Assembly: GCF_054482525.1 (NCBI RefSeq)
Contig: NZ_CM137006.1
Length of the DNA: 64,000 nucleotides
Direction: 5' to 3' (one strand)
In this document: positions 1 to 64,000 of the stretch, in pieces
Numbering within the stretch: position 1 is the first letter of the stretch
Layout of the letters: each line of letters begins with the position of its first letter
Made by a program: the position numbers and the translations under genes
Notes under the pieces: model-generated
Told to the model about the DNA's origin: nothing
The model's database searches: none
What the model saw: only the letters and a program-made list of their open reading frames with translations

Positions 1-1811
<1,811 letters not shown>

Positions 1812-1909
1812 TACGTATCCTTATACCTGAAATCTTCGCAAGTATGCCTGGCCGCGAGATTATGGCACACTTGTCCGGTTAACTCTCGTCTCATACAGGT
1901 AACACAAAC

Positions 1910-3046
1910 GTGAAAATCCTTGTTGATGAAAATATGCCTTATGCCCGCGACTTATTTAGCCGTTTGGGTGAGGTGACCGCGGTTCCCGGGCGTCCAATCC
2001 CCGTCGCTCAACTGGCAGACGCGGATGCGCTGATGGTGCGTTCGGTCACGAAAGTGAATGAATCTTTGCTGGCAGGAAAACCCATTAAATTTGTTGGCAC
2101 TGCCACCGCGGGTACCGACCATGTCGATGAAGCGTGGTTAAAGCAGGCGGGAATTGGTTTTTCCGCGGCACCAGGCTGTAATGCGATTGCGGTGGTGGAA
2201 TATGTTTTCTCCTCACTGCTGATGCTTGCTGAACGCGATGGATTTTCACTGCACGAGCGTACTGTGGGGATCGTGGGCGTTGGTAACGTTGGGCGTCGAT
2301 TACAGGCGCGACTGGAAGCGTTAGGGATCAAAACATTGCTTTGCGATCCGCCTCGCGCCGACCGTGGGGATGAGGGTGATTTCCGCTCGCTGGATGAATT
2401 AGTTCAGCATGCGGATATTCTGACTTTCCATACGCCACTCTTCAAAGACGGGCCGTACAAAACGCTGCATCTGGCGGATGAAAAACTGATCCGTAGCCTG
2501 AAACCAGGAGCGATTCTGATTAACGCCTGCCGTGGCGCAGTCGTCGATAATACTGCCCTGTTGACCTGTCTGAACGAAGGCCAGAAGTTAAGCGTAGTGC
2601 TGGATGTCTGGGAAGGCGAACCGGAACTTAACGTGGAATTGCTGAAAAAAGTGGATATCGGCACGCCGCATATCGCAGGCTATACCCTGGAAGGTAAAGC
2701 GCGTGGCACGACGCAAGTGTTTGAAGCCTATAGCAAGTTTATTGGGCATGAACAACACGTTGCGCTGGATACGTTGCTGCCCGCGCCAGAGTTTGGCCGC
2801 ATTACGCTGCATGGTCCGCTCGATCAACCGACGCTGAAAAGGCTGGTGCATTTGGTGTATGATGTGCGCCGCGATGACGCACCGCTGCGTAAAGTCGCCG
2901 GAATACCGGGTGAGTTCGATAAGCTGCGCAAAAACTATCTTGAGCGCCGTGAATGGTCATCTCTGTATGTAATTTGTGATGACGCCAGCGCGGCATCATT
3001 GCTGTGTAAACTGGGTTTTAACGCCGTTCATCATCCGGCACGTTAA
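1910..3046 (+). CDS. pdxB: Erythronate-4-phosphate dehydrogenase (PLP biosynthesis)
   Basis: 378 aa, GTG start; translation [16 protein letters not shown]... with NAD-binding GxGxxG (GIVGVGNVG); D-2-hydroxyacid dehydrogenase family. Confidence 0.95.
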
Positions 3047-3111
3047 TCTCTTCTTCATGCTCTCTGCTGTAATATTGGCAGGGAGCTTTGCTATTTCTGG
3101 AGTAAACCACC

Positions 3112-4125
3112 ATGTCTGAAGGCTGGAACATTGCCGTCCTGGGCGCAACTGGCGCTGTGGGCGAAGCCCTGCTTGAAACGCTGGCTGAACGTCAGTTCCC
3201 GGTTGGGGAAATTTATGCACTGGCACGTAACGAAAGCGCAGGCGAACAATTGCGCTTTGGTGGTAAGACAATCACCGTGCAGGATGCCGCTGAATTCGAC
3301 TGGACGCAGGCGCAGCTGGCGTTTTTTGTCGCAGGCAAAGAAGCTACCGCTGCCTGGGTTGAAGAAGCGACCAACTCAGGTTGCCTGGTGATCGACAGCA
3401 GCGGATTGTTTGCTCTCGAACCCGACGTACCGCTGGTGGTGCCGGAAGTAAACCCGTTTGTACTGACCGATTACCGCAACCGGAATGTCATCGCCGTACC
3501 GGACAGTCTGACCAGCCAGCTGCTGGCGGCACTGAAACCGTTAATCGATCAGGGCGGTTTGTCGCGTATCAGCGTTACCAGCCTGATTTCAGCCTCCGCC
3601 CAGGGCAAAAAAGCGGTCGATGCGTTAGCGGGGCAGAGTGCTAAATTGCTCAACGGCATTCCGATTGATGAAGAAGATTTCTTCGGGCGTCAGCTGGCGT
3701 TCAACATGCTGCCGTTACTGCCGGATAGCGAAGGTAGCGTGCGTGAAGAACGTCGTATCGTTGGCGAAGTACGCAAAATCCTGCAGGACGAAGGGCTGAT
3801 GATTTCGGCAAGCGTCGTCCAGGCACCGGTATTCTACGGTCATGCCCAGATGGTCAACTTTGAAGCACTGCGTCCGCTGGCAGCAGAAGAAGCGCGTGAT
3901 GCGTTTGCTCAGGGCGAAGATATTGTGCTCTCTGAAGAGAACGAATTCCCGACTCAGGTGGGGGATGCTTCTGGTACGCCGCATCTTTCCGTTGGCTGCG
4001 TACGTAATGACTACGGTATGCCGGAGCAAGTTCAGTTCTGGTCGGTGGCCGATAACGTTCGCTTTGGCGGCGCGCTGATGGCAGTAAAAATCGCCGAGAA
4101 ACTGGTGCAGGAGTATCTGTACTAA
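3112..4125 (+). CDS. usg: USG-1 protein, aspartate-semialdehyde dehydrogenase homologue
   Basis: 337 aa, N-terminal Rossmann motif ([10 protein letters not shown]); immediately upstream of and overlapping truA. Confidence 0.9.
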
Positions 4126-4937
4126 TGTCCGACCAGCAACAACCGCCAGTTTATAAAATTGCGCTGGGCATTGAGTACGACGGCAGTAAGTATTACGGCT
4201 GGCAACGGCAGAACGAAGTCCGCAGTGTGCAGGAGAAGCTGGAAAAGGCGCTCTCCCAGGTGGCGAACGAACCGATCACCGTCTTCTGCGCCGGGCGTAC
4301 TGACGCAGGGGTACACGGTACCGGGCAGGTTGTGCATTTCGAAACGACCGCGCAGCGCAAAGACGCTGCGTGGACGTTGGGCGTAAATGCGAATTTACCT
4401 GGTGACATCGCCGTGCGTTGGGTTAAAGCTGTACCTGATGATTTTCATGCCCGATTTAGCGCCACGGCTCGCCGTTATCGCTACATCATCTACAATCATC
4501 GGCTGCGCCCGGCGGTACTGAGTAAAGGGGTAACCCATTTTTACGAACCGCTGGACGCTGAACGGATGCATCGGGCTGCGCAATGCTTGCTGGGCGAGAA
4601 TGATTTCACCTCGTTCCGTGCGGTGCAGTGCCAGTCCCGAACCCCGTGGCGCAACGTTATGCATATTAATGTCACGCGTCACGGTCCTTATGTGGTGGTA
4701 GATATCAAAGCGAATGCCTTTGTACATCATATGGTCAGGAATATTGTCGGCAGCCTGATGGAAGTCGGTGCCCACAACCAGCCGGAGAGCTGGATAGCAG
4801 AGTTGCTGGCGGCAAAGGACAGAACGCTGGCGGCAGCAACGGCAAAAGCGGAAGGGCTGTATCTGGTCGCGGTGGATTACCCTGACCGGTATGATCTTCC
4901 AAAACCGCCAATGGGCCCGCTATTTCTGGCGGACTAA
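4125..4937 (+). CDS. truA: tRNA pseudouridine(38-40) synthase
   Basis: 270 aa; start overlaps usg stop (TAATG-type junction); recognised TruA sequence ([22 protein letters not shown] catalytic Asp motif). Confidence 0.95.
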
Positions 4938-4957
4938 CAAGAATAATGCTCGGAACA

Positions 4958-4992
4958 TTTCAGGCTGTAGCCAACGTAGTTACAGCCTGAAA
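4958..4992 (+). other. Perfect 12-bp-stem hairpin between truA and dedA, no U-tract
   Basis: TTTCAGGCTGTA - 11 nt loop - TACAGCCTGAAA read directly; followed by AGATGACG rather than a T-run. Confidence 0.6.
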
Positions 4993-5019
4993 GATGACGA
5001 GTACAAGGCATAGGCTAAT

Positions 5020-5679
5020 ATGGACCTGATTTATTTCCTCATCGATTTTATCCTGCACATTGACGTGCATCTGGCAGAACTGGTCGCGGAGTATGGCGTC
5101 TGGGTTTATGCCATTTTGTTCTTAATTTTGTTCTGTGAAACCGGTCTGGTGGTAACGCCGTTTTTACCGGGTGATTCATTGCTGTTTGTTGCCGGTGCGT
5201 TGGCATCACTGGAAACCAACGATCTCAACGTCCATATGATGGTGGTGCTGATGCTGATCGCCGCGATTGTGGGTGACGCGGTGAACTACACCATTGGACG
5301 GTTATTTGGTGACAAACTGTTCAGTAATCCGGATTCGAAAATCTTTCGTCGCAGTTATCTTGATAAGACTCATCAGTTTTATGAGAAACATGGCGGCAAA
5401 ACGATTATTCTCGCCCGTTTTGTGCCGATCGTCAGAACGTTCGCGCCGTTCGTTGCGGGAATGGGCCACATGTCGTATCGTCATTTCGCCGCTTTTAACG
5501 TCATCGGCGCGTTGCTATGGGTACTGATTTTTACCTACGCGGGTTATTTCTTCGGAACGCTCCCCTTCATTCAGAGCAACCTTAAACTGATGATTGTTGG
5601 CATTATTTTTGTTTCAATATTGCCAGGTGTTTTCGAATTTATTCGCCACAAACGCGCTGCGGCACGCGCCGCAAAATAA
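5020..5679 (+). CDS. dedA: DedA-family inner membrane protein
   Basis: 219 aa hydrophobic ORF with the DedA/SNARE-associated motif region; K-12 position between truA and accD. Confidence 0.9.
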
Positions 5680-5834
5680 AAAGTAACTCCGCGGTTCGAC
5701 CACTTTTTTATCCAAAGTTTCGGGCTGTTATGTTTTAATGTGCAACATTCATGGTCTGTTGGGGGCAAAAATGGCATTATGCGTCCCCAAAGATAAAACT
5801 GGCATCGAACCAGGTTCAGACAGAAAGGTCCCTA

Positions 5835-6749
5835 ATGAGCTGGATTGAACGAATTAAAAGCAACATTACTCCCACCCGCAAGGCGAGCATTCCTGAAGGG
5901 GTGTGGACTAAGTGTGATAGCTGCGGTCAGGTTTTATACCGCGCTGAGCTGGAACGTAATCTTGAGGTCTGTCCGAAGTGTGACCATCACATGCGTATGA
6001 CAGCGCGTAATCGCCTGCATAGCCTGTTAGATGAAGGAAGCCTTGTGGAGCTGGGTAGCGAGCTTGAGCCGAAAGATGTGCTGAAGTTTCGTGACTCCAA
6101 GAAGTATAAAGACCGTCTGGCATCTGCGCAGAAAGAAACCGGCGAAAAAGATGCGCTGGTGGTGATGAAAGGCACCCTGTATGGAATGCCAGTTGTCGCT
6201 GCGGCATTCGAGTTCGCCTTTATGGGCGGTTCCATGGGGTCTGTGGTAGGTGCACGTTTCGTGCGTGCCGTTGAGCAGGCGCTGGAAGATAACTGCCCAC
6301 TGATCTGCTTCTCCGCCTCTGGTGGCGCACGTATGCAGGAAGCACTGATGTCGCTGATGCAGATGGCGAAAACCTCTGCGGCGCTGGCAAAAATGCAGGA
6401 GCGCGGCTTGCCGTACATCTCCGTGCTGACCGACCCGACCATGGGTGGTGTTTCTGCAAGTTTCGCCATGCTGGGCGATCTCAACATCGCTGAACCGAAA
6501 GCGTTAATCGGCTTTGCCGGTCCGCGTGTTATCGAACAGACCGTTCGCGAAAAACTGCCGCCAGGATTCCAGCGCAGTGAATTCCTGATCGAGAAGGGCG
6601 CGATCGACATGATCGTCCGTCGTCCGGAAATGCGCCTGAAACTGGCGAGTATTCTGGCGAAGTTGATGAATCTGCCAGCGCCGAATCCTGAAGCGCCGCG
6701 TGAAGGCGTAGTGGTGCCACCGGTACCAGATCAGGAACCTGAGGCCTGA
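5835..6749 (+). CDS. accD: Acetyl-CoA carboxylase carboxyltransferase beta subunit
   Basis: 304 aa from ATG 5835 (MSWIERIK...); Zn-finger CxxC..CxxC (CDSCGQ...CPKCDHH); track ORF begins at an upstream in-frame start at 5751 that I did not adopt. Confidence 0.95.
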
Positions 6750-6758
6750 TAACTGATA

Positions 6759-6787
6759 AGGGCAGGGCCACTGGCTCTGCCCTTTTG
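6759..6787 (+). terminator. Intrinsic terminator downstream of accD
   Basis: AGGGCAG-GGCCACTGGCT-CTGCCCT stem-loop followed by TTTTG, 10 nt after the accD stop. Confidence 0.6.
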
Positions 6788-6818
6788 CTATTCTCACCGT
6801 AACGAATCAGCGGATACC

Positions 6819-8087
6819 ATGATTATCAAACGCACTCCTCAAGCCGCGTCGCCTCTGGCTTCGTGGCTTTCTTATCTGGAAAACCTGCACAGTAAAACTA
6901 TCGATCTCGGCCTTGAGCGCGTGAGCCAGGTCGCGGCGCGTCTTGGCATTCTGAAACCAGCGCCATTTGTGTTTACCGTTGCGGGTACGAATGGCAAAGG
7001 CACCACCTGCCGTACGCTGGAGTCGATTCTGATGGCGGCAGGGTACAAAGTGGGCGTCTACAGTTCGCCGCATCTGGTGCGTTATACCGAGCGCGTACGT
7101 GTGCAGGGCCAGGAATTGCCGGAATCGGCCCACACCGCCTCTTTTGCGGAGATTGAATCGGCACGCGGTGATATTTCCCTGACCTATTTCGAGTACGGTA
7201 CGCTGTCGGCGTTGTGGCTGTTCAAACAGGCACAACTTGACGTGGTGATTCTGGAAGTAGGGCTGGGCGGTCGTCTGGACGCAACCAATATTGTCGATGC
7301 CGATGTTGCGGTAGTAACCAGCATTGCGCTGGATCATACCGACTGGCTGGGGCCAGATCGCGAAAGCATTGGTCGCGAGAAAGCAGGCATCTTCCGCAGC
7401 GAAAAACCGGCAATTGTTGGTGAGCCGGAAATGCCTTCTACCATTGCTGATGTGGCGCAGGAAAAAAGTGCACTGTTACAACGTCGGGGCGTTGAGTGGA
7501 ACTATTCCGTCACCGATCATGACTGGGCGTTTAGCGATGCTCACGGCACGCTGGAAAATCTGCCGTTGCCGCTTGTCCCGCAACCGAATGCCGCAACGGC
7601 GCTGGCGGCACTGCGTGCCAGCGGGCTGGAGGTCAGTGAAAATGCCATTCGCGACGGGATTGCCAGCGCAATTTTGCCGGGACGTTTCCAGATTGTGAGC
7701 GAGTCACCACGCGTTATTTTTGATGTCGCGCATAATCCACATGCGGCGGAATATCTCACCGGGCGTATGAAAGCGCTACCGAAAAACGGGCGCGTACTGG
7801 CGGTTATCGGTATGCTACATGATAAAGATATTGCCGGAACTCTGGCCTGGTTGAAAAGCGTGGTTGATGACTGGTATTGTGCGCCACTGGAAGGGCCGCG
7901 CGGTGCCACGGCAGAACAACTGCTTGAGCATTTGGGTAACGGCAAATCATTTGATAGCGTGGCGCAGGCATGGGATGCCGCAATGGCGGACGCTAAAGCG
8001 GAAGATACCGTGCTGGTGTGTGGTTCGTTCCACACGGTCGCACATGTCATGGAAGTGATTGACGCGAGGAGAAGCGGTGGCAAGTAA
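6819..8087 (+). CDS. folC: Bifunctional folylpolyglutamate synthase / dihydrofolate synthase
   Basis: 422 aa; P-loop GTNGKGTT; recognised FolC sequence. Confidence 0.95.
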   Translation: MIIKRTPQAASPLASWLSYLENLHSKTIDLGLERVSQVAARLGILKPAPFVFTVAGTNGKGTTCRTLESILMAAGYKVGVYSSPHLVRYTERVRVQGQELPESAHTASFAEIESARGDISLTYFEYGTLSALWLFKQAQLDVVILEVGLGGRLDATNIVDADVAVVTSIALDHTDWLGPDRESIGREKAGIFRSEKPAIVGEPEMPSTIADVAQEKSALLQRRGVEWNYSVTDHDWAFSDAHGTLENLPLPLVPQPNAATALAALRASGLEVSENAIRDGIASAILPGRFQIVSESPRVIFDVAHNPHAAEYLTGRMKALPKNGRVLAVIGMLHDKDIAGTLAWLKSVVDDWYCAPLEGPRGATAEQLLEHLGNGKSFDSVAQAWDAAMADAKAEDTVLVCGSFHTVAHVMEVIDARRSGGK

Positions 8088-8727
8088 GTTTCAGAATCGG
8101 TTAGTGGGCACGATCGTGCTGGTGGCGCTGGGGGTGATTGTACTTCCAGGGCTGCTGGACGGGCAGAAAAAACATTATCAGGATGAGTTCGCGGCTATCC
8201 CGCTGGTGCCGAAAGCTGGCGATCGCGATGAGCCTGATATGATGCCAGCCGCCACCCAGGCGTTGCCGACGCAGCCGCCGGAAGGCGCAGCGGAAGAGGT
8301 GCGGGCAGGTGATGCCGCAGCACCGTCGCTCGATCCGGCCACTATTGCAGCCAATAACACCGAGTTTGAACCGGAACCTGCACCGGTCGCCCCACCGAAG
8401 CCGAAACCGGTGGAGTCGCCTAAACCGAAGGTTGAAGCACCACCTGCGCCGAAGCCGGTCGTGGAAGAAAAAGCAGCGCCAACGGGTAAAGCCTATGTTG
8501 TACAACTGGGCGCACTGAAAAATGCCGATAAAGTGAATGAGATTGTCGGTAAGCTGCGCGGTGCCGGTTATCGGGTTTATACGTCGCCATCCACGCCAGT
8601 GCAGGGCAAAATTACCCGTATTCTGGTTGGGCCAGATGCCTCGAAAGATAAGCTGAAAGGTTCGCTGGGTGAGTTGAAGCAACTTTCTGGCTTAAGTGGC
8701 GTGGTAATGGGCTATACGCCGAATTAA
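8077..8727 (+). CDS. dedD: Cell division protein DedD (SPOR domain)
   Basis: GTG at 8077 preceded by GGAG at 8067-8070 gives (M)ASKFQNRLVG...; N-terminal TM segment, Pro/Lys/Ala-rich linker, C-terminal SPOR-like domain; overlaps folC 3' end by 11 nt; track ORF starts at upstream TTG 8059. Confidence 0.85.
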   Translation: MASKFQNRLVGTIVLVALGVIVLPGLLDGQKKHYQDEFAAIPLVPKAGDRDEPDMMPAATQALPTQPPEGAAEEVRAGDAAAPSLDPATIAANNTEFEPEPAPVAPPKPKPVESPKPKVEAPPAPKPVVEEKAAPTGKAYVVQLGALKNADKVNEIVGKLRGAGYRVYTSPSTPVQGKITRILVGPDASKDKLKGSLGELKQLSGLSGVVMGYTPN

Positions 8728-8736
8728 TACGGTCTT

Positions 8737-8847
8737 GCCTGATGCGACGCTGGCGCGTCTTATCAGGCCTGCGCAGGGGTAGAGCCGTAGGTCGGATAAG
8801 GCGTTTACGCCGCATCCGACACGCATTGTCCGATGCCGCAAAGGCAT
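8737..8847. repeat. REP / BIME cluster (two full REP palindromes plus a partial third) between dedD and cvpA
   Basis: GCCTGATGCGACGCTGGCGCGTCTTATCAGGC (8737-8768) and GTAGGTCGGATAAGGCGTTTACGCCGCATCCGACACGC (8787-8824) match canonical E. coli REP sequences in opposite orientation. Confidence 0.8.
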
Positions 8848-8985
8848 AAAAAGTCGATGGCGTTGAATATTTTTTCAGCGCCATTTTTATTGATGCGCGG
8901 GAAGGAAATCCCTACGCAAACGTTTTCTTTTTCTGTTAGAATGCGCCCCGAACAGGATGACAGGGCGTAAAATCGTGGGACACAT

Positions 8986-9474
8986 ATGGTCTGGATTGAT
9001 TACGCCATAATCGCGGTGATTGCTTTTTCCTCTCTGGTTAGCCTGATCCGCGGCTTTGTTCGTGAAGCGTTATCGCTGGTGACATGGGGTTGTGCTTTCT
9101 TTGTTGCCAGTCATTACTACACTTACCTGTCAGTCTGGTTTACGGGCTTTGAAGACGAACTGGTTCGAAATGGGATTGCCATCGCGGTACTGTTTATCGC
9201 TACCCTGATCGTTGGTGCTATCGTGAACTTCGTGATAGGCCAGTTGGTGGAGAAAACGGGGTTGTCAGGCACCGATCGGGTGCTGGGCGTCTGTTTCGGT
9301 GCGTTGCGCGGTGTGTTGATTGTTGCCGCCATTCTCTTCTTTCTCGACTCCTTTACCGGGGTGTCGAAAAGCGAAGACTGGAGCAAATCACAGCTGATCC
9401 CGCAGTTCAGTTTTATCATCAGATGGTTTTTTGATTATCTGCAAAGCTCGTCAAGTTTCTTGCCCAGAGCGTAA
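8986..9474 (+). CDS. cvpA: Colicin V production membrane protein CvpA
   Basis: 162 aa multi-TM ORF immediately upstream of purF (cvpA-purF-ubiX arrangement). Confidence 0.9.
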   Translation: MVWIDYAIIAVIAFSSLVSLIRGFVREALSLVTWGCAFFVASHYYTYLSVWFTGFEDELVRNGIAIAVLFIATLIVGAIVNFVIGQLVEKTGLSGTDRVLGVCFGALRGVLIVAAILFFLDSFTGVSKSEDWSKSQLIPQFSFIIRWFFDYLQSSSSFLPRA

Positions 9475-9510
9475 GTGCTCTGAGATGTGGCTTAACGAGG
9501 AAAAAGACGT

Positions 9511-11028
9511 ATGTGCGGTATTGTCGGTATCGCCGGTGTTATGCCGGTTAACCAGTCGATTTATGATGCCTTAACGGTGCTTCAGCATCGCGGTCAGGAT
9601 GCCGCCGGCATCATCACCATAGATGCCAATAACTGCTTCCGTTTGCGTAAAGCGAACGGGCTGGTGAGCGATGTATTTGAAGCTCGCCATATGCAGCGTT
9701 TGCAGGGCAATATGGGCATTGGTCATGTGCGTTACCCTACGGCTGGCAGCTCCAGCGCCTCTGAAGCGCAGCCGTTTTACGTTAACTCTCCGTATGGCAT
9801 TACGCTTGCCCACAACGGCAATCTGACCAACGCGCATGAGTTACGTAAAAAACTGTTTGAAGAAAAACGCCGCCACATCAACACCACTTCCGACTCGGAA
9901 ATTCTGCTTAATATCTTCGCCAGCGAGTTGGACAACTTCCGCCACTACCCGCTGGAAGCCGACAATATTTTCGCTGCCATTGCTGCCACAAACCGCTTAA
10001 TCCGCGGCGCGTATGCCTGCGTGGCGATGATTATCGGCCATGGTATGGTTGCTTTCCGCGATCCAAACGGGATTCGTCCGCTGGTACTGGGAAAACGTGA
10101 TATTGACGAGAACCGTACAGAATATATGGTCGCTTCCGAAAGCGTAGCGCTCGATACGCTGGGCTTTGATTTCCTGCGTGACGTCGCGCCGGGCGAAGCG
10201 ATTTACATCACTGAAGAAGGGCAGTTGTTTACCCGTCAATGTGCTGACAATCCGGTCAGCAATCCGTGCCTGTTTGAGTATGTATACTTTGCTCGCCCGG
10301 ACTCGTTCATCGACAAAATTTCCGTTTACAGCGCGCGTGTGAATATGGGTACGAAACTGGGCGAGAAAATTGCCCGCGAATGGGAAGATCTGGATATCGA
10401 CGTGGTGATCCCGATCCCGGAAACCTCGTGTGATATCGCGCTGGAAATTGCTCGTATTCTGGGCAAGCCGTACCGCCAGGGCTTCGTTAAAAACCGCTAT
10501 GTTGGCCGCACCTTTATCATGCCGGGCCAGCAGCTGCGTCGTAAGTCCGTGCGCCGTAAACTGAACGCCAACCGCGCCGAGTTCCGCGATAAAAACGTCC
10601 TGCTGGTCGACGACTCCATCGTCCGTGGCACCACTTCTGAGCAGATTATCGAGATGGCACGCGAAGCCGGAGCGAAGAAAGTGTATCTCGCTTCTGCGGC
10701 ACCGGAAATTCGCTTCCCGAACGTTTATGGTATTGATATGCCGAGCGCCACGGAACTGATCGCTCACGGTCGCGAAGTAGATGAAATTCGCCAGATCATC
10801 GGTGCTGACGGGTTGATTTTCCAGGATCTGAACGATCTGATCGAAGCCGTTCGCGCTGAAAACCCGGATATTCAGCAGTTTGAGTGTTCGGTGTTCAACG
10901 GCGTTTACGTCACCAAAGATGTTGATCAGGGCTACCTCGATTTCCTCGATACTTTACGTAATGACGACGCCAAAGCAGTGCAACGTCAGAACGAAGTGGA
11001 AAATCTCGAAATGCATAACGAAGGATGA
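9511..11028 (+). CDS. purF: Amidophosphoribosyltransferase (glutamine-PRPP amidotransferase)
   Basis: 505 aa; N-terminal MCGIVGI (Ntn Cys after Met); PRPP-binding motif [13 protein letters not shown]. Confidence 0.97.
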
Positions 11029-11038
11029 TGCCTTCGCT

Positions 11039-11061
11039 CAGGGTGCCGGTCTGGCACCCTG
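11039..11061 (+). other. GC-rich hairpin between purF and ubiX (no U-tract)
   Basis: CAGGGTGCC-GGTCT-GGCACCCTG, 9-bp stem, 11 nt after the purF stop. Confidence 0.5.
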
Positions 11062-11122
11062 ACTTGCAACTCCCGCCGAAATCCTGCAAAGTCTGCCTGC
11101 AAGTCTGACAGGGCAACTATTT

Positions 11123-11692
11123 ATGAAACGACTCATTGTAGGCATCAGCGGTGCCAGCGGCGCGATTTATGGCGTGCGCTTATTACAGGTTCTGCGCGAT
11201 GTCGCAGATGTTGAAACGCATCTGGTGATGAGCCAGGCCGCGCGCCAGACCTTATCCCTCGAAACGGATTTTTCCCTGCGCGAAGTGCAGGCATTAGCCG
11301 ATGTGACGCACGATGCGCGCGATATTGCTGCCAGCATTTCTTCCGGTTCTTTCCAGACACTGGGGATGGTGATTTTACCCTGTTCAATCAAAACCCTGTC
11401 CGGCATTGTCCATAGCTATACTGATGGCTTACTGACCCGTGCGGCAGATGTTGTGCTGAAAGAGCGTCGCCCGCTGGTGCTCTGCGTGCGTGAAACACCA
11501 TTGCACTTAGGCCATCTGCGTTTAATGACCCAGGCGGCAGAAATCGGTGCGGTGATTATGCCTCCCGTTCCGGCGTTTTATCATCGCCCGCAATCCCTTG
11601 ATGATGTGATAAATCAGACGGTTAACCGTGTACTCGATCAATTCACCATAACGCTTCCTGAAGATCTCTTTGCCCGCTGGCAGGGCGCATAA
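11123..11692 (+). CDS. ubiX: Flavin prenyltransferase UbiX
   Basis: 189 aa; MKRLIVGISGASGAIYG flavoprotein fold motif; downstream of purF. Confidence 0.95.
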   Translation: MKRLIVGISGASGAIYGVRLLQVLRDVADVETHLVMSQAARQTLSLETDFSLREVQALADVTHDARDIAASISSGSFQTLGMVILPCSIKTLSGIVHSYTDGLLTRAADVVLKERRPLVLCVRETPLHLGHLRLMTQAAEIGAVIMPPVPAFYHRPQSLDDVINQTVNRVLDQFTITLPEDLFARWQGA

Positions 11693-11700
11693 CCTCATTG

Positions 11701-11724
11701 TTGCCCTGTTTCAGGGCAATTTTG
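11701..11724 (+). terminator. Intrinsic terminator downstream of ubiX
   Basis: TTGCCCTG-TTTC-AGGGCAA hairpin followed by TTTTGC, 9 nt after the ubiX stop. Confidence 0.55.
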
Positions 11725-11872
11725 CAACCGCGATCAAATCCTCGACATTTTGTTCCTTTCGATGAATCGAAACGCTGCGATTCAACCGCCATACCTGCTA
11801 TCTTCAACTTTAGGACAATAATGCAACGTCTTATTAACATATTTAACGTTGAATGTTACTGTTGTCGTAAAG

Positions 11873-11890
11873 ATGGCATAAGACCTGCAT
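11873..11890 (+). promoter_or_regulatory. Candidate sigma54 (-24/-12) promoter of argT
   Basis: TGGCAT-N5-CTGCAT with GG at 11875-11876 and GC at 11887-11888 (correct 11-nt register), about 70 nt upstream of the argT ATG; argT is known to be under Ntr control. Confidence 0.55.
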
Positions 11891-11957
11891 GAAAGAGCCT
11901 GCAAACACACAACACAATACACAACATAAAAAAGCCATTTTCACTTGAGGGTTATGT

Positions 11958-12740
11958 ATGAAGAAGTCGATTCTCGCTCTGTCTTTGTTAGTCGGTCTCT
12001 CTGCAGCGGCTTCCAGCTATGCGGCGCTACCGGAGACGGTACGTATCGGAACCGATACCACCTATGCGCCGTTCTCATCGAAAGATGCCAAAGGTGACTT
12101 TGTTGGCTTTGATATCGATCTCGGTAACGAGATGTGCAAACGGATGCAGGTGAAATGTACCTGGGTTGCCAGTGACTTTGACGCGCTGATCCCCTCACTG
12201 AAAGCGAAAAAAATCGACGCCATTATTTCGTCGCTCTCCATTACCGATAAACGTCAGCAGGAGATTGCTTTCTCCGACAAGTTGTACGCCGCAGATTCTC
12301 GTTTGATTGCCGCCAAAGGTTCGCCGATTCAGCCAACGCTGGATTCACTGAAAGGTAAACATGTGGGTGTGCTGCAGGGATCAACCCAGGAAGCTTACGC
12401 TAACGAGACCTGGCGTAGCAAAGGCGTGGATGTGGTGGCCTATGCCAACCAGGATTTGGTCTATTCCGATCTGGCTGCAGGACGTCTGGATGCTGCGTTA
12501 CAAGATGAAGTTGCTGCCAGCGAAGGATTCCTCAAGCAACCTGCTGGTAAAGATTTCGCCTTTGCTGGCTCATCAGTGAAAGACAAAAAATACTTCGGTG
12601 ACGGCACCGGTGTAGGGCTACGTAAAGATGATGCGGAACTGACGGCTGCCTTCAATAAGGCGCTTGGCGAGCTGCGTCAGGACGGCACCTACGACAAGAT
12701 GGCGAAAAAGTATTTTGACTTTAATGTCTACGGTGACTGA
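11958..12740 (+). CDS. argT: Lysine/arginine/ornithine-binding periplasmic protein
   Basis: 260 aa with signal peptide ([22 protein letters not shown]); paralogue of the downstream hisJ. Confidence 0.95.
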
Positions 12741-12799
12741 TACGTCGCAGGGAAGCTGTACCTGATGGAATGATCATCATGGTGCACGCCAGGTTTGTT

Positions 12800-12816
12800 G
12801 CACTATCGTGGTGCAT
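12800..12816 (+). promoter_or_regulatory. Candidate NtrC-binding site upstream of hisJ
   Basis: TGCACT-ATCGT-GGTGCA matches the NtrC consensus TGCACC-N5-GGTGCA at 11 of 12 positions; a TGGCAC -24-like element lies about 100 bp downstream (12898-12903) but its -12 region reads GT rather than GC. Confidence 0.45.
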
Positions 12817-12960
12817 TGAAATGCATACTTAAGCATTTTTAATGAAAAATAATACGTCTAACGGGGCGGGATATTTTGCCTTGATGGTCAATTTTATGGC
12901 ACGATAAGTGTAACAAACCTGTAAATATTCCCTATAAAAAGACTGTCAGTTGAGGACATT

Positions 12961-13743
12961 ATGAAAAAACTGGTGCTATCGCTCTCTCTGGTTCTGGCCT
13001 TCTCCAGCGCAACTGCGGCGTTTGCTGCGATTCCGCAAAACATCCGCATCGGTACCGATCCGACCTATGCGCCATTTGAATCAAAAAATTCACAAGGTGA
13101 ACTGGTTGGCTTCGATATCGATCTGGCAAAGGAGTTGTGCAAACGCATCAATACGCAATGTACGTTTGTCGAAAACCCACTGGATGCGTTAATCCCGTCC
13201 TTAAAAGCGAAGAAGATTGACGCCATCATGTCATCGCTTTCCATTACGGAAAAACGTCAGCAAGAAATAGCCTTCACCGACAAACTGTACGCTGCCGATT
13301 CTCGTCTGGTGGTGGCGAAAAATTCCGACATTCAGCCGACAGTCGAGTCGCTGAAAGGCAAGCGGGTAGGCGTATTGCAGGGCACCACCCAGGAGACGTT
13401 CGGTAATGAACACTGGGCACCAAAAGGCATTGAAATCGTCTCGTATCAGGGGCAGGACAACATTTATTCTGACCTGACTGCCGGACGTATTGATGCCGCG
13501 TTCCAGGATGAGGTCGCTGCCAGCGAAGGTTTCCTCAAGCAGCCAGTCGGTAAAGATTACAAATTCGGTGGCCCGTCTGTTAAAGATGAAAAACTGTTTG
13601 GCGTAGGGACCGGCATGGGCCTGCGTAAAGAAGATAACGAACTGCGCGAGGCACTGAACAAAGCCTTTGCCGAAATGCGCGCTGACGGTACTTACGAGAA
13701 ATTAGCGAAAAAGTACTTCGATTTTGATGTTTATGGTGGTTAA
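12961..13743 (+). CDS. hisJ: Histidine-binding periplasmic protein
   Basis: 260 aa with signal peptide; high similarity to argT; first gene of hisJQMP. Confidence 0.95.
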
Positions 13744-13832
13744 TCGCCATCGGTGAAAGAAAGCCCGCTCCCTTCGGGTAACCGGAGGGAGACAAGAGGC
13801 GGTAATTCACCACACACGACAGGACAGGCTGC

Positions 13833-14519
13833 ATGTTGTATGGGTTTTCAGGTGTTATTTTACAGGGTGCGCTCGTCACGCTGGAGCTGGCTATCAGCTC
13901 TGTAGTGCTCGCCGTAATCATCGGTTTAATTGGCGCTGGCGGTAAGCTCTCGCAAAATCGGCTTTCGGGCCTTATTTTCGAAGGCTACACCACGCTGATT
14001 CGTGGCGTGCCGGACTTGGTGTTGATGCTGCTGATTTTCTACGGTTTGCAGATTGCACTAAACACGGTGACGGAGGCGATGGGCGTCGGGCAGATTGATA
14101 TTGATCCGATGGTCGCAGGTATTATCACTCTCGGTTTTATCTACGGTGCTTACTTTACCGAAACGTTCCGTGGCGCGTTTATGGCTGTGCCGAAAGGACA
14201 TATAGAAGCGGCGACGGCGTTCGGTTTTACTCGTGGGCAAGTGTTTCGGCGGATCATGTTTCCGGCGATGATGCGTTACGCCCTGCCAGGCATTGGCAAC
14301 AACTGGCAGGTGATCCTTAAATCTACCGCACTGGTTTCGTTACTTGGCCTGGAAGATGTGGTCAAAGCCACGCAGCTGGCAGGCAAAAGTACCTGGGAAC
14401 CGTTCTATTTCGCCATCGTTTGTGGCGTGATTTACCTGGTTTTCACCACCGTTTCCAATGGTGTGCTGCTGTTCCTTGAGCGCCGCTACTCCGTGGGTGT
14501 GAAGAGGGCTGACCTGTGA
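13833..14519 (+). CDS. hisQ: Histidine ABC transporter permease HisQ
   Basis: 228 aa polytopic membrane ORF with ABC permease EAA-like loop. Confidence 0.95.
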   Translation: MLYGFSGVILQGALVTLELAISSVVLAVIIGLIGAGGKLSQNRLSGLIFEGYTTLIRGVPDLVLMLLIFYGLQIALNTVTEAMGVGQIDIDPMVAGIITLGFIYGAYFTETFRGAFMAVPKGHIEAATAFGFTRGQVFRRIMFPAMMRYALPGIGNNWQVILKSTALVSLLGLEDVVKATQLAGKSTWEPFYFAIVCGVIYLVFTTVSNGVLLFLERRYSVGVKRADL

Positions 14520-15232
14520 TCGAAATCTTACATGAATACTGGAAACCGCTGCTGTGGACTGACGGTTATCGCTTTACTGGCGTGGCGATCACCCTGTGGC
14601 TGCTGATTTTGTCGGTAGTGATAGGCGGAGTCCTGGCGCTGTTTCTGGCGATTGGTCGCGTCTCAAGTAATAAATACATCCAGTTTCCAATCTGGTTATT
14701 TACCTATATTTTTCGCGGTACGCCGCTGTATGTTCAGTTGCTGGTGTTCTATTCCGGCATGTACACGCTGGAAATTGTTAAGGGAACCGAGTTCCTTAAC
14801 GCCTTTTTTCGCAGTGGCCTGAACTGTACCGTGCTGGCGCTGACGCTCAACACCTGCGCTTACACTACCGAGATTTTTGCCGGGGCAATCCGTTCAGTGC
14901 CGCATGGGGAAATTGAAGCCGCCAGAGCCTATGGCTTCTCGACCTTTAAAATGTATCGCTGCATTATTTTGCCATCGGCGCTGCGTATTGCGTTACCGGC
15001 CTACAGCAACGAAGTGATCCTGATGCTGCACTCTACTGCGCTGGCGTTTACGGCCACTGTGCCGGATCTGCTGAAAATAGCCCGCGATATTAACGCCGCC
15101 ACGTATCAACCTTTTACCGCCTTCGGCATTGCCGCGGTGCTCTATTTAATCATCTCTTATGTCCTGATCAGCCTCTTTCGCAGAGCGGAAAAACGCTGGT
15201 TGCAGCATGTGAAACCGTCTTCAACGCACTGA
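14516..15232 (+). CDS. hisM: Histidine ABC transporter permease HisM
   Basis: 238 aa; start overlaps hisQ stop by 4 nt (translational coupling). Confidence 0.95.
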
Positions 15233-15239
15233 GAATACG

Positions 15240-16013
15240 ATGTCCGAGAATAAATTAAACGTTATCGATTTGCACAAACGCTACGGCGAACACGAAGTGC
15301 TGAAAGGGGTCTCACTGCAAGCGAATGCCGGAGATGTCATAAGCATCATCGGATCGTCGGGATCGGGGAAAAGTACCTTTCTGCGCTGCATTAACTTCCT
15401 CGAAAAACCGAGTGAAGGATCGATCGTGGTCAATGGCCAGACGATCAATCTGGTGCGCGACAAAGACGGTCAACTCAAAGTCGCCGATAAAAATCAGCTG
15501 CGCTTACTGCGCACACGCCTGACGATGGTATTCCAGCACTTCAATCTCTGGAGCCATATGACGGTGCTGGAAAACGTCATGGAAGCGCCGATTCAGGTGT
15601 TGGGCCTGAGCAAGCAGGAAGCGCGCGAGCGGGCGGTGAAGTATCTGGCAAAAGTTGGGATAGACGAACGTGCGCAGGGTAAATATCCGGTGCATCTTTC
15701 CGGCGGTCAACAACAGCGTGTTTCTATCGCGCGGGCGCTGGCGATGGAACCGGAAGTTTTACTGTTTGATGAACCTACCTCGGCGCTCGATCCTGAACTG
15801 GTAGGCGAAGTGTTGCGTATTATGCAGCAACTGGCAGAAGAGGGGAAAACCATGGTGGTAGTGACTCACGAAATGGGCTTTGCTCGCCATGTTTCTACTC
15901 ACGTCATTTTCCTCCATCAGGGGAAAATAGAAGAAGAGGGCGCGCCAGAACAGTTATTCGGTAACCCGCAAAGTCCTCGTCTGCAACAGTTCCTTAAAGG
16001 TTCGCTGAAATAA
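15240..16013 (+). CDS. hisP: Histidine ABC transporter ATP-binding protein HisP
   Basis: 257 aa; Walker [13 protein letters not shown] signature LSGGQQQR, Walker [12 protein letters not shown]. Confidence 0.97.
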
Positions 16014-16208
16014 TTTCCTCTCCGGTGGCTAACGCTGCCGGAGTATTTCATGGGGAATTTGCGAGTCCGCTTCCGCTGAAATGTAAAAGTTGCAGTCCGC
16101 TAAAAATACTTCTGAATTCGCTGTCCAAAGATAAAAACTGCCTGCTGCATTGGGTGTTAATCGTGGTTATTGTCGCGTCATCTTAAATTTGAGGGGTGAC
16201 GGAACGCC

Positions 16209-17099
16209 ATGACAATATCGACAACTTCCACGCCGCATGATGCGGTATTTAAATCTTTTTTACGCCATCCAGACACCGCGCGGGATTTTATTGATATTCA
16301 TCTTCCCGCGCCGCTGCGCAAACTGTGTGATTTAACAACGCTTAAACTGGAACCAAACAGTTTTATTGATGAAGACCTGCGGCAATATTATTCCGACCTC
16401 TTGTGGTCTGTGAAAACGCAGGAGGGAGCGGGTTATATTTATGTAGTGATAGAGCACCAAAGTAAGCCGGAAGAATTAATGGCTTTTCGCATGATGCGCT
16501 ATTCCATTGCGGCGATGCAAAACCATCTTGATGCAGGCTATAAAGAGCTTCCATTGGTGATCCCGATGCTGTTTTATCATGGTTGCAGAAGTCCTTATCC
16601 TTATTCACTCTGCTGGCTTGATGAATTTGCCGAGCCTGCGATTGCCCGCAAAATTTATTCATCGGCTTTTCCGCTGGTGGATATTACCGTGGTGCCGGAT
16701 GACGAGATTATGCAACATCGCAAAATGGCGCTGTTGGAGTTAATTCAGAAACATATTCGTCAGCGCGATCTGTTGGGATTAGTCGACCAAATTGTTTCGC
16801 TGCTAGTTACAGGGAACACTAATGACAGACAGCTAAAAGCCCTGTTTAATTACGTATTACAAACGGGGGATGCCCAGCGTTTCCGTGCATTTATTGGTGA
16901 GATAGCGGAACGCGCACCACAAGAAAAGGAGAAACTGATGACCATTGCTGACAGATTACGTGAAGAAGGCGCAATGCAGGGCAAACACGAAGAAGCTCTG
17001 CGTATTGCTCAGGAGATGCTGGAAAAAGGATTTGACCACGAAGTCATCCTGACGCTGACCCGACTTTCACCAGACGATCTTATCGCGCAAAGCCACTAA
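16209..17099 (+). CDS. rpnB: Recombination-promoting nuclease RpnB (YfcI; Rpn/YhgA-like, transposase_31 / PD-(D/E)XK family)
   Basis: 296 aa; [18 protein letters not shown]... typical N-terminus of the Rpn family; K-12 position between hisP and yfcH. Confidence 0.85.
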
Positions 17100-17146
17100 C
17101 CCTGTAACACCGGGAGTTAACTGGCGGATGTTTGTAGTAAACCACA

Positions 17147-18040
17147 TCAGCGAACGACATCCGCCAGCGCCTCTTCTAAATCGTACCAGCGAAACGCAAA
17201 ACCCGCTTCTTCCAGCCGTTTAGGCAGCGCGCGTTGTCCACCTAATACCAGTACTGAAGATTCGCCCATTAACAGTCGAATGGCGGTCGCGGGGACGCGC
17301 AAAATGGCCGGGCGATGCAGCGCATGACCGAGCGCATGGGCAAATTGTTCATTGCGTACCGGGTAGGGCGAAACCATATTAAATGGTCCACGCAGCTCGT
17401 TATCCAGCAGCCAGAGAATGCCGTTGACCATATCATCAATATGAATCCAGGCCAGATACTGCCGACCGGAGCCAATCGGCCCGCCCAGACCAAGACGAAA
17501 CGGCGGCAGCATTTTACCGAGAATACCGCCATCCGGTGCCAGCACTACACCGGTACGCAGCAGGCACACTCGCGTTTTGTCACTTTGCGCCCGGCAGGCA
17601 ATTTCTTCCCAGCGGGCGCAGAGTTTATGGGTAAATTCGCTATGCGGCGGTTCCTCTTCGGTAACCACCACTTCACCTAAGTCGCCATAATAGCCCGTTG
17701 CCGAGCCGGAAATGAGTACCGACGGTGGCGTGTCGCTGGCATTAATCAAATCGACCAGTTTTTGCGTGATATTCCAGCGGCTTTGGCAGAGACGCTCTTT
17801 TTGCTCGTGAGTCCAGCGTTTATCAGCAATCGGTTCTCCGGCGAGGTTAATTACCGCATCAACGCTGTTGAGGTTGCTTTGATCGGCAAGCCCTTGCCAT
17901 AGCGTCACCTGCGGCCCGAGCACGGAACTGGCTTTCTGCGGGTTACGCGTCACTACCGTGATTGTATGGCCCAGATCCAGCAAACGCGGAATCAAATGGC
18001 GACCAATTAATCCCGTCCCTCCGGTGATCACTATGTTCAT
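17147..18040 (-). CDS. yfcH: Epimerase-family protein YfcH (NAD(P)-binding Rossmann fold)
   Basis: 297 aa; N-terminal [12 protein letters not shown] dinucleotide-binding motif. Confidence 0.88.
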
Positions 18041-18060
18041 GCAGCCTCCCGATATGGCGG

Positions 18061-18423
18061 TTAACGCTGCCAGCTTAAGGTCATGGATACCGAATCAGCG
18101 TAGCGCAGCGCGTGCAGTTTATCGATCTCCACTTCAGCATACGTCACCCAGTGATGTTCACGTGCGATATCGAGCACATCCTGAGTTAATTTTTCCAGCA
18201 AAGAGAAACGGTTATTCTCTACATGCTGAATAATGTTTTTCGTTACGGTGCGATAATTCAGCGCATCGTTGATATCTTCGCTGGTGCGCGCTTTATCGGC
18301 GGGATAGTGGATAGTCACATTGATAACAATATCCTGACGGTTGTTAATTTCTTCTTCCTTAATTCCGATAAACGTACGCAAACGAAGGTTCTTTATACGA
18401 ATAATAGCGGCAGGTTGTGCCAT
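18061..18423 (-). CDS. folX: Dihydroneopterin triphosphate 2'-epimerase
   Basis: 120 aa; recognised FolX sequence ([25 protein letters not shown]). Confidence 0.92.
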
Positions 18424-18479
18424 TGCAGGTTCTCCGTTGTTTTACTTAGGATGAAATAATACACGAGAACCTGTTTCTG

Positions 18480-19956
<1,477 letters not shown>

Positions 19957-19959
19957 TGA

Positions 19960-20514
19960 GTGATGAAACTGATGTTTGCATCGGACATTCATGGGTCGTT
20001 ACCGGCGACGGAACGTGTTCTGGAGTTGTTTGCCCAAAGCGGTGCCCAGTGGCTGGTGATCCTTGGCGACGTGTTGAATCACGGCCCGCGTAATGCTTTA
20101 CCGGAGGGTTACGCGCCAGCCAAAGTCGCTGAACGGCTTAATGAAGTGGCACATAAGGTTATCGCTGTGCGCGGCAACTGCGACAGCGAAGTGGATCAAA
20201 TGCTGCTGCATTTCCCGATAACCGCGCCGTGGCAACAGGTATTACTGGAAAAACAACGTCTGTTTTTGACGCATGGTCATCTTTTTGGCCCGGAAAACCT
20301 ACCTGCTTTAAACCAGAACGATGTGCTGGTGTACGGTCATACCCATCTGCCAGTGGCAGAACAGCGGGGGGAGATTTTCCACTTCAACCCCGGCTCGGTG
20401 AGTATTCCTAAAGGCGGTCATCCGGCGAGTTATGGCATGCTGGATAATGACGTACTTAGTGTAATCGCACTCAATGATCAAAGTATCATTGCGCAGGTCG
20501 CGATTAATCCGTAA
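19960..20514 (+). CDS. yfcE: Mn-dependent phosphodiesterase YfcE (calcineurin-like metallophosphoesterase)
   Basis: 184 aa; metallophosphatase motifs (DIHGS, GDVLNHG, GNCD, GHTH). Confidence 0.9.
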   Translation: MMKLMFASDIHGSLPATERVLELFAQSGAQWLVILGDVLNHGPRNALPEGYAPAKVAERLNEVAHKVIAVRGNCDSEVDQMLLHFPITAPWQQVLLEKQRLFLTHGHLFGPENLPALNQNDVLVYGHTHLPVAEQRGEIFHFNPGSVSIPKGGHPASYGMLDNDVLSVIALNDQSIIAQVAINP

Positions 20515-20571
20515 TTTACCCACAACTCAAAATGCGCCGTAAGAGCGCCAGAAAAAGAAGGTTTCCTGATA

Positions 20572-21114
20572 ATGGAACAGCGTCGTTTGGCAAGTACTGA
20601 ATGGGTGGATATTGTCAATGAAGAGAACGAAGTCATTGCACAAGCCAGCCGGGAACAAATGCGGGCACAGTGTCTGCGTCATCGTGCAACTTACATCGTC
20701 GTGCATGATGGCATGGGCAAAATTCTGGTCCAGCGTCGTACCGAGACAAAAGACTTTTTACCCGGCATGTTAGATGCGACCGCAGGCGGTGTAGTCCAGG
20801 CCGATGAGCAACTGCTGGAATCCGCGCGTCGCGAAGCGGAAGAAGAGTTGGGCATTGCCGGTGTCCCCTTTGCCGAGCACGGGCAGTTCTATTTCGAAGA
20901 TAAAAATTGCCGTGTCTGGGGCGCGTTGTTCAGTTGCGTCTCTCACGGTCCCTTCGCCCTACAGGAAGATGAAGTCAGTGAAGTTTGCTGGCTGACGCCG
21001 GAAGAAATCACCGCACGCTGCGATGAGTTCACTCCAGACTCGCTGAAAGCGCTGGCGTTGTGGATGAAGCGCAATGCCAAAAATGAAGCCGTAGAGACTG
21101 AAACGGCAGAATGA
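20572..21114 (+). CDS. yfcD: Nudix hydrolase YfcD
   Basis: 180 aa; Nudix box ([23 protein letters not shown]). Confidence 0.88.
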
Positions 21115-21148
21115 AAAAAGAGCCGCAATTGCGGCTCTTAACATTTTT
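21113..21148. terminator. Bidirectional intrinsic terminator between convergent yfcD and yfcC
   Basis: Perfect palindrome AGAGCCGC-AATT-GCGGCTCT flanked by A6 on the left and a T-rich tract on the right; canonical hairpin+U-run when read on the minus strand for yfcC. Confidence 0.7.
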
Positions 21149-22667
21149 AGTGGTAGCCCATCAACTGAGCGCCGATCACCACGACGCTGGACATAATAAA
21201 CAGCAGTCCAAGCAGTGTCGCGCCCACCTTCAGCCAGTTACGGAAGTCCACCCGGCAAACACCTAGCGTTGCCATTAACGAAGCTGAGGTCGGGTAAATG
21301 ATGTGGCTGAAGCCATCACCAAACTGGAACGCCAGCACGGTAACCTGACGGTTAACACCGACCAGATCGCCAAGCGGTGCCAGTAACGGCATGGTTAACG
21401 CCGCCTGACCAGAACCGGACGTCACGAAGAAATTAAATACCGCCTGGAAGAGCAACATAAACCAGGCCGCGACCGCATTGTCCAGACCGCTAATGGCATT
21501 GGCAATGCTGTTGAGGATGGTATTTAACACGCTGGCATCACCCGCTTCACCATTACCGACCAGCAGCAAAATCCCTTTGGCGAAACCTACCAGCAGGGCA
21601 GGGGCGATCATCATTCGCGCCCCTTCGGTGAAGGATGAAGCCATGGTATTAACCGTCATGCCGTTAAGGCGGAAAACAACGCCGATGATGCCAATCACCA
21701 GACCCATGGTGAAGAACTGGCTGGCAATTTCTGGAATAAACCAGGCATTAACGATCACGCCCCAAATCACCCAGACCATTACGGCGGTCAGGACAATCAA
21801 TACCAGCCAGTCACCAAAGGTAAACGGACGTTGTTCAACATCCGCCTGCTTTTCACGAAAGAAGCGGTCGGACTCATGCACGCGTGACAGAAGAGGATTC
21901 TTTTTCACACGTGAGGCGTACACCATGGTAAAGATCAGGCCAATCAGAGTGGCGATAACCCATACCACGATGCGCAACCCGGAGCCAGAAAGTACCGGAA
22001 CGCCGGCAATCCCCTGAGCAACGACCACACAAAACGGGTTCATCCACGAACTGGCAAAACCGATTTGCGTGGCGATATAGGTCACCAGGACGGTGGTAAT
22101 ACTGTCATAGCCTAGCCGGACCATTAGCGGTGCGATGATAATGGCAAAGGCGACGGCCTCTTCTCCCATACCAAATACCGCGCCGCCAAGTGAAAACAGA
22201 ATAAAGAGCGCAGGAATAAAGAGAATTTCATTTCCGCGGGTATGGCGAATAAGCGCCAGGATACCGTTATCAATGGTTCCTGTACGCATCACAATGCCAA
22301 ACGCGCCGCCAATCACCAGCATAAACATGATGATGCCAACGGCTGTCCCGTATTTCGATCCTGAGGTTAACCCTTCAAACGGGAAGTTCATCAGGCCCGG
22401 GCGTTCATCGCCCGTCGTGAACAGCTGTACGCGGTGATACTCAGGTTCGCCTGCTTCGTTAGTCAGAATGCGAAAAGAGTGTGGATCTACGACTTTGCGA
22501 GTTTTTGTTTGACCATCAACCTGATACTGCACTTCCTGACTGTCAAACATGCCCACCGGAACTACCCAGGTGGCAAGACTGGTTAAAATGGCAACAAAAA
22601 AGATAATCACCAACGTATCGGGCATTGCCCATCTTCTGGTTGGTTTGGATTCAGTGATTGCGGACAT
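21147..22667 (-). CDS. yfcC: Putative inner membrane transporter YfcC (C4-dicarboxylate anaerobic carrier-like)
   Basis: 506 aa from ATG at 22667 (MSAITESKPTRRW...); track ORF starts 7 codons upstream at a GTG; highly hydrophobic. Confidence 0.88.
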   Translation of the reverse strand: MSAITESKPTRRWAMPDTLVIIFFVAILTSLATWVVPVGMFDSQEVQYQVDGQTKTRKVVDPHSFRILTNEAGEPEYHRVQLFTTGDERPGLMNFPFEGLTSGSKYGTAVGIIMFMLVIGGAFGIVMRTGTIDNGILALIRHTRGNEILFIPALFILFSLGGAVFGMGEEAVAFAIIIAPLMVRLGYDSITTVLVTYIATQIGFASSWMNPFCVVVAQGIAGVPVLSGSGLRIVVWVIATLIGLIFTMVYASRVKKNPLLSRVHESDRFFREKQADVEQRPFTFGDWLVLIVLTAVMVWVIWGVIVNAWFIPEIASQFFTMGLVIGIIGVVFRLNGMTVNTMASSFTEGARMMIAPALLVGFAKGILLLVGNGEAGDASVLNTILNSIANAISGLDNAVAAWFMLLFQAVFNFFVTSGSGQAALTMPLLAPLGDLVGVNRQVTVLAFQFGDGFSHIIYPTSASLMATLGVCRVDFRNWLKVGATLLGLLFIMSSVVVIGAQLMGYH

Positions 22668-22787
22668 AGCGCAAATATTCCCTTGCACAAAACAAAGTGG
22701 TAAGTATGCAAAGTGAGATGGCGCAATTCATTGATGCAGCGCAGTTAAGCAAGATAATCAGAAAGGATTAATGCAAATTAAGAGAAT

Positions 22788-22816
22788 AAAAAACCGGAAA
22801 TAGTGACTATTTCCGG
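22788..22816 (-). terminator. Intrinsic terminator of pta (ackA-pta operon)
   Basis: Minus-strand hairpin CCGGAAATAG-TCA-CTATTTCCGG followed by U6 (plus-strand A6 at 22788-22793); a second 7-bp hairpin sits at 22826-22844 just after the pta stop. Confidence 0.75.
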
Positions 22817-22856
22817 TTCAGATATCCGCAGCGCAAAGCTGCGGATGATGACGAGA

Positions 22857-25001
22857 TTACTGCTGCTGTGCAGACTGAATCGCAGTCAGCGCGATGGTGT
22901 AGACGATATCGTCAACCAGTGCGCCACGGGACAGGTCGTTAACCGGCTTGCGCATACCCTGCAGCATCGGCCCGATGGAGATCAGGTCGGCAGAACGCTG
23001 TACCGCTTTGTAGGTGGTGTTACCGGTGTTCAGATCTGGGAAGATGAACACGGTAGCGCGACCTGCAACCGGAGAGTTCGGCGCTTTGGATTTCGCAACG
23101 TCAGCCATTACCGCAGCGTCGTACTGCAGCGGACCGTCGATCATCAGGTCAGGACGTTTTTCCTGCGCCAGACGAGTTGCTTCGCGAACTTTTTCTACGT
23201 CGCTACCAGCACCAGAAGTCCCGGTGGAGTATGAGAGCATAGCAACGCGCGGTTCGATACCGAAGGCCGCAGCGGAATCAGCGGACTGAATCGCGATTTC
23301 TGCCAGCTGTTCTGCGGTCGGATCCGGGTTGATCGCACAGTCACCGTAAACGTAAACCTGTTCCGGCAGCAGCATGAAGAACACGGAAGATACCAGGGAG
23401 CTGCCCGGTGCAGTTTTGATCAGCTGCAGCGGCGGACGGATGGTGTTTGCGGTGGTGTGAACAGCACCGGAAACCAGACCATCAACTTCATCCTGTTCCA
23501 GCATCAGCGTACCGAGAACCACGTTGTCTTCCAGCTGTTCGCGGGCAACGGTTTCGGTCATGCCTTTGTTCTTACGCAGTTCGACCAGACGACCAACATA
23601 GCTTTCGCGAACCACTTCTGGATCAACGATTTCAATGCCTGCACCCAGTTCTACACCCTGAGACGCTGCAACACGGTTGATCTCTGCCGGATTACCCAGC
23701 AGTACGCAAGTTGCGATACCACGTTCAGCACAGATAGCGGCTGCTTTAACGGTACGCGGTTCGTCACCTTCCGGCAGAACGATACGTTTGCCCGCTTTGC
23801 GCGCAAGTTCAGTCAGCTGATAACGGAACGCTGGCGGAGACAGACGACGGCTGCGCTCAGAAGTGGCAGTCAGAGAATCGATCCAGTCAGCGTTGATGTA
23901 GTTAGCAACGTATTCCTGAACTTTCTCGATACGCTCGTGATCGTCAACCGGAACTTCCAGGTTGAAGCTCTGCAGGCTCAGAGAAGTCTGCCAGGTGTTG
24001 GTGTTCACCATAAATACCGGCAGGCCGGTAGCGAAAGCACGTTCGCACAGTTTAGAAATGCGCGCGTCCATTTCGTAGCCGCCAGTCAGCAGCAGGGCAC
24101 CGATTTCTACGCCGTTCATGGCAGCCAGGCACGCGGCAACCAGCACGTCAGGACGGTCTGCGGAAGTCACCAGCAGAGAACCGGCACGGAAGTGCTCCAG
24201 CATGTGTGGAATGCTGCGTGCGCAGAAAGTGACGGATTTAACGCGGCGAGTATTGATGTCGCCTTCGTTGATGATGGTCGCATTCAGGTGGCGAGCCATA
24301 TCGATCGCACGAGTCGCGATCAGGTCAAAGCTCCACGGCACCGCGCCGAGAACCGGCAGTGGGCTGGATTCTTGCAGCTTCGCCGGATCAACATTGTTTA
24401 CTTTAGCTTTGGAAGAGTCGTCGAAAATCTCGGACAGATCCGGGCGAGTACGGCCCTGTTCATCAACCGGTGCATTCAGTTTGTTAACGATAACGCCGGT
24501 GATGTTGGTGTTTTTGGCACCGCCGAAGCTGTTGCGGGTCAGTTCGATACGCTCTTTCAGCTGTTCCGGGGTGTCAGTGCCCTGAGACATAACGAAGACG
24601 ATTTCCGCATTCAGCGTTTTAGCGATTTCGTAGTTCAGAGACTGGGCAAACTGGTGCTTACGTGTCGGGACCAGACCTTCAACCAGAACGACTTCAGCGT
24701 CTTTGGTGTTAGCGTGGTAGTTTGCGACGATCTCTTCCATCAGCACATCTTTCTGATTGCTGGAAAGCAGACCTTCAACGTAGCTCATTTTCAGCGGTTC
24801 AGCGGCCGTCGTGGTGGAAGAGTTCGCACGCACGATAGTCGTAGTCTGATCGGGCGCATCGCCACCGGTACGCGGCTGAGCGATAGGTTTGAAAACGCTC
24901 AGACGAACGCCTTTGCGTTCCATTGCACGGATCACGCCAAGGCTGACGCTGGTCAGACCGACGCTGGTTCCGGTAGGGATCAGCATAATAATACGGGACA
25001 C
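22857..25001 (-). CDS. pta: Phosphate acetyltransferase
   Basis: 714 aa; recognised Pta ([32 protein letters not shown]...); downstream of ackA on the same strand. Confidence 0.97.
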
Positions 25002-25075
25002 GGTTTATCCTCTTTCGTTACCGCCGATTTGGCGGGTTACAAAACAGCACCGCCAGCTTAGCTGGCGGTGTGAAA

Positions 25076-26278
25076 TCAGGCAGTCAGGCGGCTCGCGTCT
25101 TGCGCGATAACCAGTTCTTCGTTGGTTGGGATAACCACCGCAGGACGGGTACCTTCTTTGTTGATGAAACCAGATTTGCCGAAACGTGCAGCCAGGTTGC
25201 GTTCATGATCAACTTCAAAGCCCAGCACGCCCAGTTTGCCCAGAGACAGTTCACGAACCATCGCGGCATTTTCACCGATACCACCGGTGAATACAACAGC
25301 GTCCAGACGACCATCCATCAGCGCAGTGTAGGCACCGATGTATTTCGCCAGGCGGTGGCAGTAAACGTCCATTGCGCGCTTCGCGTCTTCTTTCGTCGCG
25401 TAGTTGTCTTCAACATAGCGGCAGTCGCTGGTCACTTCGGTCAGACCCAGCAGGCCAGACTCTTTGGTCAGCAGTTTGTTGATTGCGTCAACGCTCATGC
25501 CCAGGGTGTCGTGCAGGTGGAAGATGATCGCCGGATCGATATCACCAGAACGGGTACCCATGACCAGACCTTCCAGCGGGGTCAGGCCCATAGAGGTGTC
25601 AACGCATTTACCGTTGCGGATAGCAGAAACGGAACCACCGTTGCCCAGGTGGCAGGTGATGATGTTCAGTTCTTCTACCGGTTTGTTCAGCATTTTTGCC
25701 GCTTCTTGGGTTACATAGAAGTGGCTGGTGCCGTGCGCGCCGTAACGACGGATGCCGTGCTCTTTGTACAGGTTGTACGGCAGGGCGTAGAGGTAAGACT
25801 CTTCCGGCATAGTCTGGTGGAACGCGGTGTCAAATACAGCAACGTTTTTGTCTTTCAGCTGTGGGAAAGATTTCAGAGCTTCTTCGATACCGATCAGGTG
25901 AGCCGGGTTGTGCAGCGGTGCAAAAGAAGCTGCATCTTTGATACCCTGAATAACAGACTCATCGATCACTACGGAGCTGGTATACTTTTCGCCGCCGTGT
26001 ACGATACGGTGACCGATAGCAGTCAGCTGCGCAGACAGTTCTGGTTTTTGTGCCAGAATAGTATTAACGATAAAGTTGAGCGCTTCGCTGTGAGCGGCGC
26101 CTGCACCTAAAGCCGCTTCCTGTTTATTGCCGTCCATTTTCCATTTGATACGTGCTTCGGGCAGGTGGAAACATTCGGCTAAACCAGAAAGGTACTCTTC
26201 ACCATTTACTGCATCGATGATGGCAAATTTCAGTGAAGAACTACCGCAGTTCAGAACCAGTACTAACTTACTCGACAT
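25076..26278 (-). CDS. ackA: Acetate kinase
   Basis: 400 aa; recognised AckA ([20 protein letters not shown]...). Confidence 0.97.
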
Positions 26279-26615
26279 GGAAGTACCTATAATTGATACG
26301 TGGCTAAAAAAACGTCAGGGAGCCATAGAGCGTAGCGCATGATGACACCGACATTTATGATTAACATCATGCACTGCAAATTTTTTTTGCATGATGGAAG
26401 AAATATCTTGAGTCTATGCCATTTTGCGTAATTTTCAGCCAATGGCATAATGTATATGAATTTGACGACTCAATGAATATGTACTACTTAGGCCTTCAGG
26501 CTGCTAAAGGATACCTGATAGTGGGTATGGAAGACAAAATGTTTTGAACGTTGTCCCGCTGAGTTGTGAATTTGCACAAATTTTTGAATCTTTATATGTG
26601 AAGTTGAGGTGAAGC

Positions 26616-27071
26616 ATGTCAACGCCGGATAATCGTTCTGTTAATTTTTTTAGCTTGTTTCGCCGGGGACAGCATTACTCAAAGACGTGGCCGCTGGAAA
26701 AACGCCTTGCCCCGGTCTTTGTCGAAAATCGCGTTATCAAGATGACGCGTTATGCGATCCGTTTTATGCCGCCGATCGCCGTATTTACTCTCTGCTGGCA
26801 GATTGCCCTGGGCGGTCAGCTTGGGCCGGCAGTTGCCACTGCGCTGTTCGCCTTAAGTTTACCCATGCAGGGATTGTGGTGGCTGGGCAAGCGTTCTGTA
26901 ACGCCATTACCCCCTGCTATCCTTAACTGGTTTTATGAAGTTCGCGGTAAATTGCAGGAGTCTGGACAGGTGTTGGCACCCGTTGAAGGCAAGCCTGATT
27001 ACCAGGCATTAGCTGACACGCTTAAGCGCGCCTTCAAACAACTGGATAAAACTTTCCTTGATGATTTGTAA
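26616..27071 (+). CDS. yfbV: UPF0208 membrane protein YfbV
   Basis: 151 aa with two central TM helices; divergent from ackA. Confidence 0.85.
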
Positions 27072-27075
27072 TTGA

Positions 27076-27648
<573 letters not shown>

Positions 27649-27658
27649 GGAGGTCCGC

Positions 27659-28309
27659 GTGCGGTGCAAAGGTTTTCTGTTTGATCTTGATGGAACGCTG
27701 GTGGATTCCCTGCCTGCGGTAGAGCGGGCGTGGAGCAACTGGGCCAGACGTCATGGGTTAGCGCCGGAAGAGGTGCTGGCTTTCATTCACGGTAAACAGG
27801 CGATCACCTCTCTGCGCCATTTTATGGCGGGCAAATCCGAGGCTGATATTGCCGCCGAGTTTACGCGTCTGGAGCAAATCGAGGCCACGGAAACCGAGGG
27901 TATTACCGCGCTTCCGGGGGCAATCGCCTTACTCAATCATTTGAATAAAGCAGGTATTCCGTGGGCCATTGTGACTTCTGGCTCCATGCCGGTAGCGCGA
28001 GCGCGCCATAAAGTAGCTGGGCTTCCCGCACCAGAGGTGTTTGTAACCGCTGAGCGAGTGAAGCGCGGAAAACCAGAACCTGATGCGTATCTGTTAGGCG
28101 CGCAGCTGCTGGGGCTTGCGCCGCAGGAGTGTGTGGTGGTGGAAGATGCTCCCGCTGGCGTGCTTTCTGGCCTGGCGGCGGGTTGTCATGTCATTGCGGT
28201 TAACGCTCCGGCAGATACCCCGCGCCTGAATGAGGTCGATTTGGTCCTCCACAGTCTGGAGCAAATTACTGTGACCAAACAGCCAAATGGTGATGTTATT
28301 ATTCAGTGA
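27659..28309 (+). CDS. yfbT: HAD-superfamily sugar-phosphate phosphatase (hexitol phosphatase A)
   Basis: 216 aa, GTG start; HAD motif I FDLDGTLVDS and motif IV VVEDAPAG. Confidence 0.9.
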   Translation: MRCKGFLFDLDGTLVDSLPAVERAWSNWARRHGLAPEEVLAFIHGKQAITSLRHFMAGKSEADIAAEFTRLEQIEATETEGITALPGAIALLNHLNKAGIPWAIVTSGSMPVARARHKVAGLPAPEVFVTAERVKRGKPEPDAYLLGAQLLGLAPQECVVVEDAPAGVLSGLAAGCHVIAVNAPADTPRLNEVDLVLHSLEQITVTKQPNGDVIIQ

Positions 28310-28327
28310 AACACCTGATCATGATTT

Positions 28328-28352
28328 AGCCCCGTCTCGTCGGGGCTTTTTT
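28328..28352 (+). terminator. Intrinsic terminator downstream of yfbT
   Basis: AGCCCCG-TCTCGT-CGGGGCT followed by T6. Confidence 0.75.
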
Positions 28353-28395
28353 ATGGCAGAATCAAGTCATCCCCCTCAATTAACAAGGATAAGTT

Positions 28396-30228
28396 GTGAA
28401 CGGTGAATTGATTTGGGTTCTTTCATTACTGGCCGTTGCCATCGTCTTGTTTGCGACGGGCAGAGTGCGTATGGATGCGGTCGCTTTGTTTGTTATTGTC
28501 GCGTTTGCATTAAGCGGAACGCTGACGGTCCCCGAAGTATTTTCCGGCTTTTCCGATCCTAACGTTGTCCTGATTGCCGCCTTGTTTATTATTGGCGATG
28601 GTTTGGTCCGTACTGGTGTTGCCACTGTAATGGGGACATGGCTGGTCAAAGTGGCGGGCAACAGTGAAATCAAAATGTTGGTTTTGTTGATGCTGACCGT
28701 CGCGGGGCTTGGCGCGTTTATGAGTTCAACCGGCGTTGTCGCTATCTTTATTCCCGTGGTGTTAAGCGTTGCCATGCGTATGCAAACGTCGCCGTCGCGC
28801 CTGATGATGCCGTTAAGTTTTGCCGGGCTGATAAGCGGCATGATGACGCTGGTGGCGACGCCGCCGAACCTGGTAGTCAACAGTGAATTGCTGCGTGAAG
28901 GCTATCATGGTTTTAGTTTCTTTAGCGTAACACCTATTGGCCTGGTCGTGCTGGTGCTGGGTATTTTGTATATGTTAGTGATGCGTTTCATGCTGAAAGG
29001 GGATACCCAGACCCCGCAGCGCGAAGGCTGGACGCGTCGAACCTTTCGCGATCTTATCCGTGAATATCGACTGACCGGGCGTGCGCGTCGTCTGGCTATT
29101 CGCCCCGGTTCGCCAATGATTGGTCAACGGCTGGACGATCTCAAACTACGTGAGCGTTATGGCGCTAACGTCATCGGTGTTGAACGCTGGCGGCGTTTTC
29201 GTCGCGTTATCGTGAATGTTAACGGGGTTTCTGAATTTCGCGCGCGTGACGTTTTGCTTATTGATATGTCTGCGGCTGATGTCGATCTCCGGCAATTTTG
29301 TAGTGAGCAGTTGCTGGAGCCGATGGTACTACGCGGCGAGTATTTTTCTGACCAGGCACTTGATGTGGGCATGGCAGAGATTTCATTAATTCCTGAGTCT
29401 GAACTTATTGGTAAATCGGTGCGCGAAATTGGTTTTCGTACCCGCTACGGACTGAATGTGGTGGGGCTAAAGCGCAATGGCGAGGCGATGGAAGGTTCGC
29501 TGGCGGATGAGCCTCTGCTGCTGGGCGATATCATCCTGGTTGTGGGTAACTGGAAACTGATCGGTATGCTGGCAAAACAGGGGCGTGACTTTGTGGCGCT
29601 GAACTTACCAGAAGAAGTGAGTGAAGCATCGCCAGCACACAGTCAGGCACCTCATGCCATTTTTTGCCTGGTGTTGATGGTGGCGTTAATGCTGACCGAT
29701 GAAATTCCTAATCCTGTTGCCGCTATCATCGCCTGCCTGCTGATGGGGAAATTCCGTTGTATCGATGCTGAAAGCGCCTATAAATCCATTCACTGGCCGA
29801 GCATTATTTTGATCGTTGGGATGATGCCGTTTGCTGTGGCATTACAGAAAACGGGAGGTGTCGCGCTGGCGGTGAAAGGGCTGATGGACATTGGCGGCGG
29901 TTACGGGCCACATATGATGCTGGGTTGTTTGTTTGTCTTGTCGGCGGTTATTGGGCTATTTATCTCTAATACCGCAACGGCGGTGTTGATGGCTCCGATT
30001 GCGCTGGCTGCTGCCAAAACGATGGGTGTGTCGCCTTATCCATTTGCGATGGTCGTGGCGATGGCAGCATCCGCCGCCTTTATGACGCCGGTTTCTTCAC
30101 CTGTTAACACACTGGTTTTAGGTCCGGGAAATTACAGCTTCAGTGACTTTGTGAAGTTGGGGGTACCGTTCACCATTATCGTGATGGCGGTTTGTGTGGT
30201 GATGATCCCGATGCTGTTTCCGTTTTGA
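28396..30228 (+). CDS. yfbS: Putative anion/organic-acid transporter YfbS (SLC13-type permease with two TrkA-C domains)
   Basis: 610 aa, GTG start; hydrophobic N- and C-terminal halves separated by a soluble ~200 aa insert. Confidence 0.9.
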
Positions 30229-30233
30229 CAAGA

Positions 30234-30283
30234 GCCTGATGTCGCATCCGGCGCTTATTGCCTGATGCGACGCAGACTCCGGC
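30234..30283. repeat. REP-like palindromic element between convergent yfbS and yfbR
   Basis: GCCTGATGTCGCATCCGGCG...GCCTGATGCGACGC; arms GTCGCATC / GATGCGAC are reverse complements; resembles REP consensus. Confidence 0.5.
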
Positions 30284-30286
30284 TGC

Positions 30287-30886
30287 TTACAGCGGTGAAT
30301 CCTGGCTAATCTCATCGAGCGAAAGATGGAAGCTGGGAACAAAGACTTCCATAAAGTAGTCCATCTCCTGGCTGCGGCGCGCTTCAAGCGTCGCTTCCAG
30401 TCGCGTTTTTGCCAGCAAGAATTCATTATTTCCCGCCGCGAGTTCTTCCAGACATTTCAGATATGCACACAGTGCATCTGCCTGTTTCACCAGCGATTTT
30501 TCTTCATCGCTATATGCATGCTCGTCAATTAACGGCGCAAAGATATCCCGCAGCTCTTCCGGAACCATATCGACCAGTTTTTGCTGAGCGATTTTTTCAA
30601 TCGCCTTATACTCCTGAGCGATTTGCGAATTGAAGTATTTCACCGGAGTAGGGAGATCGCCGGTGAGCACTTCTGAGGCATCATGGTACATCGCCAGTAA
30701 AGCGATACGTTCGGCGTTGACATTACTGCCAAATTTCCGATTTTTGATAGCAGCCAGCGCATGGGCGACCATCGCTACCTGCAAACTGTGTTCGGACACA
30801 TTTTCAGTCCGCACGTTGCGCATCAGCGGCCAGCGGTTAATGAGTTTCAGGCGGGAGAGATGGGCAAAAAAATGGCTCTGTTTCAT
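30287..30886 (-). CDS. yfbR: 5'-deoxynucleotidase (HD-domain)
   Basis: 199 aa; HD motif region ([10 protein letters not shown]...[12 protein letters not shown]). Confidence 0.9.
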
Positions 30887-30969
30887 AGTGACCTTACGTA
30901 TGATGACATCATCAGGTCATTGTGGCGGGATAACACTGCCGGATGCAATCTCCGGCAGTGAAATTAAGA

Positions 30970-32187
30970 TTACAGCTGATGATAACCAGAAAGGAAACGC
31001 GCGAACTTGCTCAAAGACAGCTCGATATCATCGACACGCGGTAGCGTGACAATGCGGAAGTGATCCGGCCACGGCCAGTTGAATGCCGTCCCTTGCACCA
31101 ACAGAACTTTTTCCTGCAACAGGAAATCCAGCACCATTTTCTGATCGTCGTGAATATTAAAGCGTTTGGCGTCGATTTTCGGGAACATGTACAGCGCACC
31201 GCGCGGTTTCACGCAGGAAACGCCCGGAATATCATTGATCAATTCCCATGCGCGGTTACGCTGCTCATAAAGACGACCGCCAGGGGTAATAAATTCACTG
31301 ATGCTCTGATAACCGCCCAGCGCGGTCTGAATGGCGTGTTGCGCAGGAACGTTAGCACACAGGCGCATTGAAGCCAGCATTTCCAGACCTTCGATGTAGC
31401 CTTTGGCGTGTTTTTTCGGCCCGTTCAACACCATCCACCCCTGACGGAAGCCTGCAACGCGGTATGTTTTCGACAGGCCGTTAAAGGTAATGGTCAGCAG
31501 GTCAGGTGCCAACGGCGCAATTGAGTGATGCTCAGCGTCGTCGTAGAGAATTTTGTCATAAATTTCATCGGCGAAGATAATGAGATTATGCTGACGTGCA
31601 ATCTCCACTATCTCCATTAAAAGCTCTTTGGAATATACCGCGCCGGTTGGGTTATTTGGGTTGATAATAACGATCCCACGCGTACGAGGCGTAATTTTAG
31701 CGCGAATATCATCAAGGTCCGGGAACCAGTCAGAGGATTCATCGCAAAGATAATGCACCGCTTTACCGCTGGAGAGCGAAACCGCCGCGGTCCATAGTGG
31801 GTAATCAGGTGCAGGAACCAACATTTCGTCCCCGCTGTTCAGCAATGCCTGCATTGCCTGAACGATAAGCTCCGATACACCATTGCCGATGTAAATATCT
31901 TCCACGGTAACATCACGCATGCCACGAGCCTGGTAGTGCTGCATGATGGCTTTACGCGCGGAGTAAAGCCCTTTGGAATCGCAATACCCTTGAGCGGTAG
32001 GCAGGTTGCGAATCACGTCAACGAGGATTTCATCTGGCGCGTCAAAACCGAATGGTGCAGGATTGCCGATGTTCAGTTTCAGTACCTTGTTACCTTCTTC
32101 TTCCAGGCGTTTTGCTTCTTTCAGCACCGGACCACGGATGTCGTAACAGACATTCTCTAATTTGCTGGATTTTTCAATGGGGGACAT
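30970..32187 (-). CDS. alaA: Glutamate-pyruvate aminotransferase AlaA
   Basis: 405 aa; PLP aminotransferase class I; PLP-lysine region SKTYRVAGFRQGW. Confidence 0.95.
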   Translation of the reverse strand: MSPIEKSSKLENVCYDIRGPVLKEAKRLEEEGNKVLKLNIGNPAPFGFDAPDEILVDVIRNLPTAQGYCDSKGLYSARKAIMQHYQARGMRDVTVEDIYIGNGVSELIVQAMQALLNSGDEMLVPAPDYPLWTAAVSLSSGKAVHYLCDESSDWFPDLDDIRAKITPRTRGIVIINPNNPTGAVYSKELLMEIVEIARQHNLIIFADEIYDKILYDDAEHHSIAPLAPDLLTITFNGLSKTYRVAGFRQGWMVLNGPKKHAKGYIEGLEMLASMRLCANVPAQHAIQTALGGYQSISEFITPGGRLYEQRNRAWELINDIPGVSCVKPRGALYMFPKIDAKRFNIHDDQKMVLDFLLQEKVLLVQGTAFNWPWPDHFRIVTLPRVDDIELSLSKFARFLSGYHQL

Positions 32188-33097
32188 GAATCTTGACCTT
32201 TTTTGCTGTTATCGCCACTCCCTGCCGTGGAAGTCAGCTTAGAACAATGTACTCCCCCAGGACGGCGTTTTGAAGGTCTGCAGAATAAGATTTTGCCAGA
32301 GTGGAAGGCTTGATTGTGCTGTTAATAACTTAATAATGGCAAAATAATGAGGTGTATATGCTTAATAATTAATGTTATGTAGTGAATTGTTCTGATTCTT
32401 AATTGTGAGTGTGGTTTTTTTATCTGTAAGATAATTGTTTGAAAATGCCTCGTTTAAGAATTCACTAATGAATCGTGATGATGATATTTTCGCATTACGG
32501 AGAGTTTAACAGCGTGATGATTTCCGAGGTGTCGTAATGGGTGCAAGGTGTGAAACTATTGTTAAGCGGGATTAATGAATGAGGATGATGCTAATTAATT
32601 ATTATTTAATATTCAAAAAGGTTTTGTTGTGCTTATTAATAATAGAAGATTACTTTGCCTAACATAACATAACTTTGCATCAGATAATTCGCAATGACCC
32701 TTATAAATAAAAGGTTTTTGGGGTAAAATGCTCGCATAAATGACGGATCCCTGCTCTTGATGCCGCCTCACCATTGCTGTTTGTACGTGTTCGCGTATGA
32801 CCAGCGATGCTGCACGAGAGTGGAACAAGGACTCACATTTATACAAACACGCGCATGTCATAAATACAAAAGAGTGAGTAACTTAATAGATATGCGATTC
32901 CTGAAGATATATTCTGTGATCTACTTCAGGCATTATAACGGAACAATGTGAGTCGCTTTTTTAGTGCAACTCATATGCATTTTTACTTTCGTCCGGGTTC
33001 CGGATGAAACTGCCAGGGAGGCACATTACAAATGGAATTGCTTGTTTGTGTGTGCACAGCATTAACCAGCTCAGTATGAGCCGCCAGTAAGTGATAA

Positions 33098-34039
<942 letters not shown>

Positions 34040-34083
34040 TCGACGGACCATAGATAATTTCTGAGACAATAGTGTAAAAACGA

Positions 34084-34121
34084 GCCGCTGGGGGTGTTTT
34101 AGACTCCAGCGGCTTTTTTTT
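34084..34121 (+). terminator. Intrinsic terminator of lrhA
   Basis: GCCGCTGG - 14 nt loop - CCAGCGGC followed by T8, 45 nt after the lrhA stop. Confidence 0.7.
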
Positions 34122-34668
34122 AGTAAAAAGCCTTCCTCGTATCGTGCAGAACGTACAAAACTGTTCATTTTTCAATCACCAGAGATTCACGTCCCGAACG
34201 CACAAATAATCGCCTGAAAAAAATCACCTGCTACAATGATGTTAAAAAATACGTAAATTTGTTGCTGCGTTTTTGTTATGGAATGACAAAAGCGTGTCAC
34301 AGATCAAGAAAATACTCTCTTTTGGGGGGAGGAATCGACACAAATTCCTGTCAAAATAGACCCGTATTTTTTCCATTGCTTCACAACGGACACGATTCAA
34401 CAACATCTAATTATCCTGGAGTCGTCAAGGATCTGGGGTGAAAGGGCATTAAATGCTAATGGTGTTGATATTATGTAAACTAATGTGAAGAAACTTTTGT
34501 TAAAGTTGACAAAAGGTTATAGAAAGGAGTAAAAGACCACATCAATTAGCTGTATAAAAGAGTTTCTACAGTGATTGTAAGGTTTTTTTTATTCCTCCCC
34601 ATGAATCGATGTGGCGTCCATCTGCCGTGAAGAGCAGTGAATCTGGCGCTACTTTTGATGAGTAAGCA
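34122..34668 (+). promoter_or_regulatory. nuo operon promoter / leader region
   Basis: 547-bp AT-rich non-coding tract upstream of nuoA; contains a perfect TTGACA at 34506-34511; the nuo control region is known to be complex, but individual sites were not mapped here. Confidence 0.4.
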
Positions 34669-35112
34669 ATGAGTATGTCAACATCCACTGAAGTCATCGC
34701 TCATCACTGGGCATTCGCTATCTTTCTTATCGTTGCCATTGGCCTGTGTTGCCTGATGCTGGTAGGCGGTTGGTTTTTAGGCGGTCGCGCACGCGCGAGG
34801 TCGAAAAACGTGCCGTTTGAATCCGGTATCGACTCGGTCGGCTCCGCCCGCTTACGCCTGTCCGCCAAGTTTTATCTGGTGGCCATGTTCTTCGTTATCT
34901 TCGACGTTGAAGCGCTGTATCTGTTCGCATGGTCAACCTCTATCCGCGAAAGCGGCTGGGTAGGCTTTGTGGAAGCTGCAATTTTTATTTTTGTGTTACT
35001 GGCAGGTCTGGTTTATCTGGTGCGTATTGGCGCGCTGGACTGGACGCCCGCGCGTTCACGCCGCGAGCGTATGAACCCGGAAACGAACAGTATCGATAAT
35101 CGTCAACGCTAA
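34669..35112 (+). CDS. nuoA: NADH:quinone oxidoreductase subunit A
   Basis: 147 aa; three TM helices; first gene of nuo operon. Confidence 0.95.
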
Positions 35113-35127
35113 CCGCGAGGCATTAAG

Positions 35128-35790
35128 ATGGATTATACGCTCACCCGCATAGATCCCAACGGTGAGAACGACCGTTACCCCCTGCAAAAGCAGGAGATCG
35201 TAACCGACCCTCTGGAGCAAGAAGTTAACAAAAACGTGTTTATGGGCAAGCTCAATGACATGGTTAACTGGGGTCGTAAAAACTCAATTTGGCCGTATAA
35301 CTTCGGTCTTTCCTGCTGTTACGTTGAGATGGTGACTTCGTTTACCGCGGTGCATGACGTGGCGCGTTTTGGCGCAGAAGTATTGCGTGCTTCGCCGCGT
35401 CAGGCTGACCTGATGGTGGTGGCAGGAACCTGCTTTACCAAAATGGCACCGGTTATTCAGCGTCTGTATGACCAGATGCTGGAACCAAAATGGGTTATCT
35501 CAATGGGTGCCTGTGCCAACTCTGGCGGTATGTACGATATTTATTCCGTTGTGCAGGGCGTCGATAAATTCATCCCGGTTGATGTGTATATCCCGGGCTG
35601 CCCGCCGCGTCCTGAAGCGTACATGCAGGCACTGATGCTGTTGCAGGAATCTATCGGCAAAGAACGTCGTCCGCTCTCCTGGGTGGTTGGCGATCAGGGC
35701 GTTTATCGCGCCAATATGCAATCAGAGCGCGAACGCAAGCGCGGTGAACGCATTGCCGTAACCAACCTGCGTACACCTGACGAGATTTAA
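35128..35790 (+). CDS. nuoB: NADH:quinone oxidoreductase subunit B (N2 Fe-S cluster)
   Basis: 220 aa; Cys motifs CCYVEM ... GCPP. Confidence 0.96.
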
Positions 35791-35883
35791 TTTGCGCCTG
35801 TCGGCAAAGGGATTTTTCTTCGCTTATTCCTAAATCTATTTCGCGAAGCTTACTGCGCCGACAGTCACCACGGACCATTTGCA

Positions 35884-37686
35884 ATGGTGAACAATATGAC
35901 CGACTTAACCGCGCAAGAACCCGCCTGGCAGACCCGCGATCATCTTGATGATCCGGTGATTGGCGAACTGCGCAACCGTTTTGGGCCGGATGCCTTTACT
36001 GTTCAGGCGACTCGCACCGGGGTTCCCGTTGTGTGGATCAAGCGTGAACAATTACTGGAAGTGGCCGATTTCTTAAAGAAACTGCCGAAACCTTACGTCA
36101 TGCTGTTTGACTTACACGGCATGGACGAACGTCTGCGCACACACCGCGAAGGGTTACCTGCCGCGGATTTTTCCGTTTTCTACCATCTGATTTCTATCGA
36201 TCGTAACCGCGACATCATGCTGAAGGTGGCGCTGGCAGAAAACGATCTGCACGTACCGACCTTCACCAAACTGTTCCCGAACGCTAACTGGTATGAGCGT
36301 GAAACCTGGGATCTGTTTGGCATTACTTTCGACGGTCACCCGAACCTGCGCCGCATCATGATGCCGCAAACCTGGAAAGGTCACCCGCTGCGTAAAGATT
36401 ACCCGGCGCGCGCTACCGAATTCTCGCCGTTTGAGCTGACCAAAGCCAAACAGGATCTGGAAATGGAAGCCCTGACCTTCAAACCGGAAGAGTGGGGGAT
36501 GAAGCGCGGCACCGAAAACGAGGACTTCATGTTCCTCAACCTCGGTCCGAACCACCCGTCGGCGCACGGGGCTTTCCGTATCGTTTTACAACTCGATGGC
36601 GAAGAGATTGTCGACTGCGTACCAGACATCGGTTACCACCACCGTGGTGCAGAGAAAATGGGCGAACGCCAGTCCTGGCACAGCTACATTCCTTATACCG
36701 ACCGTATCGAATACCTCGGCGGCTGCGTTAACGAAATGCCTTACGTGCTGGCGGTAGAGAAACTGGCCGGGATCACCGTGCCGGATCGCGTTAACGTCAT
36801 TCGCGTAATGCTCTCCGAACTGTTCCGCATCAACAGCCACCTGCTGTATATCTCGACCTTTATTCAGGACGTCGGCGCGATGACGCCAGTGTTCTTCGCC
36901 TTTACCGATCGTCAGAAAATTTACGATCTGGTGGAAGCAATCACTGGTTTTCGTATGCACCCGGCGTGGTTCCGTATTGGCGGCGTAGCGCACGACCTGC
37001 CGCGTGGCTGGGATCGCCTGCTGCGTGAGTTTCTCGACTGGATGCCGAAACGTCTGGCGTCTTACGAGAAAGCGGCGCTGCAAAACACCATTCTGAAAGG
37101 TCGTTCCCAGGGCGTTGCCGCCTATGGCGCGAAAGAGGCGCTGGAGTGGGGCACCACCGGCGCGGGCCTGCGTGCTACCGGGATCGACTTCGACGTGCGT
37201 AAGGCGCGTCCTTATTCTGGCTATGAAAACTTCGACTTTGAAATCCCGGTTGGTGGTGGTGTTTCTGACTGCTACACCCGCGTAATGCTGAAAGTGGAAG
37301 AGCTGCGCCAGAGTCTGCGCATTCTTGAGCAGTGCCTCAACAACATGCCGGAAGGCCCGTTCAAAGCGGATCACCCGCTGACCACGCCGCCGCCGAAAGA
37401 GCGCACGCTGCAACATATCGAAACCCTGATCACCCACTTCCTGCAAGTGTCGTGGGGTCCGGTGATGCCTGCCAATGAATCCTTCCAGATGATTGAGGCG
37501 ACCAAAGGGATCAACAGTTACTACCTGACCAGCGACGGTAGCACCATGAGTTATCGCACTCGTATCCGCACGCCGAGTTATGCGCATTTGCAGCAAATTC
37601 CGGCGGCGATCCGCGGCAGCTTGGTGTCTGACCTGATTGTTTATCTGGGCAGTATCGATTTTGTTATGTCAGATGTGGACCGCTAA
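35884..37686 (+). CDS. nuoC: NADH:quinone oxidoreductase fused subunit C/D
   Basis: 600 aa from ATG 35884 (MVNNMTDLT...); alternative in-frame ATG at 35896 would give 596 aa; I cannot choose between them from sequence alone. Confidence 0.93.
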
Positions 37687-37688
37687 TT

Positions 37689-38189
37689 ATGCACGAGAAT
37701 CAACAACCACAAACCGAGGCTTTTGAGCTGAGTGCGGCAGAGCGTGAAGCGATTGAGCACGAAATGCACCACTACGAAGACCCGCGTGCGGCGTCCATTG
37801 AAGCGCTGAAAATCGTTCAGAAGCAGCGTGGCTGGGTGCCGGATGGCGCGATCCACGCGATCGCCGATGTGCTGGGTATTCCGGCGAGCGACGTCGAAGG
37901 TGTGGCAACGTTTTATAGCCAGATCTTCCGCCAGCCGGTTGGCCGCCATGTGATCCGTTATTGCGACAGCGTGGTCTGTCATATCAACGGTTACCAGGGT
38001 ATTCAGGCGGCGCTCGAGAAAAAGCTGAACATCAAACCAGGGCAAACGACATTTGACGGTCGCTTTACGCTGCTGCCAACTTGCTGCCTGGGGAACTGTG
38101 ATAAAGGGCCAAACATGATGATCGATGAGGACACTCACGCGCATCTGACCCCGGAAGCGATCCCTGAACTGCTGGAGCGGTATAAATGA
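37689..38189 (+). CDS. nuoE: NADH:quinone oxidoreductase subunit E (2Fe-2S)
   Basis: 166 aa; Cys ligands (CDSVVC ... CCLGNC). Confidence 0.95.
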
Positions 38190-39523
38190 AAAACATTATC
38201 CGTACTCCCGAAACGCATCCGCTGACCTGGCGTCTGCGCGATGACAAACAGCCAGTGTGGCTGGACGAATACCGCAGCAAAAACGGTTACGAAGGGGCGC
38301 GTAAGGCGCTGACCGGGCTGTCTCCGGACGAAATTGTTAATCAGGTAAAAGACGCTGGTCTGAAAGGGCGCGGCGGCGCGGGCTTTTCGACTGGCCTGAA
38401 ATGGAGCCTGATGCCGAAAGACGAATCCATGAACATCCGTTACCTGCTATGTAACGCCGATGAAATGGAGCCGGGCACCTATAAAGACCGCCTGCTGATG
38501 GAGCAACTGCCGCACCTGCTGGTGGAAGGTATGCTCATCTCCGCGTTTGCCCTGAAAGCGTACCGTGGCTACATCTTCCTGCGTGGCGAGTATATCGAAG
38601 CGGCAGTGAATCTGCGCCGTGCCATTGCCGAAGCCACCGAAGCGGGTCTGCTTGGCAAAAACATTATGGGAACAGGTTTCGACTTCGAATTGTTCGTCCA
38701 TACCGGGGCAGGGCGCTACATCTGCGGTGAAGAAACAGCGTTAATCAACTCCCTGGAAGGGCGTCGCGCTAACCCACGCTCGAAGCCTCCATTCCCGGCA
38801 ACCTCCGGTGCATGGGGCAAACCGACCTGTGTCAATAACGTCGAAACCCTGTGTAACGTTCCGGCGATCCTTGCTAACGGCGTGGAGTGGTATCAGAACA
38901 TCTCGAAAAGTAAAGATGCTGGCACCAAGCTGATGGGCTTCTCCGGTCGGGTGAAAAATCCGGGCCTGTGGGAACTGCCGTTCGGCACCACCGCACGCGA
39001 GATCCTCGAAGATTACGCCGGTGGTATGCGTGACGGTCTGAAATTCAAAGCCTGGCAGCCAGGCGGTGCTGGTACTGACTTCCTGACTGAAGCGCACCTT
39101 GACCTGCCGATGGAATTCGAAAGTATCGGTAAAGCGGGAAGCCGTCTGGGTACGGCGCTGGCGATGGCGGTTGACCATGAGATCAACATGGTGTCGCTGG
39201 TGCGTAACCTGGAAGAGTTTTTCGCCCGTGAGTCCTGCGGCTGGTGTACGCCGTGCCGCGACGGTCTGCCGTGGAGCGTGAAAATTCTGCGTGCGCTGGA
39301 GCGTGGCGAAGGTCAGCCGGGCGATATCGAAACACTTGAGCAACTGTGTCGATTCTTAGGCCCGGGTAAAACTTTCTGTGCCCACGCACCTGGTGCAGTG
39401 GAGCCGTTACAGAGCGCCATCAAATATTTCCGCGAAGAATTTGAGGCGGGAATCAAACAGCCGTTCAGCAATACCCATTTGATTAATGGGATTCAGCCGA
39501 ACCTGCTGAAAGAGCGCTGGTAA
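38186..39523 (+). CDS. nuoF: NADH:quinone oxidoreductase subunit F (NADH/FMN site, 4Fe-4S)
   Basis: 445 aa; GRGGAGF FMN/NADH motif; C-terminal CGWCTPC cluster motif; overlaps nuoE stop. Confidence 0.96.
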
Positions 39524-39575
39524 CCGAATTTCGATTAACGCTCAGTCTCTGACTGAGAAAACTGGAAGCATGCTA

Positions 39576-42302
39576 ATGGCTACAATTCATGTAGACGGCA
39601 AAGAATACGAGGTCAACGGAGCGGACAACCTGCTGGAAGCTTGTCTGTCTCTGGGCCTTGATATTCCTTACTTTTGCTGGCATCCGGCGCTGGGAAGCGT
39701 CGGTGCTTGCCGCCAGTGTGCGGTGAAGCAATACCAAAACGCGGAAGACACGCGTGGTCGCCTGGTGATGTCCTGTATGACACCGGCTTCCGATGGCACC
39801 TTTATTTCCATTGACGACGAAGAAGCGAAACAGTTCCGTGAAAGTGTGGTCGAGTGGTTAATGACCAACCACCCGCACGACTGTCCGGTATGTGAAGAGG
39901 GCGGTAACTGCCATCTTCAGGATATGACTGTGATGACCGGACACAGCTTCCGTCGCTACCGTTTCACCAAACGTACCCACCGTAATCAGGATTTGGGGCC
40001 ATTCATCTCTCACGAAATGAACCGCTGCATCGCCTGCTACCGCTGCGTGCGTTACTACAAAGATTACGCTGACGGCACGGACCTGGGCGTTTACGGTGCG
40101 CACGACAACGTCTACTTCGGTCGCCCGGAAGACGGCACGCTGGAAAGCGAATTTTCCGGTAATCTGGTCGAGATTTGCCCGACCGGCGTATTCACCGACA
40201 AAACGCACTCCGAGCGTTACAACCGTAAATGGGATATGCAGTTTGCGCCGAGCATCTGCCAGCAATGTTCCATCGGCTGTAACATCAGCCCCGGCGAGCG
40301 TTACGGCGAACTGCGTCGTATCGAAAACCGTTACAACGGTACGGTAAACCACTACTTCCTCTGCGACCGTGGTCGTTTCGGTTACGGCTACGTCAACCTG
40401 AAAGATCGTCCGCGTCAGCCAGTACAGCGTCGTGGCGATGATTTCATTACCCTCAATGCCGAACAGGCAATGCAGGGCGCAGCAGATATTCTGCGTCAGT
40501 CGAAGAAAGTGATCGGTATTGGTTCTCCGCGTGCCAGCGTGGAAAGCAACTTTGCGCTGCGTGAGCTGGTGGGCGAAGAAAACTTCTACACCGGTATCGC
40601 TCACGGTGAGCAGGAACGTCTGCAACTGGCGCTGAAAGTACTGCGTGAAGGCGGCATTTATACGCCGGCACTGCGCGAAATCGAATCTTACGATGCGGTA
40701 CTGGTGCTGGGCGAAGACGTTACCCAGACCGGCGCGCGCGTCGCGCTGGCAGTTCGTCAGGCGGTGAAAGGTAAAGCACGCGAAATGGCGGCAGCACAGA
40801 AAGTGGCTGACTGGCAGATTGCGGCAATCCTCAACATCGGTCAACGTGCTAAGCATCCGCTGTTTGTTACCAACGTTGATGACACCCGTCTGGATGATAT
40901 CGCGGCGTGGACTTACCGCGCACCGGTTGAAGATCAGGCGCGTTTAGGTTTTGCCATCGCCCATGCGCTGGACAACTCAGCACCAGCGGTTGACGGTATC
41001 GAACCTGAGCTGCAAAGCAAAATCGACGTCATCGTGCAGGCTCTGGCGGGGGCGAAGAAACCGTTGATTATCTCCGGGACGAACGCCGGCAGCGCTGAAG
41101 TTATTCAGGCGGCGGCTAACGTCGCAAAAGCCCTGAAAGGTCGCGGCGCTGACGTCGGTATCACCATGATTGCCCGTTCCGTCAACAGCATGGGGCTGGG
41201 CATTATGGGCGGTGGATCGCTTGAAGAAGCGTTAACCGAACTGGAAACCGGACGCGCCGACGCGGTGGTGGTGCTGGAAAACGATCTGCATCGTCACGCT
41301 TCCGCTACCCGCGTGAATGCTGCGCTGGCGAAAGCGCCGCTGGTGATGGTGGTTGACCATCAACGCACAGCGATTATGGAAAACGCCCATCTGGTACTTT
41401 CCGCCGCCAGCTTTGCTGAAAGCGACGGTACGGTAATTAATAATGAAGGTCGCGCCCAACGTTTCTTCCAGGTTTACGATCCGGCTTATTACGACAGCAA
41501 AACTGTCATGCTGGAAAGCTGGCGCTGGTTACACTCGCTGCACAGCACCCTGCTGAGCCGTGAAGTGGACTGGACGCAGCTCGACCACGTGATTGACGCT
41601 GTTGTGGCGAAAATCCCGGAACTGGCAGGTATCAAAGATGCTGCGCCGGATGCGACATTCCGTATTCGTGGGCAGAAACTGGCCCGTGAGCCGCACCGTT
41701 ACAGCGGTCGTACCGCCATGCGCGCCAACATCAGCGTTCATGAGCCGCGTCAGCCGCAGGATATTGACACCATGTTCACCTTCTCGATGGAAGGTAACAA
41801 CCAGCCGACCGCGCACCGTTCGCAAGTGCCGTTTGCCTGGGCACCGGGCTGGAACTCCCCGCAGGCGTGGAACAAATTCCAGGACGAAGTGGGCGGCAAA
41901 CTGCGCTTTGGCGATCCAGGTGTGCGTCTGTTTGAAACCAGCGAAAACGGTCTGGATTACTTCACCAGCGTACCGGCACGCTTCCAGCCGCAGGCAGGGA
42001 AATGGCGTATCGCGCCGTACTACCACCTGTTTGGCAGCGATGAATTGTCACAGCGTGCTCCGGTTTTCCAGAGCCGTATGCCACAGCCGTACATCAAACT
42101 TAACCCAGCGGATGCCGCGAAGTTGGGTGTGAACGCGGGCACTCGCGTCTCCTTTAGCTACGATGGCAACACGGTCACGCTGCCGGTTGAAATCGCCGAA
42201 GGGCTGACGGCAGGGCAGGTTGGCTTGCCGATGGGTATGTCCGGCATTGCTCCGGTGCTGGCTGGCGCGCATCTTGAGGATCTCAAGGAGGCACAACAAT
42301 GA
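39576..42302 (+). CDS. nuoG: NADH:quinone oxidoreductase subunit G
   Basis: 908 aa from ATG 39576 ([16 protein letters not shown] 7 nt upstream); track ORF begins 2 codons earlier; N-terminal 2Fe-2S/4Fe-4S Cys motifs. Confidence 0.95.
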
Positions 42303-43276
42303 GTTGGATATCACCGGAACTGATTGAGATCCTGCTGACCATCCTCAAAGCGGTGGTGATCCTGCTGGTGGTTGTCACCTGTGGGGCATTCATGAGCTTT
42401 GGCGAACGTCGCCTGCTGGGTCTGTTCCAGAACCGTTACGGACCTAACCGTGTTGGCTGGGGCGGTTCGCTCCAGCTGGTTGCGGACATGATCAAGATGT
42501 TCTTTAAAGAAGACTGGATCCCGAAATTCTCGGATCGCGTCATCTTTACCCTGGCACCGATGATTGCCTTTACCTCGCTGCTGCTGGCCTTTGCGATTGT
42601 GCCAGTCAGCCCAGGTTGGGTGGTTGCCGACCTGAACATCGGGATTTTGTTCTTCCTGATGATGGCCGGTCTGGCGGTCTACGCGGTGCTGTTTGCGGGC
42701 TGGTCAAGTAACAACAAATACTCGTTGCTGGGGGCGATGCGTGCTTCTGCGCAGACTCTGAGCTACGAAGTGTTCCTCGGGCTTTCCCTGATGGGCGTGG
42801 TGGCGCAGGCCGGTTCATTCAACATGACCGACATCGTCAACAGCCAGGCGCATGTGTGGAACGTCATCCCGCAATTCTTTGGTTTTATTACCTTTGCCAT
42901 CGCGGGCGTGGCGGTGTGTCACCGTCACCCGTTTGACCAGCCGGAAGCCGAGCAGGAACTGGCGGATGGTTACCACATTGAATATTCCGGTATGAAGTTC
43001 GGTCTGTTCTTCGTGGGTGAGTACATCGGGATTGTGACCATCTCTGCATTGATGGTGACGCTGTTCTTCGGTGGCTGGCAAGGCCCGTTGTTACCGCCAT
43101 TCATCTGGTTCGCGCTGAAAACCGCGTTCTTTATGATGATGTTCATTTTGATTCGTGCGTCGTTACCGCGTCCGCGTTATGACCAGGTAATGTCCTTCGG
43201 CTGGAAAATCTGCCTGCCGCTGACGCTGATCAACTTGCTGGTAACGGCGGCTGTCATTCTCTGGCAGGCGCAATAA
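42299..43276 (+). CDS. nuoH: NADH:quinone oxidoreductase subunit H
   Basis: 325 aa polytopic membrane protein; ATGA overlap with nuoG. Confidence 0.95.
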
Positions 43277-43290
43277 GGGGCAATAAGACC

Positions 43291-43833
43291 ATGACCTTAA
43301 AAGAATTGTTAGTAGGTTTCGGCACCCAGGTTCGTAGTATCTGGATGATCGGCCTGCACGCGTTCGCCAAACGCGAAACGCGAATGTACCCGGAAGAGCC
43401 GGTCTATCTGCCGCCCCGTTATCGTGGTCGTATCGTTCTGACCCGCGACCCGGACGGCGAAGAGCGTTGCGTAGCCTGTAACCTCTGTGCGGTAGCCTGC
43501 CCGGTCGGCTGTATCTCGCTGCAAAAAGCAGAAACCAAAGACGGTCGCTGGTATCCGGAATTTTTCCGCATCAACTTCTCACGCTGCATTTTCTGTGGCC
43601 TGTGCGAAGAAGCCTGTCCGACCACGGCGATTCAGTTAACCCCGGATTTCGAAATGGGGGAATACAAGCGCCAGGATCTGGTTTACGAGAAAGAGGATCT
43701 GCTGATCTCCGGTCCGGGCAAATACCCGGAATATAACTTCTACCGGATGGCAGGTATGGCAATCGACGGCAAAGATAAGGGCGAAGCAGAGAACGAAGCC
43801 AAGCCTATCGACGTCAAGAGCCTGTTACCGTAA
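43291..43833 (+). CDS. nuoI: NADH:quinone oxidoreductase subunit I (2x 4Fe-4S ferredoxin)
   Basis: 180 aa; two CxxCxxCxxxCP motifs ([24 protein letters not shown]). Confidence 0.96.
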
Positions 43834-43844
43834 GGAGAGGGGCA

Positions 43845-44399
43845 ATGGAGTTCGCTTTTTATATCTGTGGCCTGATAGCCATACTTGCGACCTTGCGAGT
43901 GATCACCCATACCAATCCGGTACACGCACTGCTGTACCTGATTATTTCGCTGCTGGCGATCTCAGGGGTGTTCTTCTCACTGGGCGCTTACTTTGCCGGT
44001 GCGCTGGAAATTATCGTCTACGCGGGTGCCATTATGGTGCTGTTCGTGTTCGTGGTGATGATGCTCAACCTGGGCGGTTCAGAAATTGAACAGGAACGCC
44101 AGTGGCTGAAACCGCAGGTGTGGATTGGTCCGGCGATTTTGTCGGCCATCATGCTGGTGGTGATTGTTTACGCCATCCTTGGTGTTAATGATCAGGGTAT
44201 CGACGGTACGCCAATCAGTGCTAAAGCAGTGGGTATTACGCTGTTCGGGCCTTACGTACTGGCGGTGGAACTGGCTTCTATGCTGCTGCTCGCGGGTCTG
44301 GTTGTGGCCTTCCACGTTGGTCGTGAAGAGCGAGCGGGTGAAGTGCTGAGCAATCGTAAAGACGACAGCGCGAAAAGAAAAACGGAGGAGCACGCATGA
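43845..44399 (+). CDS. nuoJ: NADH:quinone oxidoreductase subunit J
   Basis: 184 aa membrane protein. Confidence 0.95.
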
Positions 44400-44698
44400 T
44401 CCCCTTACAACATGGACTGATCCTCGCGGCAATCTTATTCGTTCTTGGCTTAACTGGTCTGGTTATCCGTCGCAATCTGCTGTTTATGCTGATTGGTCTG
44501 GAAATCATGATTAACGCCTCTGCGCTGGCCTTTGTGGTCGCCGGAAGCTACTGGGGCCAGACCGACGGTCAGGTGATGTATATTCTCGCCATCAGCCTCG
44601 CGGCGGCAGAAGCGAGTATCGGCCTAGCGCTGCTGCTGCAACTTCACCGTCGTCGCCAGAACCTGAACATCGATTCAGTAAGTGAGATGCGCGGATGA
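44396..44698 (+). CDS. nuoK: NADH:quinone oxidoreductase subunit K
   Basis: 100 aa, three TM helices; ATGA overlaps with nuoJ and nuoL. Confidence 0.95.
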
Positions 44699-46536
44699 AC
44701 ATGCTTGCCTTAACCATTATTTTGCCATTGATTGGCTTTGTCCTGCTGGCGTTCTCCCGTGGGCGCTGGTCTGAAAACGTCTCGGCGATCGTTGGCGTTG
44801 GCTCTGTAGGCCTGGCGGCACTGGTAACTGCCTTTATTGGCGTCGACTTCTTCGCTAACGGCGAGCAGGCATACAGCCAGCCGCTGTGGACATGGATGTC
44901 GGTAGGCGACTTTAACATCGGTTTTAACCTGGTGCTGGACGGCCTGTCGCTGACCATGCTCTCGGTGGTCACTGGTGTGGGTTTCCTTATTCACATGTAC
45001 GCCTCCTGGTATATGCGCGGTGAAGAGGGCTACTCTCGCTTCTTCGCTTACACCAACCTGTTCATCGCCAGCATGGTAGTTCTGGTGCTTGCCGACAACC
45101 TGCTGCTGATGTACCTCGGCTGGGAAGGCGTGGGCCTGTGCTCCTATCTGCTGATCGGTTTCTATTACACCGATCCGAAGAATGGCGCAGCGGCAATGAA
45201 AGCGTTCGTCGTGACCCGTGTGGGTGACGTCTTCCTCGCTTTCGCGCTGTTCATTCTTTACAACGAACTGGGCACCCTGAACTTCCGCGAAATGGTGGAA
45301 CTGGCACCAGCGCACTTTGCTGACGGCAATAACATGCTGATGTGGGCGACGCTGATGCTGCTGGGCGGTGCGGTCGGTAAATCTGCGCAGTTGCCGTTGC
45401 AGACATGGCTTGCCGACGCGATGGCGGGCCCGACGCCTGTCTCCGCGCTGATCCACGCCGCAACGATGGTAACCGCGGGTGTCTACCTGATCGCCCGTAC
45501 CCACGGCCTGTTCCTGATGACGCCGGAAGTTCTGCATCTGGTGGGCATTGTTGGGGCGGTTACGCTGCTGCTGGCCGGTTTTGCGGCGCTGGTACAGACC
45601 GACATCAAACGTGTTCTCGCTTACTCTACCATGAGCCAGATTGGCTACATGTTCCTCGCGCTTGGCGTACAGGCATGGGATGCGGCGATTTTCCACTTGA
45701 TGACTCACGCGTTCTTTAAAGCGCTGCTGTTCCTGGCATCCGGTTCCGTCATTCTGGCCTGCCATCACGAACAGAACATCTTCAAGATGGGCGGTCTGCG
45801 TAAATCTATTCCGCTGGTTTATCTCTGCTTCCTGGTGGGCGGCGCAGCACTGTCGGCACTGCCGCTGGTCACTGCGGGCTTCTTCAGTAAGGATGAGATC
45901 CTCGCGGGTGCGATGGCGAATGGTCATATCAATCTGATGGTGGCTGGTCTGGTCGGTGCGTTTATGACCTCGCTCTACACCTTCCGTATGATTTTCATCG
46001 TCTTCCACGGAAAAGAACAAATTCACGCTCACGCCGTGAAAGGGGTAACTCACAGCCTGCCGCTGATTGTGCTGCTGATCCTTTCCACCTTCGTTGGCGC
46101 ACTGATTGTACCGCCGCTGCAGGGCGTGCTTCCGCAAACGACGGAGCTGGCGCACGGCAGCATGTTGACCCTGGAAATTACCTCTGGTGTGGTCGCGGTG
46201 GTCGGCATTCTGCTGGCAGCCTGGCTGTGGCTGGGTAAACGTACTCTGGTGACCTCCATCGCCAACAGTGCGCCGGGCCGTCTGCTGGGCACCTGGTGGT
46301 ACAACGCCTGGGGCTTTGACTGGCTGTACGACAAAGTGTTCGTCAAGCCGTTCCTGGGTGTTGCCTGGTTGCTGAAACGCGATCCGCTGAACTCAATGAT
46401 GAACATCCCGGCTGTCCTTTCCCGCTTTGCAGGTAAAGGTCTGCTGTTAAGCGAGAACGGTTATCTGCGCTGGTATGTGGCATCCATGAGCATCGGTGCG
46501 GTCGTGGTGCTGGCACTGTTGATGGTACTGCGTTGA
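44695..46536 (+). CDS. nuoL: NADH:quinone oxidoreductase subunit L (antiporter-like)
   Basis: 613 aa polytopic membrane protein. Confidence 0.95.
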
Positions 46537-46556
46537 GTTGTTGGCTGAGTGAATAT

Positions 46557-46575
46557 ACCCGGCGTTGCGCCGGGT
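46557..46575 (+). other. GC-rich tri-loop hairpin in the nuoL-nuoM intercistronic spacer
   Basis: ACCCGGCG-TTG-CGCCGGGT, 8-bp stem, 21 nt after the nuoL stop; no U-tract. Confidence 0.5.
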
Positions 46576-46766
46576 CTGTGAACTAAGAATAAATTTTAGG
46601 TAACTGTTCCTGAAGTACAGGCGTCATCGGCGAAGTCAGACCGGATACCGCCAGCGCACAGCAACCGGAGCGTACTTAAGTACGTGAGGATTGCGAGCAC
46701 TGCCGGGATTCGGGCTGGCGAGTGAGATAGCCTGAGCAGGAGTAAATATAAGGGACATACTTAGCT

Positions 46767-48296
46767 ATGTTATTACCCTGGTTAATACTAATCCCCTTTA
46801 TCGGCGGCTTCCTGTGCTGGCAGACCGAACGCTTTGGCGTCAAGGTGCCGCGCTGGATCGCGCTGATCACCATGGGATTGACGCTGGCGCTGTCGCTGCA
46901 ACTGTGGTTGCAGGGCGGTTATTCACTGACGCAATCCGCCGGAATTCCGCAGTGGCAGTCTGAATTCGACATGCCGTGGATCCCGCGTTTTGGTATCTCT
47001 ATCCATCTCGCCATTGACGGGCTATCGCTGCTGATGGTCGTGCTGACCGGTCTGCTCGGTGTGCTGGCGGTACTCTGTTCGTGGAAAGAGATCGAAAAAT
47101 ATCAGGGCTTCTTCCACCTCAACCTGATGTGGATCCTGGGCGGCGTTATCGGCGTGTTCCTTGCCATCGACATGTTCCTGTTCTTCTTCTTCTGGGAAAT
47201 GATGCTGGTGCCGATGTACTTCCTGATCGCACTGTGGGGGCATAAAGCCTCTGACGGTAAAACGCGTATCACGGCGGCAACCAAGTTCTTCATTTACACC
47301 CAGGCGAGTGGTCTGGTGATGTTGATCGCCATCCTGGCGCTGGTTTTTGTTCACTACAATGCGACTGGCGTCTGGACCTTCAACTATGAAGAGCTGCTGA
47401 ATACGCCAATGTCTAACGGCGTGGAATATTTGCTGATGCTGGGCTTCTTCATCGCGTTTGCGGTGAAAATGCCGGTGGTACCGCTGCATGGCTGGCTGCC
47501 GGATGCGCACTCACAGGCTCCGACCGCCGGTTCCGTGGACCTCGCGGGGATCTTGCTGAAAACCGCCGCTTACGGTCTGCTGCGTTTCTCCCTGCCGCTG
47601 TTCCCGAACGCGTCGGCAGAGTTCGCGCCAATCGCTATGTGGCTGGGTGTTATCGGCATCTTCTACGGTGCGTGGATGGCCTTCGCCCAGACCGATATCA
47701 AACGTCTGATCGCCTACACCTCGGTTTCCCACATGGGCTTCGTGCTGATTGCTATCTATACCGGCAGCCAGTTGGCCTACCAGGGCGCGGTAATCCAGAT
47801 GATTGCGCACGGCTTGTCGGCGGCGGGTCTGTTTATTCTCTGCGGTCAGCTTTATGAACGTATCCATACCCGCGACATGCGCATGATGGGCGGTCTGTGG
47901 AGCAAGATGAAATGGCTGCCAGCACTGTCACTGTTCTTTGCGGTGGCAACGCTTGGGATGCCTGGCACCGGTAACTTCGTCGGCGAATTTATGATTCTGT
48001 TCGGCAGCTTCCAGGTTGTCCCGGTGATTACCGTTATCTCTACCTTTGGGCTGGTCTTTGCATCTGTTTATTCGCTGGCGATGTTGCATCGCGCTTACTT
48101 CGGTAAAGCGAAAAGCCAGATTGCCAGCCAGGAACTGCCAGGGATGTCGCTGCGTGAGCTGTTTATGATCCTGTTGCTGGTGGTGCTGCTGGTACTGCTG
48201 GGCTTCTATCCGCAGCCGATTCTGGATACCTCGCATTCCGCGATTGGCAATATCCAGCAGTGGTTTGTTAATTCCGTTACTACTACAAGGCCGTAA
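46767..48296 (+). CDS. nuoM: NADH:quinone oxidoreductase subunit M (antiporter-like)
   Basis: 509 aa; follows a 230-nt spacer after nuoL. Confidence 0.95.
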   Translation: MLLPWLILIPFIGGFLCWQTERFGVKVPRWIALITMGLTLALSLQLWLQGGYSLTQSAGIPQWQSEFDMPWIPRFGISIHLAIDGLSLLMVVLTGLLGVLAVLCSWKEIEKYQGFFHLNLMWILGGVIGVFLAIDMFLFFFFWEMMLVPMYFLIALWGHKASDGKTRITAATKFFIYTQASGLVMLIAILALVFVHYNATGVWTFNYEELLNTPMSNGVEYLLMLGFFIAFAVKMPVVPLHGWLPDAHSQAPTAGSVDLAGILLKTAAYGLLRFSLPLFPNASAEFAPIAMWLGVIGIFYGAWMAFAQTDIKRLIAYTSVSHMGFVLIAIYTGSQLAYQGAVIQMIAHGLSAAGLFILCGQLYERIHTRDMRMMGGLWSKMKWLPALSLFFAVATLGMPGTGNFVGEFMILFGSFQVVPVITVISTFGLVFASVYSLAMLHRAYFGKAKSQIASQELPGMSLRELFMILLLVVLLVLLGFYPQPILDTSHSAIGNIQQWFVNSVTTTRP

Positions 48297-48302
48297 ATCG
48301 CC

Positions 48303-49760
48303 ATGACAATAACTCCACAAAACCTGATCGCACTGCTACCGTTGCTGATCGTCGGCTTGACGGTGGTGGTTGTGATGCTCTCCATTGCGTGGCGACGCAA
48401 TCATTTCCTCAACGCTACGCTCTCGGTTATTGGGCTTAACGCGGCGCTGGTTTCGCTCTGGTTTGTCGGCCAGGCGGGCGCTATGGACGTTACGCCACTG
48501 ATGCGCGTTGATGGTTTCGCCATGCTTTACACCGGGCTGGTATTGTTGGCGAGCCTCGCCACCTGTACTTTCGCCTACCCGTGGCTTGAAGGCTATAACG
48601 ACAACAAGGACGAGTTCTACCTGTTGGTGTTAATTGCCGCGCTGGGCGGGATCCTGCTGGCGAATGCCAACCATCTGGCGTCTCTGTTCCTCGGTATCGA
48701 ACTGATCTCTTTGCCGCTGTTTGGCCTGGTCGGTTACGCTTTCCGCCAGAAACGTTCGCTGGAAGCCAGTATCAAATACACCATTCTCTCTGCCGCAGCG
48801 TCTTCTTTCCTGCTGTTTGGTATGGCGCTGGTGTATGCGCAGTCTGGCGACCTGTCGTTTGTCGCGCTGGGTAAAAACCTCGGCGACGGTATGCTCAACG
48901 AGCCGCTGTTGCTGGCAGGTTTCGGACTGATGATTGTTGGCCTCGGCTTCAAACTCTCTCTGGTGCCGTTCCACCTCTGGACGCCAGACGTATACCAGGG
49001 CGCGCCTGCGCCGGTTTCCACTTTCCTGGCGACGGCGAGCAAAATCGCTATCTTCGGTGTGGTGATGCGTCTGTTCCTCTACGCACCGGTGGGTGACAGC
49101 GAAGCGATTCGCGTGGTGCTGGCGATTATCGCCTTTGCCTCCATCATCTTCGGTAACCTGATGGCGCTGAGCCAGACCAATATCAAACGTCTGCTCGGTT
49201 ACTCATCTATCTCTCACCTCGGCTATCTGCTGGTGGCGCTGATTGCGCTGCAAACTGGCGAGATGTCGATGGAAGCGGTAGGGGTTTACCTGGCCGGTTA
49301 TCTGTTCAGCAGCCTAGGCGCGTTCGGCGTGGTCAGCCTGATGTCCAGCCCGTATCGTGGCCCGGATGCTGATTCCCTGTTCTCTTACCGCGGTCTGTTC
49401 TGGCATCGTCCGATCCTCGCGGCGGTGATGACGGTGATGATGCTGTCTCTGGCCGGTATCCCGATGACGCTGGGCTTTATCGGTAAGTTCTACGTGCTGG
49501 CGGTCGGTGTCCAGGCACACCTGTGGTGGCTGGTGGGTGCCGTGGTTGTCGGTTCGGCAATCGGCCTCTACTACTACCTGCGCGTGGCGGTGAGCCTGTA
49601 TCTTCACGCCCCGGAACAACCGGGTCGCGATGCACCATCAAACTGGCAGTACAGCGCGGGCGGTATCGTGGTGCTGATCTCTGCACTGTTGGTACTGGTG
49701 CTGGGTGTATGGCCACAACCGCTGATTAGCATTGTGCGGTTAGCCATGCCGCTGATGTAA
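48303..49760 (+). CDS. nuoN: NADH:quinone oxidoreductase subunit N (antiporter-like)
   Basis: 485 aa; last gene of operon, followed by an intrinsic terminator. Confidence 0.95.
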
Positions 49761-49783
49761 GCTGTCAGTTCGTAAGTCAGAAA

Positions 49784-49811
49784 GCCGCCGACATGTTCGG
49801 CGGTTTTTTTT
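49784..49811 (+). terminator. Intrinsic terminator of the nuo operon
   Basis: CCGCCGA-CATGT-TCGGCGG followed by T8 (49804-49811), 25 nt after the nuoN stop. Confidence 0.8.
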
Positions 49812-50523
49812 GTGCACAGAAAACCCCCAGCTAGGCTGGGGGTTCCGGAAAGCTTTCAGCTTTAAGCCAGTTATTAAAACCCCTTTTGATTTGTTAAAAC
49901 ACCTTGCGGTCTGGCAACTGCAAGTGTCAAACAAGAAATCAAAAGGGGGTCCCAATGGGGAACGAAAAGAGCTTAGCGCACACCCGATGGAACTGTAAAT
50001 ATCACATAGTTTTTGCGCCAAAATACCGAAGACAGGTGTTCTACAGAGAGAAGCGTAGAGCAATAGGCAGTATTTTGAGAAAGCTGTGTGAGTGGAAAAG
50101 TGTACGGATTCTGGAAGCTGAATGCTGTGCAGATCATATCCATATGCTTGTGGAGATCCCGCCCAAAATGAGCGTATCCGGCTTTATGGGATATCTGAAA
50201 GGGAAAAGCAGTCTGATGCTTTACGAGCAGTTTGGTGATTTGAAATTCAAATACAGGAACAGGGAGTTCTGGTGCAGAGGGTACTACGTCGATACGGTGG
50301 GTAAGAACACGGCGAAGATACAGGATTACATAAAGCACCAGCTTGAAGAGGATAAAATGGGAGAGCAGTTATCGATTCCCTATCCGGGCAGCCCGTTTAC
50401 GGGCCGTAAGTAACGAAGTTGGATGCAAATGTCAGATCGTGTGCGCCTGTTAGGGCGCGGCTGGTAAGAGAGCCTTATAGGCGCATTTGAAAAACCTCCG
50501 GCTATGCCGGAGGATATTTATTG
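49812..50523 (+). mobile_element. IS200-like insertion sequence (IS200/IS605 family), about 0.7 kb; boundaries approximate (+/- 15 bp)
   Basis: Single 152-aa TnpA ORF of the HUH/Y1 type; subterminal hairpins at both ends (49824-49842 CCCCCAGC-TAG-GCTGGGGG; 50495-50513 CCTCCGG-CTATG-CCGGAGG); no terminal inverted repeats, as expected for this family; size matches IS200. Confidence 0.75.
49955..50413 (+). CDS. tnpA: IS200 transposase TnpA (HUH single-strand DNA transposase)
   Basis: 152 aa from ATG 49955 (MGNEKSLAHTRWNCKYHIVFAPKYRR...); HuH motif in ADHIHMLVEIPP; conserved Tyr in the C-terminal part; track ORF begins at an upstream in-frame start at 49904. Confidence 0.9.
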   Translation: MGNEKSLAHTRWNCKYHIVFAPKYRRQVFYREKRRAIGSILRKLCEWKSVRILEAECCADHIHMLVEIPPKMSVSGFMGYLKGKSSLMLYEQFGDLKFKYRNREFWCRGYYVDTVGKNTAKIQDYIKHQLEEDKMGEQLSIPYPGSPFTGRK

Positions 50524-50537
50524 GTGCCCTGACCCCA

Positions 50538-51041
50538 TCACCCAACAATAACCGTCAGCGCATGATTCCCTTGTCGCAGCATACGTCGATACGCACTAAT
50601 CAGCTTTTCCATATCAAGCATGATCGAAGCAAAGAGTTGCCCCTCTAACTCTTCTGAAAAAGTCACACCAGGGTAAATCTCCATTTCATTGAGTCGTTTA
50701 ATGGAAAACTGTTTACGCAGCTCACTTCGATCCAGAGCTTCCAGTCGGTCGATTGTCGCGGCTAACTCCTGATTCCAGGTCAATCCCAGGAAGCCATCTA
50801 TGCCATCTTCGAGGTTGTGTTCACCAAGCACGGCACGACTCAGCGGATCATTCTTCGCGGGATCAAAAGCAGAGGTGCCTGTCAGGCCAAAATGTAAAAA
50901 ATCCCAGCGTTTATCAATATCCAGTCGGTGTAATCCTGAAAGCGTGTCATGAATATTGTCCATTAAGGGTTTTTCAGTAGACTCAAGCAGTTGGTTAATC
51001 TTTTCTGAGTCAATTTCTGCAAAATAGCCAATCATTCCCAT
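50538..51041 (-). CDS. yfbM: Uncharacterised protein YfbM (DUF1877)
   Basis: 167 aa; recognised YfbM sequence (MGMIGYFAEIDSEKINQLLE...). Confidence 0.88.
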   Translation of the reverse strand: MGMIGYFAEIDSEKINQLLESTEKPLMDNIHDTLSGLHRLDIDKRWDFLHFGLTGTSAFDPAKNDPLSRAVLGEHNLEDGIDGFLGLTWNQELAATIDRLEALDRSELRKQFSIKRLNEMEIYPGVTFSEELEGQLFASIMLDMEKLISAYRRMLRQGNHALTVIVG

Positions 51042-51143
51042 TTTATTTTCCTCCGTTGAATTTCATGTTTCGCATCTTAAAACAGACGAGGGAAAATAAA
51101 ATGTACATGTCGCTTTTTCTGGACTCGCCTCGAGAAATTTTTA

Positions 51144-64000: not shown

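Follow-up and report, generated by a model that had tools for sequence, protein, structure and literature searches.

The window, meaning the whole 64-kb stretch of DNA that was analysed, is from Escherichia coli. Over positions 4700-5300, it has 100% identity to strain 118UI, and 5425 of 5426 complete genomes match there. Six genes follow one another on the + strand in the order of pdxB (1910-3046), usg (3112-4125), truA, dedA, accD, and folC. The window runs as the reverse complement of MG1655 coordinates, with positions 4937 and 5020 equivalent to 2434824 and 2434741 of NC_000913.3, respectively. The E. coli operon is reportedly co-transcribed (papers by Arps and Winkler). In Salmonella, transcription across the truA-dedA spacer was detected by RT-PCR (PMC6358828), and the spacer crossed there contains a small hairpin. 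The E. coli spacer contains a larger one, whose parts are listed in Table 1.

Table 1 Features at the truA-dedA junction, in window coordinates
Feature	Position	Strand	Basis
truA CDS (tRNA pseudouridine 38-40 synthase), stop TAA at 4935-4937	4125-4937	+	ORF list; RefSeq annotation of identical E. coli loci
truA-dedA intercistronic spacer, 82 nt (typically 24-28 nt in relatives)	4938-5019	+	sequence, comparison
Outer (older) stem, 5' arm TGCTCG; homologous to TACCCG in Salmonella and Citrobacter NCU1	4947-4952	+	fold, comparison
Internal loops, 5' side GAACA: G-A vs G-A, single pair A4955-U4995, C-A vs G-A	4953-4957	+	fold
37-nt palindromic insertion relative to the small hairpin of Citrobacter/Salmonella; borders slide by 1 nt	4958-4994	+	comparison
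Inner stem, 5' arm; 12 DNA pairs at 4958-4969, plus G-U and C-G in RNA	4958-4971	+	fold
Apical loop CAACGTA, 7 nt	4972-4978	+	fold
Inner stem, 3' arm; 4991 is A, T or G, depending on the E. coli allele	4979-4992	+	fold, allele comparison
Internal loops, 3' side GATGA	4993-4997	+	fold
Outer stem, 3' arm CGAGTA	4998-5003	+	fold, comparison
AAGGC, likely dedA Shine-Dalgarno; core AGGC invariant in aligned species, outside the hairpin	5005-5009	+	alignment
dedA CDS (DedA family membrane protein)	5020-5679	+	ORF list, annotation

An earlier note on this DNA had described a 12-bp perfect stem with an 11-nt loop at 4958-4992, and the letters agree with it exactly. The arms at 4958-4969 and 4981-4992 are complementary at 12 of 12 positions with an 11-nt spacer between them, and the whole reads TTTCAGGCTGTA-gccaacgtagt-TACAGCCTGAAA. 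Its place between the two genes was also given correctly, but the distances were not; 20 nt separate the end of the truA stop at 4937 from the 12-bp hairpin, and 27 nt lie between the hairpin and the dedA ATG at 5020, rather than 21 and 28 nt.

In RNA, the inner stem is 14 bp long with a 7-nt loop (CAACGUA), as G4970-U4980 and C4971-G4979 are added to the 12 bp, and its GC content is 50%. Below it is an outer 6-bp stem of UGCUCG and CGAGUA, and the two stems are connected by two symmetric 2x2 internal loops with one A-U pair between them. The earlier note caught the 12-bp stem but overlooked this outer stem, and did not recognise the apparent insertion of a palindrome, specific to the lineage, into the older hairpin.

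The full structure of the + strand RNA comprises 57 nt and 21 pairs with a minimum free energy (MFE) of -32.8 kcal/mol. Shuffled controls (n = 200) had MFE of -14.2 ± 3.0, which places the hairpin at z = -6.25, and none of the shuffles equaled it. The hairpin of the earlier note is confirmed. The minus strand folds more weakly (-24.4 kcal/mol, z = -3.75). Independently, an inverted-repeat finder detected 21-nt arms with 81% complementarity at the same place. In the window, 3 loci have perfect inverted repeats of 12 bp or more with a loop of 3-20 nt, against a mean of 0.095 in block shuffles, so the truA-dedA repeat is not a chance feature.

Other inverted repeats were observed elsewhere in the window. 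A perfect hairpin at 52455-52488, with 13-bp arms (TTCGACCAGTCAG / CTGACTGGTCGAA), an 8-nt loop and no T-run, is intergenic and lies just 3' of the stop of a minus-strand ORF (52530-53729). Downstream of a 714-aa ORF (22857-25001), a perfect 13-bp palindrome at 22792-22818 (AACCGGAAATAGT/ACTATTTCCGGTT) is followed by a T-run on the minus strand, and it is an ordinary intrinsic terminator. The inverted repeat at 34075-34122 (TAAAAACGAGCCGCTGG / CCAGCGGCTTTTTTTTA) has its arms 14 nt apart, is flanked on either side by A/T runs, and looks like a bidirectional intrinsic terminator.

Searches for terminators, repeats and mobile elements

An intrinsic terminator was defined by a U-run, with at least 5 of 8 positions being U, immediately 3' of the stem. 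No T-run exists 3' of either stem, where the tails are GATGACGA and CAAGGCAT, and the terminator scan made no call at the hairpin. The hairpin was therefore rightly said not to be a classical intrinsic terminator. Intrinsic (Rho-independent) terminators are strong G+C-rich stem-loops 3' of a stop codon, as is the case at truA, but the truA-dedA hairpin has no U tract, its stem is much longer than typical, and the gene downstream of it is co-transcribed. We infer that the hairpin does not terminate transcription. The promoter scan found no sigma-70-like promoter on the + strand nearby.

When 82-nt and 63-nt blastn queries were used (E <= 1 to 10), a single site per genome was found in 5425 of 5426 E. 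coli genomes, and the window has one full-length copy of the hairpin. The plasmid set contains five E. coli records with the full hairpin, of which three are chromosome-size (about 4.8-4.9 Mb) and two are 0.37 and 1.41 Mb; the rest of the set gave one other match, a 19-nt chance match. Phage records yielded weak chance matches only, and IMG/VR viral contigs yielded none. With one copy per genome versus hundreds for REP/BIME, the possibility of REP/BIME or any recognisable mobile element was rejected. The palindrome does not resemble the REP consensus (GCCGGATG...) by eye, either. The previously noted lack of likeness to REP is thus upheld by the single copy per genome and by the absence from true plasmids and phages.

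An Rfam scan at E <= 10 returned noise only, with nothing better than E = 1; a miRNA model on the minus strand, for example, scored 17.9 bits against its 80.5-bit threshold. Several readings of the palindrome were judged unfitting on spacing or consensus, namely LexA, TyrR, CRP, PurR, integron attC, and REP GTAG. The LexA site is CTGT-N8-ACAG, and the TyrR site is TGTAAA-N6-TTTACA. The 7-nt loop resembles an anticodon loop, which raises the possibility of a TruA substrate mimic, but this is very unlikely with a 14-bp stem, a position 33 that is not U, and an occurrence in E. coli only.

Spacer comparison and origin of the palindrome

The truA-dedA spacer was compared across Enterobacteriaceae with one genome per species, and 80 TruA loci of this family were among the matches listed. 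About 70 of these 80 species have a spacer of 24-28 nt with no hairpin. A spacer of 26 nt with no hairpin was found in Escherichia albertii (the species representative and six more genomes), and also in K. pneumoniae and K. variicola. The spacer is 82 nt in E. coli, containing the 57-nt nested hairpin. It is 48-49 nt with a small hairpin of 20 nt in Salmonella (arizonae and enterica) and Citrobacter NCU1 and R56, 51 nt with a GC-rich 7-bp hairpin of GCCCCCG...CGGGGGC type in three K. aerogenes loci, and 99-149 nt with one long extended hairpin in Raoultella spp. and relatives. Hairpin-forming inserts are accordingly present at the junction in at least four lineages, which are E. coli, Salmonella with Citrobacter, K. 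aerogenes, and Raoultella.

Among the genomes compared, the inner stem was seen only in E. coli. Its conservation across Enterobacteriaceae had been proposed as a check, and the outcome was negative, as E. albertii and most species among the matches listed lack the inner stem. Nor is it a conserved RNA motif, being missing outside E. coli and having no Rfam match.

The extended hairpins of Raoultella planticola, R. terrigena, K. (R.) electrica and two related isolates (six loci in all) range from -33 to -64 kcal/mol, and have a conserved base and a variable apex. These elements and the E. coli arm have TTCAGGCTG(T) in common at a similar position. Local alignment between Raoultella and E. coli gave p of about 0.01-0.03 in two of four sequences, which is marginal support. 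The Raoultella-type element had no match in plasmids.

The small hairpin reads TACCCG-GAATATGA-CGGGTA in Citrobacter NCU1 and TACCCG-AAATGTTT-CGGGTA in Salmonella arizonae. Its E. coli counterpart is TGCTCG-GAACA[37 nt]TGA-CGAGTA, the outer stem of which aligns with the Salmonella/Citrobacter stem. When 4958-4994 is removed from E. coli, the loop becomes GAACATGA, matching the Citrobacter loop GAATATGA at 7 of 8 positions, and the flanks match at 22 of 27 aligned positions (hand count). MAFFT placed the gap differently, with the insertion 5' of the old hairpin, and this placement was rejected because its identity is 14/24 versus 22/27 for the loop insertion (hand count).

The simplest history suggested by these alignments is that a small hairpin was present in part of the Escherichia-Salmonella-Citrobacter group, and that a 37-nt palindrome then entered its loop in the E. 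coli lineage. The E. coli palindrome thus has the look of a recent insertion into the loop of a hairpin older than itself. Substitutions in the outer stem have not undone its pairing: a C-G pair became U-A by a double change, an A-U pair became G-U, and Citrobacter R56 retains a stem of 5 bp, in a shifted register, after two changes. These substitutions argue, if modestly, that pairing in this stem is of importance.

The origin would probably be a single palindrome-forming insertion event, and a palindrome-generating replication error at the pre-existing hairpin is plausible. Quasipalindrome or template-switch mutations, known from the Ripley model and the Lovett laboratory, create or perfect inverted repeats. 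The truA-dedA case resembles them in that a perfect palindrome sits inside a pre-existing imperfect hairpin with no target-site duplication and no second copy, but differs from them in that the arm sequence is not traceable to a neighbouring template. Our searches found no second copy, no target-site duplication or terminal direct repeats, and no local template for the arms. The best candidate for an arm source in the window was a 16/19 match at 58604-58622, which is inside a long ORF and was judged to be chance. An E. coli-like 'empty site' (GCTCGGAANNTGACGAGTA) had 25 matches in metagenomes, all in unrelated contexts.

Variation within E. coli

The hairpin is present in 5425 of the 5426 complete E. 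coli genomes. In its 63-nt region, 3895 of them are identical to the window, 1519 (about 28%) have one difference, and 11 are at about 92% identity. Three hairpin alleles were found among the E. coli genomes examined. The single difference was A4991T in all three one-difference genomes examined (ABU 83972, MS1657, and HB37), and it breaks the U4959-A4991 pair without compensation.

A rare allele in RMDEC465 has five changes, two of which are in the inner stem and two in the internal loops, with the remaining one breaking the terminal pair of the outer stem. Both inner-stem changes are A-to-G opposite U, and G-U pairing survives them only in the + strand RNA. Such wobble-type changes lean towards a structure at the level of the + strand RNA, although they are far from a covariation test. 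As for the compensatory changes by which the earlier note would have judged the stem, no true one was found in the inner stem within E. coli.

Over 538 nt of truA, the window differs at only 0-4 positions from K-12, E. coli C or ECOR29. With a gene so close to invariance in the strains compared, zero differences are expected in the 57-nt hairpin, and its conservation is not informative. The hairpin is no better conserved than truA synonymous sites, which does not demonstrate purifying selection on it.

The downstream gene has a different record. dedA (5020-5679) is strongly diverged and mosaic; over about 580 nt it differs from ECOR29 and E. coli C at 45 positions, and from K-12 at about as many, compared with only 0-4 in truA 4400-4937. 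The dedA differences come in blocks that differ by strain, and are mostly at third codon positions. This pattern suggests that recombination begins right after the truA-dedA spacer.

In strain HB37 (3306-6305 of its locus), ISEcp1 with blaCTX-M-123 is inserted at the equivalent of window position ~5004/5005, immediately 3' of the outer stem. The element parts the hairpin from the dedA ribosome-binding site and cuts dedA off from its operon.

Possible roles of the hairpin

Published maps of RNA ends were consulted. The Adams 2021 Term-seq tables contain no truA or dedA entry and no coordinate starting with 24346-24348, nor is a 3' end given downstream of dedA; neither gene appears in their Rho-region table. 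In the portion of these tables that covers the region, the minus-strand rows step from 2432888 (folC) to 2447546 (prmB). This negative is weak because no 3' end is listed for the operon at all, and the operon was probably below the detection threshold of that study. The TERMITe tables have no entry for the hairpin.

truA and dedA are absent from the RNase III tables of Gordon 2017 and are not mentioned in the main text of Altuvia 2018, and the list of p19-captured dsRNA (PMC7373196) has no entries in the hairpin. The RNA ends that the earlier note would have expected at the hairpin were thus not found, neither as a 3' end (Adams 2021) nor as an RNase III entry (Gordon 2017), the result being weak for an operon without any listed end. 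Together with the lack of conservation and of compensatory changes in the inner stem, this largely corresponds to the refutation that the earlier note had set for itself.

The reading we favor, with a probability of about 0.4, is by analogy with known structures; the hairpin may be a passive mRNA stem-loop that blocks 3'-exonucleases and is weakly selected. Dar & Sorek 2018 (PMC6061677) described stable stem-loops without a U tract that shield the 3' ends of E. coli RNA from degradation by PNPase and RNase II. The truA-dedA stem-loop is like these in being stable, in having no uridines after it, and in lying just 3' of a coding region. On the other hand, it is operon-internal, with the next start codon only 16 nt away, and neither a 3' end nor a Rho-dependent region is listed for it in the maps consulted. 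REP, as in malE-malF, is an older type of intercistronic stabiliser, from which the truA-dedA hairpin differs in being single-copy.

As a barrier, the hairpin would obstruct PNPase and RNase II, 3'-to-5' exonucleases that gain entry once the transcript has been cleaved, or released by Rho, within dedA, and the truA-proximal RNA would then slightly outlive the dedA part. The insert would be tolerated because its self-folding leaves the geometry of the stop codon and the Shine-Dalgarno sequence, and with it dedA initiation, almost unchanged. When the hairpin was deleted in silico, the opening energy of the dedA initiation region shifted by only about 0.2-0.6 kcal/mol. An effect of the hairpin on the accessibility of the dedA ribosome-binding site was accordingly rejected as negligible by the predicted opening energy.

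Selection on such a barrier would be weak at best, and several observations count against the barrier itself. No steady-state 3' end or Rho region is given in the Adams 2021 tables, where the operon has no listed ends, and none in TERMITe. About 28% of E. coli genomes have a single mismatch, which is A4991T in all three examined. The hairpin is conserved no better than truA synonymous sites, and most Enterobacteriaceae among the matches listed lack any hairpin at the junction.

A neutral insertion is nearly as likely as an exonuclease barrier. A mutational accident, such as template-switch or fold-back synthesis at the small hairpin, would have become fixed in E. coli with no selected function, and would persist since a self-folding insert between the stop codon and the Shine-Dalgarno sequence is harmless. 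Neutrality fits the restriction to E. coli with most relatives being hairpin-free, the lack of excess conservation over truA synonymous sites, the common allele with an uncompensated stem mismatch, the absence of a predicted change in access to the dedA ribosome-binding site, and the absence of reported RNA ends or RNase III sites at the hairpin. It fits less well with the hairpin inserts of at least four lineages at this junction, which hint at selection or a shared cause, with the maintenance of the outer stem by compensatory changes, and with the retention in 5425/5426 genomes with only three alleles among those examined. The same four-lineage inserts could be taken as convergent selection for operon-internal RNA 'punctuation' that would set the truA:dedA ratio via exonuclease block or RNase III cleavage, the E. 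coli palindrome being a recent strengthening of it, but we regard this as unlikely.

Cleavage by RNase III has a distinctly low probability. In the modelled fold, a coaxial helix of ~21 bp would be cut on both strands, separating truA and dedA segments with different decay rates. RNase III needs about 20-22 bp of coaxial dsRNA, and the helix is within this range with its 21 bp, or about 25 stacked layers when the 2x2 loops are included. Intramolecular stems are the main in vivo substrates of RNase III according to Altuvia 2018. Like known stem substrates such as the rpsO-pnp and rnc leaders, the truA-dedA hairpin would offer a nearly unbroken dsRNA of about two helical turns, with small internal loops, in non-coding mRNA. 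Unlike them, it is missing from the searchable published targets, including the supplementary tables of Gordon 2017 and the main text of Altuvia 2018; the p19 dsRNA list does have dedA entries, but none in the hairpin. It is very improbable that the hairpin, strong in nascent RNA and directly upstream of dedA as it is, acts as a transcriptional pause or a weak factor-dependent attenuator lowering read-through into dedA. The U tract is absent, no 3' end or Rho-dependent region is listed, the downstream 50 nt have only a mild excess of C over G (12 C vs 8 G), and Salmonella co-transcribes across a spacer with a small hairpin (PMC6358828). We give as little credence to an element acting as DNA, whether as a palindrome bound by a protein or as what is left of a small palindromic mobile element of REP or MITE type. 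The perfect 12-bp dyad symmetry and the adjacent ISEcp1 insertion in one strain speak for it. Against it are the single copy in all E. coli genomes, the absence from true plasmids, phages and viral contigs, the lack of terminal direct repeats, a spacing that by our own reading misfits LexA and TyrR, and the wobble-type substitutions of RMDEC465, which suit RNA pairing rather than a DNA palindrome; a regulator site found only in E. coli and inside an operon is also unlikely.

The hairpin is real and stable, and of the genomes compared only those of E. coli have it; it is an ordinary intercistronic stem-loop without a U tract. Most likely, it slows mRNA decay locally or does nothing. None of the roles proposed in the earlier note (RNase III or RNase E site, stabilising stem-loop, and protein-binding palindrome) was confirmed, whereas its statements that the hairpin is neither a terminator nor REP hold. 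What is unusual, and only mildly so, is that the palindrome appears to be nested in an older hairpin and that hairpin inserts recur at this junction in four lineages.

If functional, the hairpin would be another operon-internal stem-loop giving neighbouring cistrons, here for a tRNA pseudouridine synthase and a DedA-family membrane protein, different mRNA lifetimes. Its evolutionary value is greater, as it would be a clean natural case of hairpin growth by palindromic insertion in its own loop, at a truA-dedA junction that has gained hairpins repeatedly. Neither evolutionary point alters current understanding, and the practical consequence is small.

The p19 data contain one more observation on this operon. 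Three sense/antisense 22-nt dsRNA species are located inside dedA at 2432180-2432332 (PMC7373196, supplementary file 7), which implies antisense transcription over dedA.

Follow-up and report, generated by a model that had tools for sequence, protein, structure and literature searches.

A BIME-2 unit of variable copy number in the dedD-cvpA spacer of Escherichia coli

The dedD-cvpA spacer and its two REPs

The DNA analysed here, a stretch of 64,000 nucleotides referred to as the window, is E. coli chromosome, judging from sequence identity. Of 5,426 complete E. coli genomes, 5,425 gave a match to positions 8600-9000, beneath which dedD and cvpA are annotated, and strains SCU-102, PCN033 and 19KM1776 are ~100% identical to the window over its first 20 kb. 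The genes follow the order accD-folC-dedD, a spacer and then cvpA-purF. Measured from the dedD stop codon (TAA, 8725-8727) to the cvpA ATG (8986), the spacer is 258 bp long, which confirms the length given in the original prediction. That prediction had placed in the spacer a BIME-like cluster of two canonical REP palindromes and a partial third. An allele identical to that of the window is carried by 34 genomes. The features referred to below are the following, with positions in the window.

8059-8727, plus strand: dedD open reading frame, encoding DedD.
8725-8727, plus strand: dedD stop codon TAA, from the reading of the open reading frame; G8737, 9 nt further on, opens the stem of the first REP.
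8736-8772, minus strand: REP1, a z2-type REP, TGCCTGATGCGACGCTGGCGCGTCTTATCAGGCCTGC, with 1 mismatch to the z2 pattern.
8773-8786, no strand assigned: tail-to-tail linker GCAGGGGTAGAGCC, 14 nt, of the same length and near-identical sequence in all units of all alleles.
8787-8821, plus strand: REP2, a y-type REP, GTAGGTCGGATAAGGCGTTTACGCCGCATCCGACA, with 2 mismatches to the y pattern and its 5' GTAG intact at 8787-8790.
8822-8831, plus strand: head-side linker CGCAT followed by TGTCC, which repeats the TGCC(T) that opens the unit; right boundary of the unit (8740-8830).
8833-8847, plus strand: small hairpin ATGCC-GCAAA-GGCAT of 5 bp, present in the minimum free energy (MFE) fold; body of the 'partial third REP'.
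8856-8888, plus strand: intrinsic terminator of the folC-dedD transcript, with a 12-pair stem, a 6-nt loop and a T-run, from a terminator scan and folding.
8701-8769 and 8790-8824, and 8736-8821 on the minus strand: sub-threshold Rfam matches to naRNA4.

The y and z2 consensus patterns were validated on the REP325 copies of K-12, where the y copies equal the y pattern exactly and the z2 copies deviate in one loop base only. Scanned formally in this way, the 64 kb window holds a single match to each pattern, against 0 matches in 100 dinucleotide shuffles, so that both palindromes align with a REP consensus (z2 and y) at 1 and 2 mismatches, respectively. They are therefore canonical REPs in opposite orientation, as had been predicted, and the possibility that they are chance palindromes was rejected, since both match their type consensus far beyond chance. 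The z2 copy of the window is also alike to the REP325 z2 copies at 35 of 37 positions, and a repeat finder recovered both palindromes as inverted repeats (I4 and I5).

The two REPs face each other tail to tail, 14 nt apart. The z2 copy is an imperfect palindrome of 37 nt with 8+5 pairs and a C/T bulge, whose 13-pair stem is paired in 98.6% of cells over 16 variants of the locus, two pairs showing compensatory changes. The y copy is an imperfect palindrome of 35 nt with 7+4 pairs and an AA/GC internal loop, and its 11-pair stem is paired in 96.7% of cells over 11 locus variants. This copy reads GGTCGG...CCGACA instead of the consensus GGCCGG...CCGGCA; because both differences lie opposite each other in the stem, the change from C-G to T-A is compensatory. 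On the plus strand the z2 copy is an 'iREP', running from the head TGCC to the tail CCTGC, and the GTAG convention reads the minus strand. Its tail tetranucleotide is GCAG in the window (plus-strand CCTGC, 8768-8772) and GTAG in K-12. The loss of the z2 GTAG is a point mutation in one allele and no ground to exclude the copy from the REP family.

The element is both extragenic, lying in the 258-bp spacer, and highly repeated, a 401-nt query having matched at 16 places in the median E. coli genome. A mismatch-count scan of the window found no other full REP and only a head-to-head remnant at 30236-30275, which makes it acceptable to call this element, as was originally done, the main repetitive one besides IS200. 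The core pattern GCCKGATGCG, allowing 1 mismatch, gave 25 matches against 13.5 expected and is too unspecific for counting REPs. The REP features absent from the NC_000913.3 record at dedD-cvpA are equally absent there at REP325, so this absence is uninformative as evidence.

The remnant at 30236-30275 lies in the convergent yfbS/yfbR spacer and comprises two REP head halves, head to head (GTCGCATCCGGC GCTTAT TGCCTGATGCGACGC), with the tails absent. It looks like a degenerate BIME remnant, and its length is constant in 5,424 genomes, in contrast to the polymorphic dedD-cvpA site.

Unit structure, copy number and routes of gain and loss

REP and BIME elements have been known for about 40 years. 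In the published classification, BIME-1 elements combine a z1 and a y REP in single copy, with a long L linker that contains an IHF site, while BIME-2 elements are made of z2 and y REPs joined by short linkers and form tandem arrays that differ in copy number among strains (PMC3333891). At dedD-cvpA, a z2 and a y REP stand in inverse orientation with linkers of 14 and 5 nt, in tandem units that vary in number among strains, and the unit of 91 bp is made up of the z2 REP (37), the tail linker (14), the y REP (35) and the head linker (5). The feature as a whole is very probably best explained as a single BIME-2 unit of 91 bp, located in the transcribed 3' UTR of folC-dedD. As such it belongs to a family of non-autonomous palindromic repeats of E. 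coli that is linked to RayT/TnpA_REP, the REP-associated tyrosine transposase. The earlier reading of a BIME of well-known biology in this spacer was right. The K-12 orthologue is included in a published BIME-2 table, and the dedD-cvpA BIME is thus already known: it is an ordinary BIME-2, the K-12 orthologue of which has been catalogued with gyrase cleavage data.

This K-12 element occupies the same locus as a single unit in a spacer of 258 bp and is 98.8% identical to the window over 401 bp. Three substitutions separate the two: K-12 has CCTAC as the z2 tail, GAACC in the linker and TGCCC at the boundary, and the window has CCTGC (loss of the minus-strand GTAG), GAGCC and TGTCC, respectively. 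REP325, the model BIME-2 of K-12 (yjdM-yjdN), resembles the locus in its alternating inverse y and z2 REPs, its tandem units and its position in a 3' UTR between co-directional genes. The two differ in their dimensions: REP325 repeats a 100-bp unit six times, its linkers measuring 11 nt on the head side and 17 nt on the tail side, whereas the single unit of the window is 91 bp long, has linkers of 5 nt (head) and 14 nt (tail) and stands ahead of a strong intrinsic terminator.

In order to compare strains, alleles were fetched where the BLAST span differed from 401 bp. Spacers of 167, 258, 349, 440, 531, 622, 713 and 804 bp were found, corresponding to 0 to 7 exact 91-bp units. Among 98 chromosomes, taken as two systematic 'spread' samples of the match ranking and including two three-unit calls (O157) inferred by analogy with allele L011, the single-unit state, which is also that of K-12, was the commonest (~67%); three units were present in 13%, four in 8% and two in 2%, while 3% had no unit and arrays of five to seven occurred as single cases. 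Seven units are present in UPEC 536, and two in E. albertii and in the divergent 'E. coli E69' record. REP copy number at this locus, for which a comparison between strains had been proposed, therefore does differ, from 0 to 7 units. No IS insertion in the REPs was found in any sampled allele, and the two alleles whose left flank was lost in BLAST (H156 and H157) carry no IS and have arrays of 5 and 4 units, respectively. Two alleles have smaller deletions, one of 23 bp that removes most of the z2 REP (L007) and one of 20 bp that removes half of a y REP (L005). As read from the alleles, these small out-of-register deletions show BIME decay alongside the changes of whole units. A 91-bp variable-number site with 0 to 7 units is usable as a typing marker, and natural alleles with 0, 1 and 6-7 units are a ready series for testing REP function in a 3' UTR.

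The zero-unit allele defines the limits of the unit. In it, TACGGTCTTGCC is directly joined to CGATGCC, while in one-unit alleles the same TACGGTCTTGCC is followed by TGATG...CGCATTGCC and only then by CGATGCC, and the unit boundaries fall immediately after TGCC. TnpA_REP binds REPs that bear a 5' GTAG and in vitro cuts z2 iREPs between TGCC and TGAT (PMC3333891); in vitro it also performs strand transfers that add BIMEs. In each of the eight 8-kb bins of the window the plus strand has a positive GC skew; being G-rich throughout, it is the lagging-strand template. Of the 48 y copies, 47 have kept their GTAG, while 16 of the 48 z2 copies, that of the window among them, carry a mutated CTAC; these copies are non-independent and come from 15 genomes.

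Units may thus be gained and lost in register by TnpA_REP strand transfer on the lagging-strand template, that is the plus strand, or alternatively by RecA-independent slippage or unequal exchange between units. An explanation by host processes alone (replication slippage and unequal recombination of 91-bp units, with no part played by RayT/TnpA_REP) has a chance only a little short of even. It accounts for the fact that all changes are in-register multiples of 91 bp and that, as ordinary tandem arrays do, the locus shows homogenised units within an array and differing linkers at the edges (CGCAT versus GCCGT/GTCGT); the deletions of 20 and 23 bp, which are out of register, are slippage-like, and arrays are widespread although one third of E. 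coli genomes are without rayT, the gene being found in 3575 of 5426. Weighing on the other side, the unit boundaries coincide with the site at which TnpA_REP cuts in vitro, on the lagging-strand template the y REP has kept the GTAG that TnpA_REP requires, in contrast to the decaying GTAG of z2, and the enzyme itself performs BIME-adding strand transfers in vitro.

The present data fit both routes equally, RayT acting on the plus strand or slippage and unequal exchange with boundary repeats of 5-11 nt. That the locus is a readable record of RayT action rather than of plain slippage is a doubtful proposition, which draws on the TGCC that delimits every unit, the scar-free zero-unit junction at the same place and the fact that, on the lagging-strand template, the y REP alone retains GTAG. 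If it were true, the number of units (0-7) could be a strain-specific dial on the processing of the dedD 3' end and on translation termination, and could also tune the insulation of the PurR-controlled cvpA-purF promoter.

In the lineage of the window the element is probably static, because its z2 GTAG is mutated and PCN033 is without rayT at the canonical locus. In PCN033 the yafL-flhA spacer (L139, 3688-3848) measures 161 bp where K-12 has rayT, and this absence refers to the canonical locus of a near-identical genome only. The 161-bp spacer is filled by palindromes of the CCCTCGCCCC...GGGGAGAGGG/GGGGTGAGGG type, and PCN033 has an intact lateral-flagella cluster (flhA...) instead of the lfhA pseudogene of K-12. 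The element shares with REPIN/RAYT systems and with the subterminal hairpins of IS200/IS605 an imperfect hairpin with a 5' guide tetranucleotide (GTAG), the target of a Y1 HUH transposase that works on single-stranded DNA. Unlike these systems, it has no transposase in or beside it, and the closest genome is without rayT at the canonical site.

The supposed third REP and the slot before the terminator

The partial third REP of the original prediction (8827-8847) did not hold up. Its similarity to a REP lies in TTGTCCGATGC, which is located exactly 91 nt downstream of the z2 head TTGCCTGATGC and agrees with it in 9 of 11 letters (10 of 11 in K-12). A cluster of three REPs, the third being the stump of a z2 REP left by the contraction of a longer array, would explain this match and its spacing of one period after the first z2 head, and the next unit would indeed start at TGCC. 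Nevertheless, the whole motif is retained in the zero-unit allele (L008), which has no REP. This allele reads TACGGTCTTGCC followed directly by CGATGCCGCAAAGGCAT, where one-unit alleles read TACGGTCTTGCC, TGATGCG...CGCATTGCC and then CGATGCCGCAAAGGCAT, and the third element and the z2 head share only TTGYC, which is the unit boundary. As the motif is present without any REP, only TTGCC is common to it and the z2 head. Furthermore, the motif is not followed by any sequence like the 3' arm of a z2 REP.

What lies at this place in other genera also argues against a stump. From GATGCC on, the third element aligns with (A/G)TGCCCGAAGAGGCA of Citrobacter and Salmonella, in which (A/G)TGCC-CGAAGA-GGCA(T)AAAA stands directly 5' of the terminator. 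At the same position but with a different stem, Kosakonia, Phytobacter and some Enterobacter have GCC-C(N)(N)AGA-GGC, other Enterobacter GACGTC-CAAAGA-GACGT and Silvania GCGTC-CAGAGA-GACGC. In a count of the named structure over 32 sequences, the small hairpin is paired in 64% of cells against 21-46% in slid controls, and 14 cells show double changes against 7 +/- 2.5 in shuffles, a modest support that is weakened by register shifts. RNAalifold, run on the 32 sequences, recovered the terminator alone; it misses the small hairpin, which differing loop lengths put out of register. The third element is thus probably the local form of an ancestral small hairpin, not itself a REP, that precedes the terminator, and a truncated REP is an improbable reading of it.

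Together, the small hairpin and the terminator form a two-hairpin module (8833-8888) composed of a small GC-rich stem-loop, an A-run and the 12-bp terminator with its T-run, the position of which is conserved across Enterobacteriaceae. The terminator hairpin, loop included, is near-invariant over the 32 Enterobacteriaceae sequences, which come from many genera. This conservation exceeds what a terminator needs, and the hairpin lies ~30-60 nt upstream of the PurR box. The module may serve as upstream promoter DNA for cvpA-purF or as an RNA module of the 3' UTR.

A scan of species representatives with the exact 20-mer at the PurR box, ACGCAAACGTTTTCTTTTTC, gave at least 120 loci in as many Enterobacterales representatives. 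Between the dedD stop and the terminator, the palindromic repeats at these loci (L012-L131, e.g. L045, L057, L028, L014, L093) differ by genus. Citrobacter has y-type and z1-like REPs, Salmonella arizonae one z-like REP, and Enterobacter, Kluyvera, Kosakonia and Pluralibacter have CCCTCACCC/CCCTCTCCC...GGGAGAGGG/GGGTGAGGG elements, of which Pseudocitrobacter faecalis (L045) carries a tandem array of 548 nt (CCCTCTCCC...GGGAGAGGG/GGGTGAGGG). The CCCTCTCCC...GGGAGAGGG/GGGTGAGGG palindromes of Enterobacter, Kluyvera and Kosakonia are comparable to the BIME in occupying the same slot, from the dedD stop to the hairpin-terminator module, and in being tandemly amplifiable too, but their sequence is unrelated to y and z REPs.

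Transcript context, protein binding and RNA

The BIME starts 9 nt downstream of the dedD stop and ends 35 nt short of the intrinsic terminator, and since this terminator is downstream of it, the BIME is transcribed in the folC-dedD 3' UTR. For the 185-nt 3' region, the MFE structure has an energy of -84.5 kcal/mol (z = -6.1) and includes the two REP hairpins as well as the small hairpin and the terminator. In RNA, the two REP hairpins would act as a barrier to 3'-to-5' exonucleases or as a partial terminator for dedD mRNA, and they may damp the termination of DedD translation. REPs located up to 15 nt from a stop codon are reported to stall terminating ribosomes (Liang et al. 2015, as cited in PMC12306157). 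REP325 stabilises upstream mRNA and is a partial Rho-dependent terminator, with strong dependence on context, and terminal REPs do not generally extend half-lives (Harris 2026, bioRxiv 10.64898/2026.03.23.713779). By analogy with these cases, we infer that RNA-barrier and translation-stalling roles at dedD are conceivable. The REPs may add little, because a strong intrinsic terminator already follows the BIME. Neither dedD nor cvpA is mentioned in the Harris 2026 preprint or in the RepRanger paper.

Further downstream, the PurR operator ACGCAAACGTTTTCTT is found at 8914-8929 and a -10-like TAGAAT at 8937-8942, ahead of the cvpA-purF-ubiX operon. The promoter scan of 8500-9100 returned no sigma-70-like site, and for that reason the cvpA promoter, which we take to consist of the PurR box and TAGAAT, is recognised from these two elements only. 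The cvpA-dedD spacer of K-12 also contains a peak of sigma-54 (RpoN) holoenzyme in genomic SELEX (31-32%; PMC8743547). No convincing TGGCAC-N5-TTGC site was seen for this peak, the z2 loop region TGGCGCGTCTTATCA being a weak match only.

The original prediction had attributed to the element the binding of DNA gyrase and IHF and the stabilisation of mRNA. The gyrase and mRNA parts are applicable here; the IHF part is not, as IHF binding is a trait of BIME-1 and the locus has no IHF site. An element of the BIME-1 (RIB/RIP) class with IHF binding as its main role is a most improbable alternative, suggested by the mention of IHF in the earlier note and by the inverted pair of REPs, one of them y, which is the general format of BIMEs. 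It was rejected since the partner of the y REP is z2 rather than z1 (z1 has no match in the window at up to 7 mismatches), the linkers are of 14 and 5 nt instead of the long L motif, the IHF consensus WATCAANNNNTTR is absent from 8700-8900 (its 2 matches in the window are both elsewhere, which is chance level) and the published table places the locus under BIME-2. None of the distinguishing traits of BIME-1, namely z1, single copy and a long L linker with an IHF site, applies at dedD-cvpA. Given the z2 and y REPs, the short linkers and the lack of an IHF site, only the gyrase and mRNA biology applies.

The earlier interpretation is therefore partly supported: it was right in substance and needs two corrections, as the element is a BIME-2 and not of the IHF type, and the third element is probably no REP. 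The correct label is BIME-2 (z2/y) instead of a three-REP cluster of the IHF type, a change of little significance beyond annotation.

As regards gyrase, the element in its DNA form could be a transcription-independent gyrase site. The K-12 locus is listed as 'BIMEs2 2437498-2437581, 83 bp, <cvpA-<dedD', with 0, 2, 1 and 0 cleavage sites under Cfx, RifCfx, Micro and Oxo, respectively (Sutormin 2019, Table DS3). The K-12 gyrase signal is thus weak, at 0 with ciprofloxacin alone, 2 with rifampicin plus ciprofloxacin and 1 with microcin (microcin B17). By extension from K-12, we infer a possible gyrase role for the element of the window.

A local search with Rfam RF02564 (naRNA4), a model built from the y and z2 pair of REP325, matched both hairpins at E ~1e-4, with scores of 38.1, 38.0 and 33.3 bits that fall below the gathering score of 59.5. 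These matches, at 8701-8769, 8790-8824 and 8736-8821 (minus strand), are all that speaks for a gene for an naRNA4-like nucleoid-associated non-coding RNA, a reading we consider scarcely credible and rejected, because 33-38 bits against 59.5 reflect only the shared REP hairpins, the REPs are ordered tail to tail here and head to head in naRNA4, the promoter scan of 8500-9100 found no promoter-like site, and the HU-naRNA4 compaction model is itself contested (bioRxiv 10.64898/2026.03.23.713779).

Two other Rfam matches in the window score above their gathering scores. One is STnc490 at 49822-49945 (146 bits), which is associated with IS200 ends and consistent with the IS200 of the earlier note, and the other is the nuoG RNA motif at 39526-39568 (50 bits).

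Follow-up and report, generated by a model that had tools for sequence, protein, structure and literature searches.

A conserved stem-loop without a U-tract at the purF-ubiX boundary of Escherichia coli and related Enterobacterales

Results

The purF-ubiX boundary contains a stable hairpin

We analyzed a stretch of 64,000 nucleotides (the window) from NCBI RefSeq assembly GCF_054482525.1, contig NZ_CM137006.1. The host is E. coli, and the sequence across the site is 100% identical to that of strain 1190 and 97.3% identical to that of K-12. The RefSeq annotation gives the order dedD, cvpA, purF, ubiX, argT, hisJ on the plus strand, and databases annotate cvpA-purF-ubiX as a single unit. The features of the boundary are as follows (window coordinates).

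9511-11028, plus strand: purF coding sequence, amidophosphoribosyltransferase, stop codon TGA at 11026-11028 (open reading frame list; RefSeq annotation of strain 1190 and K-12)
11038-11062, plus strand: hairpin, with 5' arm TCAGGGTGCC at 11038-11047, loop GGTCT at 11048-11052 and 3' arm GGCACCCTGA at 11053-11062 (sequence, fold and conservation)
11039, plus strand: polymorphic position at the base of the stem, C or G (complete E. coli genomes)
11064-11092, plus strand: promoter-like block, with -35 TTGCAA at 11064-11069, a 17-bp spacer and -10 CAAAGT at 11087-11092 (conservation)
11074, plus strand: equivalent of a purF 3' end mapped by Term-seq, the RNA ending ...GGCACCCUGACUUGCAACUCCC (PMC7815308; mapped by identical sequence)
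11093-11116, plus strand: second small predicted stem, CUGCCUG/CAGGGCA, over the likely ubiX Shine-Dalgarno sequence AGGG (11111-11113) (minimum free energy fold)
11123-11692, plus strand: ubiX coding sequence, flavin prenyltransferase, start codon ATG at 11123 (open reading frame list and RefSeq annotation)
11701-11723, plus strand: terminator-like hairpin after ubiX, TTGCCCTG/ttt/CAGGGCAA, then TTTT (read from sequence)

Small open reading frames over the site (10880-11062, plus strand; 10910-11116, minus strand) were without support and were taken as spurious. Farther along, a sigma-54 promoter for argT (TGGCAT-N5-CTGCA) lies at 11874-11889.

Positions 11039-11061 read CAGGGTGCC GGTCT GGCACCCTG. 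An earlier note on this DNA, made from the sequence alone, had described a 9-bp GC-rich stem here, 11 nt after the purF stop and about 60 nt before ubiX, with no U-tract. We found the stem as described, and an additional T-A pair extends it to a perfect 10-bp stem (11038-11047 with 11053-11062) with a 5-nt loop. There are 10 nt between the purF stop and C11039, and 61 nt from G11061 to the ubiX ATG. Seven of the ten pairs are G-C, and both the stem and the loop are within the range of intrinsic terminators (a GC-rich stem of approximately 5-14 bp and a short loop). There is no T-run after the hairpin: the next 8 nt are CTTGCAAC, with 2 T in 8, so the U-tract of an intrinsic terminator is lacking. 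The hairpin after ubiX, in contrast, is followed by TTTT.

RNA folding, which the earlier note had named as a check, bore out the stem. The predicted free energy was -20.2 kcal/mol, compared to -9.1 ± 2.4 kcal/mol for dinucleotide shuffles (z = -4.6), and none of 200 shuffles was as good. In the fold, two weak outer pairs (G11036-C11067 and C11037-G11066) extend into the -35 hexamer of the promoter-like block.

The hairpin pattern is present once in the window when 3 mismatches are allowed (0.01 expected). More generally, a search for perfect hairpins with stems of 9 bp or more gave 16 nested hits, which represent 10 distinct sites in the window, compared to 1.6 hits in Markov shuffles. Perfect stems of this length in this E. 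coli genome are generally not accidents. The nine other sites are at window positions 21118, 22792, 22824, 25048, 27093, 30934, 33351, 49822 and 52455; the one at 21118 matches the yfcD terminator entry of the published Term-seq table discussed below.

One explanation is that the hairpin arose as a palindrome by chance, or by decay of a REP element, and has no function. There are REP-like elements nearby, between dedD and cvpA, as that explanation would have it. They are at window positions 8701-8824 and have sub-threshold Rfam naRNA4 matches on both strands. These were the only naRNA4 hits in an Rfam scan of 8000-14000, and nothing was detected at the purF hairpin even at E ≤ 10. This result, and the uniqueness of the pattern in the window, argue against a REP origin.

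A simple terminator scan did not call the purF hairpin. The same scan missed obvious terminators in Pectobacterium and Pantoea, because extension of the stem by G-T or A-T pairs swallowed the T-run, or because the loop was longer than 8 nt. A replacement scan that allowed Watson-Crick pairs only recovered the terminators that had been missed.

The stem base is polymorphic within E. coli

Position 11039, at the base of the stem, is C in approximately 2035 complete E. coli genomes, including this strain, O157:H7 and ST131, and has the 10-bp stem in these. In approximately 3026 complete genomes, including K-12 and BL21, it is G. The G creates a G.G mismatch and leaves an 8-bp core, AGGGTGCC/GGCACCCT, with a predicted free energy of -16.4 kcal/mol (z = -3.3). 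G is probably the derived state, because E. albertii has C. The loop and the core stem were invariant in the divergent E. coli genomes sampled. In E. albertii, the loop is the same and the core has a single C-to-T change that retains a G-U pair. The differences within this sample of E. coli and E. albertii are located at the stem base, just 5' of the stem, and further 3' in the spacer.

A hairpin follows purF in most relatives

We retrieved 80 loci by searching for the PurF protein in one genome per species, a search that was blind to intergenic sequence; the set of named species used for comparison excludes Salmonella and Klebsiella. Among the 80 loci, ubiX was the next gene after purF only in the Enterobacterales, in three arrangements. 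In the first (Escherichia, Citrobacter, E. cloacae and Enterobacter BIGb0383), a short spacer of 89-97 nt contains a hairpin that starts 9-14 nt past the purF stop. The stem sequences are unrelated between genera, and there is no T-run except in Enterobacter BIGb0383 (5 T in the 8-nt tail). In the second (Brenneria, Pectobacterium, Yersinia and Pantoea), purF and ubiX are 114-268 nt apart, and 5-7 of the 8 nt past the hairpin are T, the form of a canonical terminator. In the third (Photorhabdus), the spacer is 45-46 nt and has neither a hairpin nor a promoter-like block. Budvicia, with a spacer of 140 nt, had no comparable perfect stem of at least 6 bp. Most of the relatives that do not have ubiX after purF also have a hairpin and T-run after purF.

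We also scanned metagenomes with a pattern that was taken from the conserved block 3' of the hairpin and was built to exclude E. coli. The scan returned 41 stretches, of which 37 were purF-ubiX spacers with 29 unique sequences. A hairpin was present in all four of the short-spacer genomes retrieved with PurF (E. albertii, Citrobacter, E. cloacae and Enterobacter BIGb0383) and in all 29 metagenomic spacers. In these sequences, the hairpin begins within approximately 14 nt of the purF stop, has 11-15 pairs in the minimum free energy fold (8 to approximately 14 of them perfect Watson-Crick), and has a predicted free energy of -13.5 to -25 kcal/mol. There are 1-3 T in the 8 nt after the stem among the relatives, Enterobacter BIGb0383 excepted. 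In position, the E. coli hairpin together with the promoter-like block next to it (below) corresponds to the separate terminator and block of other Enterobacterales.

Pairing is maintained by compensatory changes

There were 14 distinct stem sequences among the spacers, and all 11 of the stem positions change on both sides. For example, GGTGAGG/CCTCACT in one sequence is AGCGAGG/CCTCGCT in another, and in one sequence (L104) there is a deletion in each arm and pairing is kept. In both the metagenomic spacers and those retrieved with PurF, the loops are free to vary and the stems remain paired. Alignment of whole spacers with MAFFT placed the E. coli and Enterobacter stems in different registers, and arm-only sequences were shifted. 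We therefore registered the 14 stems on their predicted loops, with constant anchor sequences added. With this registration, 94.8% of cells were paired, compared to 36-51% when partners were slid by 1-3 columns. Registration on the predicted loop inflates the paired percentage and makes the alignment lean to pairing; it does not inflate the variety of pair types at each position. None of 500 shuffles reached the observed covariation score.

The hairpin is a conserved structure and not a chance palindrome. Conservation of its position with covariation across genera, the invariance of core stem and loop in the sampled E. coli genomes, and the mapped 3' end associated with it (below) refute a chance origin, and they leave the idea of a functionless palindrome or decayed REP element scarcely conceivable.

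Because the sequence of the dyad differs between genera and its pairing is kept, the conserved property is one of nucleic-acid structure and not of a protein operator. This bears on another explanation, in which the dyad acts at the level of DNA, either as an operator for a regulator of ubiX or as part of a sigma-54 promoter. The dyad does overlap the -35 region of the putative ubiX promoter, and TGGCAC (11052-11057) followed by TTGCA (11064-11068) resembles the -24 and -12 elements of sigma-54 promoters. However, an operator would be expected to keep its sequence, the opposite of what we found. The GG (11053-54) and GC (11066-67) of the sigma-54-like elements are 11 nt apart, whereas the canonical spacing, which is also that of the argT promoter, is 10, and TGGCAC is missing in Enterobacter- and Citrobacter-type sequences. 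In addition, genomic SELEX with RpoN gave peaks at the argT/ubiX and cvpA/dedD spacers and none at purF/ubiX (PMC8743547). The spacing, the lack of conservation of the motif and the SELEX result largely refute the sigma-54 reading, and an action of the dyad as DNA is very improbable overall. We regard both chance and the DNA-level readings as effectively excluded.

A conserved promoter-like block abuts the hairpin

The pattern TTGNNN-N17-CA[AC]AGT was found in 10 of the 15 purF-ubiX spacers that were retrieved by PurF alone. By our own arithmetic, the chance expectation is approximately 1.5e-3 per spacer. The block is present in Brenneria, Pectobacterium, Yersinia and Budvicia, whose flanks are unalignable. 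Across spacers, the block lies 28 to 67 nt from the ubiX ATG. Its conservation in the metagenomic loci is circular, because those loci were fished with the block itself. The spacing is within that of sigma-70 promoters (17 ± 1 bp), the A at position 2 and T at position 6 of the -10 hexamer are present, and the hexamers are weak, with 4 of 6 and 3 of 6 matches. A simple promoter scan does not call TTGCAA-N17-CAAAGT. We read the block as a promoter because the spacing of the hexamers is fixed while the distance to the start codon varies, and we infer from this pattern that it is a weak sigma-70 promoter belonging to ubiX. The predicted start site would be near 11099-11101. The earlier note missed this block; if it is a promoter, then it is the block, rather than the hairpin alone, that would give ubiX independent expression.

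The 3' arm of the hairpin overlaps or abuts the -35 hexamer in all of the short-spacer sequences except those of the Enterobacter BIGb0383 type, in which it ends 5 nt upstream. The Enterobacter-type 3' arm, GCCCTCACTTGC, ends within TTGCAA. A gap of 19-73 nt separates the terminator from the block in Brenneria, Pectobacterium and Yersinia.

The second small stem (11093-11116) would cover the likely ubiX Shine-Dalgarno sequence. The predicted ubiX start site would remove its 5' arm, and we speculate from the fold that this stem may form fully only in read-through RNA. Its GCCC...GGGC arms are invariant across genera, so that covariation is silent on this stem.

Several other features of the spacer were noted. 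Two repeats are present in E. coli, one direct (CCTGCAAAGTCTG / CCTGCAAGTCTG, 11083-11107) and one inverted, of 8 nt (GACTTGCA, 11061-68, and TGCAAGTC, 11098-11105); both are missing from Enterobacter-type spacers. A sigma-E-like reading of GCAACTC...TCTGC was rejected; by our count its spacer is approximately 19 nt, which is too long. In E. coli strain B27 (locus L002; NZ_AP027424, 2829-3232), ubiX is not annotated, the purF-argT gap is 402 nt versus 929, and there are many indels 3' of the promoter-like block, due to either a real loss of ubiX or an assembly problem.

A published RNA 3' end maps just past the stem

The Term-seq analysis of MG1655 by Adams et al. (2021) lists a 'primary' purF 3' end at 2428685(-), in two entries with scores of 26321 and 27505, in a table that spans three growth conditions (PMC7815308, Supplementary file 1). 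The MG1655 purF RNA that ends there reads ...GGCACCCTGACTTGCAACTCCC, and the equivalent position in the window is 11074. This position is 12 nt past the 10-bp stem, 14 nt past the 8-bp core of K-12, and 7 nt past the weak outer G-C pairs. No bicyclomycin-sensitive (Rho-dependent) region is listed at MG1655 2428200-2428799 (PMC7815308, Supplementary file 2). The supplements of Romero 2014, SMRT-Cappable-seq and TERMITe contain no entry for purF or ubiX.

The earlier note had suggested that the hairpin may uncouple ubiX from purF, as a partial terminator or as a stability element, and that a lack of 3' ends at this position would speak against such a role. The published end, the compensatory changes across genera, and the terminators at the equivalent site in other species all support the suggestion. 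So does the PurR-1 iModulon, which comprises purine-pathway genes 'plus add, ydhC, and cvpA' and does not name ubiX (PMC6892915). Membership in PurR-1 thus points indirectly to a ubiX level that does not follow purF. The PurR regulon paper reports no expression data specific to ubiX. The sigma-70/sigma-S ratios of cvpA, purF and ubiX were similar in run-off arrays in vitro (PMC3141248), a weak piece of evidence that fits read-through when no cellular factors are present.

The 3' end could be a site of transcript release, with the hairpin acting as a leaky, non-canonical intrinsic terminator that frees part of the cvpA-purF transcripts independently of Rho. The hairpin has the size, energy and place directly after the coding sequence of a canonical intrinsic terminator, and it is at the same position as the hairpin and T-run terminators of Brenneria, Pectobacterium, Yersinia, Pantoea and Enterobacter BIGb0383. 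The end is 7 nt beyond the outermost predicted pair (C11067), and no Rho-dependent region is reported nearby. However, a U-rich tract of 7-8 nt is one of the two essential modules for intrinsic termination (PMC6061677), and the tail here (CUUGCAACUCCC in E. coli; AACUCCCC in the Enterobacter type) has 1-3 T per 8 nt, and 2 T in this strain compared to 5-7 in Brenneria, Pectobacterium, Yersinia and Pantoea. In addition, the end is 12-14 nt from the solid stem and not 7-9 nt. We consider release at a leaky terminator the main alternative to the account preferred below, possible though rather unlikely.

Alternatively, the end could mark a hairpin-stabilized pause of the his-leader type, in which the 3' end is 11-12 nt past the stem. 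RNA polymerase would be parked on the spacer of the ubiX promoter, and transcription of purF would gate or interfere with ubiX. The position of the mapped end 12 nt past the 10-bp stem, the C at -1 and G at +1, and the overlap or abutment of the 3' arm and the -35 in every short-spacer sequence except the Enterobacter BIGb0383 type are consistent with this idea. A consensus pause has G, G at -10 and -11, whereas these positions are T, T here. Furthermore, Term-seq of total RNA reports mostly stable released ends and not nascent RNA, and the overlap is explicable by compaction of the spacer alone. A pause of this type is therefore an improbable source of the mapped end.

Other ends in the same table were noted at this locus. 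A very strong 3' end classed as 'orphan' is listed at MG1655 2427825(-), which is window position 11934, and its score exceeds that of the purF end more than 20-fold (PMC7815308). It implies an abundant, CA-rich leader RNA of approximately 45 nt whose 3' end is 24 nt upstream of the argT ATG. In K-12, the ends internal to purF (2429969/70) and the primary end all fall where an AACTCC(C) sequence ends (window 9783-9789 and 11068-11074). The internal site of this strain has AACTCTC instead.

Discussion

To our knowledge, the hairpin between purF and ubiX has not been studied individually so far, and the 3' end equivalent to 11074 is already in a published table. We think it probable, with some reserve, that the U-less stem-loop fixes the 3' end of the cvpA-purF mRNA and protects it against exonucleases, perhaps with some pausing or weak termination, and that ubiX is fed both by read-through and by a weak promoter of its own. 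Established are the stem-loop itself, its conservation with covariation, the 3' end in the published table and the conserved block after the stem, and the proposal builds on these. Transcripts from the PurR-controlled cvpA-purF promoter would pass the purF stop, and those that continue would be cut or terminated further 3' and then trimmed in the 3'-to-5' direction, probably by PNPase or RNase II. The GC-rich stem would halt trimming and leave a stable RNA that ends approximately 12 nt past the stem, at a run of CCC; we infer that trimming by exonucleases is the origin of the mapped end. RNase II stalls at C clusters, and the C-run may help to set the point at which trimming stops. The stem may also slow RNA polymerase or cause weak termination. 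The adjoining block, which overlaps the base of the stem, would supply low transcription of ubiX outside purine control, and the hairpin and block together would form a compact junction between the end of one message and the promoter of the next.

Several points weigh against the protective account. No Rho region is reported nearby, the block is weak, the genes are annotated as a single unit, and the run-off ratios are similar. The distance of 12-14 nt from the perfect stem to the 3' end is also further than 'immediately downstream'.

The site resembles a class of elements described by Dar and Sorek (2018), in which the precise 3' ends of E. coli mRNAs at steady state are marked and protected by stable stem-loops that have no U-rich tail (PMC6061677). 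In that class, read-through RNA downstream accumulates in pnp and rnb mutants, and a mild bias of C over G follows the stem (PMC6061677). The purF site has a stable GC-rich stem-loop, a U-less tail, a precise end downstream, and a mild C-over-G bias (GC skew of -0.19 at 11060-11119); it is by way of the published end that it has the property that defines the class. Unlike the members of the class, which was defined on Rho-dependent transcripts, it has no reported bicyclomycin-sensitive region, and the downstream gene is annotated as co-transcribed.

Other comparisons are also partial. Stem-loops and REP elements between cistrons lengthen the half-life of the upstream cistron, as in the malE-malF paradigm. 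Like the malE-malF element, the purF stem-loop is between genes of one annotated operon, and the upstream product is presumably needed in a much larger amount. Unlike that REP element, it is single-copy in the window and has no naRNA4 or REP match, and ubiX appears to have its own promoter. The order of a 3'-end hairpin followed by -35 and -10 hexamers is that of terminator-promoter junctions in gene clusters, and the two modules are separate in Brenneria, Pectobacterium and Yersinia. In Escherichia, Citrobacter and the E. cloacae type, but not in Enterobacter BIGb0383, the modules are fused and the T-run is missing. The simplest history that fits the spacers is that the junction descended from a terminator and a promoter by compaction, and that the T-run was lost where the -35 now sits.

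The fusion of stem and promoter might itself be functional, as a two-level switch that would hold UbiX constant while purF follows the supply of purines. A pause approximately 12 nt past the stem would place polymerase on the spacer of the ubiX promoter, because the 3' arm and the -35 share DNA. High transcription of purF would then occlude initiation at ubiX, or hand over to it. The ubiX ribosome-binding site would stay paired (11093-11116) in read-through RNA and would be free in RNA from the promoter. We give such a switch little chance of being correct.

The hairpin is an element of a known kind, a U-less 3' stem-loop at a gene boundary, and as such would not surprise specialists. Our preferred account, protection of the cvpA-purF 3' end next to a weak ubiX promoter, suggests that a cvpA-purF message with a defined 3' end, plus a partly independent ubiX, describes these genes better than a single unit does. 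The series of Enterobacterales spacers provides a clean example of a prediction of Dar and Sorek: a terminator has apparently lost its T-run and persists as a U-less stem-loop, the T-run apparently having been displaced by the -35 of a promoter as the spacer shrank from approximately 220-270 nt to approximately 90-100 nt. If the junction works in this way, it would allow a large, purine-regulated amount of PurF and a small, steady amount of UbiX, an enzyme of the ubiquinone pathway, to be made from adjacent genes.

Follow-up and report, generated by a model that had tools for sequence, protein, structure and literature searches.

The ligands of ArgT are lysine, arginine and ornithine; HisJ has histidine as its ligand, binds arginine weakly and, like ArgT, docks on the HisQMP2 permease (PMC6640053). 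The two binding proteins are reported to share 70% identity (PMC6640053). The window analyzed here is a stretch of 64,000 nucleotides of E. coli DNA (contig NZ_CM137006.1 of NCBI RefSeq assembly GCF_054482525.1). In it, argT and hisJ precede the permease genes in the following arrangement:

11958..12740, plus strand: argT, a 260-codon open reading frame for the lysine/arginine/ornithine-binding periplasmic protein (LAO), a 260-aa precursor with a 22-aa signal peptide.
12741..12960, plus strand: argT-hisJ spacer of 220 bp, the hisJQMP control region, which lies outside the repeat.
12961..13743, plus strand: hisJ, a 260-codon open reading frame for the histidine-binding periplasmic protein, a 260-aa precursor; gene 1 of hisJQMP.
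13833-14519, plus strand: hisQ (479 bits on NCBIfam HisQ, above cutoff).
14516-15232, plus strand: hisM (465 bits on NCBIfam HisM, above cutoff).
15240-16013, plus strand: hisP (578 bits on NCBIfam HisP, above cutoff).

The 5' neighbors of argT are cvpA, purF and ubiX. On the 3' side of hisJ, hisQ starts after 90 bp and is followed by hisM and hisP. The coordinates, names, direct orientation and 220-bp spacing that an earlier note had given for the two genes, working from the sequence alone, are exact to the base as judged from open reading frames and equivalog scores. The same note held that both proteins feed the HisQMP permease, and this agrees with the downstream hisQ, hisM and hisP genes and with published work (PMC6640053). 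The pair is already known biology and shows no anomaly. We put the probability at about 96% that argT and hisJ are an ordinary, ancient tandem duplicate, which is stable and now without mutual recombination.

Each gene product was scored against both equivalog models. The argT product reaches 583 bits on NF011586, the ArgT equivalog (cutoff 440), with positions 1-260 of 260 covered, and 425 bits on the HisJ model, which is under that model's cutoff of 459. For the hisJ product, the score on the HisJ equivalog, NF011965 (cutoff 459), is 599 bits, whereas the ArgT model yields 435 bits, short of the 440 required there. Mature ArgT can be aligned over its full length with the solved LAO structure from Salmonella (1laf/2lao), with 222 of 238 residues matched. 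Mature HisJ has the same sequence as PDB 2m8c (100% identity) and shares 234 of 238 residues with 1hpb/1hsl. Mature residue 52, which on the basis of the structural literature we take to be a specificity determinant, is Phe in ArgT and Leu in HisJ, and the same residues are found in 66 of 66 ArgT and 68 of 68 HisJ orthologues among the loci listed. A 2.3-kb stretch carrying the pair is 100% identical in E. coli strain 1190, for which RefSeq gives the order ubiX-argT-hisJ-hisQ-hisM-hisP-rpnB. The first gene is thus argT and the second is hisJ, and nothing contradicts this identification. The gene after hisP, at 16209-17099, encodes an Rpn-family recombination-promoting nuclease (RefSeq name rpnB); due to its score of 469 bits on the RpnA equivalog, which is below the cutoff of 583, the family-level assignment alone is secure.

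A gapless DNA alignment of argT with hisJ gives 534 identities in 783 positions (68.2%). Identity at codon positions 1, 2 and 3 is 76%, 85% and 43%, respectively, and from the last of these values synonymous sites are judged to be close to saturation. The two proteins can be aligned without gaps across all 260 residues, and BLASTP reports 69% identity over 236 aa (E = 1e-129), a value far beyond chance, which makes the earlier note's claim of paralogy right. Homology was also sought in the flanks. Neither the upstream flanks (265 and 220 bp) nor the downstream flanks give a better alignment than shuffling does, with 125 of 300 shuffles (upstream) and 179 of 300 shuffles (downstream) scoring at least as well. 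A duplication unit reaching beyond the coding sequences was rejected due to this lack of flanking homology.

Two direct repeats that align without gaps and lie 1,003 bp apart could exchange sequence at times. Gene conversion or unequal crossing-over would then put mosaic or chimeric alleles into circulation. This possibility, which the earlier note had raised for strains, is weighed here against the published requirements for exchange. For recombination in bacteria, the partners must share an uninterrupted identical block, whose required length is put at no more than about 30 bp (PMC8918686, citing Shen and Huang 1986). Where an exchange spreads into diverged sequence, mismatch repair stops it (PMC8918686). 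The longest exact match between the two genes in the window is 14 bp, located in a stretch encoding AASEG. By these rules, a maximum block of 14 bp, which falls short of that length, within 32% divergence would make the pair a very poor recombination substrate. No excess of long identical blocks was found, in that 14 bp compares with a codon-shuffle mean of 15.7 bp (p = 0.78). The identity profile at synonymous codons of the window pair is flat, ranging from 0.33 to 0.73, and the alignment of 11958-12740 with 12961-13743, which the earlier note had proposed as a check, contains no conversion tract.

Structural products of exchange were sought in complete E. coli genomes, 5,425 of 5,426 of which have a match to the region (the one remaining genome has no match to it at all). 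A deletion fusion would lose 1,003 bp and leave about 56% of the 2.3-kb query. No argT::hisJ fusion was found, and all 5,425 matching genomes keep at least 80% of the 2.3-kb unit in one place, in a test that is sensitive to structural hybrids and long tracts and blind to short ones. When used alone as queries, argT and hisJ were each found at full length in 5,425 of 5,425 genomes. Extra chromosomal places numbered two for the 2.3-kb query, one each for argT, hisJ and hisQMP, and zero for a purF-ubiX query; that is, the argT-hisJ region has a second matching place on one or two E. coli chromosomes. This second place could be counted in favor of exchange, but an extra copy is also seen with the hisQMP query, which would not be expected from crossing-over of argT with hisJ. 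The extra copy therefore seems to be part of a larger segmental event that includes hisQMP.

Note that two E. coli plasmids carry a hisQ-hisM-hisP-like operon that is only about 75% identical to the chromosomal one (for example NZ_CP157326.2, J53-KPC_Vir-TC, 360,666 bp, at 202081-204111). This operon is presumably foreign, and may possibly have come from a Klebsiella-type virulence or resistance plasmid. The 2.3-kb argT-hisJ allele of the window is itself uncommon, being at least 99% identical in 34 of 5,425 genomes, while nearly all others are at about 98%. Among those listed, exact matches to the 9511-16013 neighborhood include strain 1190 (canine) for argT-hisJ and PCN033 for the flanking genes. 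E. coli B27 has no annotated ubiX between purF and argT (1169-1570 of locus L004, NZ_AP027424.1), and the purF-ubiX query is matched there over only 77% of its length. These observations suggest that ubiX, immediately 5' of argT, has been wholly or largely deleted.

Alleles were compared base by base for 12 diverse E. coli strains and the window (13 sequences). The 12 include the most divergent alleles found, namely argT at 93.5% identity (2020CK-00188) and hisJ at 95.0% (Z1323HEC0067). Within-strain identity between argT and hisJ was 67.6-69.1% in 13 of 13 sequences, and no strain among the 12 had raised paralog identity or runs of switched sites. At the 75 polymorphic sites of argT, the hisJ base corresponds to the major allele at 29, to the minor allele at 21 and to neither at 25. 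For the 69 polymorphic sites of hisJ, the argT base corresponds to the major allele at 29, to the minor allele at 17 and to neither at 23. Where alleles match the paralog, they do so by scattered single third-position changes, and no runs of paralog-matching sites were found in the 12 alleles. Comparison with other strains for conversion tracts, also proposed in the earlier note, thus yielded no mosaic tract in these alleles; the note had held that a pair free of such tracts would be uninteresting, and we have come to the same view. A literature search on gene conversion between argT and hisJ found no paper linking the two.

Two allelic features were considered as candidate conversions and rejected. 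ArgT has Ser205 in the window, and this residue is Pro in several E. coli lineages, in Salmonella LAO and in HisJ. The change to Pro might be read as a conversion toward HisJ. However, Pro205 is also the state of Salmonella LAO and is thus ancestral, from which it follows that Ser205 is a derived single substitution. The argT allele of AR_0077 has 13 differences clustered at nt 400-500; hisJ is matched at 3 of them only, and the cluster was taken to be ordinary allelic variation.

Constraint on the two genes within E. coli is strikingly unequal. For hisJ, 66 polymorphic codons have synonymous changes only and 1 has an amino-acid change, and for argT the corresponding numbers are 60 and 8. The window shares its HisJ protein, WP_000737621.1, with 11 of the 12 other strains, even at hisJ DNA identities as low as 95.0%.

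Exchange on a longer time scale was assessed across the Enterobacteriaceae. In a four-taxon test with the mature proteins of E. coli and Salmonella, 59 sites support orthology and 0 support grouping by species. At the DNA level, with Salmonella arizonae as the comparison, orthology is favored by 94 sites and grouping by species by 13, not far from the 9 that favor the third topology. All 13 species-grouping sites are third codon positions, with no more than 3 in any 60 nt. Nine other genera or lineages gave a DNA outcome like that of Salmonella. Concerted evolution since the Salmonella split, which would leave paralogs closer than orthologs over the whole genes or in tracts, was not found in these tests.

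The cross-genus sample was obtained with a degenerate-motif scan of one genome per species (at least 120 loci), and should be considered biased due to the requirement for a conserved protein motif. Gene order was argT then hisJ in 54 of 54 Enterobacteriaceae pairs among the loci listed (the window and 53 others), and within-genome identity of the 53 other pairs was 66.9-76.1% over the mature region. In a neighbor-joining tree of the 67 ArgT and 69 HisJ sequences among the loci listed, each set is monophyletic, and this reciprocal split holds across 54 species. The strain-level chimeras, gene conversion and unequal recombination suggested in the earlier note are thus contradicted in the tests run on deletion fusions in genomes, on alleles and on phylogeny, and we consider it very improbable that argT and hisJ exchange sequence.

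Also favorable to exchange are two exact runs in the conserved core. When argT alleles of E. coli are compared with hisJ alleles, the longest run is 26 bp and occurs in one allele combination. The longest among the 54 pairs listed is 49 bp, in Enterobacter asburiae INSAq146, at about nt 466-525 of the mature region. Paralogs are already about 90% identical in the conserved core near this run in eight related genomes, so that only 3-4 synonymous coincidences are needed to produce it; the run was held to be non-significant as evidence of conversion, and it may be due to chance. Conversions of up to 50 bp in the conserved core (gene nt about 535-595) would be too short to be registered by whole-gene tests. 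If such events occasionally copied synonymous states in some Enterobacteriaceae, which we think very unlikely, then the 49-bp and 26-bp runs would be their traces.

The origin of the pair was approached through relatives that have one gene in place of two. Single-gene loci number 21 among the loci listed and come from Erwinia, Pantoea, Yersinia, Hafnia, Izhakiella, Winslowiella, Acerihabitans and related genomes. The proteins from these 21 are 70-77% identical to both E. coli ArgT and E. coli HisJ. Wherever flanks were recovered, the order is purF-ubiX-gene-hisQ-hisM-hisP. The single-copy locus of Erwiniaceae, Yersiniaceae and Hafniaceae therefore resembles the window in its flanks, permease operon and protein length, and differs from it in having one binding-protein gene, not two. 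We read this locus as the pre-duplication state, secondary loss being less likely. Because a single copy occupies the same purF-ubiX-hisQMP site in the sister families, the duplication would have taken place in situ, in the ancestor of the Enterobacteriaceae.

The single-copy genes have Phe52, as in ArgT, in 21 of 21 cases among the loci listed. At 24 sites where ArgT and HisJ show near-fixed differences, they carry the ArgT state at 13, the HisJ state at 7 and some other state at 4. Of the two copies, HisJ appears the more derived, since the single-copy genes share Phe52 with ArgT and lean toward ArgT at 13 of the 24 sites. When the tree is rooted at its midpoint, the single-copy genes fall with the ArgT clade and HisJ is on the longer branch. 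This topology, together with the lack of detectable homology between the non-coding flanks of argT and hisJ, could also be produced if one of the genes, most likely hisJ, had been acquired horizontally and inserted beside a resident gene. Such an insertion is set against several findings. ArgT and HisJ align without gaps over their entire 260 residues, and HisJ is about as close to the single-copy genes of the sister families (66-81% identity) as ArgT is (70-80%). The 13/7/4 mixture at the 24 sites fits a pre-duplication lineage combined with faster change in HisJ, and the argT-hisJ arrangement is fixed in every sampled member of the Enterobacteriaceae. On the evidence of the sampled loci, horizontal acquisition is regarded as highly unlikely. 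A protein 88% identical to E. coli HisJ is encoded at 3110-3889 of locus L106 (CACSKA010000009.1), which is labeled Chryseobacterium sp. 18061; this contig, filed under a genus of Bacteroidota, is probably contamination or mislabeled enterobacterial sequence.

The history that we favor, an ancient tandem duplication without later exchange, would proceed as follows. The ancestor of the Enterobacteriaceae would have undergone a single duplication in place, with ubiX on one side and hisQMP on the other. One product, ArgT, would have come to bind lysine, arginine and ornithine and the other, HisJ, histidine, with each protein closing around its ligand, and both would dock onto one HisQMP2 ABC importer encoded just downstream, as described in the literature. 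The copies would come under separate control, with a sigma-54/NtrC-type promoter and a GcvB-type leader for argT and a hisJQMP promoter in the 220-bp spacer. Having diverged to 68% DNA identity, with synonymous sites near saturation, and having both been retained, argT and hisJ would now act as independent single-copy genes under purifying selection. The copies would be too different for recombination, consistent with the failure to detect a crossover product or conversion tract in the window, in E. coli or in the family.

Candidate control elements were located in the sequence as follows, the last of them lying between hisJ and hisQ:

11874..11889, plus strand: sigma-54 (-24/-12) promoter-like element upstream of argT, TGGCAT-N5-CTGCA.
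11901..11935, plus strand: argT 5' leader, C/A-rich and unstructured (CAAACACACAACACAATACACAACATAAAAAAGCC), of the type bound by the GcvB R1 seed.
12799-12815, argT-hisJ spacer: NtrC-type palindrome, TGCACTATCGTGGTGCA, matching 11 of 12 consensus positions; a motif match only.
12810-12854, argT-hisJ spacer: AT-rich ARG-box-like 18-mers, 14/18; a motif match only.
12897-12912, argT-hisJ spacer: partial sigma-54-like motif, TGGCAC-N5-GTGTA; a motif match only.
13763..13800, plus strand: strong hairpin in the hisJ-hisQ intercistronic region.

The assignments of these elements to argT and hisJQMP follow the literature or are inferred, and the sequence is consistent with them. The element at 11874-11889 is the sole GG-N10-GC match in the ubiX-argT spacer. 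Published work attributes argT transcription to a sigma-54 promoter under NtrC activation (PMC6640053), and a genomic SELEX peak for RpoN lies between ubiX and argT (PMC8743547). The argT leader shows no fold (-4.4 kcal/mol, z = +1.3). Among targets of the R1 seed of the small RNA GcvB, argT is listed as verified in Salmonella and conserved in E. coli (PMC9299463); the pairing site in the window may be placed at 11901-11935. For hisJQMP, a sigma-70 promoter weakly repressed by ArgR has been described (PMC6640053). Among the 12 other E. coli strains, 11 share the 220-bp length of the argT-hisJ spacer; the exception, at 217 bp, is 2020CK-00188 (2084-2300 of locus L005), which also has the most divergent argT allele (93.5%).

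The RNA of 13741-13835 folds at -34.8 kcal/mol (z = -3.7), a stability that 0 of 200 shuffles reach. The hairpin may hold hisJ expression above that of hisQMP, presumably as in the Salmonella operon, in which we take hisJ to be expressed at the higher level. An Rfam scan of 11000-17000 at E <= 1 gave no match, including at this hairpin, and a scan of 11650-13900 for the sigma-70 promoter consensus gave no sites. Terminator-like sites numbered 4, versus 2.5 expected; no convincing argT terminator was among them. A stem-loop directly 3' of the argT stop codon was considered as a structured element and set aside as not significant (z = -0.8).

Taken together, argT-hisJ represents a textbook duplication followed by divergence in ligand specificity, with one transporter shared. 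The comparative picture, in which there was one in-place duplication at the base of the Enterobacteriaceae and the sister families keep a single Phe52 (LAO-like) gene, is unsurprising. The useful result is a negative one, in that the pair should be taken neither for a recombination hotspot nor for a source of chimeric alleles in E. coli. Annotation pipelines can safely keep argT and hisJ as separate orthologous groups. Beyond such housekeeping, the result matters little.

A comparable pairing of binding proteins is found in the art cluster, which is another locus with another permease than argT-hisJQMP. To our knowledge, the art pair does not form an adjacent tandem of the argT-hisJ type before permease genes. 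In artPIQM-artJ of E. coli, artJ and artI are a second paralogous binding-protein pair with differing specificities, for which one QMP2-type permease is presumed (PMC6640053). Their products belong to the same protein superfamily as ArgT and HisJ; the ArgT and HisJ of the window score 177-191 bits on the ArtI/ArtJ models, far under the cutoffs of 510-522. The closest described system is argT-hisJQMP of E. coli K-12, in which the genes, their order, their lengths and the 220-bp spacer are the same as in the window. The K-12 and window alleles are 97.7% identical for argT and 98.1% identical for hisJ, and the window HisJ is the K-12 protein WP_000737621.1. The argT-hisJQMP cluster of the window differs from those of K-12 and Salmonella Typhimurium at the level of alleles only.

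Follow-up and report, generated by a model that had tools for sequence, protein, structure and literature searches.

The window analysed here is the whole 64,000-nucleotide stretch from contig NZ_CM137006.1 (assembly GCF_054482525.1), and a 1.5-kb stretch of it around the motifs upstream of hisJ was 100% identical to the chromosome of Escherichia coli PCN033. The open reading frames and the RefSeq annotation of PCN033 gave the gene order ubiX, argT, hisJ, hisQMP, all on the + strand, and placed the argT coding sequence, for the lysine/arginine/ornithine-binding protein, at 11958-12740 (+). The hisJ coding sequence follows at 12961-13743 (+), with a Shine-Dalgarno sequence GAGGA at 12952-12956, so that the two genes are separated by a spacer of 220 bp (12741-12960). 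This spacer is a densely packed control region that has been characterised previously. It differed at one or two bases, every one of them outside the motifs discussed below, from the corresponding spacers of a K-12-like strain (a single difference), ATCC 25922 and ERL05-0623, and 5137 of 5421 complete E. coli genomes carry it with at least 99% identity. Because the spacer is near-identical across E. coli strains, data obtained with K-12 transfer directly to the window. Published positions were converted with the relation U00096.2 coordinate = 2437771 minus window coordinate, which was verified with the centre of the argT sigma54 motif and with the annotation of NC_000913.3.

A near-consensus site for NtrC had been proposed in the spacer by a first-pass annotation made from the sequence alone. 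The palindrome TGCACTATCGTGGTGCA, of the form TGCACT-N5-GGTGCA, was indeed present, although it occupies 12799-12815 rather than 12800-12816, and a recount confirmed that it matches the NtrC (GlnG) consensus TGCACC-N5-GGTGCA at 11 of 12 positions. It also matches 13 of the 14 positions of the longer consensus TGCACCAnnnTGGTGCA, as quoted in PMC8743547. Comparison with background put the site far above chance: no other site in the 64-kb window has one mismatch or fewer to TGCACC-N5-GGTGCA, and the pattern TGCACY-N5-GGTGCA occurred in 0 of 100 dinucleotide shuffles. ChIP-seq of NtrC in nitrogen-starved K-12 revealed a 23.7-fold peak (peak 12, 2424941-2425021) that was assigned to hisJQMP (PMC4066584). 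Converted to window coordinates, this peak covers 12750-12830 and lies directly over the palindrome; the argT peak of the same study was 5.4-fold and had been added manually. These data establish 12799-12815 as a genuine NtrC site to which the regulator binds in E. coli during nitrogen starvation, and one that was documented before. The argT-hisJ spacer was absent from the list of targets obtained by NtrC gSELEX, a screen that recovered only 7 known targets.

The centre of the palindrome is 91 bp from the GG of the sigma54-like box considered below, at -105 relative to the sigma70 start at 12912 and at -116 relative to a predicted sigma54 start near 12923. Within the Escherichia spacer it is the single NtrC-like site with three or fewer mismatches, whereas relatives carry two or three such sites. 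As read from the letters, TGTACC at 12757-12762 and GGTGCA at 12781-12786 may be weak additional NtrC half-sites (12757-12786). At the equivalent positions, approximately 29-42 bp upstream of the main site, other genera have NtrC-like 17-mers with two or three mismatches.

Transcription of hisJ starts at an A at position 12912 (+), which leaves a leader of 49 nucleotides. A genome-wide table of transcription starts (PMC3415461) contains a single hisJ start, at U00096.2 2424859 on the minus strand, with the upstream sequence ...TTTTGCCTTGATGGTCAATTTTATGGCACGATAAGTGTA; the published start-site data were from nitrogen-replete media. Upstream of this start lies a sigma70 promoter with an extended -10 element (12897-12905, +), made up of TG at 12897-12898 (-15/-14) and CACGAT at 12900-12905 (-12 to -7), and a -35 hexamer TTGCCT at 12876-12881 (+; -36 to -31), separated from the -10 by 18 bp. 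The -10 hexamer has the characteristic A (-11) and T (-7), TG precedes it at -15/-14, and the distance to the -35 hexamer is within 16-18 bp, as in extended -10 promoters. Mutations selected during laboratory evolution fall in the same promoter. One promoter-up mutation is a 1-nucleotide deletion 78 bp before the hisJ ATG, at window position 12883 in the sigma70 spacer, which it would shorten from 18 to 17 bp; in a second, independent study a recurrent promoter-up SNP lies 86 bp before the ATG, at window position 12875, abutting the -35 hexamer. hisJQMP has been described as transcribed from a sigma70 promoter, with ArgR binding to a pair of ARG boxes that lie 17 bp before the -35 (PMC6640053). 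We found these boxes as the tandem AATGCATACTTAAGCATT-TTT-AATGAAAAATAATACGTC at 12820-12858, two 18-bp boxes 3 bp apart with 4 mismatches each to WNTGAATWWWWATTCANW. They form the best tandem match in the spacer and the second best in the window, and they end exactly 17 bp before TTGCCT, as published. A simple sigma70 consensus scan of 11650-13000 returned no promoter, PhisJ being too weak for its thresholds. Together, these data show that hisJ is transcribed from a sigma70 promoter that starts at 12912 and is modulated by the ArgR boxes at 12820-12858.

The same DNA also resembles a sigma54 promoter. The sigma54-like element ATGGCACGATAAGTGTA (12896-12912, +) has the GG of the -24 region, and its core TGGCACGATAAGTGTA spans 12897-12912, with GG at 12898-12899 and GT at 12910-12911. 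The heptamer TGGCACG, proposed as a -24 box at 12898-12904, is present one position earlier, at 12897-12903, and the observation that the -12 element reads GT instead of GC was correct, as can be read in TGGCACGATAAGTGTA. Candidate elements were scored with a log-odds matrix built from 135 E. coli sigma54 sites defined by ChIP-seq (PMC4591121). ATGGCACGATAAGTGTA scored 11.04 bits and ranked 16th among 127,968 window positions; it outscored only 9 of the 135 real sites and fell below the other 126, whose overall set has a median of 14.2. Thirteen of the 15 higher-scoring window positions are inside genes, and only one of the 15, the argT promoter, is a high-stringency sigma54 site in the corresponding K-12 interval. 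The first-pass annotation had offered a score no better than genomic background as grounds for giving up its reading, and by score alone the hisJ box (11.04 bits, rank 16) stood at just that level. A search for the sigma54 pattern by mismatches to the consensus was uninformative, with 106 matches against 129 expected. The -12 position that is C in 125 of the 135 bound sites is T in 4, which include the confirmed promoters pspA and pspG (TTGTA), and the hydN promoter of Salmonella, TGGCACGATTCGTGTA, has GTGTA and is strongly bound by sigma54. Since GT also occurs at these real sites, sequence by itself is insufficient to dismiss the element.

Data on sigma54 binding, on the other hand, give the box no support as a working promoter. 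ChIP-seq of sigma54 in E. coli grown in nitrogen-replete media identified no hisJ site among either 135 high-stringency or 149 low-stringency sites, and in vitro gSELEX with RpoN, with or without NtrC, gave a peak solely in the ubiX/argT spacer and none at hisJ. The Salmonella orthologue of the box, TGGCACGATAGTCGCATC, is footnoted as 'not an active promoter' in PMC3844500, where Ames & Nikaido 1985 is cited for the statement; in the main text and the other supplementary files accessible for that paper, hisJ (STM2354) is absent apart from the PSSM training list. The mapped start moreover gives TGGCAC a different role. TGGCAC lies at -15 to -10 relative to 12912, so the proposed -24 box is the extended -10 of the sigma70 promoter, and the start itself falls inside the putative sigma54 -12 element. 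The mapped start, the ChIP-seq and gSELEX results and the footnoted inactivity of the Salmonella orthologue all point the same way, and a functional -24 role for TGGCACG is not supported. The most plausible view is that the box belongs to the established sigma70 promoter PhisJ and is also the degenerate counterpart of a sigma54 promoter in related bacteria. The first-pass annotation had asked whether hisJ has a non-canonical sigma54 promoter or NtrC acts on a sigma70 promoter here; published work has largely dealt with this for Salmonella, and has done so indirectly for E. coli.

To place the Escherichia element among its relatives, we compared 80 hisJ loci, one per species of Enterobacteriaceae, and aligned the upstream 240 nucleotides of 40 of them. 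ATGGCAC(G/A)(A/T)TA was nearly invariant in the alignment. Column counts were made on 73 loci anchored on GGCA(C/T): the G of the -12 element was kept in 62 of 73 species and its C likewise in 62 of 73, while the positions of the sigma70 -35 TTGCCT were conserved in 53-63 of 73. As both the -12 GC and the -35 are widely kept, both types of promoter appear to be ancestral and overlapping. In many genera the orthologous element is a canonical sigma54 element of 14-18 bits with CTGCA, CTGCT, CTGCC or GTGCT at -12 (most Citrobacter, Kluyvera, Klebsiella oxytoca/michiganensis, Franconibacter, Buttiauxella, Pseudocitrobacter and Mangrovibacter). The Salmonella element is intermediate (CCGCA, 11.5 bits), and the Escherichia element has GTGTA and 10.9 bits in 5 of 5 genomes (three E. 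coli-type, E. albertii and one cryptic-clade isolate). Restoring C at 12911 would raise the E. coli score by approximately 4.8 bits, as computed from the matrix counts. The C residues of GGCAC depart from the sigma54 consensus and yet do not vary, possibly because sigma54 still constrains them, although the search pattern itself fixed these columns.

NtrC-like dyads were found upstream of the element in nearly all genera, commonly approximately 140, 110 and 88 bp before the GG, and a site approximately 85-112 bp before the GG is present in most of the Enterobacteriaceae examined. The strong Escherichia dyad stands at 91 bp because approximately 20 bp of the sequence found in other genera are missing, and it is this missing segment that carries the promoter-proximal NtrC site in those genera. 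From the alignment we infer that, in the ancestor of Enterobacteriaceae, a sigma70 and a sigma54 promoter probably overlapped here and had NtrC sites at the distance of enhancers. In the Escherichia lineage the C of the -12 GC was probably replaced by a T that became fixed, which would have lowered the score from approximately 15.7 to 11 bits.

The spacer also contains a long, Escherichia-specific inverted repeat. Its left arm, CAGGTTTGTTGCACTATCGTG (12790-12810), overlaps the left half of the NtrC palindrome; its right arm, CACGATAAGTGTAACAAACCTG (12900-12921), covers the sigma70 -10, the GT of the '-12' and the transcription start. The two motifs flagged in the first-pass annotation are thus complementary arms, with 21 pairs, one bulge and one G-T (G-U) position, and this G-T position is exactly the position of the C-to-T difference at -12. 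The 15-nucleotide core of the repeat is 93% complementary, and a comparable repeat arose in 2 of 300 dinucleotide shuffles. As RNA, the arms have a duplex energy of -31.5 kcal/mol, and the spacer folds at -76.8 kcal/mol compared with -51.3 +/- 4.8 in shuffles (z = -5.3). Complementarity of the arms gave z = -5.8 to -7.8 in five Escherichia genomes; in Citrobacter it was weaker (z about -3.5), with a different upstream partner, and it was absent in most other genera. Left-arm differences within Escherichia amount to two C-to-T changes (E. albertii and clade E1V33), and both keep G-U pairing. Variation within E. coli is too low for an analysis of hairpin covariation, identity being at least 99% in 95% of genomes. 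An Rfam scan of 11600-13900 at E <= 1 returned no RNA family. The right arm was also considered as a second NtrC site overlapping the promoter and was rejected, having 6 mismatches and one degenerate in-register half-site (TACAC). The repeat could serve in the processing or stability of RNA, or be the mere trace of a templated inverted duplication.

A clearer sigma54 promoter lies upstream of argT. The argT sigma54 promoter ATGGCATAAGACCTGCA, with a -24 GG and a -12 GC, lies at 11873-11889 (+), essentially where it had been annotated (11873-11890), scores 13.9 bits (rank 4) and is identical to site OS22 of the K-12 sigma54 ChIP-seq study (PMC4591121). It was kept at 12.5-16.5 bits in all 34 species examined. 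NtrC-like sites are found at -195/-165 of argTp in Enterobacter, K. pneumoniae, Raoultella, Cedecea, Shimwellia and others, whereas in Escherichia, Salmonella and most Citrobacter the 320 bp before argTp contain no NtrC-like site with at most three mismatches. Between argT and hisJ, a terminator scan of the spacer found nothing convincing, the only candidate being a 5-pair hairpin at 12855-12868, and several groups treat argT-hisJQMP as one operon.

These observations are fitted best by a third alternative that the first-pass annotation had not raised, namely that nitrogen control reaches hisJQMP mainly by read-through from the sigma54 promoter of argT, with PhisJ serving as a sigma70 promoter under ArgR and the NtrC site of the spacer being retained. 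We give this reading a probability of roughly 55%. In nitrogen limitation, NtrC-P would activate the canonical argT sigma54 promoter, and transcription from argTp would continue through the terminator-less spacer into hisJQMP. The NtrC site in the spacer would be a retained enhancer, used for argTp, which lies 0.9 kb upstream of it, and/or for residual weak sigma54 initiation near 12923. That it may act on argTp is suggested by the lack of upstream argT sites in Escherichia and by an NtrC signal that is much stronger at the spacer than at argT. An argTp-lacZ fusion placed ectopically at the lac locus still responded 2.4-fold to deletion of glnK, which indicates that argTp does not strictly need the downstream NtrC site. 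The weak NtrC ChIP peak over argTp was considered as evidence of looping and set aside: called peaks lie mostly within approximately 100 bp of a sigma54 motif, and since NtrC peaks are generally near such motifs, their resolution is insufficient to show looping.

It is also conceivable that hisJ keeps a weak, non-canonical sigma54 promoter with a start near 12923, activated by NtrC-P at 12799-12815, possibly with bending of the DNA by ArgR bound between enhancer and promoter, and that its closed complex is too unstable, or too occluded by sigma70 polymerase, to be seen by ChIP or gSELEX. The geometry is that of a textbook enhancer, with the GG 91 bp away and a centre at about -116 from the predicted start, around an NtrC site that is strongly bound and highly conserved, and most relatives have a canonical sigma54 promoter at the orthologous position. 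GT at -12 does occur in real sigma54 promoters, as in pspA, pspG and, with the same GTGTA, Salmonella hydN, and 11.0 bits is within the range of bound sites (minimum 6.8, 5th percentile 10.05). The negative data, furthermore, all come from nitrogen-replete cells or from binding in vitro. What makes the proposal doubtful, if still a serious one, is that three genome-wide data sets contain zero sigma54 signal here, that the sole mapped start is the sigma70 start at 12912, that the GC-bearing Salmonella version is reported inactive in PMC3844500, and that only argT, among the 15 window positions with higher scores, is a high-stringency site. Direct action of NtrC at 12799-12815 on the sigma70 hisJ promoter, as activator or as repressor, would agree with the sigma70 promoter being the only one demonstrated at hisJ and with the binding of NtrC nearby. 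We nevertheless found no support for it and consider it very improbable, since a site centred at -105 is too far upstream for occlusion of polymerase and NtrC has been described as an activator of sigma54 promoters exclusively. In the known cases of repression by NtrC, at glnAp1 and glnLp, the sites overlap the promoter.

A further explanation takes the flagged motifs to be mainly the arms of the 21-bp inverted repeat, which in argT read-through RNA would form a long hairpin (12790-12921) with a role in processing, stability or insulation, the resemblance of the right arm to a sigma54 box being a by-product. The sigma70 mRNA begins within the right arm, so both arms would be present only in read-through RNA. 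Such a hairpin would account for the folding of the spacer RNA (z = -5.3), the rarity of the core (2 of 300 shuffles), the duplex energy of -31.5 kcal/mol, the complementarity in 5 of 5 Escherichia genomes (z = -5.8 to -7.8) and the preservation of G-U pairing by the two left-arm C-to-T differences. Those five sequences are related, however, and their two changes are one-sided, so that they show no compensatory covariation in the strict sense; in many genera folding scores at this place are inflated by palindromic NtrC sites, the repeat matches no Rfam family, and templated inverted duplication could generate it without function. We therefore regard a hairpin as the main explanation of the motifs as improbable, though less so than direct action of NtrC on the sigma70 promoter.

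Read-through from argTp remains our preferred source of nitrogen control. A broader synthesis can be put forward around it, in which hisJ of Escherichia has a decayed dual sigma70/sigma54 promoter whose sigma54 half would have been silenced by a fixed C-to-T change at -12; its NtrC enhancer would have survived with a new function, such as acting on argTp from downstream, and the lineage-specific 21-bp inverted repeat, which links enhancer and promoter, would form a long hairpin only in argT read-through RNA, so that nitrogen-induced hisJQMP transcripts would differ in 5' structure from sigma70 transcripts. Taken as a whole this synthesis is speculative and rather unlikely to hold in every part; we would rank it below a weak sigma54 promoter at hisJ and above the hairpin as main explanation. 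For annotation, the pairing of the NtrC site with the sigma54 box at E. coli hisJ should not be entered as a sigma54 promoter, because the box coincides with the sigma70 extended -10 and no occupancy by sigma54 has been reported there. The finding is chiefly one of housekeeping and is largely already known. Of modest evolutionary interest is that Escherichia lost the -12 GC and kept a strongly bound NtrC site, while most Enterobacteriaceae keep both the -35 and the GC, a natural example of decay in overlapping two-sigma promoters and of an enhancer outliving its nearest promoter. The comparative and inverted-repeat observations are a modest lead: should the enhancer prove to serve argTp from downstream, or the repeat to process read-through RNA, textbook nitrogen control of the histidine/LAO permease would be refined.

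The NtrC site at hisJ closely resembles the enhancers of glnAp2-type promoters, including the site upstream of Salmonella hisJ. It is the same kind of 17-bp dyad, agrees with TGCACCAnnnTGGTGCA in 13 of 14 positions, is occupied in nitrogen-starved K-12, and is likewise situated approximately 100 bp upstream of an element of the -24/-12 type; in S. enterica subsp. diarizonae the position of the E. coli palindrome is taken by a perfect TGCACCATTTTGGTGCA. Unlike those enhancers, that of Escherichia has a partner element without GC and with no reported sigma54 occupancy, and consists of one strong dyad where relatives have up to three. The partner element shares the architecture TGGCAC-N-(T/G)TGTA with pspA, pspG and Salmonella hydN, and differs from hydN (TGGCACGATTCGTGTA) in spacer bases only; those three promoters are bound by sigma54 in ChIP, whereas the hisJ element is not listed as bound. 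The sharing of DNA between a sigma54 -24/-12 and a sigma70 -35/-10 is the same as at Salmonella glmY/glmZ (PMC3844500). Because the elements share DNA, the two holoenzymes would compete, and repression of sigma70 promoters by sigma54 has been described (PMC4551910). Both promoters are documented as active at glmY/glmZ. For hisJ, in contrast, documentation is confined to the sigma70 start, and in Escherichia the -12 C of the sigma54 half is gone. With the ArgR-controlled PhisJ (Caldara et al. 2007, summarised in PMC6640053) no difference was detected. The weak sigma70 promoter and the spacing of the ARG boxes are the same, and the promoter in the window is the PhisJ element in another strain of E. 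coli.

The 220-bp spacer between argT and hisJ proved to be strongly conserved among 5421 E. coli genomes, 95% of which carry window positions 12730-12975 at 99% identity or higher. Most genomes match the surrounding 1.5-kb stretch that includes argT (11600-13100) at 95-99% identity, so that the coding DNA on either side is less conserved than the non-coding spacer. RNA folding of the spacer gave a z-score of -5.3. Positions 12790-12810 and 12900-12921 form the arms of a 21-bp interrupted inverted repeat, which pairs the region of the NtrC site with that of the hisJ -10 element and start. In each of the five Escherichia genomes examined the repeat is strong; most other genera have a weak version or none. 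The sole G-T position of the repeat coincides with the 'degenerate' -12 base of the hisJ sigma54-like element.

Scanning the window with the sigma54 matrix gave the three highest-scoring matches (14.5-16.0 bits) at 52785-52801 (elaD), 59585-59601 (menB) and 55257-55273 (menF), all intragenic; elaD is a frameshifted pseudogene in PCN033. Because the E. coli sigma54 sites listed from ChIP-seq in PMC4591121 include none of the three, score alone is a poor predictor of sigma54 binding. A further sigma54-like site, CTGGCGCTACTTTTGAT (34643-34659, 11.8 bits), lies in the sense orientation 10-26 bp 5' of the nuoA start codon. This match was not found among the published high-stringency E. coli sigma54 sites and is probably due to chance.

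A published start-site table (PMC3415461) places an argT transcription start, with 303 reads, at window position 11812 (U00096.2 2425959), 146 nt 5' of the ATG. This start lies approximately 60 bp upstream of the argT sigma54 promoter (11873-11889), so that argT is also transcribed from a sigma70-type start under nitrogen-replete conditions. The annotation of an E. coli ATCC 25922 assembly (locus L003, 859-1641) lists argT as a pseudogene interrupted by an internal stop; hisJ and the argT-hisJ spacer are intact in this assembly.

Immediately 3' of ubiX, and followed by T-rich sequence, is the hairpin TGCCCTGTTTCAGGGCA (11702-11718), which from its sequence looks like the ubiX terminator. The position of the hairpin matches that of an NtrC-like site in other genera (approximately -165 from the argT GG). 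Counted by hand, it departs from the NtrC dyad at four positions, and it could be a remnant weak NtrC site.

Among the hisJ loci of Enterobacteriaceae (L009-L084), a third NtrC-like dyad, proximal to the promoter, occurs in many genera at approximately 85-90 bp 5' of the hisJ GG, for example TGCACAAAAGTGGTGCA in Pseudocitrobacter and TGCACCATTCTGGCGCA in Phytobacter. The segment of approximately 20 bp that bears this dyad is missing from Escherichia. A loss of this length amounts to about two helical turns and would leave the phasing of the remaining Escherichia NtrC site preserved.

Follow-up and report, generated by a model that had tools for sequence, protein, structure and literature searches.

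We consider it likely that the 230-nt spacer between nuoL and nuoM is a composite of three parts: a hairpin in a slot where related genomes carry REP elements, one copy of a dispersed repeat, and the conserved ribosome-binding region of nuoM. The repeat copy would be a MITE-like insertion that is tolerated and gives the nuo mRNA a stable hairpin, and the spacer would owe its length to this composite nature, the repeat copy included. The window, that is, the whole stretch of 64,000 nt that was analysed, comes from E. coli, and many complete genomes, among them O157:H7 strains and E. coli C, match the region at 100% identity. The features are as follows.

44695–46536, + strand: nuoL, an open reading frame annotated as nuoL in 100%-identical E. 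coli records
46534–46536, + strand: nuoL stop codon TGA, the end of that reading frame
46557–46575, + strand: hairpin 1, GC-rich, 8 bp with a 3-nt loop, found by folding, 21 nt 3' of the nuoL stop
46618–46735, + strand: copy of the dispersed imperfect-palindrome repeat, from BLAST paralogues, covariance model R1 and folding
46619–46743, + strand: segment that distinguishes the 'filled' alleles (window, L133, Enterobacter L025), which have it, from the 'empty' ones (K-12, Klebsiella), which lack it, from a comparison of five spacers
46665–46690, + strand: apex motif CCGGAGCGTAC-TTAA-GTACGTGAGGA, which folds and recurs on unrelated arms in many phyla
46671–46684, + strand: the palindrome, apical helix and TTAA loop of the element, from folding
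46750–46769, + strand: nuoM ribosome-binding region, AAGGGA, a 12-nt spacer and ATG at 46767, from the sequence
46767–48296, + strand: nuoM, an open reading frame

With the end of nuoL at 46536 and the start of nuoM at 46767, the spacer occupies 46537–46766, and its exceptional length, which an earlier note had pointed out from the letters alone, was confirmed: the remaining nuo junctions in the window overlap or measure at most 93 nt, the largest being nuoB-nuoC. The two structures named in that note, a GC-rich tri-loop hairpin after the nuoL stop (46557–46575, 8 bp) and the 14-bp palindrome CGTACTTAAGTACG (46671–46684), are both present. Folding of the whole spacer gave -89.1 kcal/mol (z -4.58), a value equalled in 0 of 200 shuffles. 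Perfect 14-bp palindromes numbered four in the window against 3.6 ± 2.0 in shuffles, and the excess of structure over chance is due to the larger fold, not to the palindrome itself. The spacer is structured, as the earlier note held, and is kept in some relatives; the identity of the palindrome as part of a repeat had been missed.

The palindrome is not a free-standing site but the tip of an imperfect hairpin of about 118 nt (46618–46735), one copy of a low-copy dispersed repeat. Its assignment as the apical helix and loop of the repeat follows from an alignment of four copies and from the consensus hairpin of 17 copies. In a BLAST comparison with 5,426 complete E. coli genomes, spacer positions 82–199 (46618–46735) were 77–80% identical to other loci in essentially every genome, with one to eight places per genome (median 4–5). 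Three paralogous loci were read, pheM leader-pheS, pyrH-frr and qseE-qseG, and these copies and the nuoL-nuoM copy align across the full hairpin. The consensus of 17 enterobacterial and Aeromonas copies comprises 37 pairs, of which 19 show compensatory double changes, and its ends read AGGCGT...ATAGCCT. The apex is built from a CC/GG clamp, a GGA/GA internal loop, a 6-bp helix closed by G.U, and the loop. Covariance model R1 scored the window copy at 69.6 bits (E 4e-21) and found it as a single copy in the window. The homology seen by BLAST covers 118 nt; with terminal mini-hairpins the window copy reaches about 136 nt and the pheM-pheS copy about 141–151 nt. The 136-nt element folds at -56.1 kcal/mol on the + strand (z -4.2) and at -47.1 kcal/mol on the - strand, and nuo mRNA has the sense of the better-folding strand.

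The element shows the generic traits of a MITE, namely several dispersed copies, a self-complementary body, and presence or absence at a precise site. No clear target-site duplication was found at the element; its boundaries at 46619–46743 are good to a few nt, and the CCTGA-like words that flank both ends also belong to the terminal mini-hairpins. A direct repeat, GAGTGAATATA (46547–46557) and GAGTAAATATA (46740–46750), matching at 10 of 11 positions and 193 nt apart, brackets hairpin 1 together with the element. Its reading as the target duplication of a larger insert was rejected, with about 0.2 such pairs expected by chance and the left copy not kept in L133. An association of the repeat with phages was likewise rejected, with only 24 matches in 2.9 million viral contigs.

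In some copies a nested module of about 70 nt is inserted immediately 3' of the apex, at 557–628 of L133 (the nuoL-nuoM copy of a second enteric species) and in Yersinia, Photorhabdus and Citrobacter (L010/L048, L051, L054). Its junctions, GAGGATG / ATTCGC...TTTTGTGT / GAGCAC, mark the same insertion point, and it contains TCGCTCACCC, which is found also in the ERIC consensus. Insertions like this one are reportedly carried by ERIC as well, according to Wilson and Sharp in 2006.

As to the identity of the family, it is probably RSA of E. coli K-12, a name that we take from copy number and length. RSA appears in the K-12 GenBank record with six copies of 150/151 bp (PMC5172473, Table 1), and a reference carried in PMC3751351 indicates that it was also published as BEE95. 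Both are low-copy dispersed intergenic palindromic repeats, with four to six places per genome here against six RSA copies in K-12, and the RSA length compares with 118 nt (BLAST) to about 141–151 nt (the pheM-pheS copy with its mini-hairpins) for the present family. The nuoL-nuoM copy, however, is missing from K-12 and therefore cannot be one of the six annotated RSA copies. The RefSeq K-12 record has no repeat feature at pheM-pheS, and literature searches returned no usable descriptions of RSA/BEE95 or of nuoL-nuoM transcript processing.

The element also resembles ERIC (IRU), which is likewise a long imperfect-palindrome intergenic repeat, transcribed within operons, with a central inverted repeat at the hairpin tip. 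The apex has the same layout in both, GGAGC(G/U)UAC-loop-GUA(C/A)GUGA, with a compensatory swap from G-C to U-A in the apical helix. The ERIC core aligns with the window element (GGAGCGTACTTAAGTACGTGA against GGAGCTTACATAAGTAAGTGA) at 18 of 21 positions, a match reached by 2 of 2000 shuffles, and R1 detects a genuine Yersinia ERIC at 20 bits (E 0.0014). Full membership in ERIC was nevertheless rejected: against the 127-nt E. coli consensus (PMC2759123, Table 1a) only this 21-nt core aligns, the global alignment is poor, and there is no significant similarity between element and consensus outside the core. The termini differ too, TATAC...GTATA flanked by TA in ERIC against AGGCG...GCCT here, and the copy number of the present family is far below that of ERIC. 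Delihas's RU-3 was ruled out as the family, RU-3 being a REP pair.

No Rfam family was found for the window copy, whose matches were miRNA-like hairpin noise and a sub-threshold hit to sX9, nor for the copies of other phyla. The sX9 model (RF02228) scored 16 bits on the window copy (E 2.6, - strand), below its gathering score of 44, whereas a Polaromonas relative with the same apex scored 46.6 bits, above it. The model is restricted to one half of the hairpin, apex to 3' end, and its strand is the opposite of that in nuo mRNA. sX9, a Xanthomonas sRNA, is among the most abundantly annotated bacterial 'sRNAs' (PMC9029176) and, being so abundantly annotated, behaves as a repeat. Judged by these alignments and model scores, the repeat is a distant relative of Rfam sX9 and is related to ERIC at the apex only. 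On the Polaromonas copy, a ylbH-leader match was discarded (30.6 bits, sub-threshold and driven largely by an adjacent terminator).

The spacer occurs in E. coli in two forms. The 230-nt allele was found in 723 of the 5,426 complete genomes and an allele of 163–165 nt, of the K-12 type, in 4,699–4,700; together they account for all 5,423 genomes that have the junction. The K-12 allele contains one REP and the 169-nt spacer of Klebsiella pneumoniae a REP pair, and R1 with filters off found the element in neither. The earlier note had proposed a comparison across relatives, which gave a divided answer. The element occupies precisely the same point, with unchanged orientation, in Enterobacter sp. 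Bisph1 (L025) and in L133, whose nuo genes are 87–91% identical to those of the window, but about 87% of complete E. coli and K. pneumoniae are without it. Between the window and Enterobacter the hairpin arms differ in a compensatory manner (CAG/CTG to CTG/CAG and CCG/CGG to GTG/CAC, among others), and the hairpin is kept by these changes. L133 differs in two respects: the extra module of about 70 nt follows its apex directly, and a REP stands in place of hairpin 1. Empty and filled alleles share their flanks (...GAATTCGTTGAAAATC.GGTCCTGA..GGAC / TTTWACAAGG...ATG), and the element sits between GGAC and TTTWACAAGG. The insertion allele is old enough to be common to several species; the majority of E. 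coli lack it.

L133 shares the left arm and the final 60 nt of the spacer with the window at 100% identity, against nuo genes that differ by about 10%. A comparison of the window with K-12 (L002) gave 95.8% identity over nuoM nucleotides 1–142 (46767–46908), against 98.5% mid-gene. These values suggest, as the simplest reading, that homologous recombination carried the filled haplotype from one species to another, with a tract that ends inside nuoM; alternatively, the identity of the window and L133 could reflect purifying selection rather than recent recombination.

Two further arrangements were seen. The O157:H7 strain TR01 (L129, NZ_CP033605.1 3159273–3159502) has a mosaic 230-nt spacer, of which the first and last 43 nt are of the K-12 type and the middle 144 nt, including the element, of the window type; this would be either a recombinant of the two alleles or an artefact of assembly or polishing. 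In L131 (1–700, a Logan contig with a 95%-identical NuoM), a galactarate-dehydratase-like gene with SAF/GD_AH domains, not nuoL, lies upstream of nuoM, either by rearrangement or through a chimeric assembly. A decayed apex in K-12 was also considered and rejected. The stretch CCGAAGAGAATTTTCTGTCGTGAGAATT matches the pheS copy at 20 of 28 positions (equalled by 45 of 3000 shuffles), but it is conserved unique flank, AGAATTCGTTGAAAATC; the idea was dropped because AGAATTCGTTGAAAATC also adjoins the element in L133 and Enterobacter and because R1 was blank in K-12.

The first part of the spacer is hairpin 1, with stem 46558–46564 / 46568–46574, an additional A46557-T46575 pair and the loop TTG (-16 kcal/mol, z -4.2). 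Its sequence is unique, and it occupies the slot of REP elements in relatives. Hairpin 1 is itself not significantly REP-like: compared with the REP sequence (RU-3, PMC2759123, Table 1b), including the GCCTAC/GTAGGC end, it scored 14, equalled by 215 of 1000 shuffles. The K-12 and L133 alleles scored 28–30 at the same slot, reached by none of 1000 shuffles, and carry true REPs. A stable GC-rich hairpin lies 20–80 nt 3' of the nuoL stop in all five orthologous spacers, although the sequences are unrelated: the window and Enterobacter each have a unique hairpin, K-12 and L133 one REP (in either orientation) and Klebsiella a REP pair. The slot is either a landing pad for REPs or a place where a hairpin is wanted, and the position kept in all five spacers despite differing sequence hints at a function for the hairpin-1 part. 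The large element, at about four times the length of a REP and with unrelated sequence, differs from the REP/BIME class.

The third part is the ribosome-binding region, with AAGGGA at 46750–46755 and 12 nt from the AAGGG core to the ATG; the start region of nuoM is unstructured (z -0.24). The weak Shine-Dalgarno that the earlier note associated with this junction was partly borne out, but it is a conserved property of nuoM rather than of this allele, the same AAGG(A/G)A and spacing being found in K-12, Klebsiella and Enterobacter.

The apex of the element has a distribution far beyond the enterobacteria. The core CCGGAGCGTA-N4-7-GTRCGTGAG was sought in 100,044 species genomes, and the scan returned at least 120 loci, against an estimated chance expectation of about 17 matches in the whole collection. 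In nearly all of the matches listed (L009–L128), from at least five phyla, the exact apex CCGGAGCGTAC-N4-7-GTACGTGAGGA tips a rod-like hairpin of 100–180 nt with arms that are unrelated between taxa. Among the matches listed were Yersinia, Photorhabdus, Citrobacter, Enterobacter, E. albertii and Aeromonas; Polaromonas, Rhodoferax and Burkholderiales; and Azospirillum, a Rickettsiaceae MAG and another alphaproteobacterium. Also among them were a Syntrophus MAG with at least 13 copies, a Desulfobacterales MAG, Ca. Scalindua with at least three copies, a Bacteroidales MAG and Bacillus fonticola, as well as a MAG of Clostridiales Family XIII, whose contigs are broken by its more than 60 copies of the apex.

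One explanation that competes with a mere tolerated insertion is that the conserved apex (CCGGAGCGUAC-loop-GUACGUGAGGA) is itself the functional unit, an RNA or single-stranded DNA recognition site for a factor common to most bacteria, of which the nuoL-nuoM copy would be a working instance. We regard this as possible but doubtful. It would account for an identical apex on unrelated arms across Proteobacteria, Planctomycetes, Bacteroidales and Firmicutes, yet the invariance of the core is partly a product of the search design, since the database scan required it. Below the apex the helix covaries: in the 28-sequence cross-phylum alignment, from which R1 was built, the value was 0.258 against 0.084 when shuffled, reached in 0 of 500 shuffles, and sliding the partners destroyed the signal. 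R1 in turn recovered further copies with variant cores as well as genuine ERIC, which keeps the loop-helix-loop layout with its G-C to U-A compensatory swap (consensus in PMC2759123), a point in favour of a functional apex.

Placement is not random either. Among the matches listed, outside the Clostridiales MAG, the element abuts a stop codon, with 0–7 nt from stop to element and 45–60 nt from stop to core (L009, L011–L013, L015–L018, L021–L023, L026, L032–L043 and L046–L058). At these copies the gene's mRNA is the strand complementary to the motif in at least 32 cases against three opposite, within 110 nt and among the matches listed. The abutted genes, again among the matches listed, include groEL, ffh, infB, nusA, gnd, upp, serC and speB and are often highly expressed housekeeping genes. 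Against a working role at nuoL-nuoM, the window copy is atypical in each respect, being in the minority orientation and abutting no stop codon; its distance from the nuoL stop is 82 nt, and about 30 nt separate its end from the nuoM ATG. The terminal inverted repeat was seen to contain the stop codon in Scalindua and Syntrophus (TAGTGG..., GGTTGAACC, TAATTCC...).

In 69 of 77 non-redundant elements (L003–L133 and the window), the more stable fold belongs to the strand with CCGGAGCG...GTGAGG rather than to its complement; the difference averages 11.4 kcal/mol and reaches about 35 kcal/mol in Clostridiales, and the motif strand therefore carries the G.U pairs. This asymmetry also speaks for a functional apex. 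In most taxa the better-folding motif strand is antisense to the abutted gene, the opposite of a transcription- or replication-linked mutation bias. In local GC skew, gene and replication orientation are confounded. The E. coli copy is also dispensable, and the conservation of the apex could instead reflect the needs of the element's own mobilisation.

In Bacillus fonticola (L029 47–709; L030 1–1246), the element was observed at the 3' ends of rrn operons in the order 23S-5S-Bacillaceae-1-element-Bacillaceae-1, in the sense of the rRNA. A published primer shows that the same core occurs in the 5' exon of B.h.I1, a group IIC intron found where rrn operons B, D, F and G of B. halodurans end (PMC1702495). 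The right arm of the apex, AGTACGTGAGGAT (46679–46691), matches the sarcin-ricin loop AGTACGAGAGGAC (23S, L030 396–408) at 11 of 13 positions, and the GUGA of the apex is, like the sarcin-ricin GAGA, a GNRA sequence. Sarcin-ricin mimicry was nevertheless rejected: the match of AGUACGUGAGGAU to 23S AGUACGAGAGGAC (11 of 13, with 0.05 expected across rRNAs) is post hoc, the structural context differs, and the leading A varies among copies.

We tentatively propose that the 26-nt apex (CCGGAGCGUAC-N4-7-GUACGUGAGGA) defines a superfamily of rod-like hairpin repeats in many phyla, in which the arms would evolve freely and the apex would be held by a shared partner and placed after stop codons in one orientation; at present we would sooner bet against this proposal than for it. 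Such a superfamily may unite RSA, the beta- and gammaproteobacterial sX9, ERIC as a diverged branch, and high-copy families without a name so far, in Clostridiales, Syntrophus, Scalindua, Bacteroidales, alphaproteobacteria and at Bacillus rrn ends.

Turning back to the composite spacer with its tolerated insertion, which we prefer, a plausible course of events at the nuo operon can be outlined. A GC hairpin would stand right after the nuoL stop, where related genomes have REPs; about 80 nt further on, one low-copy repeat of about 120–150 nt with an ERIC-like apex would have entered a precise point in the conserved nuoM leader; and the conserved ribosome-binding region of nuoM would follow. The element may be a MITE-like insertion or its relic, tolerated in a permissive intercistronic gap and dispensable for complex I. 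Because it lies inside the operon, it would be transcribed, giving a nuo mRNA with two very stable stem-loops.

REP/BIME elements form stable RNA hairpins that shield upstream mRNA from 3' exonucleases. ERIC affects mRNA through RNase E (PMC2229807), and the Correia elements of Neisseria do so through RNase III (PMC10969869). The latter (Correia/NEMIS), MITE-like hairpins that share transcripts with genes and are cut by RNase III, offer a model for an insert that alters the fate of an mRNA; their sequence is unrelated, however, they belong to another phylogenetic group, and their IHF site and TA duplications are not seen here. By analogy with REP, ERIC and Correia, the two hairpins of the nuo mRNA could act as barriers to 3'-to-5' exonucleases or as entry sites for RNase III or RNase E. 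The stability of the nuoA-L segment relative to nuoMN might then shift modestly, and stoichiometry would not be set through a promoter or attenuator. An effect of the element on mRNA stability or processing is plausible on this analogy.

A stronger version of this idea holds that the spacer is a selected intercistronic regulatory RNA, whose two hairpins tune the stability or processing of nuoA-L against nuoMN and in this way the supply of subunits. We think it improbable. The strong folding of the spacer and its hairpins, the hairpin position kept after nuoL across five species or alleles, and the element kept at its site in three lineages with compensatory changes all agree with it, as does the comparison of the window with L133, in which the spacer is better conserved than the genes beside it. 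This last point, however, fits a recombination tract equally, because the 5' end of nuoM is unusually divergent between the E. coli alleles (95.8% against 98.5%). Selection for regulation is harder to reconcile with the 87% of E. coli, and Klebsiella, that are without the element, and with paralogues of the element that sit in unrelated operons. NuoL, NuoM and NuoN are complex I subunits in a 1:1 ratio, which leaves no obvious need for differential expression. The suggestion of the earlier note that the junction sets nuoMN stoichiometry, as a nuo-specific regulatory device, does not hold for an element missing here in most E. coli and in Klebsiella pneumoniae; with equimolar subunits and 87% of strains lacking it, a dedicated stoichiometry device is unlikely and a near-neutral tolerated insert is the likeliest reading.

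An internal nuoMN promoter or a transcription attenuator or terminator, also raised in that note and in keeping with a long gap that contains hairpins, is very unlikely, as a consensus -35/-10 scan (16–18 nt spacing; plain sigma-70 consensus matching, with other sigma factors outside its reach) found no sigma-70-like site on the + strand in 46300–47000, and the spacer has no intrinsic terminator (GC hairpin and T-run), with no T-run 3' of either hairpin and the sole candidate at 46975–46987, within nuoM. The single match of that scan was on the - strand, with 0.5 expected by chance. Coding potential was also considered; only short - strand reading frames of 34–65 aa run through the repeat, and these were taken as spurious.

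The locus is ordinary, a strain-variable copy of a known kind of enterobacterial repeat and not a nuo-specific regulator. For the nuo operon this is of little consequence: the long spacer is an insertion allele, and it would be wrong to take it for a dedicated complex I regulator. The natural pair of alleles, 230 nt with the element and 163 nt without it in near-identical operons, could serve as a gauge for the effect of a hairpin on a polycistronic mRNA. More generally, candidates for intergenic "structured RNA" should be checked against repeat families first. The part that deserves further study, more than the locus, is the cross-phylum apex. The same apex on unrelated arms after stop codons in distant phyla suggests one functional core common to ERIC, RSA and sX9-type repeats, and this shared core could be used as bait for the partner of such repeats. 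If the proposed superfamily is true, the 30-year-old question of the purpose of ERIC-type repeats would become approachable through one small motif.

Follow-up and report, generated by a model that had tools for sequence, protein, structure and literature searches.

The locus between nuoN and yfbM raises the question of why a block of three genes known from Escherichia coli K-12 is missing beside a core respiratory operon, and whether the insertion sequence found in its place had any part in this. The window analysed here is a stretch of 64,000 nucleotides from contig NZ_CM137006.1 (assembly GCF_054482525.1). Its nuoN (48303..49760, plus strand), the last gene of the nuo operon, is an ORF of 485 amino acids with 100% identity to nuoN of strain PCN033 and 98.7% to that of K-12. 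Convergent with it lies yfbM (50538..51041, minus strand; Pfam DUF1877, E = 1.5e-35), which is 100% identical to the PCN033 gene and 96.0% identical to that of K-12. A preliminary description had put the gap between them at 777 bp, and with nuoN ending at 49760 and yfbM at 50538 it measures exactly that (49761..50537). The description had also stated correctly that yfbP, yfbO and yfbN separate nuoN from yfbM in K-12 MG1655, where the order is yfbM-yfbN-yfbO-yfbP-nuoN and the interval spans 2,610 bp.

Comparison of the window with K-12 by blastn showed homology ending within the terminator of nuoN, in its T-run at 49808, and restarting at 50537, beside the yfbM stop codon. The K-12 region b2273-b2275 thus has the same two flanks as the window, being bounded by the nuoN terminator and the yfbM stop codon, whereas the 2.56 kb it holds is wholly lacking in the window, which has the majority 66-bp allele. 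The absence of yfbN-yfbO-yfbP was confirmed by a tblastn search for remnants with YfbN, YfbO and YfbP over the whole 64 kb, which gave chance-level matches only, none better than E = 0.13. A blastn search of the same 64 kb with the K-12 islet at word size 7 likewise stayed at chance level (E > 0.1) beyond the 47-bp nuoN terminator.

Literature searches on the function of YfbN, YfbO and YfbP returned nothing specific. YfbN has a weak UBA-like Pfam match just below threshold (21.4 bits against a cutoff of 21.8), and YfbP a weak, sub-threshold TPR match. A role in a defence system was considered for YfbN, YfbO, YfbP, YfbK, YfbL and YfbM and rejected, with no PADLOC match and nothing from Pfam except these UBA-like and TPR matches. 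The gene for YfbN (K-12 locus L001, 9711-10427) shares its variable patch of the chromosome with the deubiquitinase gene elaD, which may be coincidence.

The 777-bp gap of the window is made up of the nuoN terminator, a 711-bp IS200C element and 15 bp; the terminator and the IS200-like element named in the preliminary description were both found, and the 15 bp are in addition. The intrinsic terminator of nuoN (about 49779..49811, plus strand) comprises an A-tract, a GC hairpin and eight T residues (AAAGCCGCCGA-CATGT-TCGGCGG-T8). It was overlooked by a simple terminator scan and confirmed by RNA folding (-18.6 kcal/mol, z-score -4.7), and it is kept in K-12, E. whittamii and E. fergusonii. The 15 bp on the yfbM side (GGTGCCCTGACCCCA, 50523..50537) are a leftover of an ancestral 66-bp spacer and are the same in the empty sites of PCN033 and 2012C-4221. 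The interval can therefore be read with considerable confidence as a widespread empty nuoN-yfbM allele, in which the nuoN terminator is the sole feature of a 66-bp spacer, plus one recent IS200C. In the empty allele, one terminator is common to the convergent nuoN and yfbM.

The distribution of this allele was surveyed in 5,426 complete E. coli genomes with a synthetic query that joined 200 bp of either flank to represent the empty site, scored when matched as one piece. An empty site with no insert was present in 4,214 genomes (78%), where the true spacer is 66 bp. The K-12-type islet, at a coverage of at least 80%, was found in 946 (17%), a count probably inflated by the many K-12 laboratory derivatives, and a divergent islet (60-90% identity) in about 27. 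IS200 lay between nuoN and yfbM in 100 genomes, counted in one orientation, so that insertions in the opposite orientation would escape this figure. Carriers of the empty allele include O157:H7, O111:H8, O145, ST131 (phylogroup B2), PCN033 (phylogroup D) and members of phylogroup E and, outside E. coli, E. whittamii and SCPM-O-B-8794. A strain-specific deletion, as first suggested, is not compatible with an allele held by 78% of complete E. coli genomes across B2, D, E and O111/O145, and by E. whittamii as well. The view of the site as a variable accessory hotspot next to the core nuo operon has held up, with at least five states seen: empty; IS200; yfbP-O-N; yfbO-N; and an unrelated 409-aa gene followed by yfbO-N. 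Whether a strain has yfbNOP is an ordinary polymorphism of the accessory genome, visible in RefSeq annotation and known in kind.

As to how the empty allele arose, sequence comparison favours, with fair probability, an old loss of an ancestral yfbN-containing block, a loss that has since become the majority state, over a recent gain in K-12. Homologues of YfbN are found almost exclusively in Escherichia, and wherever the context is readable yfbN comes directly after nuoN in the same orientation. A search of species-representative genomes for the outgroup state yielded four loci, the E. albertii contig ending 14 bp past yfbM. In E. fergusonii, nuoN is followed by yfbN, a 191-aa ORF, yfbM and yfbK (YfbN 71% identical to K-12 in amino acids), and in Escherichia sp. 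E2748 by an unrelated 409-aa gene, yfbO, yfbN, yfbM and yfbL (YfbN 87%). Read from the yfbM side, Escherichia sp. MOD1-EC7003 has yfbM, an intact 191-aa ORF and yfbN, inside which the locus ends (95.8% nucleotide identity). E. coli A21 has yfbO and yfbN only (85% nucleotide identity to K-12 over the islet). Further afield, a Klebsiella contig carries a yfbN-like gene and then rbn after nuoN, and another enterobacterial contig a yfbN-like gene, two small ORFs, a yfbL-like and a yfbK-like gene, both yfbN-like products being 46% identical to K-12 YfbN in amino acids. These two genes lie at 7001-7738 of locus L129 and 6001-6726 of locus L131, and the content of the nuoN-rbn gap varies between genera.

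The K-12 islet itself shows signs of age. Its 272-bp yfbN-yfbM gap (2387456-2387712; locus L001, 9457-9713) is a frameshifted, 5'-truncated remnant of the 191-aa gene, which is intact in E. fergusonii (locus L126, 7712-8287) and MOD1-EC7003 (locus L007, 6656-7228) and frameshifted and truncated in both K-12 and A21. The position of yfbN after nuoN in the outgroups, together with this decayed gene in K-12, indicates that the islet is old and eroding. Since the empty allele is shared by E. whittamii and SCPM-O-B-8794, both alleles are old. The absence of yfbNOP would long predate IS200C and most likely reflects an old deletion of the ancestral yfbN-containing block.

The opposite polarity, in which the empty spacer is ancestral, the K-12-type and other carriers gained yfbN/O/P horizontally and the window lineage lost nothing, is possible but distinctly less likely. 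It would account for the empty allele in 78% of E. coli, in E. whittamii and in SCPM-O-B-8794, for the G+C content of the islet (39.9%, against 57% for nuoN), for cargo beside nuoN that differs between lineages, and for the rarity of the yfbN-like gene in Klebsiella, where the protein forms a 90%-identity cluster of its own and two contigs were found to carry it. It is harder to reconcile with yfbN occupying the same place and orientation in E. fergusonii, the cryptic Escherichia clades and two other enterobacterial contigs, and with a divergence of yfbN that scales with distance (87, 71 and 46% amino acid identity). The decayed gene that K-12 and A21 hold in their islet, intact in outgroups, speaks for age and erosion, and no mobility genes or repeats were found at the islet borders. 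The earlier suggestion that K-12 carries an insertion therefore stands only in part: K-12 is indeed in the minority state and its islet is low in G+C, whereas yfbN in the outgroups and the decayed 191-aa gene mark that islet as old. The low G+C, the rare Klebsiella homologue and the varying nuoN-proximal cargo are also compatible with repeated gain at a hotspot. Only the nuoN-proximal slot looks like a position for swapped-in cargo: it holds YfbP in K-12, the 409-aa protein in E2748 (locus L137, 4088-5317) and nothing in A21 (locus L016, 3424-3500) or E. fergusonii (locus L126, 6859-7000). YfbP and the E2748 protein were unrelated on comparison.

Two further features of the site were considered. 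The yfbM alleles of K-12 and A21 share 98.6% identity, against about 96% with those of empty genomes; a linkage of the yfbM allele to the islet was rejected, given that ST131 (empty) and A21 (islet) share one YfbM protein accession. In E. whittamii, which has the empty allele, and in A21 and E. fergusonii, the T-run is followed by the motif ATGGTG, and E. fergusonii has ATTGTG close to yfbM. Such microhomology would be suggestive of deletion ends, and is too short to serve as evidence.

The variability extends beyond yfbM. The nuoN-rbn region is an old, slowly eroding variable patch, in which yfbN, yfbO, yfbP, yfbK, the 191-aa ORF and elaD vary across Escherichia. Relative to K-12, the window has also lost yfbK, at 52375-52431 between yfbL (51144..52115) and elaD (52530..53729); what is left of the gene is about 132 nt from its start and 40 nt from its end, with an internal deletion of about 1.56 kb. 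In contrast to the absence of yfbNOP, that of yfbK is clearly due to deletion. Of the 5,426 E. coli genomes, 2,513 contain the stretch that is missing here, which makes this a common polymorphism. The elaD of the window (52530-53729) is a 399-aa ORF, and its DNA is 100% identical to the PCN033 locus, where the RefSeq annotation calls elaD a frameshifted pseudogene; a frameshift in elaD is also flagged in several other strains, and ST131 lacks the gene. The yfbM-yfbL block (50538-52374) is unusually divergent, with 92.3% identity to K-12 over the whole stretch against 98.5% for nuoN. Between Escherichia species, yfbL is only 80-83% identical and nuoN at least 96%.

The element that occupies the empty allele in the window is IS200C (49812..50522, plus strand; 711 bp, GTGCACAG...GGATATTTATT), with ends that are ambiguous by up to 3 nt owing to T/G identity with the flank. 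It shows no differences over 711 bp from active-looking IS200C copies at htpX-yebQ and flhC-motA of other strains, and RefSeq labels such copies "IS200/IS605-like element IS200C". At its left end lies a hairpin (49822..49844, plus strand; fold -18.7 kcal/mol) that equals nucleotides 12-34 of IS200 (PMC4513863). This hairpin has been described as a bidirectional terminator that blocks read-through into tnpA (PMC4513863, PMC5435999). The tnpA 5' UTR / STnc490 (art200) region (49822..49945, plus strand) is matched at full length by Rfam RF01405 with 146 bits, against a gathering score of 56. The STnc490 model scores these 146 bits on the plus, tnpA-sense strand and only 23 bits on the minus strand at 49822-49945, which differs from the description of art200/STnc490 as antisense to the tnpA 5' UTR (Ellis et al., 2015; PMC4513863). 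An intact tnpA follows (49955..50413, plus strand), encoding a Y1 (HUH) transposase of 152 amino acids (Pfam Y1_Tnp, E = 3.8e-38) with the HUH motif H61-I62-H63 and Tyr125 (IQDYIKHQ) in its translation. The right-end hairpin (50495..50513, plus strand) gives a terminator-like match on both strands, with folds of -15.9 and -17.8 kcal/mol. Neither of the two ends (GTGCACAG... and ...TTTATT) is an inverted copy of the other; terminal inverted repeats are absent, and subterminal hairpins are present at both ends.

These parts agree with the anatomy of IS200 given by Ellis et al. (2015; PMC4513863). The Y1 HUH transposase, the end hairpins, the lack of a target-site duplication and the STnc490 region place the element in the IS200 group of the IS200/IS605 family. 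Structurally it is the same as IS200 of Salmonella and IS200C of E. coli, matching them in its 711 bp, its single 152-aa Y1 HUH transposase, the left-end terminator hairpin, STnc490/art200, the right-end hairpin, and the lack of both inverted repeats and target duplication. What is new is the copy at nuoN, which the closest relatives do not have. The element of the window is thus a plain member of the IS200 group, and its presence a new insertion of a known element.

The closest relatives, PCN033 (phylogroup D), SCU-102 and 19KM1776, have flanks 100% identical to those of the window; on the nuo side this identity spans about 20 kb in all three, and on the yfbM side it spans 5.5 kb in PCN033. 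Otherwise identical, they lack IS200C and carry an intact 66-bp spacer, GGCGG-T8-GGTGCCCTGACCCCA-TCA. The window equals this spacer plus exactly 711 bp between the T8 of the terminator and the GG of GGTGCC, with no target duplication and no loss. Because relatives with identical flanks are empty and their spacer is intact, IS200C is best explained as a recent, clean insertion into an already empty site. It would alternatively have to be supposed that IS200C was present in the ancestor of the clone and was precisely excised in PCN033, SCU-102 and 19KM1776, the window being the older state. This is improbable: excision of IS200/IS605 elements is seamless, and an excised site would look never occupied, but the element would have to have been excised from each of the three relatives sampled, or from an ancestor common to them, and its sequence is identical to that of copies at other loci, as would be expected of a new insertion. 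That IS200 activity itself deleted yfbN/O/P here, by adjacent deletion or by recombination between IS copies, was suggested at the outset by an IS in the exact place where these genes would be, and is so unlikely as to be ruled out by the near-isogenic empty sites of PCN033, SCU-102 and 19KM1776, which have neither IS nor genes, by IS flanks that rebuild the 66-bp spacer base for base, by 4,214 genomes that lack yfbNOP with no IS at the site, and by the precise excision and insertion of IS200/IS605 elements (PMC5027513).

The recent insertion of IS200C is probably neutral or nearly so, judging from the sequence, because no gene is cut, the nuoN terminator is retained and transcripts of yfbM would now meet the right-end hairpin of the IS followed by T5. 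On the minus strand this hairpin is followed by TTTTT, and it could thereby terminate yfbM transcripts.

The nuoN terminator is a recurrent target. Five IS-bearing genomes showed the junctions T8|IS|GG, T8|IS|TTGG and T7|IS|TTTGG; the same five carry three IS variants (0, 4-5 and 20 differences over 711 bp), and their flanks differ from one another. Three junction types, three IS variants and differing flanks together indicate that this terminator was struck several times independently, in one orientation. Other IS200C copies lie directly after the terminators of htpX and flhC, where the empty sites of K-12 have runs of T7 and T8. Metagenome contigs were scanned by exact match to the left end of IS200C, which gave 75 distinct insertion sites. 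A stable hairpin with a T-rich tail stood immediately 5' of the IS in 70 of the 75 (93%), against 1% of random positions and 26% of random TT[T/A]TT sites. The last five flank bases 5' of the IS read TT(T/a)TT, with T invariant at -1 and -2 across the 75 sites. Among the 64 sites with a perfect stem, 61 had the foot of the hairpin 5-10 nt away from the point of insertion; the corresponding spacing is 8 nt at nuoN and 9 nt for the right end of IS200C itself. That IS200C copies are nearly always found behind intrinsic terminators explains the repeated independent insertion at the nuoN site. This near-absolute placement, which in the window concerns positions 49804-49819 and 50514-50524, is probably real, and quite possibly already described; no explicit mention of a terminator preference of IS200 or IS1541 was found in the searchable literature, and older subscription papers or ISfinder/TnPedia may have one. 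The position of IS1541 between pheL and pheA in Yersinia agrees with such a preference (PMC3082878).

By its family membership, IS200C would have transposed as a single strand, in the "peel and paste" manner of IS200/IS605. It would have landed on the 3' side of a T-rich sequence (TTNTT) that serves as target at the base of the terminator hairpin, with the T-tract on its top strand. By analogy with IS608, the AAAA 5' of each IS hairpin may act as a guide for the T-rich cleavage or target site, and a terminator would then resemble the right end of IS200C. A more speculative extension, offered tentatively, is that IS200C could be a dedicated "terminator-homing" element. The host terminator (A-tract, GC hairpin, T-tail of 5-10 nt) would mimic the right end of the IS (AAAAA, hairpin, ATATTTATT), and TnpA with its AAAA guide would insert the circle, in single-stranded form, where the T-tail ends.

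Group IIC introns reportedly insert after intrinsic terminators as well, an observation attributed to Robart, Seo and Zimmerly in 2007. Like IS200C, they lie immediately downstream of the hairpin and T-tract of a terminator, in a single orientation and in gene-free DNA, and in both cases such placement limits harm to the host. The likeness is one of target choice only, given that these introns employ a ribozyme and reverse transcriptase, in contrast to the HUH single-strand DNA transposase of IS200C.

The finding at nuoN-yfbM by itself matters little. It does correct a view of the locus centred on K-12, which is the exception here; the lack of yfbNOP in other E. coli should not be flagged as a deletion. 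The window, set beside the empty site of the PCN033 type, provides a clean natural example of IS200C insertion. The placement of IS200C behind terminators would, if not already described, be useful for the annotation of IS elements and for understanding the target choice of Y1 transposases. Terminator homing, if true, would explain the harmlessness of IS200, the repeated independent insertions at the nuoN terminator and the fact that the element carries a terminator of its own.

Follow-up and report, generated by a model that had tools for sequence, protein, structure and literature searches.

IS200 of Salmonella and its relatives in the IS200/IS605 family are the closest described systems for the locus considered here. 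In IS200, the left-end hairpin (nt 12-34) acts at the RNA level as a bidirectional terminator and protects tnpA against transcripts entering from outside, and a further stem-loop (nt 69-138) lies in the tnpA 5′UTR (Ellis et al. 2015, PMC4513863); both have equivalents at this locus. In S. Typhi, the RNA StyR-24 starts 4 nt after the tnpA ORF (PMC2943607). For IS608, target recognition by a guide has been described (PMC5027513). A 2025 preprint reported a family-level statistical association with terminators (10.1101/2025.07.22.666184), and an explicit account of IS200 or IS1541 targeting host terminators was not found in the searchable literature, where an earlier description is possible.

The whole stretch of DNA analysed (64,000 nt, hereafter the window) contains a complete 711-bp insertion sequence downstream of nuoN, with which the nuo operon ends (Table 1). 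The element is very probably IS200C, of the IS200 group, a known, intact and ordinary insertion sequence; this assignment by sequence takes its name from the PGAP annotation of 100%-identical copies. The 712-bp stretch delimited in the initial annotation (49812-50523) is 100% identical to IS200C copies annotated in many E. coli genomes and has a match in 3,096 of 5,426 complete E. coli genomes. The only ORF of the 711-bp element with a family match is tnpA, and tnpB is absent. TnpA matched Pfam Y1_Tnp (PF01797; 3.8e-38) and NCBIfam transpos_IS200 (NF033573; 1.9e-43, 147.7 bits with a cut-off of 55), and structure-sequence matches were obtained with PDB 2ec2 (4e-23), 2f4f (8e-20), the IS608 TnpA 2a6m (4e-19) and 2xm3 (2e-16). 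Alignment to solved structures, in which DHIHMLV and YIKHQ of TnpA align with DHIHLFV and YIEEQ of 2ec2 and 2f4f, revealed the HUH motif as H61-I-H63 (codons 50135-50137 and 50141-50143) and the catalytic Tyr as Y125 (50327-50329) in a Tyr/Gln helix Y125...Q129. The initial annotation had called a complete IS200/IS605-family element with an HUH transposase; the Pfam and NCBIfam matches and the identity to annotated IS200C bear out the first point, and the presence of both the HUH and the catalytic Tyr motifs on alignment with solved family transposases bears out the second. The element DNA is also 100% identical to the copy in VCSW5, where tnpA is annotated as WP_000526135.1, and the copy in the window is complete and apparently functional.

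Table 1. Features of the IS200C insertion and its host site (positions in the window).
Feature	Position	Strand	Description
nuoN, last nuo operon gene	48303-49760	+	485-aa ORF; NCBIfam NuoN equivalog 1.2e-285
nuoN intrinsic terminator	49781-49811	+	stem GCCGCCGA (49784-49791) / TCGGCGG (49797-49803), loop CATGT
IS200C	49812-50522	+	complete, 711 bp; tnpA-sense top strand on the window plus strand
Putative left guide, A-rich	49817-49821	+	5′ of left hairpin foot, CAGAAAA
Left subterminal hairpin	49822-49844	+	AACCCCCAGC-TAG-GCTGGGGGTT; 10-bp perfect stem, 100% complementary
Rfam RF01405 (STnc490) match	49822-49945	+	left hairpin and tnpA 5′UTR stem-loop
Putative art200	49874-49963 (approximate)	-	by homology with the art200 description in PMC4513863
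tnpA 5′UTR stem-loop	49880-49948	+	inverted repeat of 16 nt, 94% complementary
tnpA	49955-50413	+	ORF, 152 aa, Y1 HUH transposase
Internal stem-loop, tnpA 3′UTR	50442-50485	+	inverted repeat
Right end	50490-50522	+	A-run 50490-50494, hairpin 50495-50513, tail 50514-50522
Right subterminal hairpin	50495-50513	+	CCTCCGGC-TAT-GCCGGAGG; 8-bp stem
Host spacer	50523-50537	.	GGTGCCCTGACCCCA; between IS200C and yfbM stop; identical in empty sites
yfbM (DUF1877), convergent, intact	50538-51041	-	167-aa ORF; Pfam DUF1877 1.5e-35

The ends of the element were set by comparing copies at other sites and the empty sites of two near-identical genomes. The empty-site comparison, in which exactly 711 bp are added, leaves a junction ambiguity of 3 nt (TTG), and the multi-copy comparison places the right end at 50522, one base short of the end first annotated, whereas the left end given there stands. 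G50523 is a host base, the first of GGTGCCC; the trailing G was ruled out both as a target base and as the final base of IS200C, and the single G is assigned to the element start. The base after the right end is G in all six E. coli copies examined first and any base in Y. pestis copies; other insertions at the nuoN site have T there, and a tandem junction contains only one G. On the left, the host T8 tract occupies 49804-49811 and IS200C starts at the next base, so that the adjacency to T8 initially described holds, with a gap of 0 bp in place of 1-12 bp. On the right, the predicted distance of about 15 bp to the yfbM stop codon (50538-50540) was measured as 15 nt. When the first 40 nt are set against the reverse complement of the last 40, 11 of 40 positions match, which is about chance and fits the claimed lack of terminal inverted repeats, and the subterminal hairpins claimed for both ends fold stably as DNA (left, -11.7 kcal/mol, z -3.6; right, -10.0 kcal/mol, z -5.0). 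These two hairpins are homologous, lie on the same strand in the same orientation and differ by two compensatory pair changes.

The left hairpin is presumed to be the TnpA binding site, and the RNA of its minus strand folds with -20.7 kcal/mol and is followed by UUUUCUGUG. The GAAAA in front of it is invariant in all related elements collected, and AAAA also precedes the right hairpin. By analogy with IS608, the putative A-rich left guide would pair with a T-tract target; a search for guide/target covariation yielded no guide variants, as every collected element shares GAAAA. The Rfam match to RF01405 covers the full-length model with 146.1 bits (gathering score 56; E 2.9e-31), and the tnpA 5′UTR stem-loop within it folds as RNA with -40 kcal/mol (z -4.2). 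At the other end, the segment 50436-50522 folds with -20.8 kcal/mol (z -4.4), and its internal stem-loop falls within the StyR-24 region. The right hairpin is terminator-like on both strands in a terminator scan, and the 9-nt T-rich tail ATATTTATT ends at the right cleavage point.

The nuoN terminator served as the insertion target and was left intact; it is unchanged in SCU-102 and PCN033, where the site is empty, and folds with -18.7 kcal/mol (z -4.3) as RNA and -10.8 kcal/mol (z -4.9) as DNA. A simple terminator scan reported neither this terminator nor the left-end hairpin, whereas folding revealed both to be strong; the scan probably missed them because its stems were extended into the T and A runs. 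Weak Rfam matches to ryfA (17.5 bits) and AaHKsRNA41 (16.8 bits) and a minus-strand STnc490 fragment (22.8 bits), all far below gathering scores, were dismissed as chance. The weak matches overlie the two terminator hairpins. nuoN, the host terminator and yfbM (a name also annotated in related genomes) are all undamaged, and the effect on the host should be nearly neutral, with nuo termination untouched. The end hairpins of IS200C would insulate tnpA from outside transcription, and yfbM has probably acquired a new terminator in the right-end hairpin, which is followed by UUUUU on the minus strand. For the window itself, the insertion, as a neutral copy of a well-known IS, matters little.

Three near-identical genomes, SCU-102, PCN033 and 19KM1776, are essentially 100% identical to the window over 1-44000 and 56001-64000 (in SCU-102, as single unbroken alignments), and all three are shorter by exactly 711 bp at the nuoN-yfbM site. 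Over 44000-56000, SCU-102 and PCN033 equal the window minus exactly 711 bp (11,290 bp), with zero other differences. The alignment of IS-free junctions proposed in the initial annotation therefore defined the empty site in these nearest relatives as TCGGCGG-T8/GGTGCCC (the slash marks the insertion point), and revealed that IS200C was inserted without target duplication and without loss of host bases. Since these 711 bp are all that separates both genomes from the window here, the insertion was precise and probably recent, a dating by sequence comparison; as IS200 is notoriously immobile in the laboratory (PMC4513863), "recent" is meant in this comparative sense only. A query that included 200 nt of the IS matched 10 places in SCU-102, 11 in PCN033 and 8 in 19KM1776; the extra places are probably for the most part IS200 left ends, so that donor copies were likely present in the lineage. 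An old insertion, lost from all three relatives by precise excision, is improbable. The family does excise precisely and restores the empty site (PMC5027513), and an IS occupies the same site in other lineages, but the relatives are all 711 bp shorter, the two compared carry zero other differences over 11.3 kb, the IS of the window is 100% identical to many copies elsewhere, and a single gain is more parsimonious than losing an element of very low activity (PMC4513863) one to three times.

IS at the nuoN-yfbM junction was found in about 100 of the 5,426 complete E. coli genomes. In seven filled genomes examined, the IS is 95.9% to 100% identical to the window copy, the flanks are 97.5-99.8% identical, and four TnpA alleles are annotated; the insertion point varies, with T7 or T8 before the element and 0-3 extra T after it. 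As both the isoforms and the T-tract positions differ between filled genomes, this comparison of sequences indicates that the nuoN terminator was used repeatedly and independently by related elements in other E. coli lineages. One ancient insertion common to the filled genomes was ruled out, because, among the seven examined, the isoforms differ by up to 4% and the flanks by 0.2-2.5% and the insertion points vary, and because the nearest relatives are empty. The filled genomes, some of which carry 100% identical copies (e.g., VCSW5 and Ec42), could also have supplied the filled allele to this strain by homologous recombination instead of local transposition. Such an import is highly improbable: the flanks of the examined filled alleles differ from the window by 0.2-2.5%, VCSW5 differs within about 30-70 nt upstream of the IS, and on either side the window is identical to the empty-site relatives as far as the junction itself, so that the imported tract would have to stop no more than a few tens of bases to the left of the element. 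IS200C at the nuoN terminator is useful as a strain marker against the near-identical PCN033, SCU-102 and 19KM1776, and offers a rare natural case in which a very recent IS200 transposition can be set beside an empty site in an isogenic background. The non-K-12 lineage initially suggested agrees with the MG1655 record, in which the flanks alone were matched and no place was found for IS200; the junction is occupied in K-12 by a yfbN-yfbO-yfbP island. That IS200C is the sole mobile element of the window likewise held, as the rest is essentially 100% identical to SCU-102, where only core genes are annotated, from yfcJ through nuo and men to arnT. In that annotation, rpnB, a domesticated nuclease, is the only transposase-related gene over the rest of the window range.

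The choice of site was surveyed at 114 distinct IS200-type insertion sites from Enterobacterales, Vibrio, Desulfovibrionaceae, Bacillota, Enterococcus and others. A perfect hairpin with a T tail ending at the junction was found at 93 of the 114 sites (82%), or at 106 (93%) when one mismatch was allowed; a hairpin by the survey criterion was absent at eight. The independent E. coli copies all (6/6) follow a GC hairpin and a T run. In controls, the hairpin criterion was reached by 0.6% of random positions, 6.8% of TTTT/G positions and 8% of intergenic runs of at least four T, the last being a crude control based on a six-frame ORF mask (T runs outside long ORFs). The distance from the hairpin foot to the left end clusters at 6-9 nt, inside the T tract. 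T directly precedes the left end at 101 of the 114 sites and occupies positions -2, -4 and -5 at 96-107. The conserved short target therefore adjoins the left end in a strand-specific manner, and the right flank is variable. At 77% of sites, an ORF on the same strand ends upstream, at a median of 60 nt. In tandem copies, the right end of an element can itself serve as the target. Insertion beside hairpins, as initially noted, was thus correct and even understated, given the preference for hairpin-plus-T-tract terminators at 82-93% of sites, and the survey suggests that IS200-type elements choose terminators with near-nucleotide precision.

The terminator pattern itself is well supported; that the hairpin is read mechanistically is less certain. 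It may tentatively be proposed that IS200-type elements (IS200, IS1541 and relatives sharing the left hairpin, in several phyla) are dedicated intrinsic-terminator homing elements. If so, each strong terminator would be a reusable landing pad, which would account for both the repeated independent hits at nuoN and the tandem copies. Alternatively, terminators are not chosen at all: any accessible T run is entered, and only harmless, transcriptionally quiet copies survive selection. A preference for T runs alone follows from the guide/target pairing of the family, adjacent duplex DNA gave no boost to IS608 integration in vitro (PMC5027513), terminators are the commonest harmless T runs, and the preprint reads the association as persistence where transposase expression is limited (10.1101/2025.07.22.666184). 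The hairpin preference at the 114 sites may also reflect post-insertion selection for harmless, insulated sites. Selection as the whole explanation is rather unlikely, since 8% of T runs outside long ORFs compare with 82-93% of insertion sites (a comparison with a crude control), the insertion point falls in a narrow range, 6-9 nt away from the foot of the hairpin, and in many cases within the T run and not at its end, and the copy in the window is very young yet already lies at a terminator.

Transposition may be pictured on the model of IS608 and ISDra2. A TnpA dimer would bind both subterminal hairpins on the top strand, which would be excised as a single-stranded circle (peel and paste) and pasted into single-stranded DNA at the replication fork, on the 3′ side of a short target. 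Tandem head-to-tail copies are compatible with the single-stranded circle route, without being proof of it. Target recognition would fall to the A-rich bases just before the left hairpin, which here would pair with the T tract; to judge from the 114 related sites, the preferred target would be a GC hairpin followed by a T tract, i.e., an intrinsic terminator, with integration at 6-9 nt on the 3′ side of the hairpin foot. Such an arrangement resembles the right end of the element itself, with its hairpin and 9-nt T-rich tail. Such a preference would account for the location in the window and for the reuse of the nuoN terminator elsewhere. GC skew is positive along the whole window plus strand, and the IS200C top strand, on this G-rich strand, would be the lagging-strand template. 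Across the survey, the IS top strand has positive GC skew at 77 of 92 sites (p = 3e-11), a bias that gene co-orientation with replication would also give. If mechanistic, the terminator preference would explain how the elements persist at high copy number with almost no host damage, make the landing places of new copies predictable, and extend the target-recognition rules of IS608 to a structure-dependent target.

Compared with known systems, the element shows no difference from the E. coli isoform IS200C, its TnpA being identical to WP_000526135.1; only the location is particular to this strain, as the closest relatives are empty. Salmonella enterica IS200, the type element (PMC4513863), shares the layout, with the hairpin at about nt 11-33, the SD-hiding 5′UTR stem-loop at about nt 69-137, a single tnpA and an art200/STnc490 region (146 bits here); it is another isoform, of 707 bp versus 711 bp, and art200 is putative here, by sequence. 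IS1541 of Yersinia pestis is 87.5% identical over its full length and shares the end sequences GTGCnCAG...ATATTTATT; like the copy in the window, those of IS1541 follow hairpin-plus-T-tract sites, and tandem copies occur. It differs in its species, its much higher copy number and a sequence divergence of 12.5%. IS608 of Helicobacter pylori and ISDra2 share the homologous Y1 HUH transposase, subterminal hairpins, the lack of inverted repeats and of target duplication, and a short target on whose 3′ side they insert; a bias to the lagging-strand template may also be common to them. In contrast to IS200C, they carry tnpB and use a tetra- or pentanucleotide target (TTAC, TTGAT), for which a need for a neighbouring hairpin is unreported; in IS200C, a T tract at 6-9 nt from a GC hairpin serves as the target, and the mechanism of IS200 is drawn by analogy. 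RAYT (TnpA-REP) proteins have a related Y1 HUH fold and act on extragenic hairpins, and TnpA matched NCBIfam REP_Tyr_transpos weakly (32 bits; cut-off 80). RAYT is a domesticated single-copy gene flanked by REPs, whereas the TnpA of IS200C is a bona fide transposase inside a mobile element. Group IIC introns are retroelements that home to intrinsic terminators (PMC7923331); the resemblance lies in target choice only, as these introns use an RNA ribozyme and a reverse transcriptase, and IS200C uses a single-stranded-DNA HUH transposase.

The element between nuoN and yfbM, described in the initial annotation as IS200-like and encoding a 152-aa HUH transposase, was identified as a copy of IS200C. 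The transposase matches Pfam Y1_Tnp (3.8e-38) and the NCBIfam equivalog transpos_IS200 (147.7 bits; cut-off 55), and aligns over nearly its full length with solved IS200/IS605-family transposases from Sulfolobus (2ec2, 4e-23; 2f4f, 8e-20), IS608 (TnpA, 2a6m, 4e-19) and ISDra2 (2xm3, 2e-16). In these alignments, DHIHMLV pairs with DHIHLFV and YIKHQ with YIEEQ, which assigns the HUH motif to H61/H63 and the catalytic tyrosine to Y125, with Q129. Copies with 100% identity to the 712-bp stretch originally delimited occur in many complete E. coli genomes and are labelled by NCBI as "IS200/IS605-like element IS200C family transposase"; 3,096 of 5,426 genomes contain a match, at up to 35 places each. 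The element is an already known isoform, and the nuoN-yfbM locus is ordinary.

Features of the IS200C copy and its surroundings (window positions)
Feature	Position	Strand	Remarks
rpnB	~16209-17099	+	recombination-promoting nuclease
nuoN	48303-49760		upstream flank of element
nuoN terminator stem	49784-49791 paired with 49797-49803		RNA fold -18.7 kcal/mol
T8 of nuoN terminator	49804-49811		directly abuts element
IS200C element	49812-50522		711 bp; one ORF
Left hairpin	49822-49844		perfect 10-bp stem, 3-nt loop; DNA fold -11.7 kcal/mol, z -3.6
Rfam RF01405 (STnc490)	49822-49945	+	full-length model match, 146 bits
5'UTR stem-loop	49880-49948		RNA fold -40 kcal/mol, z -4.2
Shine-Dalgarno bases	49943-49949		
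Transposase ORF	49955-50413	+	152 aa
Right-end inner stem-loop	50442-50485		
Right-end hairpin	50495-50513		8-bp stem
Right-end tail	9 nt after right hairpin		ATATTTATT
yfbM (DUF1877)			convergent, downstream of element
elaD	~52505-53729	-	deubiquitinase

The exact ends were defined by near-identical E. coli genomes lacking the insertion. Window 1-44000 and 56001-64000 are essentially 100% identical to SCU-102, PCN033 and 19KM1776 in single unbroken alignments, and by coordinates the segment between the aligned blocks is 711 bp shorter in all three. Base-by-base comparison with SCU-102 and PCN033 revealed that their segment equals window 44000-56000 minus 711 bp, with zero other differences over 11,290 bp and neither target duplication nor deletion relative to these empty sites. 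The empty site reads ...GCCGCCGACATGTTCGGCGG-TTTTTTTT/GGTGCCCTGACC, with the T8 tract as the target. TTG is common to both junctions, leaving a 3-nt ambiguity; since copies elsewhere begin with G after a T run of varying length and end in ...ATATTTATT followed by any base, the element ends at 50522 and G50523 is host DNA. The left end in the initial annotation (49812-50523) therefore stands and the right end is corrected by 1 nt; adjacency to the T8 tract also holds, with the element beginning at the very next base rather than about 1-12 bp away, and the predicted distance of about 15 bp to the yfbM stop codon corresponds to a 15-nt host spacer. For a query that took in 200 nt from the left end of the IS, the three relatives have 8-11 matching places, most of the extra ones probably being other IS200 copies, and recent transposition inside an IS200-bearing lineage is the simplest reading.

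The feature positions agree to about 1 base with the Salmonella IS200 map, which places a terminator inverted repeat at nt 12-34 and the 5'UTR stem-loop at nt 69-138, with the RNA art200 antisense to the 5'UTR (PMC4513863). As proposed, hairpins are subterminal at both ends and terminal inverted repeats are absent from the element (its ends match at 11/40 positions). Homology links the left and right hairpins on the same strand (AAAACCnCCnGCTAnGCnGGnGG); two base pairs have changed in a compensatory manner, and each hairpin has an A run on its 5' side. A terminator scan found the right-end hairpin terminator-like on the + and - strands. The Shine-Dalgarno bases are paired within the 5'UTR stem-loop in the RNA fold. 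The STnc490 match, comprising the left hairpin and 5'UTR, lies in sense to tnpA; as STnc490/art200 is given as antisense to the tnpA 5'UTR by Ellis et al. 2015 (PMC4513863), the Rfam model may represent a 5'UTR-derived RNA rather than art200. The stretch just past the tnpA stop, 50418-50519 (+), which contains the inner stem-loop and right hairpin, matches the position of StyR-24, an RNA of 102 nt that was cloned from S. Typhi and starts 4 nt past the IS200 ORF (PMC2943607); it could give rise to an RNA derived from the element's 3'UTR.

The nuoN terminator has been used repeatedly. IS200 occupies the nuoN-yfbM junction in 100 of 5,426 genomes, counted where one place accounts for 80% or more of the junction-spanning query, so that about 100 RefSeq genomes already have this insertion in annotated form. 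Seven filled genomes were compared with the window. In VCSW5 and Ec42, the IS is 100% identical to the window copy and the flanks differ by 0.6-1.4%; in 19KM1831 (a neighbour strain of 19KM1776), HCP5S3_I2 and 28Eco12, the IS is 95.9-96.9% and the flanks are 97.5-99.3% identical. Four annotated TnpA alleles occur among the genomes compared, with a left run of T7 or T8 and 0-3 extra T after the element. This variation, together with the empty nearest relatives, indicates at least three independent insertions, and gene-conversion replacement of the IS could lie behind some isoform differences. Ec42 and Ec-U14-1 are 100% identical over 1.5 kb on either side of the IS; their IS copies are four substitutions apart and have different T counts at both junctions (T7/+2T vs T8/+0T), which suggests that at this terminator an IS was excised and re-inserted, or was converted by another copy. 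In the K-12 MG1655 record, a 1.7-kb query spanning the site found only two places; the one listed is nuoN and the other presumably the yfbM flank, leaving no IS200 match, in keeping with the non-K-12 lineage inferred initially. There, yfbP-yfbO-yfbN lie between nuoN and yfbM as an island of ~2.5 kb exactly at the junction (window 49804-50537; MG1655 locus 6441-9100). Homology stops after T5 of the terminator T tract and restarts ~20 nt short of the yfbM stop codon, so the bases behind the nuoN terminator are an indel hot spot beyond IS200.

The initial annotation also noted a family tendency to insert beside hairpins, and this extends well beyond nuoN. Six of six independent IS200C copies in other E. 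coli contexts lie directly after a GC hairpin and T run. A left-hairpin motif scan of one genome per species yielded 114 distinct insertion sites, covering Y. pestis IS1541, Vibrio, Edwardsiella, Tatumella, Dickeya, Brenneria, Mailhella/Desulfovibrio, Oxalobacter, Enterococcus, and Bacillota and Ruminococcus MAGs. A hairpin-plus-T-tail precedes 88 (77%) by the first, stricter criterion, 93 (82%) with G/C-closed stems and loops to 10 nt, and 106 (93%) with one stem mismatch allowed, compared with 0.6% of random positions, 6.8% of TTTT/G positions and 8% of T runs of at least 4 outside long ORFs. For 81 of the 93 perfect cases, the insertion point is 6-9 nt from the last G:C pair, a spacing similar to the 9 nt that separate the element's right hairpin from its end. 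Because the target hairpins all differ and the nuoN hairpin pre-exists in the empty site, these are host terminators and not element parts; a same-strand ORF ends a median 60 nt upstream at 77% of sites, against 40% in a crude control. Head-to-tail tandems of IS200 in E. coli YDC107 (locus 151-1012) and IS1541 in Y. pestis NCTC5923 have the junction ...ATATTTATT/GTGC..., one copy having landed precisely at another's right end, so that this end can itself serve as target, which fits its hairpin and T-rich tail resembling the preferred target. The 23-nt left hairpin is exactly conserved in elements of Bacillota, Enterococcus, Desulfovibrionaceae (Mailhella), Oxalobacter and Vibrio, and also in Saccharibacteria and Elusimicrobia MAGs, while the 8 nt at the adjoining element tip vary between groups. 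The distance from many motif matches to a contig end is ~90-120 nt, a pattern typical of multi-copy repeats breaking assemblies. This strong, phylum-spanning terminator-plus-ruler pattern and the isogenic empty site documenting a very recent insertion are the most interesting by-products of the analysis.

Insertion is precise and strand-specific, 3' of the T tract behind a hairpin and without duplication. By analogy with IS608 and ISDra2, a TnpA dimer would bind both hairpins, GAAAA 5' of the left hairpin foot, invariant in all variants, would pair with the target T's, and AAAAA 5' of the right hairpin would pair with the right cleavage site TTATT. We hypothesize that the terminator hairpin is part of what the element recognises: it could imitate the right end, or it could leave the T tract accessible where duplex and single strand meet. 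The chief alternative is that selection after insertion retains copies in harmless, insulated sites, a reading favoured by the finding that IS608 integration is not stimulated by a neighbouring duplex (PMC5027513); the sites' 10-fold enrichment relative to intergenic T runs and the narrow hairpin-to-insertion spacing speak against selection alone, though it may still suffice. GC skew is positive on the + strand across the whole window, suggesting that the element's top strand belongs to the lagging-strand template, an orientation predicted by the family mechanism (PMC5027513).

At the insertion site, nuoN, its terminator and yfbM remain intact. Read on the minus strand, the right-end hairpin runs into UUUUUCAAAU, and yfbM transcripts now probably end at this hairpin and no longer at the old bidirectional terminator. 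The IS is, as claimed, the only mobile element in the window: the collinear SCU-102 annotation, which runs from yfcJ via nuo and men to arnT, contains nothing but core genes, and the left-hairpin motif occurs once. The only other transposase-related gene, rpnB, belongs to the transposase-like Rpn/YhgA family and is a core gene that has been domesticated, not a mobile element. Separately, the annotations of SCU-102 and PCN033, both of which match the window at every base across elaD, list this gene as a frameshifted pseudogene; it is intact in some other lineages, e.g., A287 and CE0007a. Overall, the initial observation is confirmed with the 1-nt correction and its interpretation is supported.

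No explicit account of IS200/IS1541 integration at a fixed distance past host terminator hairpins was found in the literature covered, several older key papers lying outside that coverage. A 2025 preprint reads the terminator association of the family as limiting transposase expression; the reference it gives in support deals with the terminator inside the element (10.1101/2025.07.22.666184). Among known systems, group IIC introns make the same target choice as IS200-type elements by an unrelated mechanism.
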